In this document: positions 1 through 32,000 of the stretch, piece by piece | How the letters are laid out: every line of letters starts with the position of its first letter | Numbering within the stretch: position 1 is the stretch's first letter | Origin: Candidatus Helarchaeota archaeon | GTDB taxonomy: Archaea > Asgardarchaeota > Lokiarchaeia > Helarchaeales > RDOG01 | Length of the DNA: 32,000 nt | Assembly: GCA_019058315.1 (NCBI GenBank) | Contig: JAHPZH010000009.1 | Coordinates: 108,505-140,504, forward strand | Reading direction: 5' to 3' | The notes under the pieces: generated by a model | What the model saw: only the letters and a program-made list of their open reading frames with translations | Databases searched by the model: none | Told to the model about the DNA's origin: nothing | Position numbers and translations under genes: made by a program

Positions 1-123
1 TTCCATCAAAATTTCCATAGCTTCTATATAGTATCGACTTGCTTCATCATAATTCTCGTCATTATCGAGATCAACAGCTTTTTTTGCTTTGCTAATACCC
101 ATCTTAAAAGTTCTCATAGACAT
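1..123 (-). CDS. vps4: Vps4-like AAA ATPase, N-terminal MIT domain only (partial; the gene continues off the left edge)
   Basis: My own translation of the minus strand from the ATG at 123..121 gives MSMRTFKMGISKAKKAVDLDNDENYDEASRYYIEAMEILME. The frame stays open to position 1. The motif KA(V/I)DLD...Y(D/E)EA..YY......L matches the first two helices of the Vps4 MIT domain. The gene lies immediately downstream of two co-oriented ESCRT-III genes. It is not in the supplied ORF track because it is truncated. Confidence 0.6.
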   Translation of the reverse strand, partial: MSMRTFKMGISKAKKAVDLDNDENYDEASRYYIEAMEILME

Positions 124-207
124 TAGGATTACACAATATATTTTTTTATTTCATTTAATTCCAAAATCAAAATATTGATAATTTCATAAGGAAGATCTAT
201 TTGATAG

Positions 208-825
208 TTACAATTTTTCTTCTTTCAATTTTTTTATTTCTTTTTCTAGTTCGATCATCTTCTCTGAAGGAGGTAGTAATGATTTTTTAGCTTCTGTTTC
301 TATTTCTGCATCTAGTTGTTCCATGCCCTCTTTAATGTCATATTCAGTTACTTGAAGACTCGTTTGGGTACCTTCTTCAACTCCATCTTGGATATATTCT
401 CCTGTTAAGTCGAATTGTTGCAAATTTCTTTGTAGATCTGCCATCATCTCTCCTAGTTTCGGAATTTCTACATTTTTTAATAGACTTTTCAAACTGCGTT
501 GTACAGAGGATAAGTTCTTCGCTATTTCAACATGACTTTTAGCCATCTTAATCTGATGGACTAAACCTTCAATATTCAATCTATATGTGTCTACAGCAAT
601 AGCCCATTTTTGAAATCGTAATCTATGTTGCATGTAAAGCTGAGCTCCCTGATTATTTCCTTCTAAACGATATTTTTTCGCTCTTTTATATTGAGCTTTA
701 GATTCCTTTTCTAATTGTTTTCTTTGATACATCAAATTTCGGTTAAAAAGTTCTAGGTTATTAAGCAATTTATTATAATTATCGCTTTTTCTCACCCACC
801 TAAAAAAGTCTTCAAGAACGCCCAT
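208..825 (-). CDS. ESCRT-III protein, Vps2/24/46 (CHMP1-3) class, paralog A
   Basis: 205 aa. It has a basic N-terminal helical hairpin (RNLMYQRKQLEKESKAQYKRAKKYRLEGNNQGAQLYMQHRLRFQK) colinear with CHMP2-type alpha1-alpha2. The central part is IPKLGEMMADLQRNLQQFDL, and the C-terminus is acidic. It ends in an amphipathic helix, ELEKEIKKLK, with MIM1-like hydrophobic spacing. Only a 16-nt gap separates it from its paralog. Confidence 0.8.
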   Translation of the reverse strand: MGVLEDFFRWVRKSDNYNKLLNNLELFNRNLMYQRKQLEKESKAQYKRAKKYRLEGNNQGAQLYMQHRLRFQKWAIAVDTYRLNIEGLVHQIKMAKSHVEIAKNLSSVQRSLKSLLKNVEIPKLGEMMADLQRNLQQFDLTGEYIQDGVEEGTQTSLQVTEYDIKEGMEQLDAEIETEAKKSLLPPSEKMIELEKEIKKLKEEKL

Positions 826-841
826 CGACTCACCGGTAATT

Positions 842-1459
842 TCAATCTTTACCTTGTTTTAATTTTTTAATTTCATCTTCTAATTCTGAAATTTTTCCTG
901 AGGGTGTTTTTAATATTTGACCAGTTTCTACTCCAATTTCAGCGTCTAATTCTGTCATTGCTTCGTTTATTTCCGCATCAGTTACTTGTGTGCTTACTTG
1001 AGTTCCTTCTTGTATACTTTCATCAATAAATTCACCAGCTAGATCGAATTGTTGGAACATCGAATTGACATCATTCATAATTTCTGAGAGTTTTGGTAAT
1101 TGTATTGCACCTGCCATGGACCTGAGAGTCCTTTGAATTACAGCTAACGTTCTAGCCATCTCATGATGGGATTGTGCCATGCGAAGTTGATGAAGTAGGC
1201 CTTCTATATTTAGTCTATAGGTATCAACAGCAAATGCCCATTTTTGAAATCTTAAACGATGTTCCATATATAATCTAGCTGCTTGATTGTTTCCCTCTAG
1301 CCTATACCTCTTAGCCGTCCTAAAGTTATCTCTGGATTGTTTTTCCAAATGTTTTCTTTGAAAGGTCAAATTACGGTTAAAAACATCTATTTTTGTTATT
1401 ACTTTTTGCAGATTCTTGCCTTTTCTTAACCAACTAATAAATTTTTCTAATACTCCCAT
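842..1459 (-). CDS. ESCRT-III protein, Vps2/24/46 (CHMP1-3) class, paralog B
   Basis: 205 aa, the same length as the 208..825 product and colinear with it. Identity is a little over half by eye. Shared blocks include RLEGNNQ, HRLRFQKWA.AVDTYRLNIEGL.HQ, QQFDL.GE, LDAEI and ELE.EIKKLK. Confidence 0.8.
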   Translation of the reverse strand: MGVLEKFISWLRKGKNLQKVITKIDVFNRNLTFQRKHLEKQSRDNFRTAKRYRLEGNNQAARLYMEHRLRFQKWAFAVDTYRLNIEGLLHQLRMAQSHHEMARTLAVIQRTLRSMAGAIQLPKLSEIMNDVNSMFQQFDLAGEFIDESIQEGTQVSTQVTDAEINEAMTELDAEIGVETGQILKTPSGKISELEDEIKKLKQGKD

Positions 1460-1661
1460 GAAGATTTATCTCCAGGATTCTATTTTTTTTTTTAATAAAG
1501 CAAATTAGTGGATTTTTAATTTTCACCATAATTAAATTTTGTACAAATTTTGCTTAATATAAATAATTAAACACAGTTTAATTAATTATGCTTTGAGGTT
1601 GATTTTCTAATTAAAGTCAAATTTGATAATACAAATTTATTAAATATAATATTAGAAGTTA

Positions 1662-3137
1662 TTAATAACGTCCTCGTTTTTTAGATTCTGCTATTGCCTC
1701 CTCAGCTATTCTTATGGCTTTATCTTTCTCCTCTTTTGTAATTAATAGCTCTTTTTCTAGTTCTTTGTTTTCTATTTTAAGTTGTTTAATAATTAATTCA
1801 AGTTCTTGGATTTTTGCCTGAAAAGCTTTAATTTCAGTTGTTTTATCAGAATCAGTTAAAAGTAATGAATCAAAAAGTTCCTTAGCTTCTTCAATTTGAG
1901 TCCTTGATCGTCCTTCACTAAGTCGTTTTCTCCTAGCTTCCATAGTTTCTTTTAATTCGTCGCTTACAAAATCTAGGGGATTAAATCCAGAACCTCCATG
2001 TAATGTTTCTCGTATTCGGATTTTTAAAATAAGGGGGGCTCTCTTAATTACATCTCCGGTAATAATCGCCTCACCAGGTTCTAATCGGGAAATATCTTCA
2101 TTCCAATCAGATGATAATCCCTCAGAACTCTTGATTGTAATATCAATATCTCTAATATCAGTTAATTGATGAATAATCCAAGTACCAGCTTGAGCACGAA
2201 CAGTTGTATCGAGTAATTGAGGTTTTTGAGTAACAATTACTAAATTTGCACCAAATTTTCTTCCTTCTTGAGCAAGTAATTTGACTGTTTCCCTAACTTT
2301 TGTTTTTTTCTTAGACGCAAAAAGATGGGCTTCATCTAATATACAGTAAAAAGGTTGAATTTCTCCATCTACAGATGCATCATATAATTTCATTAATATT
2401 TTGTGGGTCAAAGCTTCCTGAACTTCTAAATCCAAACCGCGTAGATTTACAATTGTACATTGTTGAGATGAGATTAAATCCTTCGCTGAGCTTGTCATAA
2501 GAAATTCTATGGGTACATCTCCCCCGGGATTTATATCCAAATCCGTAAATTCAATTATTTGTTCAGCATATGATTTCGGTTCGACATGAAATTCTTTAGA
2601 ACTATCGGAATTTTCAACTTTAAGGCTCGAATATTCTCCATGACGATCAAAAATTATTACTGGAATCCCCTTTTTCAAAAATTCCTCTATAAAAACCCCA
2701 ACTGTATACGATTTTCCAGAACCACTCTTACCAGTAATAAAAACTCGTCCAAATTTGGCTAAAGGAAGTAAGACATCATATGGATATCCTCTTAATTTCC
2801 CAAAATATACTCCCTTTTCTTCTGGTGTAAATATTCCTAAAGTCTCCCTTATCAATTCTTCAGTTGCTTTATAAACGACTTCTTTAGGTTTAAATGGTGT
2901 CTTTGGTATACTACCTACAACTTCGGCAACACCATAAATAAAACTTTTTTCATTCCAAATTTCTTTAATAATTAATAAATAGAACTTCTCTCCATGCTTT
3001 GCTTGAATATAATCATTTCTTCCTATTTTTGGATTTGTAATATCAATGTTTACAGTATGAGCATATGTTTTACCCTCGATAGTTCCAATTTGTTCTAAAT
3101 TTTCAGTTTCCATTTTAAACCCTATATTGATCAACAT
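1662..3137 (-). CDS. HerA/FtsK-superfamily (DUF87-type) ATPase with a C-terminal coiled-coil extension
   Basis: 491 aa. The N-terminus looks like a HAS barrel. Walker A is GKSGSGKSYT and Walker B is CILDEAHLF. A HerA-typical block, EGRKFGANLVIVTQKPQLLDTTVRAQAGTWIIHQL, and GEAIITG....P..LKIRIRETLHGG are present. The last roughly 110 residues are heptad-like and charged (IKAFQAKIQELELIIKQLKIENKELEKELLITKEEKDKA). Confidence 0.8.
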   Translation of the reverse strand: MLINIGFKMETENLEQIGTIEGKTYAHTVNIDITNPKIGRNDYIQAKHGEKFYLLIIKEIWNEKSFIYGVAEVVGSIPKTPFKPKEVVYKATEELIRETLGIFTPEEKGVYFGKLRGYPYDVLLPLAKFGRVFITGKSGSGKSYTVGVFIEEFLKKGIPVIIFDRHGEYSSLKVENSDSSKEFHVEPKSYAEQIIEFTDLDINPGGDVPIEFLMTSSAKDLISSQQCTIVNLRGLDLEVQEALTHKILMKLYDASVDGEIQPFYCILDEAHLFASKKKTKVRETVKLLAQEGRKFGANLVIVTQKPQLLDTTVRAQAGTWIIHQLTDIRDIDITIKSSEGLSSDWNEDISRLEPGEAIITGDVIKRAPLILKIRIRETLHGGSGFNPLDFVSDELKETMEARRKRLSEGRSRTQIEEAKELFDSLLLTDSDKTTEIKAFQAKIQELELIIKQLKIENKELEKELLITKEEKDKAIRIAEEAIAESKKRGRY

Positions 3138-3409
3138 TAATATGATAAAACAGCATTAAGTATTCAGTAATCTAATATTTAAAATTTTAATGAAAGCGGA
3201 AAATGAATAAAAATAATTACAGAAATAATCTCTATTTATTTTAATAAAGAAAAATAATTGCAAAAATGAAAAAGAAATATTTAATTTTTTGGATAGAATG
3301 CCTAGATATGTAATTTTTTAAATATCGGTTTTGATATAATAGGATTGAGAACTAAAATTTAAAAAAAAGAAACATGACTAGGAAATTAAATTAAGAGGAT
3401 TTGAACGAA

Positions 3410-4033
3410 ATGGGATTTTTTAAGAAATTATTCCCCAAAAAGCAAGTAGAAAAAAGAGATCAAATTATATCTCAAATTCGGCAAAGTATGAACCAAATGA
3501 ATTTAAGATCTCGAAAATTTGCCAATCAAGCTGATTTAAATAAAGCTAAAGCAAGAAAATATATTAAAACAAACAAAGCTCTAGCAAAACAATATCTTGC
3601 AAGATATCAAAAAAGTCAAAAACTTCAAAAACGCTATGATACATATATTGCCAAATTGGAAGACAGAATTTTTGCATTAGAACAAGCCGAAGATATCAAA
3701 GCAATGACGGATGCTATGAAAGGGGCAACTGTCGCATTAAAGCAAGCCAGTGTGTTAATTAACCCACAAACAGCAATGGAACTTTCTGTGGAATCTCAAC
3801 AAGCTATGGCTGACATTGATAGAGCAGGAGAGATATTCGCCGAAGAAGAGGATTTAAATTTAGATGAAGAAGAACTGGACGCAGCCCTCGAAGAATTAGA
3901 AGCAGAGGCACTATTAGGGGAAATTGAAGAATTACCGGAAGTACCAGCCGATACTATTCGACAACCTGAAAAATCTAAAGTTAAAAAACAACTTGAAGAA
4001 TTAAGAGAATCCATTGATTCAGATATAGATTAA
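3410..4033 (+). CDS. ESCRT-III protein, Snf7 / Vps20-32-60 (CHMP4-7) class
   Basis: The track ORF 3401..4033 starts at TTG. I prefer the ATG at 3410 (MGFFKKLFPKK), which has AAGAGGA about 10 nt upstream. The sequence is Snf7-like: AKQYLARYQKSQKLQKRYDTYIAKLEDRIFALEQAEDIKAMTDAMKGATVALKQA. The tail is highly acidic (EEEDLNLDEEELDAALEELEAEALL). It is transcribed divergently from the HerA-like gene. Confidence 0.8.
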   Translation: MGFFKKLFPKKQVEKRDQIISQIRQSMNQMNLRSRKFANQADLNKAKARKYIKTNKALAKQYLARYQKSQKLQKRYDTYIAKLEDRIFALEQAEDIKAMTDAMKGATVALKQASVLINPQTAMELSVESQQAMADIDRAGEIFAEEEDLNLDEEELDAALEELEAEALLGEIEELPEVPADTIRQPEKSKVKKQLEELRESIDSDID

Positions 4034-4050
4034 AAATAAAATTAAATACT

Positions 4051-4287
4051 TTAGGCCGCCCAAGGTAAATCAGGAGTTTCTGGAGTAGGTGCAGCTGGTG
4101 TCGGAATAATAGCAAGCATAACAATAACACCTACTATTAATAATAATGTAACAATAATAACAGAATAAGGACCTACTTTTACTCCCCAACTCTCCTCTTG
4201 AAAAAATCGTATTAAACCAGCACCTGCAAAAGGCATCGGTCCTTCACGGGATCTACGTTTTTGGCGTCTACCTGGCTTTTTTGACAT
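4051..4287 (-). CDS. secG: Preprotein translocase subunit Sec61-beta / archaeal SecG
   Basis: 78 aa. It has a basic N-terminus, the conserved AGAGLIRFFQEE motif and one C-terminal TM helix (VIIVTLLLIVGVIVMLAII). A short Pro/Thr-rich tail follows the TM helix. Confidence 0.7.
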   Translation of the reverse strand: MSKKPGRRQKRRSREGPMPFAGAGLIRFFQEESWGVKVGPYSVIIVTLLLIVGVIVMLAIIPTPAAPTPETPDLPWAA

Positions 4288-4378
4288 CTTATTTCAAACT
4301 TTTTAATTTTTAATAAATTAATTAATATAATTTAATTTTCTTTTATAAAAGTTAATAACAATCAGAGGAAACATAAAA

Positions 4379-4666
4379 ATGAAAATATCCGAATTTCAAC
4401 AATTGATGAAGGATCTATATTTTGAACGAGATAAAAAAAGAGGAGTTTCAAAAACCTTTTGTTGGTTGGTTGAAGAAATTGGAGAACTAGCCAAGAGTAT
4501 AAATAAGAAAAATCTTGATGTTGCTCAAGAATTTGCTGATGTTTTAGCATGGTTATGTTCTGTAGCAAATTTATTTGAGATTGATCTAGAGAAAGTAGCT
4601 ATAGACAAATATAATTATTTTTGCCCAAAATGTAAAAAAAATCCTTGTAAGTGTGAATTTGATTAA
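4379..4666 (+). CDS. MazG-like nucleotide pyrophosphohydrolase (small all-alpha NTP-PPase) with a C-terminal Cys cluster
   Basis: 95 aa. The LVEEIGELA...EFADVLAWL pattern is typical of the MazG EExxE / metal-binding helices. The C-terminus has CPKCKKNPCKC. Confidence 0.65.
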   Translation: MKISEFQQLMKDLYFERDKKRGVSKTFCWLVEEIGELAKSINKKNLDVAQEFADVLAWLCSVANLFEIDLEKVAIDKYNYFCPKCKKNPCKCEFD

Positions 4667-4849
4667 TTTATTATGAGTAAATAAACAACTTCATGTTTAA
4701 ACAATATATTCTTTTATAGTTCAATGAAAAAATAATTAAATTATATAATAATTTGAATTTTAAAACTTGAATTTTTAATGAAAATAGTGAAAAGAAATAT
4801 TAATCAATAACTCAAATCTTACTTAATTTACTCTGGAGTAACGATATTA

Positions 4850-5689
4850 ATGAAAGTAGAGGAAATTATGAAAAAGGAAGTAATTTCAGTAGAAGTTCCG
4901 AATTCTAGAGCTAACCTCATGGAATTATTTGAAAAACATAATTTAAAATCATTACCAGTACTAAAAAAAGGCACGAATAATTTAGTTGGAGTAGTAACAC
5001 AAGCAGATCTCATTAAAAATCCTTCCGAAGATCAACTTGCCTTATTGATGACTAGGAATCCAATTACCGTTTCTGCTAAAGATGATATTAAAAATGCTGT
5101 AAAATTAATAATAAATAACAATCTTAGACGTTTACCGGTTACAGACAACGATAAAAGTTTAAAAGGAATGTTATCGATAACAGATATTATTTCAAAAGGT
5201 ATCTCAAAGTTAGGTATTCAAAAGACTATAAAGGATTATATTTTAAGGACTTTTACTTCAATTTGGGAAGGAACTCCACTTCCAATAGTACCTCATATTA
5301 TGAGGTTAGCCAAAAAACAGGCTCTTCTTGTTTTAAATGATAAAGGTAATTTATCAGGAATAATATCACAAGAAGATCTTATTAAAGCAAGTGAAATTGT
5401 GTCTGAAAATACAAAATCAAATATTTCTGCTGAATCTGAAGGTGATTTTAGTTGGGATGCTTCCTCTACACTTCTTATAACTCAACATAAATTAAAATTA
5501 CCAAATGATAAACTAATTAAAGATGTAATGGAAAAAAAATTAATCACTGCAATTGAATCTACTAGTATTAAAGAATGCGCTGATAAAATGCGTAAATATA
5601 ATATAAGCCAATTACCGGTTTTAGATGCTCGTGGGGAATTAATTGGATTAATAACCGATAATAGTTTGTTAAAAGCACTTTATGAATAA
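4850..5689 (+). CDS. CBS-domain protein (two CBS pairs)
   Basis: 279 aa. CBS-like units repeat: V..IM...VISV, LPVL...N.LVGVVTQADLI, RRLPV.D......GMLSITDII and ISQLPVLDARGELIGLITDNSLLKAL. Confidence 0.75.
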   Translation: MKVEEIMKKEVISVEVPNSRANLMELFEKHNLKSLPVLKKGTNNLVGVVTQADLIKNPSEDQLALLMTRNPITVSAKDDIKNAVKLIINNNLRRLPVTDNDKSLKGMLSITDIISKGISKLGIQKTIKDYILRTFTSIWEGTPLPIVPHIMRLAKKQALLVLNDKGNLSGIISQEDLIKASEIVSENTKSNISAESEGDFSWDASSTLLITQHKLKLPNDKLIKDVMEKKLITAIESTSIKECADKMRKYNISQLPVLDARGELIGLITDNSLLKALYE

Positions 5690-5698
5690 AATTACTTA

Positions 5699-8600
5699 TT
5701 ACTTAGCAAATTGCATGATATTTGTCTGATGCCCTTTATCTTTACTACTTTCAAATATTGAATTTATGTATTCTTCAGCTAATTCTAATCTTTGTTTTAA
5801 ATAATTATCTAATTCATACTTTTTTGCAATATCAATCGCAATTTGTAAATATTTTATAATTCCACCTTTTGTAACAGTAAGAATTAATTTACCATTACAT
5901 GGTTTATCCCTAATTTTATTTCTACAATTACCAGAAAGCGGAATACGCCGATAAGTTTTATTACATTTTGGACAACGATAGGATTGATTGGCAAAAGCCC
6001 GTAAATTTCCAATAATATCACGTAAAAAATGTTTTTCAATTATACGTTTAGCTGCATCTTTTACGTCAACTGCTCGAATTTTTTTTGCTATATCTAATTG
6101 AGCTTCGACTTTTTCCTTCATTGATTTTAATTTTTTATATTTAGTCTCTTTAGGCCCAAAATTGATATTTGTAGTATAATGACTGAATTTAAAACCTTCA
6201 TATTGCAAAGATGAACCACGTCTCTTATCTACAATATCAATTATATTTCGAACGTCTTTAGGACTTGGAAAATTAATAGTAGAATCATAAAATAAGAGTG
6301 GTAATTTCTCTGCTACCTCCATATTATAAACTTCATCATCAATCTCATCAGGGTTAATTGTGAGGGTGAGAATTAAAGGAGCATCCATTACCCCTCCACG
6401 AGTAGCTGGTAAATAATCGATAGAGAAATTAAGAAGTGCATCAAGAGCTAAAATAATTGCATCTTCATCACTATCACAGTTTCTCCTTTTTCCAGCATGC
6501 CAATAAGGGTGAGCAAAGAGAACATTTGATTCTGTAAATCCTATAATTCTCCCAACAACTCCTGCTGAAATATGTGGTGCTAATCCTATTACAATATGTC
6601 CTAAAAGCCCTTTAATATTTTTTAAATTGTAAAATTTCGGTAAATTGTAGACTTTTTCAAGCAAATCGTCAATGAATTTTGAAACTTTTAAAAGATACTC
6701 AGCACTGTTATAGGAGATTACAATATCTTGTACTCTTAATTCAACAATTTGGTTTTCACTAGTAAGTTCAAAACCTTTATAATCTGATGTATAACCTAAT
6801 CTTTTTAATTCTTTTAAGTCGATACCAATTTCGAATGGTTTAAAATGGGTCAAAGGGGCGTCAGTAGCATCATATCTACAAGTACCATCTCTAAATACAA
6901 AGGTATTGTTTTTAGCCCTCAATATTCCTTTTTCTAAAAGTTCAGGTGTTTTATCTTTACTTATTAAACCTATAACACATTTTACTTTTTCAGGTGCTAA
7001 TTCTTTTAATGATTTAAGTTTTTTACTTAGCAGTTTATTTAAATTTATATGTTTTTTGGTAGAGAATTTAGCTTGTGCTCCGCAACACTTACATATACCA
7101 TCATCAATTTCAATATTACATTTCGAACATATCATAACCTTTGAAGTTCGAACTTTACAACGAGGACATAGATTTTCATAAGTGATTTCATTACATTTAG
7201 TGCATTTTTTCGTAACTATATCAACAAACGGCTCTTTTCTATTGAAAGCAGCTTTAATCAGGTCTCTTTGAGTTCCGCCTGTTCTTCCTATAGGAAAAAG
7301 ACTATGAACTGGAGGATTCATTTTTCTTTCTTTGGATTTTTCAGGACGTCCCATACGTGCTCCAATATAATATGGAGCTTTAATTTTAACTTTAATATTA
7401 GAAATTGATTCTATAATCTTCAAACAATTGTCTTCTATAAGATCGGGTTGAATATCAATACTTTTATTATCTAATTGTAAGAGTTCTTTTAAAATTAATG
7501 AATTTTCAGTAAAAATAATTTTATTTTCTTTTACTTCATGTGGTATTTCAATTTTCTCGAGAATATTTTTAGCATTTTCATCATATTCATGAATTATATA
7601 ATTGGATGCAGGTCTATTTTGAGAGTTTGATTCTATTAACCAATTACGTAAAAACACGAATTCATCCTTTGATATATCATTCCAGCAATAATTATATGTC
7701 GGATGTAAAGAAATATCCAGATTTTTAGAGATTTTGATAGCTTCTTTTTGTGTAGGTTTAAAATTTAAAGGTTTTTGGATGAATTTTTCCAATTTTTCAT
7801 TATTAATATTCAACATTTTGCTTACTGAATTCAAACTAGGGAATTTTTTAGTTACAGATTTTAATTCTTCAGCCCACCATTCCTCACAATCCGCAGAAGG
7901 TAAAATAACATGATCATTTTCTAAAAATTCTCCAAAAGCAATTAGACAATCCCCTTGAGAAATAATTTCTTTAATTGATGATTTTAATTTTTTTGCTTCT
8001 TCTATTGAATTTATTCTTTTAACACTTCCATTTTTTAATTTAACAAGAGGTCCCTCTATAGAGTCTACAGGCATAACAATAGAGCCTTTTCCAGGTCTTT
8101 CAGTTATAAACTGTGTACCATTCGCAATAAAACTATCTGTCCCAATAATCATTGTAGCAGGATTTAATCCAACAGCAGCTAAACCAGTATTTCTTGATCT
8201 TCCATATCGTAATCTAAATCCTCCTTTACGAGAAGGATATGCAAGAATTGGTCGTCCTGCAATAACATCCGCTAAAAATTTTGTTTTTGGTTTTATATCC
8301 ATTTCTTTTTCTTTGACTTTTTGTTTCTGAGTAACCAATTTATCAATCCATTCCCAGCCTTCAATCTTCGACTTCGAAATTATTCGTTTTAATTTATGAG
8401 CTTTTCCTAATAATCCGTCATTAAAAACTAATACAGCACCACCTCTTACTCTATTGGTCTCTATTCGAGGAAGGTCTCTATGGCCTGTAACTTCTTCCTT
8501 TTGTGTTGGTTCTCCTGTAATTTCAATTGGAATATGTGTAGCAGCATATTTAATATCATCCGGTTTGGAAGGAAATTGAAGGCTCATAATATCCTTATAT

Positions 8601-9220
8601 AAATTAATTTCCTCTAAATAACGCTCGACTTCCCTTTCTGTGGTTTTATATCTGCTTAAATGTAAGATTTTACGAACAATATCACCAATTAAAATGGTAA
8701 GTGCTGTTTCAGTACCTCCAGCAGAACGAATTGGACCCGAGAAATAAATAGCTAAATATTCAGTTTTATCAAGATTTTGCTTAATCTTCACACTTGCAAT
8801 ACCATCGATAGGAGCTGCTGTTATTCCTTCAGTTAAGATTCCAAGTGCTGTTCTAACCGCTTGATCAGCCCTTCTTTGCTTAGTCTCTAATCCAAATTCA
8901 CCCGAAGCAATTTCTTCGGCAATTTTAAAAGCAATTTTTTCATGGTCTAATTTATTATTAATTAATTCACGAATTCTAGTTGCCACATTTTGAGGACCTA
9001 TCAATTTTTCAACTCGAGATGCCACATCAGTCGCCCAAGGGATTTCTACTGCATTTGAAGGGTCATATCCTTTACCCCTTGCCCGATTTGCGACATTATA
9101 TAATTTTTCAATTTCTGAAATTAAATTGATAAAATAATCTTTGATATTATTACTCATATTATTTTGGTTTAAATCATGCGAATTCTTGCTTTCTAGAGAA
9201 CCTTCTTCAGAAATTATCAT
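5699..9220 (-). CDS. polC: DNA polymerase II (PolD) large subunit DP2
   Basis: 1173 aa. Conserved DP2 blocks include ARGKGYDPSNAVEIPWATDVASRVEKLIGP, GPIRSAGGTETA, RYGRSRNTGLAAVG, GARMGRPEKSKERKM, multiple Cys4 zinc modules, HPYWHAGKRRNCDSDEDA and GGVMDAPL. I saw no intein-like insertion. Confidence 0.95.
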   Translation of the reverse strand: MIISEEGSLESKNSHDLNQNNMSNNIKDYFINLISEIEKLYNVANRARGKGYDPSNAVEIPWATDVASRVEKLIGPQNVATRIRELINNKLDHEKIAFKIAEEIASGEFGLETKQRRADQAVRTALGILTEGITAAPIDGIASVKIKQNLDKTEYLAIYFSGPIRSAGGTETALTILIGDIVRKILHLSRYKTTEREVERYLEEINLYKDIMSLQFPSKPDDIKYAATHIPIEITGEPTQKEEVTGHRDLPRIETNRVRGGAVLVFNDGLLGKAHKLKRIISKSKIEGWEWIDKLVTQKQKVKEKEMDIKPKTKFLADVIAGRPILAYPSRKGGFRLRYGRSRNTGLAAVGLNPATMIIGTDSFIANGTQFITERPGKGSIVMPVDSIEGPLVKLKNGSVKRINSIEEAKKLKSSIKEIISQGDCLIAFGEFLENDHVILPSADCEEWWAEELKSVTKKFPSLNSVSKMLNINNEKLEKFIQKPLNFKPTQKEAIKISKNLDISLHPTYNYCWNDISKDEFVFLRNWLIESNSQNRPASNYIIHEYDENAKNILEKIEIPHEVKENKIIFTENSLILKELLQLDNKSIDIQPDLIEDNCLKIIESISNIKVKIKAPYYIGARMGRPEKSKERKMNPPVHSLFPIGRTGGTQRDLIKAAFNRKEPFVDIVTKKCTKCNEITYENLCPRCKVRTSKVMICSKCNIEIDDGICKCCGAQAKFSTKKHINLNKLLSKKLKSLKELAPEKVKCVIGLISKDKTPELLEKGILRAKNNTFVFRDGTCRYDATDAPLTHFKPFEIGIDLKELKRLGYTSDYKGFELTSENQIVELRVQDIVISYNSAEYLLKVSKFIDDLLEKVYNLPKFYNLKNIKGLLGHIVIGLAPHISAGVVGRIIGFTESNVLFAHPYWHAGKRRNCDSDEDAIILALDALLNFSIDYLPATRGGVMDAPLILTLTINPDEIDDEVYNMEVAEKLPLLFYDSTINFPSPKDVRNIIDIVDKRRGSSLQYEGFKFSHYTTNINFGPKETKYKKLKSMKEKVEAQLDIAKKIRAVDVKDAAKRIIEKHFLRDIIGNLRAFANQSYRCPKCNKTYRRIPLSGNCRNKIRDKPCNGKLILTVTKGGIIKYLQIAIDIAKKYELDNYLKQRLELAEEYINSIFESSKDKGHQTNIMQFAK

Positions 9221-9439
9221 ACAAATACTTTATATTTTCTTAGAAATATAAAATAATTTTTAAAAAATAACACTATATTCAAATAAATAAATTATTAAAT
9301 TATTATCTTTTCGAAAATTGATTGAATTTCAATTTTTAACTTATTTTATATCCGACAAAAATAATCATCTTTAATAATATTCTATAATTCTTATTTTTTA
9401 ACTCGAACCAGAAAAGTAAAATTAATTATTATTAAAATA

Positions 9440-10816
9440 TTGATATTAAAAAAATTAATACATTCCAAAATTAGTATTGAGGAAATCTTTGTGAAAGCTA
9501 AAAGAAAAGGAATAATACGAATTTTTTTAATCGTAGCTATTGTGCTCTTCACTATTCCTTTAATATCCTCAACTTCATTGGAATATACAAGCTCTTCAGA
9601 AGTAAGGATATTATTTGATGAAGCTCATGGGCAATTCTGCCAATTGGATGATTATAAAGGGAATTATATCCTAGCTCTTACCTTGTTGAACATGTCTGCT
9701 CGATATGAAGTAAGAGTCCTTAAAGATAATTCTTCGATTACACCTTTGAGACTACTTGGAGTTGATATTTTAGTTATAGGAAATCCTGGAATTAATAATA
9801 CATATGATGAAAAAGAATTAAATACAATTTCTGCTTTTGCTTTAAAGGGTGGCTCAATTTTACTAATGAGTGAAGGATATGTGGAAGATCGCTATCCATT
9901 AAATCAAAGTATTCCAAATACTACTGAATTAAATAAAATTTTAAAAGCTGTAGGTCTTGTCCAAGCCAAATTTACTAATGAAACTATTAGAGATGTCAGT
10001 CAATGGTTATATTATTATGCAGGTGATACTCATCAAATTCCAATCACTAGTGCTAGTTTCTCGCCTCAATATACAGTAGGTATGGGGATTGATATGGTAT
10101 TAATGTTTGGCTCACATATAGATATAAATCCATTTATATTTTCAAATAATATTATGGCAACTGGACGTACATTGGATCTGGGAACTTTTATTTACCCCCT
10201 TTCTACAACTACTTCGGGAACAACTCTACCTATATGGCTCGCAGGATTTCAGCTATTTACAGGATCACGAGTATTACTTTGCGGTTCAACTATGATGTTT
10301 AGTGACTTAATTCCTAGAGGTTTGGAAAGAAGAATGAAATTTGGGGAAGATAATCTTACTATTGCATCACCATGGTATTTTTCATATGATACTTCTGATT
10401 TTGGGCTTTTATTTGGTCTTCCATCATTTGATAATGCTCAATTATGGATGAATATGTTTGATTGGCTGAGTATTTCAGAAAATCAAAACTTTCTCCCTTT
10501 AATAATAGCTTTTTTAGCTGGTATAATCGGAATATTAGGAATAGGTTTTTCATTATTTATTTATGCAAAAAGGACTAAAATCAAAGAAATAAAAATAGAA
10601 ATCTCGGAACAAGAAATAGAAGAGTTGCCAACTGTATTAGAAAGAGCTGAAACTTTAAAATCTGCAAGAAAAAGTCTAAAAACTGGAGAATACTCAAAAG
10701 CAGCTGAATTATATATCAAAGCTTCAAAATTATCCTCTAAAATTAAAGATGATATTAATCGTAAAAAATTCAATAAAAAAGCAAGAGATATACGTTCTTC
10801 TAGAAAATTAAAATAA
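9440..10816 (+). CDS. Membrane-anchored protein of unknown function (possibly a DUF4350-like extracellular domain)
   Basis: 458 aa. It has an N-terminal signal anchor (IRIFLIVAIVLFTIPLISS) and a roughly 320-aa external domain. The block ILFDEAHGQ...VLVIGNPG...ELNTISAFALKGGSILLMSE recalls DUF4350/GldG-like folds; this is from memory and unverified. A C-terminal TM helix (LPLIIAFLAGIIGILGIGFSLFIYA) is followed by an 85-aa basic helical cytoplasmic tail. The start is uncertain: TTG at 9440, or an alternative GTG near 9491. Confidence 0.55.
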   Translation: MILKKLIHSKISIEEIFVKAKRKGIIRIFLIVAIVLFTIPLISSTSLEYTSSSEVRILFDEAHGQFCQLDDYKGNYILALTLLNMSARYEVRVLKDNSSITPLRLLGVDILVIGNPGINNTYDEKELNTISAFALKGGSILLMSEGYVEDRYPLNQSIPNTTELNKILKAVGLVQAKFTNETIRDVSQWLYYYAGDTHQIPITSASFSPQYTVGMGIDMVLMFGSHIDINPFIFSNNIMATGRTLDLGTFIYPLSTTTSGTTLPIWLAGFQLFTGSRVLLCGSTMMFSDLIPRGLERRMKFGEDNLTIASPWYFSYDTSDFGLLFGLPSFDNAQLWMNMFDWLSISENQNFLPLIIAFLAGIIGILGIGFSLFIYAKRTKIKEIKIEISEQEIEELPTVLERAETLKSARKSLKTGEYSKAAELYIKASKLSSKIKDDINRKKFNKKARDIRSSRKLK

Positions 10817-10870
10817 ATTTAAATTAGAAAGTCTTAACTTTACTAGAATCATTAAATAAAGGTTTGCTGC

Positions 10871-11134
10871 TTATGCTTCTTGTTCTTCGTAAATTTTATC
10901 AATAAAATGACCATATACATCAACAGGCTCGTCCAAGAATGTAATATTATCTAACTCTACTTTTAATTGGCAATTTCCACAAGTTACGATTGCTCTGCCT
11001 ATTCCATCTAAACTCGCTGGTTTAAAAATCTCAATTACAACGCTAGATTTGGTCCCACACATTGGGCAGTCAAAAACTTTTGGAATTCTTTTCCTAGGTC
11101 GACGAGCAACTTTTTGTCTCTTTCTTCTGCCCAT
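10871..11134 (-). CDS. elf1: Transcription elongation factor Elf1 homolog (zinc ribbon)
   Basis: 87 aa. The basic N-terminus MGRRKRQKVARRPRKRIPKVFDCPMCG and a second CGNC pair are followed by PVDVY..FID. This is the characteristic Elf1 layout. Confidence 0.8.
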   Translation of the reverse strand: MGRRKRQKVARRPRKRIPKVFDCPMCGTKSSVVIEIFKPASLDGIGRAIVTCGNCQLKVELDNITFLDEPVDVYGHFIDKIYEEQEA

Positions 11135-11222
11135 ATTTTCAAATCCTTTAATATTTATTAATCAAAATAAGTAAATTCAATTTATTTAATTTTTTGATTT
11201 ATATACTTCCTAAATAGTATAT

Positions 11223-11804
11223 TTAGATTTTTTTTCTTATTGTTGCAAAATCTTCAGTTTCTTGCATATTCCAAGTACAAATTTCTTTCAAATTAGACTT
11301 ATTGAACATATTTTCAAATTCTTTTAATTCTAACTCCTTTTTTAAAATAGTAAAAATTGTAAAACCTCCTCTTTTACATATTCTTTTAACTTCATTTATT
11401 GACATAACGGGATCAGGAAGGTTTTGTAATAGTGTGATTGAAAAAACAGTAGAAAATATGTTTTCCCTGAAAGGTAAAAAATCCGTATCTGCACAAATTA
11501 AATGTAAGATATTATTTTCGTTCTTTTTTAAGGCAATTTTTAACATTTCTTTGGATATATCAATACCAACTAAAAAATTGGTGTGATTTTTTAATAGATT
11601 AAAAATAAGACATGTTCCACATCCTAAATCTAAAATAGCTTCTTTTTTGAATTTTTTTAACTTATTAAAAATCATTTTATATTTTAGATTTTGGATTGAT
11701 TTATATCGTTTATCATAATTTTTAGCAGTCTGATTATATTTAGAAATCATGTCTAATTTCTTTTTAATTGAATTTATTTTCCCGAAATTTAATTTATTAG
11801 TCAT
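11223..11804 (-). CDS. Class I SAM-dependent methyltransferase (Methyltransf_11-like), substrate unknown
   Basis: 193 aa. Motif I is ILDLGCGTC. The post-I and motif II/III spacing is DISKEML...ADTDFLPF....FSTVFS. Its start overlaps the stop of the upstream gene by 8 nt, so the two are operonic. Confidence 0.7.
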   Translation of the reverse strand: MTNKLNFGKINSIKKKLDMISKYNQTAKNYDKRYKSIQNLKYKMIFNKLKKFKKEAILDLGCGTCLIFNLLKNHTNFLVGIDISKEMLKIALKKNENNILHLICADTDFLPFRENIFSTVFSITLLQNLPDPVMSINEVKRICKRGGFTIFTILKKELELKEFENMFNKSNLKEICTWNMQETEDFATIRKKI

Positions 11805-12363
11805 TATCGTCTATTTCGCTCTTTGATACTAAAGATTCAATCATTTCATGAAAGTCAAATAAAAAATCATCTAATATTTTTTCACGCGTCTTCATAGTTT
11901 CCTTTTCAGATAATCTTAACAATAACGAATCATCTTTTCTTATGGAATTAATAATCATCTCAATTATCAATTCTTTAATCTTTTTAAGCCCTTCATCAGT
12001 AAATCTGTAGATTTTTTTGGTCTTCCCTCTACAATGAGCGTATTTCGTCGCTATAATGAATTTACAAATCCCATTTTTTTCCCATTTTTTCAAAATGTCC
12101 TTTACTAATCTATGAGTTATAGAAAATTTCGTATTTGGTTTATTTAATATCTTTAATACTAATTTTGCTAATTGTGAACTCGGAAAATCGTAACTATGCC
12201 ATTTAGAATTTACACCAACAACATATTCAGCGATAATCCATTCAATAATTTTTTCTTCTTCCTTTAATTTTTTAATTATCCCCAATTCTAAAGATGATTT
12301 CCTTTTCTTTATTGCTTTGACCATATAGATATTAATAATGATTTTATAATATAAGGATTTCAA
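11797..12363 (-). CDS. Hypothetical protein with a probable winged-helix domain
   Basis: 188 aa. The likelier start is the internal MVKAIKKRK at 12324. The segment SQLAKLVLKILNK...ITHRLVKDILKKWEKNGI...GKTKKIYRFTDEG reads as helix-turn-helix plus a beta wing. I recognise no family. Confidence 0.4.
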   Translation of the reverse strand: MKSLYYKIIINIYMVKAIKKRKSSLELGIIKKLKEEEKIIEWIIAEYVVGVNSKWHSYDFPSSQLAKLVLKILNKPNTKFSITHRLVKDILKKWEKNGICKFIIATKYAHCRGKTKKIYRFTDEGLKKIKELIIEMIINSIRKDDSLLLRLSEKETMKTREKILDDFLFDFHEMIESLVSKSEIDDND

Positions 12364-12441
12364 TCCTAAATGAATTTAGAATAAAAAGAAGAAAAATAAT
12401 TAATTTAACTAATTTGATAAAAATAGATAAATAATTTATAA

Positions 12442-14253
12442 TTATTTAGAAAGACTTTCTAAACTACGTTTAATAGTTTTAACCTTTGTCCATATTTCGT
12501 CCGCTAGCTTTATTTCTTCTAATTGCTCCGAAATTATTGCGGCTCTTTCTAAAAATCTCACTGCATCATTGAAATTTTCTTTATCAATAGCACCGTCAGC
12601 TTCCTCCATTACTTTTTTCCTTTCTTCTCTAAGAGTTGTTTTTTCTTCATCTGAGAGCTCTATTTTCTCTATTTTTTCTGGAGCTTCTTTGATTTCCTCT
12701 TTTTTTTCTATTTTTAATTTTTTATGAATTTCCTTTTCTAATATTAAGATTTTTTGTAATTCTTCTTCTGCCCCTTCTTCTTTAATTTCAACGAGCTGCA
12801 TTCCAATTTTTTTAGCTCTTTCGAGAGGTGCAAGAGCAACATCATACAATTTGTTTTTAATTGCTCTCTTAACTTTAATTAATTCTTCTTTTTGATCATT
12901 CTTAAGTTGGTCAATTTGTTTTTTATCAAGAATTGGCTTAACTCTGGGTAATTTTGGTTTAGCTATTGGTTTTACTTTTATAACCGGTTTGGGTTTAGGT
13001 ACTTCTTTCATTTTAATTTTAGGTTTTGCAGGTAGTTTAACTTTAGGTTTTGCTTCTTCTTTAGCAATTCGTTCGTCTTCTTCTTTTTTCATCAACATTG
13101 CAGCTCTTGTACCAAACATTGCTACTTCGGGCGATAATCCTTGAAATATACCTTTTAAAAGATTTAAATGTTGCAATGCAAGACTCTGGGAAATATTTCG
13201 TTCACCCCACCTTCTACGAATTGCATCCACCATGTATTCGGGAAAAAATGTTGGATAAGCTATATCATTTAATAAATAAATAAGATCGTTTCCATCCTTT
13301 TGTTTTATTTCTTTTATTAATTCTATTTTATTAAGCGCACTTAATTTTGCATCCAAGCTTGTTGGATTAAGGTTAAGAGTTTTAATAAGTGCTTCTTTCT
13401 CCTGATAATTCTGCCTTAAAACTGAAATTACAGAATATAAATCTGGATCTGAAAATATTATTGAACATTCTTTACTATCTTTTTCCTCTAATTTATATTT
13501 TTTAAAAAATCTTTGAACATCATTCCTATAACCACTAAATATTGCCTTTTTAACTTTCCCTTTCTTTCCAAATTGTTTAATCATATTTTTGGCAGGAACT
13601 CTCATGAAGAATACATCTTTTATTAAAAATAAGCATTCAGTCTCCGCGCTTATTTCAGTTGGGATTTTAAATTCTTTTAAGATATTAGTTTTGAAAAATG
13701 GCATTAATAATCCATCTAAATCTAATACATCTTCACCCATTCTATCACTAAGCCATTTACGTAAAACTTCTTTAATTACTGCTCCTTCAGTTAATTTTCT
13801 TAAAATTAGTACTCGAGTTGGGTTCTTGAAGATGAAAGAAAACCTTTGTTCATCAGTTAAAGATAAGAATTTTGGAATTTTTTCAAAATAACTCCTTAAA
13901 ATATCAGTAAAATTTGGCTTTTTTCGTTGTTCAACTATTTCATAAATAGTTTCAACCAGTGATTCTTCATATATACTAGGATCTTCAGTATCTTCTAATA
14001 TTAAAGCAACATAGAATTGATCTCTTCCTTCTTCTGGAAGACCTGTATAATAAGAACAAATATTTAAGCCTTCAATCATCATAGAAAGAAAACCCGCCTC
14101 GCCACCACCCATTGCATGTGTTGTAAATATTCGCAATAATTGATCTTCAGAAATTGAAATGTTGGGATATTTTCCTTCAAGAACAATTCCTATTTTGTCA
14201 TCCCATCTGACAAGGACAATTCCTCTTGGAATTTTAAAAACCTCTTTTATCAA
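12442..14253 (-). CDS. Large multidomain hypothetical protein: longin/roadblock-like N-terminus, winged-helix-like regions, Lys/Pro-rich linker, C-terminal coiled coil
   Basis: 603 aa, a long intact ORF. See the findings for the domain reasoning. The coding call is solid; the function is unknown. Confidence 0.6.
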   Translation of the reverse strand: MIKEVFKIPRGIVLVRWDDKIGIVLEGKYPNISISEDQLLRIFTTHAMGGGEAGFLSMMIEGLNICSYYTGLPEEGRDQFYVALILEDTEDPSIYEESLVETIYEIVEQRKKPNFTDILRSYFEKIPKFLSLTDEQRFSFIFKNPTRVLILRKLTEGAVIKEVLRKWLSDRMGEDVLDLDGLLMPFFKTNILKEFKIPTEISAETECLFLIKDVFFMRVPAKNMIKQFGKKGKVKKAIFSGYRNDVQRFFKKYKLEEKDSKECSIIFSDPDLYSVISVLRQNYQEKEALIKTLNLNPTSLDAKLSALNKIELIKEIKQKDGNDLIYLLNDIAYPTFFPEYMVDAIRRRWGERNISQSLALQHLNLLKGIFQGLSPEVAMFGTRAAMLMKKEEDERIAKEEAKPKVKLPAKPKIKMKEVPKPKPVIKVKPIAKPKLPRVKPILDKKQIDQLKNDQKEELIKVKRAIKNKLYDVALAPLERAKKIGMQLVEIKEEGAEEELQKILILEKEIHKKLKIEKKEEIKEAPEKIEKIELSDEEKTTLREERKKVMEEADGAIDKENFNDAVRFLERAAIISEQLEEIKLADEIWTKVKTIKRSLESLSK

Positions 14254-14632
14254 TTCTCAAATATAATTCTGAATAGTTATCATAATAAATGAAGGTTATT
14301 AAATGAATAGACTAATTTTCTAATAAGTCATTTATATCTGTATTCTTTTTTTTATATTTTGTTGAGTATTTTTAAATTCAATAATTATACAAACTTTCAC
14401 GTTAAATAATAATTTTAGATAAAATTACCAATTTAAAAAACAAGTTTATTCTTTAATTAATAAAAAAGTTTAGGTATTAAATAATTAATAACTAGGTATA
14501 TACAGAAACCGTTTGAAACAGTTATAAATTAAGATATAGCCATTTGAATTTTAAAGTTTTTAGAGAAAAAGGAAAGAAGGGTCAGAAAATAAGAAATTTT
14601 TTAAAAAATATTATTCTCATGTGAAAACTGAA

Positions 14633-14920
14633 TTAACCGAACAATGCTCCTAATCCAGTCGCTTCCTCTTTCTTTTCTTCTTTCTTTTCCTCTTTCTTTT
14701 CCTTTTTTGGTGCTTCAGGAGCTGTAGATTGAATTATAGGCATAGCTTGTGAACTACTTAAGGCTTCTTCTATATTCACGCCTTCTAAAGCTGCAATAAC
14801 AGCTTTAATCCTTCCAGTGTCGAGAGTTATTCCAGCGGCGGTCATGACTTTTTTTAGATTTTCTTCATTAATATCTTTTCCAGCTTTATGAAGCAATAAA
14901 GAGCCATATATATATTCCAT
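14633..14920 (-). CDS. rpl12: Ribosomal stalk protein P1 (archaeal L12)
   Basis: 95 aa. The sequence [19 protein letters not shown]...AG is followed by an [12 protein letters not shown] hinge and the conserved stalk C-terminus GLGALFG. Confidence 0.95.
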
Positions 14921-14932
14921 TTTTATACCTCC

Positions 14933-15919
14933 TTAACCAAATAAACTACCTAATCCACCTGAACTCGTTTCTTCGGGGGGTTTTTCCTTTTCTTTTTCTT
15001 CTACCTTTTCTTTTTCTTGAGTTTGTGTCGGGACTTCTATTGGTAGCGCGTTTGGATCAATTTCTAAAATTTTTGATAATATTATGTTTGAATTATTATA
15101 AGCCTTAAATAAAATATCATTTATAAATTCTTTTTCAATAACAGGTGCACTTATTATTACAGACTTCGCTTGTTGATTAGCTTTCTGTAAAAGATGTGTG
15201 ATATTTTCTTTATTTGGGAATGTAATTTCGATTGATAAATTCAAAGCAGAAGTATGAGCTGAAGTCAATTGTCCAAATATTTCGCTAAAATCTACTTCGA
15301 GATCTTCTCCTTTAAGTATCACGCCACTATCTAGGGCTGTATATAAGGATAAACCTACTTTCATTGGAAAAATATTAAGTTTAGTTAATACAATAGCCAG
15401 TTGTAATGAGATCTCGTCCCCTTGTTTAGCAATTACTTTTTCTTCTTTTATATGAATAGTACCTGATTGTACTTTTGTTTGTAATCCGACTGAATTCAAT
15501 TCACTTATAACTGGTCCTGGTGGAAAACCTGTATCTTTTTCAGGAATAATGATATCAATTGGTGTGATATCGCCAGATTTTGCGGGAGCTTGAGCCTTAT
15601 TTTCATTTAATATTTTTACTAATTTAAAAATGTTCAAATCTGTAAAAATGAGAGCTGTGGACCCTTTCATTTCGTCCATTAATTTTTTATATCCTGGTTT
15701 ATCTCCAAATTTTTCAAATGCGAATTTGATTAACCGACTTTTAGCCATACGTATTACAGCAGTATCTCGAAGTTTTTTTCTAATAATCTGTAGCTGTTTT
15801 GAAGGAATTTTTTCCATTTTACATAGACCAATGATTGGATAACTTTCTATCAGTTTAGTTAACTCTTTAATTGTCTCTATCTTATGCTGAGGTATTTTTT
15901 TCTTGGCTGTTGTAGACAT
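14933..15919 (-). CDS. rplP0: Ribosomal protein uL10 (P0)
   Basis: 328 aa. It sits between L1 and P1, has a uL10 N-terminal domain, and shares the stalk tail GGLGSLFG with P1. Confidence 0.95.
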   Translation of the reverse strand: MSTTAKKKIPQHKIETIKELTKLIESYPIIGLCKMEKIPSKQLQIIRKKLRDTAVIRMAKSRLIKFAFEKFGDKPGYKKLMDEMKGSTALIFTDLNIFKLVKILNENKAQAPAKSGDITPIDIIIPEKDTGFPPGPVISELNSVGLQTKVQSGTIHIKEEKVIAKQGDEISLQLAIVLTKLNIFPMKVGLSLYTALDSGVILKGEDLEVDFSEIFGQLTSAHTSALNLSIEITFPNKENITHLLQKANQQAKSVIISAPVIEKEFINDILFKAYNNSNIILSKILEIDPNALPIEVPTQTQEKEKVEEKEKEKPPEETSSGGLGSLFG

Positions 15920-15921
15920 TT

Positions 15922-16599
15922 TTATTTCCTCAAGGGTATTTTAACAGGGGGACTCATTGTTGCTTTAATAAATATTGATTTTACATTTCGTAAACCTTTC
16001 TCTAAATTATGTTCTAAATAATTCATTAAAACTTGAAGATTTTCAAATATTTCTTTAGATTCCATTTTTTCGTTCCCAATTGCAGTTTGAATAATGGGGT
16101 TCTTTTTTATTCGAAATCTGGCGGTTTTTTTGTATTTGTCTAAAATTTCCTCTAAATCCGATTTTGGATTTACAATGGCAGCACCTTTTGGGGGGGCAAG
16201 TGGCATTTTTCCAAGTGGTCCTAAAACAGGCCCTAAAAAACGTCCAACATTTGGCATTAAGTCGATTCCTACTATAAAAAAGTCGAAATCCTTAGCAATC
16301 TTTTTGGCAGATTTTCTGTCACTACCTAGACGCCCTAATTCTTCTTTATCAATTATCTTATCCGCTCCAGCTTTTTCAGCTCTTAGAGCAATATCGCCCT
16401 GTGCAATTACACAGATTTTTACATCCTTAATTGGATATTTAAGAGTTATTTCAGCATTTATTCTATTTTGTGGTTGATTCAAATCCAAATCTTTTAAATT
16501 AATAACAATATCAATTGTTTGAGTGAATTTTCTCGGCTTGGATTTTTTCTTTATCTCTTCAAGGGCAATATTAACATTTTCGGTAGTTACAGACATCAA
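15922..16599 (-). CDS. rpl1: Ribosomal protein uL1
   Basis: 225 aa. L1 signature blocks are FTQTIDIVINLK, ADKII..EEL, DFFIVG.DLMP.VGR.LGP.LGP.GKMP. Confidence 0.95.
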   Translation of the reverse strand: MMSVTTENVNIALEEIKKKSKPRKFTQTIDIVINLKDLDLNQPQNRINAEITLKYPIKDVKICVIAQGDIALRAEKAGADKIIDKEELGRLGSDRKSAKKIAKDFDFFIVGIDLMPNVGRFLGPVLGPLGKMPLAPPKGAAIVNPKSDLEEILDKYKKTARFRIKKNPIIQTAIGNEKMESKEIFENLQVLMNYLEHNLEKGLRNVKSIFIKATMSPPVKIPLRK

Positions 16600-16691
16600 T
16601 CACACCAGTCTGTTTTATTATTAGTTTATTTAGTAAAAAAAATTAATCTTATTAAATATTATCAAAAAATTAAATTTAGAAAAAATTTAAT

Positions 16692-17180
16692 CTACAATAC
16701 AATTTGAGAATCATATTCATTTTGATCAACAGCTTTTTGAATATCTCTTGGATCTTGCCCTTCGACAGTTACTCCCAGACTTATACAAGTGCCTAAGACT
16801 GTCTTAACGGCGTTTTTAAGATCTTTTGCAAGTAACTGTTCTTTTTTTGCTTTGGCTATTGTAACTATGATAGAAAAATCAAGATCTCCTATCTTTTCAT
16901 CCTTCGGATTACCGCTTCCTTTTTCAGCTTCAGGTATTTCTTTTAAAATCAGTGCTGATGTAGGAGGACTCATAACTTCAACTTCAAATTCCTTTGTATC
17001 TGTGTCTACGACTATTTTAACTGGTACTTTGAGCCCCGTATATTCTTTTGTTAATTCATTTATCTTCTTAACTATTTGTAAAAGATTCGCACCAGTCGAA
17101 CCTAACTTTGGTCCAATTGGAGGACCAGCTGAGGCTTTACCACCTTCAACAAGAGCTTCACACGTAACTTTTCCACCCAT
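16692..17180 (-). CDS. rpl11: Ribosomal protein uL11
   Basis: 162 aa. The motifs GGKASAGPPIGP.LG..G.N and MSPPTSALILKE are canonical uL11. It is the first gene of the L11-L1-L10-L12 cluster. Confidence 0.95.
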   Translation of the reverse strand: MGGKVTCEALVEGGKASAGPPIGPKLGSTGANLLQIVKKINELTKEYTGLKVPVKIVVDTDTKEFEVEVMSPPTSALILKEIPEAEKGSGNPKDEKIGDLDFSIIVTIAKAKKEQLLAKDLKNAVKTVLGTCISLGVTVEGQDPRDIQKAVDQNEYDSQIVL

Positions 17181-17424
17181 ATATTGAAACTTCCGGTATT
17201 TTTCTATAACTTATTAGTAATGTTCTTTTCAATAATATATTTCTATTCTATTGGTCTGTAACATTATATTTACCTTTAAATTTTAAATTTTCTTAACTAA
17301 ATCATAATCAAGATTTGAGCGAATTTTAATGATAATGTAGGCGCGATAAAAAAAAATCTCGATTTTTTTATAAGCGGAAGCTAGTATTAAAAAATTATAA
17401 AATCAAAATGGTGGTAAAATTACA

Positions 17425-17931
17425 TTGGTTAAAATAGGGATAATTTCCGATACTCATGATAATATTGAAACTGCAAAAAAGGCTGTTCAATATTTCAATT
17501 CAATCAATATAGACTATTGTTTACATGCTGGGGATATTATTGCCCCTTTTATGGCGAACTTAGTTTTTAATGATTTAAAATGTAAAGGAAATTTAATATT
17601 AGTACAAGGTAATAATGATGGGGAAATTACGGGAAATAAACTTAATTTTACTAAGATTGGGAGTAATTTTGCAGGAAATTACTACGTCGGAATAATCGAT
17701 AATAAAAATATATTAATGCAACATGATATTCATCCAAAAATTTTAGAATCTATAGCATCTTCAAATAAATTCGACATTATAATTCATGGACATACTCATT
17801 CCTCAGAGAAAAAAAATATTGGAAATACAATTATCCTCAATCCAGGTGAATGTTGTGGCATTTTAAGTGGAAAAAATACAATTGCGATAATCGATACTGA
17901 AAAGATGGATGCAAAAATCATAACCCTATAA
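17425..17931 (+). CDS. MJ0936/YfcE-family metallophosphoesterase
   Basis: 168 aa with a TTG start. All the calcineurin-fold metal motifs are present: ISDTHDN, HAGD, GNND and HGHTH. Confidence 0.8.
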   Translation: MVKIGIISDTHDNIETAKKAVQYFNSINIDYCLHAGDIIAPFMANLVFNDLKCKGNLILVQGNNDGEITGNKLNFTKIGSNFAGNYYVGIIDNKNILMQHDIHPKILESIASSNKFDIIIHGHTHSSEKKNIGNTIILNPGECCGILSGKNTIAIIDTEKMDAKIITL

Positions 17932-19144
17932 TTTTTTTTGGAGCCTCTAATTTAGCAATAAAAAATCCGGAAGTTTTATGAATATCGGGATAAAATCGTT
18001 GTAAATTATTGTATCTAATATTATTTTCCGTTAGTTCTCCAGGAGAACCTATAAACACATTTTGTTCTTTAATTTTACAATCGAATTTTTCAATCATATA
18101 TTTTATATTCAACTCATTTTCTTCTGGAGAAAATGTACATGTGCTATAAACTATTATTCCACCGGGTTTTACGATTTTTAACGCAATATGGATAAAATAT
18201 TTTTGGTATTTAGCACTATTAATTATATCTTCTTCCGTTTTTGTCTCGTATAACTTTGGTCGAACACCTAAAGCTGAACAAGGAGGATCAATTAAGACTT
18301 TATCAGCAGAATTAGAGAATTCGGAAAGTAAAAGCTTTGAATCTCCAATTCTTGAAGATATATTTTTAATTCCCAAACGATTAGAGTTTTCATTTAATTT
18401 CTCAATTTTATTTTTAGATCTATCAATAGCGATAATTTCTCCTTGATTTTTCATTAATTGAGCAATATGGGTTGATTTACCTCCAATTCCTGCACATAGA
18501 TCCACAATTAATTCATTTTTTTGAGGATTTAATATTCTAGAAGTTAAAATAGAAGGTAAGGCTTGATTATAAAAGAGACCTTCACTAAACAACTGAGTTT
18601 TTTTCAAATTTGGGATAGAGTAGAGAGATTTTATATTTTCGAATATAATTCCTTTTCTAATTTTCCCAAGCTCTTTGTAATCTCTTGTAGCTAAGCCTAT
18701 TGCAATAGGAATTTCAGTTTCACTAAGAATTGTAATTTGTTCTCCTTGTAAGAATTTATCAAATTTTTGAATTCCAGGAATATATAAATCCGAACCACAA
18801 AGAACACTTTCTGAAGCAAATTTATCAATGATTACTTTTTTCTTTAGTATTGGAATTTCATTTGGACCTTTTCTAGGAAGAATAATTGCTTCAGGTACGA
18901 TTTTATGCTGTTTGGCTTTTATTCCTAAATTCTCAAGATTTTTAATTAATTTTTTTGGCGAAATTTTAAGTGTATTTGTTCGAATTGTATAAATTTCACT
19001 AGGAGTCTTTAGAGATTCCAATATTTTTATTGTTCTTTCTTTATATCTTTTCAAAAATCGTTCAATAATACTTTTAGGATAAAGAAATTTTTCAGATAAT
19101 TCTAAAAGCTGACTATTTGGGCTTATTTTCATTAAATACCCCAT
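17918..19144 (-). CDS. NOL1/NOP2/Sun-family RNA cytosine-C5 methyltransferase with a PUA-like middle domain
   Basis: 408 aa. The SAM motif is DLCAGIGGKSTH. The catalytic Cys motifs are DPPCSALG and YSTCT. Confidence 0.85.
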   Translation of the reverse strand: MGYLMKISPNSQLLELSEKFLYPKSIIERFLKRYKERTIKILESLKTPSEIYTIRTNTLKISPKKLIKNLENLGIKAKQHKIVPEAIILPRKGPNEIPILKKKVIIDKFASESVLCGSDLYIPGIQKFDKFLQGEQITILSETEIPIAIGLATRDYKELGKIRKGIIFENIKSLYSIPNLKKTQLFSEGLFYNQALPSILTSRILNPQKNELIVDLCAGIGGKSTHIAQLMKNQGEIIAIDRSKNKIEKLNENSNRLGIKNISSRIGDSKLLLSEFSNSADKVLIDPPCSALGVRPKLYETKTEEDIINSAKYQKYFIHIALKIVKPGGIIVYSTCTFSPEENELNIKYMIEKFDCKIKEQNVFIGSPGELTENNIRYNNLQRFYPDIHKTSGFFIAKLEAPKKIIGL

Positions 19145-19169
19145 ACTTCAATACAAAATTAAAAATTTA

Positions 19170-19829
19170 TTAAAAACCGTGTTTTCCTATTAAAGGAACA
19201 AATGCTACGCCACCTAATTTCTTTCTAATTATTTCAGTAGTAGTCTTTTTTAATAATACCAATTCTTGATATGAATGCTTCTTACCTACAGGCATTATAA
19301 GCATTCCTTCAATATTTAATTGTTCTATTAATGGATTTGGAATTTCAGGTCCCGCAGCTGTTACAATAATCCGATCATAAGGGGCTTCTTCTGGATATCC
19401 GCATGTACCATCACCAAGAATGACCGTTACAGTTTCTCCATACCCATTTCTTTCTAAATTATTTCTAGCAAATTCAGCTAATTCAGGGAGCCGTTCAATA
19501 GTGTAAACATGACCTGGATTCTTAGAGCCTTTAGGTGCAACTAGTTCTGCAAAAAAAGCAGCATTATAGCCACTTCCCCCTCCTATTTCTAAAACTTTTA
19601 ATCCTTCTTCCATATTTAATTTCTCTGCATAAATAAAAGAAATGTGTGGTGCGGAAATTGTTTGCTTATGACCTATGCTAAGAGGTGTGTCGTTATAAGC
19701 ATGATCAACTTGGGATTCGGGTAGAAATTTTTCACGAGGAACATTATTGAACGCTTCAATTACTCTATTCGAAACAGCAGTTTTTGAATGAAGATAACGG
19801 TCCAATAATCTTTTCTTTTTTTCTTCCAA
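19170..19829 (-). CDS. pcm: Protein-L-isoaspartate O-methyltransferase
   Basis: 219 aa. The motifs TISAPHI, VLEIGGGSGYNAA and YDRIIVTAA are characteristic PIMT blocks. Confidence 0.9.
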   Translation of the reverse strand: MEEKKKRLLDRYLHSKTAVSNRVIEAFNNVPREKFLPESQVDHAYNDTPLSIGHKQTISAPHISFIYAEKLNMEEGLKVLEIGGGSGYNAAFFAELVAPKGSKNPGHVYTIERLPELAEFARNNLERNGYGETVTVILGDGTCGYPEEAPYDRIIVTAAGPEIPNPLIEQLNIEGMLIMPVGKKHSYQELVLLKKTTTEIIRKKLGGVAFVPLIGKHGF

Positions 19830-19973
19830 TTCAGCTCTACCTCGACTTTCTACCTCTTAAAAACATAACATTATGAGTTTAAAAAAAGATACGTTCACAT
19901 GTATTGGATAAATACTAATTTATTTTTAAAAATTATAAAAGATTATCAAATTTTCTTAAATTAATTAGAGATT

Positions 19974-20411
19974 TTGCGGTGGCGATTTTTGACTATAATT
20001 GAAGAGATTAAAGCATTAGGACACCAAAATATAATTGGAACGCATAAAACTACTTTTGAAATAACAAAAGAGAAAAATTTGACAAAAAGAGGAAATTGTA
20101 TAATTGGAATATTGGCAAATAAAGGAATAGTAGATTTATCTCAAAGATTTAAGGATATAGCAAAGACAGACATAAAAATTAAATGCGTTCTAATTGTAAA
20201 AGATATTAAAGAAGAAATTTTAGGCTACGGACATCGTTCACTCACATTTTCACATCCTACAGATATCGTAATCAGAAAGAGTAATTACAAATGCTCTCGT
20301 ACATTAATGATAGGAGCGAATAAGAGCGCAAGCGATTTGGATAGAAATTTTATCAAATTATTAAAAAATCCTGAAACTCAACTTAAAATTAAATTTATTA
20401 TTAATAGTTAA
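19974..20411 (+). CDS. DUF371-family protein
   Basis: 145 aa. The sequence A.GH.NI.GTHKTTFEITKE..LT.RGNCIIG matches my recollection of the conserved DUF371 N-terminus. The start codon is uncertain (non-ATG in the track). Confidence 0.55.
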   Translation: MRWRFLTIIEEIKALGHQNIIGTHKTTFEITKEKNLTKRGNCIIGILANKGIVDLSQRFKDIAKTDIKIKCVLIVKDIKEEILGYGHRSLTFSHPTDIVIRKSNYKCSRTLMIGANKSASDLDRNFIKLLKNPETQLKIKFIINS

Positions 20412-21481
20412 ATCTTATCTATATCAATATCAATACAAATTTGCCATTCATGAGGGGCTGTAGATTTCACTTTTCTAAATTTTAAATTTGAGATTGTCCT
20501 TTTACTTTTTATAATATCAGTCCTTAATTTCGTTTCAATTTTTTTATTGGTATCTGATTCAGTCTGAAAATGATAGAAATGGATAATACCGCCTTTTGAC
20601 TTCAAAGCTTTACAAGCTATTGGCAGATAATTAAAAGATTTTGTAGGAAGATTCATAATTATTCGATCAAATTTATTCTCTAGAGATTCTAAAATTATCT
20701 TTTCTGCATCACCCAATATAGGAACTACAAGATTTTCTACTTTATTTAAAATGATATTCCTCTTAAGAAAATTTATTGCATCTTCATTTTTATCAATGGA
20801 ATAGACCTTTGCTCCTTTTCTTTTTGCTATTAAAATTGAAAATGGTCCAATTCCAGCAAACATATCAAGGATTAATTCATTTGAATTTGTCATATCCGCA
20901 ATTCTAGCATGCTCTGTACCTAATCTAGGACTAAAATAGACTTTTTTTATATCTAATTCATAACGACATCCATTTTCTTTATGTAATGTTAATGTATTAT
21001 TGATTCCTGCTAGAAATTCTAATTCTCTTATTCTGAATTCTCCATTGACTTTTCCAATTTTTGCAAAAACAGATTCTAAAGATTTATTATATTCCAATAA
21101 TAATTTCGCTAGTAATTTCTCTTTAGATTGGATATCATTGGGTATTTCCAATATGGCGATTTTTCCAATAATATCGAATGATTTGGGAATAAATTTTAAT
21201 TCATTTTGATCAAAATGTTTAGCCAAATTTTCTAAAAATTTGCTTTGCTCACTTTTTTCTCTTGATTTAAAATCATTTTCTATAAATTGTGCTGTATTGA
21301 AGTTCTTTAATATATTAGATTTCTCAGTACTACCTAATTTTTTAAGAATAGGAAAGTGAATTTTATCTTCTTCAACTTTAATTATTTTACTCTTATCTAA
21401 TATTTCGAGTTCAATCAGAAGTTTTCTTAGTTTTTCCCCTTGTTTTTTATTTATACACACACAAGGTGACAAATTTCCCAT
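20408..21481 (-). CDS. Trm5/Taw2 (Met-10+ like) family tRNA methyltransferase / aminocarboxypropyltransferase
   Basis: The motifs DMFAGIGPFSI and RIIMNLP, and the C-terminal HEWQICIDI, resemble archaeal Trm5/Tyw2. The track ORF extends to 21538, but that extension overlaps the 3' exon of the tRNA. I therefore place the start at the ATG at 21481..21479 (MGNLSPCV...). Confidence 0.75.
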   Translation of the reverse strand: MGNLSPCVCINKKQGEKLRKLLIELEILDKSKIIKVEEDKIHFPILKKLGSTEKSNILKNFNTAQFIENDFKSREKSEQSKFLENLAKHFDQNELKFIPKSFDIIGKIAILEIPNDIQSKEKLLAKLLLEYNKSLESVFAKIGKVNGEFRIRELEFLAGINNTLTLHKENGCRYELDIKKVYFSPRLGTEHARIADMTNSNELILDMFAGIGPFSILIAKRKGAKVYSIDKNEDAINFLKRNIILNKVENLVVPILGDAEKIILESLENKFDRIIMNLPTKSFNYLPIACKALKSKGGIIHFYHFQTESDTNKKIETKLRTDIIKSKRTISNLKFRKVKSTAPHEWQICIDIDIDKI

Positions 21482-21504
21482 ATATGCACCATAAAGAATT
21501 AAGA

Positions 21505-21612
21505 TGGCGGACCCGGGGGGAATTTCGCCCAACTGCATATATCAATTGGGATTCGAACCCTCGATGTCCAACTTAGAAGGCTGGTGGTCTATCCTGGCTA
21601 ACCTACGGGTCC
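21505..21612 (-). tRNA. tRNA-Arg (anticodon UCU), intron-containing; mature length 78 nt including an encoded CCA
   Basis: I folded this by hand from the reverse complement.
- Acceptor stem: GGACCCG/CGGGUCC, 7 perfect pairs.
- U8 A9.
- D arm: GGUU-AGCCAGGAUA-GACC, with G18 G19.
- Anticodon stem: CCAGC/GUUGG. Loop: CU-UCU-AA.
- Variable loop: ACAUC.
- T arm after intron removal: GAGGG-UUCGAAU-CCCCC, with one A50.C64 mismatch.
- Discriminator G, then CCA.
The fold requires removal of 30 nt (21522..21551). Confidence 0.8.
21522..21551 (-). other. 30-nt BHB intron in tRNA-Arg at T-loop position 59/60
   Basis: The region forms an hBHBh' motif.
- Outer helix: the T stem, GAGGG/CCCCC.
- Central 4-bp helix: UUCG (21557-21554) / CGAA (21527-21524).
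- 3-nt bulges: AAU (21553-21551) and AUU (21523-21521).
- Inner helix: CCCAAUU (21550-21544) / AGUUGGG (21534-21528).
- 9-nt loop: GAUAUAUGC. Confidence 0.75.
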
Positions 21613-21635
21613 TTGAATTCCATTATGCTATTCCA

Positions 21636-21646
21636 TAATATAAAAT
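21636..21646 (-). promoter_or_regulatory. Candidate TATA box for the tRNA-Arg gene
   Basis: The minus-strand sequence TTTTATATTAT is centred about 29 nt upstream of tRNA position 1. This fits archaeal TATA spacing. In DNA this AT-rich it is weak evidence. Confidence 0.3.
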
Positions 21647-21727
21647 TTCTGAATTAATTATTAGATAATATTAAATTAAAAATGATATTTTAAAAATTCT
21701 AATATGGAAAAATTTAGATGATATTAC

Positions 21728-22387
21728 ATGAAACATGAGAAAATTTTACATGATGCAGCAAAAGATTTACAATTTTTATTAAATAGGGGATATAATAAAA
21801 AAGGCGCTCTTAAATTGGTTGGAGATAGATATATTTTGAATAAAAATGAACGTCATATTTTATTTAGAGCAATTTTTTCTGAAAATGATATAAAAAATAG
21901 GGAGAAAAAGAAATTATCACAAGATCAATTAAAAGATCAAATTCTTTCGATTGATGGCTACAATGTCTTAATTACTTTAGAAAATATGTTGAAGAATAAG
22001 ATTTTAATCATAGCAGCTGACGGTTTTTTTCGAGATGCTTCAAAAATTTCGAAAAGATATAAAAAATCAGAAAAAACTGATTTAGCCATTAAATTAATAT
22101 TTGAAAAATTAGTAAATTTAGCCCCAAAATATATTTATATTTTCTTTGATAAGCCAATTAGTAAAAGTGGCGAACTTACAGCATTGATAAATGAAAAGAT
22201 TTCCGAATTTAAATTAAAAGGAATTGCCAAGGCTGTAAATAGTCCAGACCATGAAATATTAAAACAAGGAGAGACTGTAATTAGCGCAGATAGCTTAATC
22301 TTAGATAAAGGAAAAACAATTTTTGATTTAGCTGGTTCAATTATCAAAGAGCAAGCATATCAAAATATCATTTCATTCTTACAATGA
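21728..22387 (+). CDS. DUF434-like conserved archaeal protein
   Basis: 219 aa. The N-terminal AAKDLQFLLNRGYNKKGALKLVGDRYILNKNERHILFRAI matches my memory of the DUF434 signature (LLnRGY...al.lVgdry.L). This is unverified. Confidence 0.5.
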   Translation: MKHEKILHDAAKDLQFLLNRGYNKKGALKLVGDRYILNKNERHILFRAIFSENDIKNREKKKLSQDQLKDQILSIDGYNVLITLENMLKNKILIIAADGFFRDASKISKRYKKSEKTDLAIKLIFEKLVNLAPKYIYIFFDKPISKSGELTALINEKISEFKLKGIAKAVNSPDHEILKQGETVISADSLILDKGKTIFDLAGSIIKEQAYQNIISFLQ

Positions 22388-22441
22388 AGTAAAAGATATA
22401 ACTTCAATAACCATAAAATAAATATTTTTAAAAGAAATTAT

Positions 22442-23527
22442 TTGAATAAAGAAAGTTTGGTTATTTCATTGGATAAATTAAAGAAGTATAATAAATATGG
22501 TATAGAAATTATATCTATTCTAAAATTAAGAAATAAATTTGTTCAACAATGCATCCAAGATTTTCAAATTTCTAAAACAGGGATAGTTTGGAGTTCTCTA
22601 ATAGCACCTTCATTAATAATAAGTTTAATTCTAAGCAGAGAATTCGAACAAAATGAAAAAAAGAGAATTTATGCAAATTGTCTAGTTGATTTATGCCATT
22701 TATTCTTTGCCTTAGAAGATAGAATTAGAGACCAACAAGTAACAAAACAAAATGAAATTGAAAGATATGAAAACACAAAAAGGGTTTTTAAATGCACATT
22801 TAGAAAAATTTTAAATAATTCATATTCAGAAGATCTAATTTCGGAAAAAATGAGAAATTTCTTTGAACCTTTCTTGGATAATTTAAATCGTTATGCCGAA
22901 CGGGTAGTTTATCCTAAAGATGAATCAGTTAAAGTTGAAAATCTCATTGATAGGATTGTAACTGAAAAAATTTCTGGCCTATTTACTAGCAATGACATTA
23001 TTGAAGTTCATAAAACAAAATTCGGAAATTTTTTTCGTGGTATGGGATATTTTCTCTATAAATTTTATGAGTTGAATTTTAAAAACAAAAAAGCTTACTT
23101 TGACTTATTCTTTTATATTGGAATGCTTGCACAATTGGTAGATGATTTAAGAGATTTATTTTGGCAAGATATCGAGATTGAACAGCCAAACATTGTAATG
23201 GCTTTAGTTTTGCATGAAAACTGGAATACTGAAGGACCAAAATTCATTAACCTTATAAAAAATAAAAATAATCAAAATTACAATTTAATTAACGAATTAG
23301 AAAATAACATAAAAAAAGTAAGAAAAGGAGAAATTAGTATATTTGATTTTTATGGATTGATATTTCCAAATACTTATCAATCCATAACAAAAATTGTGCA
23401 GAATATCAAAGAGAATATTAAATCTAGCCTTAAATCATTAGATATAAAAATAATTAACGCTGAAGAAATTGTCGAGATTTATGGATTTATTATTGCATAT
23501 ATTAAAAATATGATGGTAAAAAAATAA
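22442..23527 (+). CDS. Hypothetical all-helical protein, possibly a divergent isoprenoid-synthase fold
   Basis: 361 aa with a TTG start. It carries a DDxxD-like motif in the typical context (IGMLAQLVDDLRD) and a degenerate upstream motif (LFFALEDRIRD). The family is unrecognised. Confidence 0.45.
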   Translation: MNKESLVISLDKLKKYNKYGIEIISILKLRNKFVQQCIQDFQISKTGIVWSSLIAPSLIISLILSREFEQNEKKRIYANCLVDLCHLFFALEDRIRDQQVTKQNEIERYENTKRVFKCTFRKILNNSYSEDLISEKMRNFFEPFLDNLNRYAERVVYPKDESVKVENLIDRIVTEKISGLFTSNDIIEVHKTKFGNFFRGMGYFLYKFYELNFKNKKAYFDLFFYIGMLAQLVDDLRDLFWQDIEIEQPNIVMALVLHENWNTEGPKFINLIKNKNNQNYNLINELENNIKKVRKGEISIFDFYGLIFPNTYQSITKIVQNIKENIKSSLKSLDIKIINAEEIVEIYGFIIAYIKNMMVKK

Positions 23528-23528
23528 T

Positions 23529-26324
23529 TTAAGAATTAATTTGTTTTTTTATAATTTCTAAACATTTATTTCGTATCTTTTGAACATTTTCCAAGGGCAT
23601 TCCTCCGCCTTGTGCCATTTCTACTTTTCCTCCACCTCCCCCGCCTAAAATTTTTGCTAATTCTTTCATTATTTTCCCAGCATGAATTCCTGTTGATTGA
23701 GCTTTGGATCCAGCAATTATTAAAGTATTAACTTTTTCATTTAGAGTGGTAACCAAAATTCCAATAATATCATTACTTATTGAAATCAATGCATTCCCAA
23801 TTTCAATTAAATCATCTACAGTTTTGTTATCAAAGACTTTGTGAACTATTTTAATTCCTTTATATGAATCGGCACTATTAAATAGTTGCTCGGCGAGTAA
23901 TAAAGATAATTCTTTTCTCAAACGCTCGCTTTCTTTTAATGCATCCTTCCAATCATTAAAGAAACGTTTTGTTACTGATGGTACTTCTTTCTTCCCTATA
24001 TTAAACATTTGAGCTGTTTGTTCTAATATTTTTTCTAATTCTTGATTATATTTAACTGCTGCTTTTCCAGCCATATATTCTAGACGCACTATTCCGTCTT
24101 GAATTCTTTTTGAGCCAATCATTTTGATGGATCCAACTTCATTAGTGTTATCAAGATGTGTTCCTCCGCAAGCTTCAACATCAAAATCACCTATATTAAC
24201 TATTTTTAAGTTTTTACCGGGAACTGCTCCTCCTTGATAGATAGTGAAGCCAAAGCTCGATTCTGCTTGATTTCTAGGCATTTGCTCTTTGTGTAAATCA
24301 ATATTTTTCAGAACTAAATCATTCGCAACTTTTTCAATTTCCCATAATTCTTCCTTACTAACAGCTTTATAATGAGAAATATCCAGATGTGCTCGTTCAG
24401 GAGTTTTTTCCGTTCCTCCTTGCCACACATGGTTTCCTAAAACTTGTCTTGCTGCATAATTTACAATATGTGTTGCTGTATGATGACGCATTAAAGCAAT
24501 TCGCCTATCCCAATCGATTTTTCCACTAATTTTTTGACCGATTATTAAAGAAGAATTTTTACTTTTTAATTCATGAACAATTACATTTCCGACTTTTTCG
24601 ACATTTTTTACAACCTCATCTTCTATTATACCAGTATCATGAAGTTGACCTCCACTAGTCGGATAAAATAAAGTCTTATCTAAAACTACGTATTTATCAT
24701 TGACGATTTTAAGAATCTTTGCATTAAAATCTGAATTATAAGAGCCTTGATCATATAATTGAATTGTTGCTGGTAAATTATCAAATTTTCCTTTAAGTTT
24801 ATCCTCTAAAGTTTCAATTTTTGATACTATTTCGGATTTAACTCGTTTTTCACCCAGTGTTACATAAAAATCACCTGGCACATCAACCTTAAGCTTTTGT
24901 TCTTGAGCGATTTCTTGAACTAATTCAGGTGGTATTCCGTGAGATTCATATAACTCAATAAATTTATCTATTCCAATCTTTTTCTTTTCTTTTAAAAGCT
25001 TTGTAACATAATTTACTCCTTTTCTTCTTGATTCTTGGAATCTATCTTGTTCTACTTTAATTATATCTTCGATAATGTTATTTGCACTTTCTAAACGGTC
25101 GTAAGTTCGATTAAAATATTCAATTAACTCATAACCTAATTCAATTAAGTCTAAATTTAAATTGTAAATTTTATTCAGACTTATAGCACGTCTTAAAATA
25201 ATCCGAAGATTGTAGCCACCACCTACATTAGATGGAAATGCACCATCTGCTACTGCAAATATAAGAGTACGCATATGATCTGTTATAGCATAAGCAGCTT
25301 CAAGAGGACCTAACTGAGATTCTATCTCATTATATGATAAACCTAATTCTGAAGCTACTTTTTTCCGGGCTTTTTCAATATCTTCTACTTCATCTACATT
25401 AAGTAGCCCAGATATTACAGCGTAACGCGACATTAACTCCTTATCAACTTTAATATCCGACTTTTTTCTTACATTTTCAAAAACTGGCCCAAATGTCGCT
25501 TCATAAATAGTTGGGGTGCCTAAAGCAAACCAACCTATTCGTTCCATTCCCCAACCAACATCTACAACTGTCATATCCATTTGCCGATAACTTTGATCAG
25601 GAAGAACTTCATACTGCATAAAAACACTGTTTACAATCTCTAATCCTTTGGCAAAAGATTCTAAACAAGGTCCAAAATTTCCTCCGCCTAACCATATATC
25701 TTCACGAAGTGTAATTTCCATCGGATCAATTTTTAAAACATCTGTCAGAAATTTAAAATCCAGTTCAATGCACCTATCCATCCAATATCCTTTTAATTTC
25801 AATTTTTTATTATTAAACGAATGTTGTCCTCCCATAATAAAAGAAGTAAGGTGGCGGCCTGTTTTTCCTACATTATCAATGTCATTGAATCCTTTTCCTC
25901 CAAATCTTATACATGGTTGAGGAATGACTAAAGGATTAGCAGGAGGCAGAATCGTACCATTCAATACGTGAGGTTGAAAACAAGTGATGGAAGCAAGCGT
26001 GAAAAAAAGATCATTTCTCCATCGGGCTACAACAGGATATTCTTTAATTCTTTTATGATCATATTTTACAAAAAATTCCGACCATTTTTTTATTGTATCA
26101 TGAAAATCCCATGCTCCTTTAACGGATTTTCCAATGAATTGATAACCTCCTACACACTTGGTATCCCCACAAATCTCTAAATCAGTATTCAAAGTCCAAA
26201 AATAATCTCCACAAATTTTACACTGTTTTCTCTGAAAACCTAATTCATCGAATAGCATAACTTTATACTTTTCGGGACCAAATATTTCTCTTAGCTTATT
26301 TTTATCCAACGACATTGAAATCAT
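23529..26324 (-). CDS. alaS: Alanyl-tRNA synthetase (archaeal type)
   Basis: 931 aa. It has an N-terminal zinc-ribbon-like CKICG...CGD..C and class II core blocks. The editing-domain motifs are HHTATH and CGGTH. The C-terminal DHHA1-like region ends in GGGGGGK. Confidence 0.95.
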   Translation of the reverse strand: MISMSLDKNKLREIFGPEKYKVMLFDELGFQRKQCKICGDYFWTLNTDLEICGDTKCVGGYQFIGKSVKGAWDFHDTIKKWSEFFVKYDHKRIKEYPVVARWRNDLFFTLASITCFQPHVLNGTILPPANPLVIPQPCIRFGGKGFNDIDNVGKTGRHLTSFIMGGQHSFNNKKLKLKGYWMDRCIELDFKFLTDVLKIDPMEITLREDIWLGGGNFGPCLESFAKGLEIVNSVFMQYEVLPDQSYRQMDMTVVDVGWGMERIGWFALGTPTIYEATFGPVFENVRKKSDIKVDKELMSRYAVISGLLNVDEVEDIEKARKKVASELGLSYNEIESQLGPLEAAYAITDHMRTLIFAVADGAFPSNVGGGYNLRIILRRAISLNKIYNLNLDLIELGYELIEYFNRTYDRLESANNIIEDIIKVEQDRFQESRRKGVNYVTKLLKEKKKIGIDKFIELYESHGIPPELVQEIAQEQKLKVDVPGDFYVTLGEKRVKSEIVSKIETLEDKLKGKFDNLPATIQLYDQGSYNSDFNAKILKIVNDKYVVLDKTLFYPTSGGQLHDTGIIEDEVVKNVEKVGNVIVHELKSKNSSLIIGQKISGKIDWDRRIALMRHHTATHIVNYAARQVLGNHVWQGGTEKTPERAHLDISHYKAVSKEELWEIEKVANDLVLKNIDLHKEQMPRNQAESSFGFTIYQGGAVPGKNLKIVNIGDFDVEACGGTHLDNTNEVGSIKMIGSKRIQDGIVRLEYMAGKAAVKYNQELEKILEQTAQMFNIGKKEVPSVTKRFFNDWKDALKESERLRKELSLLLAEQLFNSADSYKGIKIVHKVFDNKTVDDLIEIGNALISISNDIIGILVTTLNEKVNTLIIAGSKAQSTGIHAGKIMKELAKILGGGGGGKVEMAQGGGMPLENVQKIRNKCLEIIKKQINS

Positions 26325-26572
26325 AACTCTAATATTTTTAAATCAAATAAAAGTAAATTCACAAATAATTAGATCATTCTTACTATATTCTAATTTAATA
26401 ACTACGTTATATTTATTTAATTAACTGATTAATCTAAATATTTTCTTTAATGATTTACACATAAGCAATAATTTTTGTAATTATTAAATCGTTTTTTATG
26501 TAACAATTTCTTTTTATTTGGTAAAAGGATAATAATTTGATTAAAAAATTTGTTTTGGAGGACCTTAACCCA

Positions 26573-27259
26573 ATGAGGATTGTAATTAAAGTTGGTGGAT
26601 CTCTAATCCAAGATAAAAATGGAAAAATTCGAATTAAATATTTAAAGGAATTAGTGAAAATTTTAAAAAAAATCAAGGAAAATAATGAAATAGCAATAAT
26701 TGTTGGAGGAGGAAAGAGTGCACGAATTTATATCACTGCCGCAAGAGAATTGGGTGCACCAGAAGCACTTTCTGATGAAATAGGTATCGAAATTGCTAAA
26801 ATTCATGCCAGACTCTTAATTTCGGCATTAGGTGAGGTAGCTTACCCTAAAACATTCGAATCGCTTTCTGAGGCTGTTTCTGCATTTCAAAGTGGTAAAA
26901 TTATTATATTAGGAGGATTACAACCTGGTCAATCCACTAATGCAGTTGCGAGTTTACTAGCTGAACGATTAAATGCTGATTTATTAATTAATGCAACTGA
27001 TGTGGCTGGAGTTTATACAGCGGACCCCAAAAAAGATCCATCAGCTAAAAAAATTGATGAATTAAATATTTCAGATTTTACAAAAATGGTTAGATTAGAA
27101 AAAGCTAAAGCGGGGGAATATTCTTTATTCGATTATGTTGCTTATTTAATTATAAAAAGATCAAAAGTTCCTATTATTTTCATTTCTGGAGAAGATCCAA
27201 AAAATATTTTAAAAATTGTCAATGGTGAAAAATTAGGAACAAAAATAGTTTATGATTAA
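26573..27259 (+). CDS. pyrH: UMP kinase (archaeal PyrH)
   Basis: The motifs are MRIVIKVGGSL, IVGGG..AR, GG..PG.STNAV and TDV.GVYTADPKKDP. I prefer the ATG at 26573, with GGAGG about 11 nt upstream, over the TTG at 26537 used in the track. Confidence 0.9.
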   Translation: MRIVIKVGGSLIQDKNGKIRIKYLKELVKILKKIKENNEIAIIVGGGKSARIYITAARELGAPEALSDEIGIEIAKIHARLLISALGEVAYPKTFESLSEAVSAFQSGKIIILGGLQPGQSTNAVASLLAERLNADLLINATDVAGVYTADPKKDPSAKKIDELNISDFTKMVRLEKAKAGEYSLFDYVAYLIIKRSKVPIIFISGEDPKNILKIVNGEKLGTKIVYD

Positions 27260-27539
27260 TAAGGTGTTTGAAATTCAAGAAAAGAAAAAATCAGGAGAAA
27301 TTAGTACTACAAAAAAACAAAAATGGATAAAAAAATGGGAACCGCACAAACATTGTTCTGTGTGTGGTGTCGCAATCGCGATGGATAAAGAAGATTTTTG
27401 CTCTTCTAAATGTAGTGGGGAATATCAAGAATGGAAACTCGAGCAAGAAAAGAAAAATAAAAGAAATAGTATTATGATGTTCGTTTTAATGGGTGTCATG
27501 CTCGTTGTAATGTTAATGGTTACAATGTTTAGTAGATAA
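27252..27539 (+). CDS. Small zinc-ribbon membrane protein (DUF2116-like)
   Basis: 95 aa. The sequence HKHCSVCGVAI....FCSSKCS is followed by a C-terminal TM helix (IMMFVLMGVMLVVMLMV). Its start overlaps the pyrH stop (ATGATTAA). Confidence 0.55.
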   Translation: MINKVFEIQEKKKSGEISTTKKQKWIKKWEPHKHCSVCGVAIAMDKEDFCSSKCSGEYQEWKLEQEKKNKRNSIMMFVLMGVMLVVMLMVTMFSR

Positions 27540-27566
27540 ACGTAAGTTAAAATATATTGTAAAATT

Positions 27567-27851
27567 TTATTTTTTAAATTCCTTTTCAATTGCCTCAAAA
27601 GCTTTGATTATAGCGTTATCAGCTAATTTTTCAACAACTGAGGTGGATAAAGAGGGAATTTCAAGTTCTAAATCTATTTCTATGTTACAAATATTATTCT
27701 CAATATTAACCTCAATTGTGCTTTCAAGAATTGTGACTTTTGATTTCTTAATTTTTGAAAAAATAAATTCTTTTATTTTAAAATCAGCAATCTCGGATAT
27801 TCTTATTATTTCTTCTTCATTTAAATTGGAAATACCAATTTCATTAATCAT
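27567..27851 (-). CDS. Small acidic hypothetical protein (possibly the DUF3194-type neighbour of prefoldin beta)
   Basis: 94 aa. It is co-oriented with the exosome/prefoldin gene string. The family assignment is from memory only. An equally long antisense ORF (27604..27855) exists, so even the strand call rests on context. Confidence 0.4.
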   Translation of the reverse strand: MINEIGISNLNEEEIIRISEIADFKIKEFIFSKIKKSKVTILESTIEVNIENNICNIEIDLELEIPSLSTSVVEKLADNAIIKAFEAIEKEFKK

Positions 27852-27898
27852 TTGACATCTAATGTATTGGACTTTAAGAAAAAATAGTATATATTCAA

Positions 27899-28294
27899 CT
27901 ACATTGGACCAAGATTTCCAAGATCTGATGTAGTTCCTGGTCTTTGTAAAGCACTTTGAATTTTAGTCCTAGCTTCTTCGAATTGTTTCCTTGTACGCTC
28001 TTCTTGTCTTTGTATTGTCTTAAGTCTCATCTCTAACGTATCTTTTTTATCAATTAGTTCTTCTTTCACTTTATCTTTTTGGGATTTTACTAAAATTGAA
28101 CCAACGTTTTTATATACAACTGAATCTTCATCTAATTTTTCTAATTCTGATAAGGCTTTTTCCGCCTCTTTCATTCTAATTTCCATTTGACTTTTCTGAG
28201 CAACCAGCATTTCTAATCGTTGTTGGAGTTGCTGAAGTTGCATAATTTGATGTTGTAATTGTGGTGGTATTTCTTGCATCTCTATTTTCTCCAT
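27899..28294 (-). CDS. pfdB: Prefoldin beta subunit
   Basis: 131 aa. Two coiled-coil arms flank the beta-hairpin motif VYKNVGSILVK. The N-terminal QLQQLQQ is typical of this family. Confidence 0.85.
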   Translation of the reverse strand: MEKIEMQEIPPQLQHQIMQLQQLQQRLEMLVAQKSQMEIRMKEAEKALSELEKLDEDSVVYKNVGSILVKSQKDKVKEELIDKKDTLEMRLKTIQRQEERTRKQFEEARTKIQSALQRPGTTSDLGNLGPM

Positions 28295-28515
28295 TTGGTA
28301 TTTATTTTTATTTCCTCATTTCTTTTATCATTCAAGAGGAATTTTGTAAAAATATAGACTTAATAATAAGATAATATTTTTCTTTATTAAATTTATTTTA
28401 AATTAGATTATTACTTTTTAAATTAAAGAGAATATCTTGACGCAATATTCACCATTTAAGAGAAATTTTTCCTATTTTATCAGAATATATAATTTTTTAA
28501 AATTTAAAAAAGGAG

Positions 28516-28767
28516 TTATTTTGTTATTTCGACAATACCTTCAATAATTTTAATCCAATTAATGTATGAATTTAGGGTTGCACGAAACGCTGTTGTATCT
28601 TTTGCATCAATTGAAATTTTTAATTTATTACCCATTAACATTAATTTTGTACTAGATCTATAACTAAACGACTCATCACTTTCAGGATTAAGGGAGTTAA
28701 AGTATATTTGGGCAATTTTTTCATTAAAAAAATCGAAAATAATTTCACTACAAATTTTTTTTACCAA
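28516..28767 (-). CDS. pcc1: KEOPS complex subunit Pcc1
   Basis: 83 aa. The segment KISIDAKDTTAFRATLNSYINWIKIIEGIVEI is closely colinear with the archaeal Pcc1 C-terminal beta-alpha region (I.ATD..ALR...NSYLRWIK). Confidence 0.8.
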   Translation of the reverse strand: MVKKICSEIIFDFFNEKIAQIYFNSLNPESDESFSYRSSTKLMLMGNKLKISIDAKDTTAFRATLNSYINWIKIIEGIVEITK

Positions 28768-28787
28768 CTTTTCACCGTAGAGTCTTA

Positions 28788-29066
28788 TTAAACTTGAGAT
28801 CTAACACGTTTAATTGTTCTAAAAGCCTTTTTTCCTTCATCAGTCATAGGTATCCAAGCTCCACCAGAAAAAACTATTTTACATTTTTTACAACGCCAGA
28901 TTCCTATTGATATCCGCTTCACGGATTTTGTTCTACATTGAGGACATTTATGAGGTGCTTTCATCCTTTCTTCGACTTTTTTTACTCTTTTCCGAACAAT
29001 AGCACCATATCTTGGACCAAATCTTCCTGTAATTCCGACTTTTTTCGTTCTTCCCAATTTTATCAC
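28788..29066 (-). CDS. rpl37ae: Ribosomal protein eL43 (L37Ae)
   Basis: 92 aa. It has GRTKKVGITGRFGPRYG and the zinc ribbon CPQC...W.CKKC. Confidence 0.95.
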   Translation of the reverse strand: MIKLGRTKKVGITGRFGPRYGAIVRKRVKKVEERMKAPHKCPQCRTKSVKRISIGIWRCKKCKIVFSGGAWIPMTDEGKKAFRTIKRVRSQV

Positions 29067-29102
29067 TTATTGAATTTGAAGGAAATTTTCACTTAATTAA
29101 TT

Positions 29103-29915
29103 TTAGGGTAGGTATTGAAATAATTCTTTCGATTTTTCTAATGTAATCTCAACACATTTTATAATTTCGTCTTTAGTAAAAATACCTTCTCTACCTTTTT
29201 GTATGCTACAAATATTTCCAGATTCATCTACTGTAATTGTAATGCGTGCATCCATTATGCGATCCTCTTGTTCATTTGGATCAACCAGCAATTTATCTCC
29301 TATCTTTGCTATTGTAACTGAAACTGCTTTATTGGAAAATGGGAGGGATAACCAATCTGCTTTTTTGTATTGTTCACCTAAAACTTCCACTTTATTATCA
29401 ACAATCTCAGTCCTTGGCATTTTTGCAGAAAGTAAAGCTGCCACTCCTGCTAATGTTCCCGCATCAAACATATTTCCATCATAAGATAAAACATATAAAT
29501 CAATAAAAATGATAAAAACTTGTTCGCCAGGAATTAAGCATAATTTAGAATAATCTACTATTTCTGAATGACGAATTCCTCTGTCAACTACACGTGCAAC
29601 CTCAACAGAATCTTCATTTGGTGGTCCTGGTTCGAATATAGGGGATGCAAGAGCTGTAAGCTCGGCATTAACAGTGATTACTCCCCTATCAGGAGTATCT
29701 GGAAATGGAGGTCCAAGTGAAATCTTTACACCTGCAATAATATCTGTATTTCCAATTTTAACACGTGCTGACCCCTCAGCTTTTAGTATTACATCTGTCT
29801 CTACAGATATTTTTCGATAATCTAAAAAATTCCTTCCGTCTATTCTCTGATCCTTTTTTACTAGAGAATTTATATGAGATTTTTCAATTTCAGAAATAAT
29901 TTTAAAAGATTCCAT
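29103..29915 (-). CDS. rrp42: Exosome complex component Rrp42 (RNase PH-like, non-catalytic)
   Basis: 270 aa. The sequence is R.DGR....YR....ET.V...A.GSARVK.GNT. Its position is directly downstream of rrp41, with a TAATG stop/start overlap. Confidence 0.9.
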   Translation of the reverse strand: MESFKIISEIEKSHINSLVKKDQRIDGRNFLDYRKISVETDVILKAEGSARVKIGNTDIIAGVKISLGPPFPDTPDRGVITVNAELTALASPIFEPGPPNEDSVEVARVVDRGIRHSEIVDYSKLCLIPGEQVFIIFIDLYVLSYDGNMFDAGTLAGVAALLSAKMPRTEIVDNKVEVLGEQYKKADWLSLPFSNKAVSVTIAKIGDKLLVDPNEQEDRIMDARITITVDESGNICSIQKGREGIFTKDEIIKCVEITLEKSKELFQYLP

Positions 29916-30738
29916 TATATATCCTCCTCCTTTGATATTTCAGTTTCAATTTCTTTATCAAGTTGACTATATTTTCCCTTTATCGTCTGAATTTGAATTT
30001 CATTTAATTTTTCAATTCCTTTTTCAGCAATATCCAAGGCTTTACGCATTTCATCAAATGTTATTTGACCATCAAATTGCAAAAGTGTATATGATTTAGA
30101 TCGTGGCATCATTGCAATTGGTAAATCTCCCAAACCTTCTTTATCTTCAACATCCGATAAATCTAGAACTAATGTGGGTGGATCAGGATTTGCAATTTTA
30201 CCTACTGCTACACCACAAACAAGGTCGCGTAATGATATTCCAGCATCCGCTAGAGCTAAAGAAGCCGCAGTAACCGCAGCACAACGTGTACCACCATCTG
30301 CACAAAGGACTTGGATAAAAACATCTATTATAGTTTTTGGATAATATTCAAGAAATATTGATGATTCCAAAGCTTGTCGTAAAATTAGCGAAAGTTCGAC
30401 TTCCCTTCTAGATGGGGCAGGAGATTTTCTCTCATCTACTTTATTCCAAATTATTCACTCGGTATAATTTAAGCGAACGTAGCCATGCGATAAAGTACTC
30501 GCAAAACTGCCGCATCTTGACGGGCTAAATGACGAGGGTGAACTTCACGTGGTCCATAAACTGCGACCAAAATTTTATTCTTTCCCATATTTATTAAAGC
30601 AGAACCATCTGCTTTTGTTAATAATCCCATCTCCATTGAGACTGGTCTTAATTCATCATATTTCCTATTATCTGTTCTTATTCCATCCCTAATTAACCAA
30701 TCAGCTGGGACTTGTTTAAAAAGTGCCATAATTATCAC
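29915..30738 (-). CDS. rrp41: Exosome complex exonuclease Rrp41 (RNase PH-like), interrupted; predicted structure is join of 30738..30473 and 30440..29915 on the minus strand (263 aa)
   Basis: The track shows two ORFs, 30469..30738 and 29915..30370, in different frames. The first ends ...LRVLYRMATFA*. Extending the second frame upstream gives VDERKSPAPSRREVELSLILRQALESSIFLEYYPKTIIDVF...ADGGTR. Together they are colinear with Rrp41 (compare Sulfolobus ...[30 protein letters not shown]...). Removing 32 nt (30441..30472) joins them in frame. Confidence 0.85.
30441..30472 (-). other. Predicted 32-nt BHB intron within the rrp41 coding sequence
   Basis: The region forms an hBHBh' motif on the minus-strand RNA.
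- Outer helix: CUAC (30482-30479) / GUAG (30439-30436).
- Central 4-bp helix: GUUC (30478-30475) / GAAU (30446-30443).
- 3-nt bulges: GCU (30474-30472) and AAA (30442-30440).
- Inner helix: UAAAUUAU (30471-30464) / AUAAUUUG (30454-30447).
- 9-nt loop: ACCGAGUGA. Confidence 0.7.
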
Positions 30739-30784
30739 CTTTTTATATATTTTTTTAATTCATATCTAAATTTCGATTTTCAAT

Positions 30785-31489
30785 TTACTTCTTCTTTTTT
30801 TCATTCTCTATCAAAATTTTTACTCTATCTGTGAGGCCAGAAGTATGTGCCTCTCGTTCAATTTTCTTAATAATTTTAATCAATAATTGTTCATCTTCTA
30901 AGTTTTTTGTAGATATCCAAACCAAACCATTTTGTCCAACTACGATTTGGCTTTTTGTTGCTTCTTTAATTAAATTTATCATAGAACCCTTTCTTCCTAT
31001 CAATCTAGGTATTTTCGCAGAAGCAATTTTTATTACTTTTCCTCCGCGCAATTTACCATATCCTTTACCTCTTATTGATAGAACAGGATCTCTTGTTCTG
31101 TTAAATGCTATTATCTCCCCCACAATAATTTGTCCGATATCAAAATAATTTTTGATATTATCTTTTAAAGGATTAAATGCTCGGTCTATTACATTTGTAA
31201 CATGTAAGGAAGCTGTATATGGAGAATCAATATCAACTTTCCAGCTAACGATGGATGTATTTATAATTTTTCCTATAACAACATCACCGACCTTAGGTAC
31301 ATAAGGTCCACTGAAGGGAACTACATATACATTATTATTTCCTCTAATCTCTGAAAACCCAATAATAGATGCATAAAGTTTATCCTCTTCCTTGTATGTT
31401 CCAAATCCTGCTCTATACTTAGAACCTTCTACAATTAATTCGCCTGGCACTACAATACGATGCCGTTCAAAACTATCTCCATTTGACAA
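30785..31489 (-). CDS. rrp4: Exosome RNA-binding subunit Rrp4 (S1 + KH domains)
   Basis: 234 aa. The N-terminal VVPGE is followed by an S1 segment (P.VGDVVIGKI......W.VDI) and a KH segment (IPRLIGRKGSMI..I.......I.VGQNG.VWI). Confidence 0.9.
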   Translation of the reverse strand: MSNGDSFERHRIVVPGELIVEGSKYRAGFGTYKEEDKLYASIIGFSEIRGNNNVYVVPFSGPYVPKVGDVVIGKIINTSIVSWKVDIDSPYTASLHVTNVIDRAFNPLKDNIKNYFDIGQIIVGEIIAFNRTRDPVLSIRGKGYGKLRGGKVIKIASAKIPRLIGRKGSMINLIKEATKSQIVVGQNGLVWISTKNLEDEQLLIKIIKKIEREAHTSGLTDRVKILIENEKKKK

Positions 31490-31517
31490 AAAAAGTCCTC
31501 CTTTATTTTTAAAACTG

Positions 31518-32000
31518 TTAAAAGAGTGTTTCCTTTAATTTCTTAATATCATGTTTACCTTTTGTTAAATTTTTAAGTTGGTCATTTAATTCAGCATGGA
31601 CACCAACAGGAAGGTCAATTAATGCTATCCATGATCCATCAGATTGCCATTCATCTTTAGAAATTGTACCATACTTTGAAACAATGCCATAAGCTTTTCC
31701 TGTATATTGAGCTGGAATTTTTACAGCAAGAGTAATTCGTTCCATTTTAATAGGGATAATTTCTGCTAATTTCTTCACAATTTTCTTTGCTTGCTCAACA
31801 ATTTCCTCATTGGAATCTATAGATATTTTTGCATCTTCCATTGCACGTTCAATGCGAGCTGGTGGATGTGGAAGCCCAGTTTTGGGATTTACACAATTAC
31901 GATTGATAAAATAAATAATTTTTTTTCTAATTTTCTCCGTAAATTCTTTTCTCATTTCAGCTGTAATGTGCAGTTCTCCATTTTTTAAAATCTCTTCTGA
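31518..32000 (-). CDS. sdo1: SBDS/Sdo1 ribosome maturation protein (partial; the N-terminus lies beyond the right edge)
   Basis: The track ORF starts at an internal Met (31955). The same frame stays open to position 32000 (SEEILKNGELHITAE-MRKEF...). The motifs FINRNCVNPKTGLPHPPARIERAMEDAK and WQSDGSW match the SBDS central and C-terminal domains. Confidence 0.85.
   Translation of the reverse strand, partial: SEEILKNGELHITAEMRKEFTEKIRKKIIYFINRNCVNPKTGLPHPPARIERAMEDAKISIDSNEEIVEQAKKIVKKLAEIIPIKMERITLAVKIPAQYTGKAYGIVSKYGTISKDEWQSDGSWIALIDLPVGVHAELNDQLKNLTKGKHDIKKLKETLF

Follow-up and report, generated by a model that had tools for sequence, protein, structure and literature searches.

According to reviews up to 2023, BHB (bulge-helix-bulge) introns in archaeal mRNAs are known from only two genes, from the coding sequence of cbf5 and from the 5′ UTR of HVO_1309, and more are probably undiscovered (PMC7714728; PMC10485636). 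The cbf5 pre-mRNA intron is found in Crenarchaeota, in the orders Desulfurococcales and Sulfolobales (Watanabe, 2002; Yokobori, 2009; PMC2738675), and is cleaved between the second and third nucleotides of the bulge (PMC2738675). The HVO_1309 intron was described in Haloferax volcanii, with both in vivo and in vitro evidence (Schwarz, 2020; PMC7714728). Introns of this kind normally occur in tRNA genes, and another point of reference is therefore the canonical tRNA intron at position 37/38 (Marck and Grosjean, 2003).

Here, we describe a putative intron of this kind in rrp41 of a Helarchaeota archaeon, a gene that encodes the catalytic subunit of the RNA-degrading exosome. All positions refer to the window, that is, to the whole stretch of 32,000 nucleotides that was analyzed (GC content 29.5%). 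On the minus strand of the window, rrp41 is broken into two ORFs in different frames, and we predict, with considerable confidence, that the 32 nt at the break (30441..30472) are a BHB intron of the rrp41 pre-mRNA (Table 1). The exon 1 reading frame ends with ...YRMATFA followed by TAA, the continuation VDERKSPAPSRRE... resumes in another frame 32 nt downstream of the end of exon 1, and stop codons lie across the break in all three frames. The gene shows no other disruptions and occupies a conserved operon position, the order rrp4-rrp41-rrp42 being identical in all relatives; its stop codon overlaps the start codon of rrp42 (TAATG). The window also contains three Snf7 genes, and the homologs of the neighboring genes are named Helarchaeota or Promethearchaeota, which bears out the Asgard affiliation that a first-pass annotation of this DNA had suspected. 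Genes for EndA and RtcB are absent from the 32-kb window, and scans of it with Rfam and for tRNAs gave no matches. At NCBI, the two rrp41 fragments carry no protein name, while one JGI rrp41 fragment is annotated as an 86-aa RRP41.

Table 1. Features of the rrp41 locus in window coordinates; a slash marks a predicted cut.
Feature	Position	Strand	Description
rrp4	30785..31489	-	upstream exosome operon gene; Pfam ECR1_N, RRP4_S1, KH_6
Shine-Dalgarno-like GGTGA	30735..30739	-	read from the sequence, 5′ of the rrp41 ATG; inferred role
rrp41 exon 1	30473..30729	-	ATG 30729-30727, 85 codons and GC of Ala86
Complete hBHBh′ motif	30436..30482	-	predicted splicing endonuclease substrate; 16/16 pairs standard
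Outer helix h, 5′ arm CUAC (exon 1)	30479..30482	-	pairs with 30436-30439
Central helix H, 5′ strand GUUC (exon 1), 4 bp	30475..30478	-	pairs with 30443-30446
5′ bulge GC/U	30472..30474	-	predicted 5′ cut between 30473 and 30472
Predicted BHB intron, 32 nt	30441..30472	-	5′-UUAAAUUAUACCGAGUGAAUAAUUUGGAAUAA-3′; removal restores Rrp41; 28-32 nt in relatives, at the same nucleotide
Inner helix h′, 5′ arm UAAAUUAU, 8 bp	30464..30471	-	pairs with 30447-30454
Terminal loop ACCGAGUGA, 9 nt	30455..30463	-	free in relatives: unpaired stretch of 3-9 nt, sequence varies
Inner helix h′, 3′ arm AUAAUUUG	30447..30454	-	pairs with 30464-30471
Central helix H, 3′ strand GAAU (intron)	30443..30446	-	complementary to the exon strand
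3′ bulge AA/A	30440..30442	-	predicted 3′ cut between 30441 and 30440
Outer helix h, 3′ arm GUAG (exon 2)	30436..30439	-	Val87 and first base of Asp88
rrp41 exon 2	29915..30440	-	third base of Ala86, 174 codons, stop
rrp42	29103..29915	-	downstream, intact; Pfam RNase_PH, RNase_PH_C; homologs named Rrp42 of Helarchaeota

Excision of exactly these 32 nt yields a 260-aa Rrp41 that aligns over its full length with the solved Rrp41 of S. solfataricus (2br2_B, residues 11-248, E = 2.8e-77) and whose homologs carry PF01138 (RNase_PH) and PF03725 (RNase_PH_C) in precomputed Pfam assignments; exon 1 by itself matches residues 12-97 of the S. solfataricus protein. The alignment is gapless at the junction (vlrvlyrmatfavderkspapsrre in the spliced product), with a single 4-residue gap far away from it. 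The predicted intron begins with UUAAAUUAU and ends with GGAAUAA. If each bulge is cut 3′ of its second nucleotide, the predicted junction would be ...ACG UUC GC/A GUA GAU..., encoding MATF-A-VDERK, and the spliced RNA would read ACGUUCGC/AGUAGAUGAG, which can also be written ...GGCUACGUUCGC/AGUAGAUGAG.... In silico, this cutting and joining produces the ancestral peptide TFAVDERK, which is identical in the nearest uninterrupted genes (L001 and P0001). The ratio dN/dS is about 0.12 in both exons among eight relatives, at pS values of 0.49 and 0.66, and both exons are, judging from these substitutions, under strong purifying selection.

The testable claims of the first-pass annotation on this locus withstood closer analysis, namely the two ORFs in different frames, the hBHBh′ geometry at 30436..30482, the 32-nt excision that restores the Rrp41 frame, and the junction GC/A, whose peptide is the same as in uninterrupted relatives; the cleavage rule that it had applied, a cut after the second bulge nucleotide, is the one published for cbf5 introns (PMC2738675). 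Its protein length of 263 aa presumes a start at GTG 30738 and had to be revised to 260 aa from ATG 30729, which has GGTGA upstream and agrees with relatives, where Rrp41 starts with MALF; on the same basis, the unspliced product shrinks from 89 to 86 aa. Finally, it had taken 32 nt to be the required length: removing 32 nt does restore the frame in the window, but relatives have introns of 28, 29 and 31 nt, and this length is not strictly needed, because an excised intron can be of any length.

The geometry at the break is that of a strict hBHBh′ motif. Two opposed 3-nt bulges are separated by a 4-bp helix, each bulge lies 3′ of its central-helix strand, and there are flanking helices on both sides, the outer one with 4 bp in all nine sequences compared below. 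By our own derivation, this placement of the bulges matches the canonical geometry of tRNA introns at 37/38. Taken by itself, the motif is weak evidence, because such motifs occur at chance frequency in the window and because its fold is not the minimum-energy structure. The window contains 100 loose BHB-like motifs vs 113 ± 11 in simulated sequence, and two with an inner helix of at least 8 bp where 3.1 are expected from simulation. The BHB fold has an energy of -5.3 to -5.5 kcal/mol vs -7.0 to -10.1 kcal/mol for the MFE structure, and since it is not the minimum-energy fold and the fold z-score is -0.24, we gave no weight to folding energy. The only other strong BHB match, at 7722..7772 on the plus strand, lies opposite an intact PolD gene, in antisense orientation, and we treated it as a chance occurrence. 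What does exceed chance is the position of the motif at the break, since any given pair of cut sites would carry one with a probability of about 5e-7, and its conservation in relatives lies far beyond chance.

It is this comparison with relatives, to which the first-pass annotation had pointed and which revealed introns at the same site with compensatory changes, that we regard as the decisive evidence for the predicted intron. Nine distinct introns from eight independent assemblies occupy the identical nucleotide site, with lengths of 32, 32, 32, 31, 28, 28, 29, 29 and 28 nt and unrelated inner-helix sequences, and all nine form an hBHBh′ motif between the same two nucleotides. Over 5086 nt, the window shares 100% identity with L012, an independent Logan assembly of SRR14802573, and the identical split is present in contigs of seven more samples (three JGI, three ENA, one Logan); on the strength of these assemblies, the split is not an assembly artefact. 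In a neighbor-joining tree, all genes with the intron fall into a single clade, whose sister group consists of Helarchaeota genes without it, which suggests a single intron gain.

Within these nine sequences, 97.2% of the pair positions are base-paired in a MAFFT alignment, vs 82.9% after shuffling and 31-41% when one strand is slid. Across the MAFFT and anchored alignments together, the values are 97.2-97.8% and, for the slid-strand controls, 27-44%; neither the observed percentage nor the covariation score was reached in any of 500 shuffles. The inner helix comprises 6-9 pairs in relatives, with one or two internal mismatches in L008, L009 and L017, and two-sided, compensatory changes are seen at seven of its eight pairs. 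The first pair of the central helix is G-U in five, A-U in two and G-C in two sequences, the fourth is C-G in eight and U-G in one, and both are always paired; likewise, the 3′ strand of this helix is GAAU in seven and GAAC in two sequences and always complementary to the exon. The outer helix yields no covariation evidence, because it is invariant and, as a derivation by hand from the genetic code shows, codon positions 1 and 2 dictate three of its four pairs. This invariance includes the four-fold degenerate third bases of Ala83 (GCU) and Val87 (GUA), and the third base of the 3′ bulge, which ends up at position 3 of the Ala86 codon, is an invariant A. Overall, three of four four-fold degenerate sites are invariant in the exonic arms vs 3 of 52 elsewhere in rrp41 (hypergeometric p ~0.003, uncorrected for phylogeny). 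The unconstrained MFE fold is exactly the BHB in L014, and has both bulges and the central and inner helices, with the outer helix shifted by one position, in L015 and L008; RNAalifold predicts the outer and inner helices and leaves the central 4 bp open.

Further cases were sought in several ways. A scan of GTDB genomes gave intronless relatives only, a metagenome scan with an exon-anchored DNA pattern that does match the known loci gave no matches, and a protein-based metagenome scan gave only matches of 55-58% identity, a level like that of the uninterrupted Bathyarchaeia genes. Among the candidates for a split gene, P0132 (Helarchaeales, 94 aa) is merely truncated where its contig stops and lacks an intron, while the shortened Rrp41 fragments P0147, P0152, P0141, P0140, P0138 and P0151 end at other positions; the fragment P0144 resembles a 1-nt indel. 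Further members of the clade, P0161 (87%), P0162 and P0163, are represented by their Rrp42 only.

Of the explanations other than splicing, the one that fares best also accepts the BHB as an EndA substrate. It holds that EndA cuts the motif and the exons are only inefficiently rejoined, so that the motif would mainly serve to switch the rrp4-rrp41-rrp42 transcript to cleavage or decay. Yeast TSEN offers a precedent, as it cleaves some mRNAs and thereby triggers decay rather than splicing (PMC10485636), and the ligation step in rrp41 is one that we infer. We nevertheless consider this very improbable: exon 2 is under strong purifying selection in precisely the frame that ligation would create, most relatives offer no separate start for its translation, and joining at the cut sites restores the ancestral peptide exactly.

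It is also hard to reconcile the data with a true split gene, whose halves (about 86 and about 175 aa) would be translated separately and assemble into a functional subunit. Gene callers do give two ORFs in every relative, purifying selection acts on both halves, and in L008, L009 and L011 the insert contains a TTG in frame with exon 2. In five of the nine sequences, however, there is no ATG, GTG or TTG between the upstream stop and Val87, and the window is one of the five. The first downstream start lies 18-70 codons into exon 2, and its use would sacrifice the conserved DERKSPAPSRRE segment. Moreover, the BHB geometry, the covariation and the synonymous constraint in the exon arms would be left unexplained, and we judge a split gene to be extremely unlikely.

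Hardly any credence can be given to programmed ribosomal frameshifting or to bypassing of the type known from phage T4 gene 60, which would dispense with RNA splicing. In the window, the TAA immediately after the last sense codon and the hairpin behind it do resemble the gene 60 take-off site, and the two frames overlap in five of the nine sequences, where a frameshift is geometrically possible. In the other four, to which the window belongs, the frame of exon 2 does not open until that of exon 1 has closed, leaving no path for a frameshift, and the required shift differs between the sequences, as the insert length modulo 3 is 2 in five and 1 in four of them. Bypassing would require the landing codon to match the take-off codon, which is GCU or GCA, but the triplet preceding GUA is AAA, AUA or AGA. 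Path, shift direction and landing codon thus all speak against such recoding; a frameshift would further add about ten residues where homologs have no gaps, and neither process explains why 3-nt bulges lie 4 bp apart or why the helices covary. That the locus is a pseudogene in decay, or results from an error of sequencing or assembly, with a functional rrp41 elsewhere in the genome, might be entertained given that our view of the genome is confined to the 32-kb window and that NCBI names neither fragment, but it is scarcely tenable in view of the sequence-identical independent assembly, the same interruption in nine diverged lineages from eight samples, a dN/dS of about 0.12 on both sides despite heavy synonymous divergence (pS 0.49-0.66), an otherwise undisrupted gene in its conserved slot between rrp4 and rrp42, and the lack of any full-length Rrp41 with >69% identity among the matches listed in a search of 5.8 billion proteins.

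If rrp41 is indeed interrupted by a BHB intron, its expression would involve the following steps. In the pre-mRNA, CUAC-GUUC-GC of exon 1 would pair with GAAU at the 3′ end of the intron and GUAG at the start of exon 2, and a hairpin within the intron would close the other side, leaving two 3-nt bulges 4 bp apart. The tRNA-splicing endonuclease EndA would cut after the second nucleotide of each bulge, and an RtcB-type ligase would join ...UUCGC to AGUAGAU..., creating the Ala86 codon GCA and the frame of the 260-aa Rrp41, whereas unspliced RNA would yield only the 86-aa N-terminal fragment. The splicing, the action of EndA and RtcB on this RNA, the ligation and the exact cut positions are all predicted here. 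The chemistry appears plausible, because Asgard archaea encode an (alpha-beta)2 EndA with L1 loop (PMC5829648), and the strict motif would demand no relaxed specificity of this enzyme.

How does this putative intron compare with the described systems? It has most in common with the cbf5 intron. Both are short BHB introns in the coding sequence of an RNA-processing enzyme, are cut between bulge nucleotides 2 and 3 (predicted in rrp41), and are each limited to one clade, as would fit a single gain; in both, pairing with the exon persists although the internal sequence varies, and the hosts have a hetero-oligomeric (alpha-beta)2 EndA, in the case of rrp41 according to the Asgard literature. Yet the rrp41 intron sits in another gene and in another phylum (Asgard/Helarchaeota instead of Crenarchaeota), it has a strict 3-4-3 hBHBh′ where most cbf5 introns have an unconventional, relaxed BHB, and it is known from sequence alone, whereas cbf5 splicing is backed by cDNA and in vitro cleavage. 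It would work like the cbf5 intron, but it is not a homolog of it and does not belong to the cbf5 type.

Like the HVO_1309 intron, it would make an mRNA, rather than a tRNA or rRNA, a substrate of the archaeal splicing endonuclease, but the HVO_1309 intron is euryarchaeal and lies in a 5′ UTR, where it interrupts no reading frame, while the rrp41 intron lies in coding sequence. The resemblance to the canonical tRNA intron extends to the flanking helix, the 4-bp helix and the 3-nt bulge on each strand, the cut after bulge nucleotide 2, the size range, and the formation of the central helix between exon and intron. The differences are the mRNA host, an outer helix that consists of Ala-Thr and Val-Asp codons where the tRNA has its anticodon stem, and the absence of a tRNA-like body around the intron. 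IRE1- and RtcB-dependent splicing of XBP1/HAC1 mRNA likewise excises a very short intron, 26 nt long in XBP1, and changes the frame, but IRE1 recognizes paired stem-loops and not a BHB, is unrelated to EndA, and acts in a regulated stress response. The likeness to rrp41 is one of mechanism only, in that a protein endonuclease and an RtcB-type ligase co-operate, as predicted for rrp41.

Literature searchable in full text reports neither an rrp41 intron nor BHB introns in Asgard protein-coding genes, in agreement with the first-pass annotation, which knew of no such report. If its splicing is confirmed, rrp41 would, as far as this literature goes, be the second coding sequence in Archaea that needs BHB splicing, after cbf5, and it would hold the first BHB coding-sequence intron in Asgard archaea, the closest known relatives of eukaryotes. 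Estimates of MAG completeness and metabolic inference would wrongly score Rrp41 as missing or broken, because its fragments are unnamed at NCBI and one at JGI is labeled as an RRP41 of 86 aa. The locus also presents a defined case of intron gain, apparently a single one, at a site where the coding sequence itself already supplies the outer helix, and the intronless sister lineages allow this gain to be studied by comparison; the strict BHB is, in addition, a simple substrate on which Asgard EndA and RtcB can be tested with an mRNA. More broadly, EndA and RtcB might splice further coding genes of Helarchaeota, and perhaps of other Asgard archaea, that are now annotated as frameshifted pseudogenes, and the rrp41 intron might couple exosome synthesis to tRNA-splicing activity. 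We regard this wider reading as doubtful; the one observation in its favor is that the intron has been retained throughout a deep clade, and that splicing gates exosome production is speculation. If it were true, however, an RNA-decay gene would be subject to regulated splicing in the archaeal relatives of eukaryotes.

rrp41, the gene for the catalytic subunit of the exosome, is divided between two ORFs that use different frames on the minus strand of the window (29.5% GC). The first ends in ...YRMATFA followed by TAA, the conserved Rrp41 continuation (VDERKSPAPSRRE...) is found in the second, and stop codons occur in all three frames across the break. Deletion of the intervening 32 nt in silico yields a 260-aa protein, which matches solved Rrp41 structures with E = 2.8e-77 and without a gap at the junction (...lyrmatfavderkspapsrre...). 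The ATG at 30729 is the likely start, because a GGTGA motif lies upstream and the relatives begin at MALF, so that the GTG at 30738 chosen by the ORF lister is probably not the start; the lengths of 263 and 89 aa in the first-pass annotation are accordingly corrected to 260 and 86 aa. The rrp41 stop overlaps the rrp42 start codon; this overlap points to coupling between rrp42 translation and the ribosomes that read exon 2 in its spliced frame.

Exactly where the first-pass annotation had placed it, the RNA across the break can be folded into a motif of bulge-helix-bulge (BHB) type with flanking helices (hBHBh'), the substrate of the tRNA-splicing endonuclease EndA, and all 16 pairs are standard. 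On both strands, the bulge is located 3' of the central-helix strand, which by our own derivation is how a tRNA intron at position 37/38 is arranged. Under the rule described for cbf5 introns, a cut between bulge nucleotides 2 and 3 (PMC2738675), cleavage is predicted at GC|U...AA|A, with the junction UUC GC|A GUA.

Features of the window and of related contigs
Feature	Sequence	Location	Strand	Description
Exosome operon	window		-	SBDS, rrp4, rrp41, rrp42, L37ae, Pcc1, prefoldin
rrp41 exon 1	window	30473..30729	-	
Insert (putative intron)	window	30441..30472	-	32 nt
rrp41 exon 2	window	29915..30440	-	
hBHBh'	window	30436..30482	-	
Outer helix	window		-	CUAC/GUAG
Central helix	window		-	GUUC/GAAU
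Bulges	window		-	GCU and AAA
Inner helix	window		-	UAAAUUAU/AUAAUUUG
Loop	window		-	9 nt
rrp41 stop/rrp42 start	window	29915..29917	-	TAATG
BHB-like motif	window	7722..7772	+	8-bp outer helix, 9-bp inner helix, 45-nt 'intron'
PolD DP2 ORF	window	5699..9220	-	uninterrupted
Snf7/ESCRT-III paralogues	window	208-825, 842-1459, 3401-4033		
HerA/DUF87-like ATPase	window	1662-3137		
Three ORFs (188, 603, 361 aa)	window	11797..14253 (-), 22442..23527 (+)		no Pfam match at E <= 1e-5
rrp4	L014	2157..2999		280 aa
rrp4	L016	660..1502		280 aa
Outer-helix arms, intronless	L001	3237..3275		CUAC/GUGG
Outer-helix arms, intronless	L013	3237..3281		CCAC/GUGG

By itself, the motif is not beyond chance. The 71-nt region around the break folds no better than its shuffles (z = -0.24), and the BHB structure has -5.5 kcal/mol versus -10.1 for the minimum free energy (MFE) fold. 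A loose scan (minimum of 4 bp for both outer and inner helix, G-U pairs permitted) found 100 BHB-like motifs in the window versus 113 +/- 11 in first-order Markov simulations, and two whose inner helix reached 8 bp or more versus 3.1 expected. The improbable feature is the placement: at one given pair of cut sites, such a motif has a probability of ~5e-7, and only a handful of site pairs are able to repair rrp41. The scan also returned a plus-strand motif antisense to the PolD DP2 ORF, which is probably a chance occurrence, as motifs of such strength arise at chance rate in this AT-rich window.

The decisive evidence for the putative intron comes from the comparison with relatives, a check that the first-pass annotation had proposed. 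Protein searches returned truncated Rrp41 fragments with 81-100% identity to those of the window, and the contigs encoding them were compared. Eight samples (three JGI, three ENA, two Logan) yielded assemblies with the split. Over 5086 nt, L012, a Logan assembly, is 100% identical to the window, which shows that the 32 nt did not arise as an artefact of assembling the MAG. Nine distinct inserts of 32, 32, 32, 31, 28, 28, 29, 29 and 28 nt, none divisible by three, lie between the same two flanking nucleotides. Their inner-helix sequences are unrelated (e.g. UAAAUUAU..., UAAGUUAU..., UGAGCUAU..., CGCUAUCU..., CGGCAAA...), and all nine form the hBHBh'. The unconstrained MFE fold of L014 is exactly the BHB; those of L015 and L008 contain the bulges and the central and inner helices, with the outer helix off by one position. 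In five of the nine (window, L014, L015, L032, L033), exon 1's frame meets a UAA or UGA stop that starts at intron nucleotide 2, so that the unspliced mRNA terminates directly after Ala86; in the other four, this frame stays open for 8-10 more codons.

When the real sequences are aligned plainly with MAFFT, 97.2% of the pair positions are base-paired, compared to 82.9 +/- 2.1% for shuffles (none of 500 attains the observed value) and 31-41% when one strand is slid by 1-3 columns; an anchored alignment agrees. Seven of the eight inner-helix pairs have changes on both sides, and central-helix pairs 1 (G-U in five, A-U in two, G-C in two) and 4 (C-G in eight, U-G in one) vary as well. An independent RNAalifold prediction contains the outer helix and the inner helix, with seven compensatory pairs; the central 4 bp stay unpaired in it. 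Synonymous sites in the exonic arms are under constraint: among the 56 columns in which a four-fold degenerate codon encodes an unchanging amino acid, the third base is invariant in only six, three of which fall among the four such sites within the arms (p ~0.003, hypergeometric, uncorrected for phylogeny); the fourth has only G or A, both of which keep the pair.

The gene is functional. Pairwise Nei-Gojobori comparison of eight complete spliced genes gives a dN/dS of ~0.12 in each exon (mean pS 0.49 in exon 1, 0.66 in exon 2), no further disruptions were found in rrp41, and rrp4 and rrp42 flank it in every contig. In L014 and L016, rrp4 was called as longer than in other relatives (233-252 aa) and ends 1-2 nt upstream of the rrp41 start.

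EndA cleavage without ligation of the exons is improbable: it leaves unexplained why exon 2 is under selection in the frame produced by ligation. Translational bypassing could link the two frames, but lacks a landing codon: GUA is preceded by AAA, AUA or AGA, none of which matches the take-off codon GCU or GCA. Ribosomal frameshifting could join them without splicing, but is impossible in four of the nine sequences, the window among them: there, the frame of exon 1 ends ahead of the point at which that of exon 2 opens; moreover, five inserts leave a remainder of 2 and four a remainder of 1 on division by 3, so the shift needed would differ among relatives. Separate translation of exon 2 is rejected, given that in five of the nine sequences the conserved DERKSPAPSRRE segment is not preceded by any start codon. 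A pseudogene or assembly error is contradicted by the inserts shared among relatives, the L012 identity, the low dN/dS and the preserved operon position. Very probably, then, the insert is a genuine intron spliced by EndA and the ligase RtcB: the split gene noted in the first-pass annotation is confirmed, and its reading as a BHB intron is supported by repair, covariation and selection. Splicing might also regulate exosome production, as the first-pass annotation speculated.

The window encodes PolD, other archaeal informational genes and three Snf7/ESCRT-III paralogues, which surround a HerA/DUF87-like ATPase in an Asgard-type ESCRT neighbourhood (208..4033). At NCBI, the clade's neighbouring Rrp42 proteins carry the names Candidatus Helarchaeota or Promethearchaeota; their identity is 70% or more within the clade and falls to 62% outside. 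In a neighbour-joining tree, eight intron-bearing Rrp41 proteins form one clade, with the intronless Helarchaeota pair P0001 and L001, whose genes encode an identical junction peptide, TFAVDERK, as sister; a single intron gain would be the simplest reading. The peptide [A/S]-T-F-A-V-[D/E] fixes C.AC...GU.G via codon positions 1 and 2, and a potential outer helix is therefore already present in intronless relatives (Table), so that the insertion site looks pre-adapted. In another lineage, P0144 (NCBI, 3258-nt contig; 62% identity to exon 1) departs from normal Rrp41 right after ...YYRMATF, beyond which it follows the +1 frame of the downstream sequence (FMNEQALHQIEE...); this looks like a 1-nt indel at the codon of the intron site.

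In the literature searched, the only mRNA substrates of archaeal EndA splicing are cbf5 of Crenarchaeota and the HVO_1309 5' UTR of Haloferax, and no report was found of an rrp41 intron or of Asgard protein-coding genes with BHB introns. PMC10485636 puts the number of archaeal genes with such splicing at two or more and considers further, undiscovered cases probable; tRNA introns are abundant in some Asgard genomes (PMC11291895). The rrp41 intron is predicted to work like that of cbf5, but the two are not homologous; gene and phylum differ, and the rrp41 motif is a strict BHB, in contrast to the relaxed form of most cbf5 introns. This putative intron is rare and cleanly supported by covariation, and it bears on genome annotation and on how introns evolve in the archaea related to eukaryotes.
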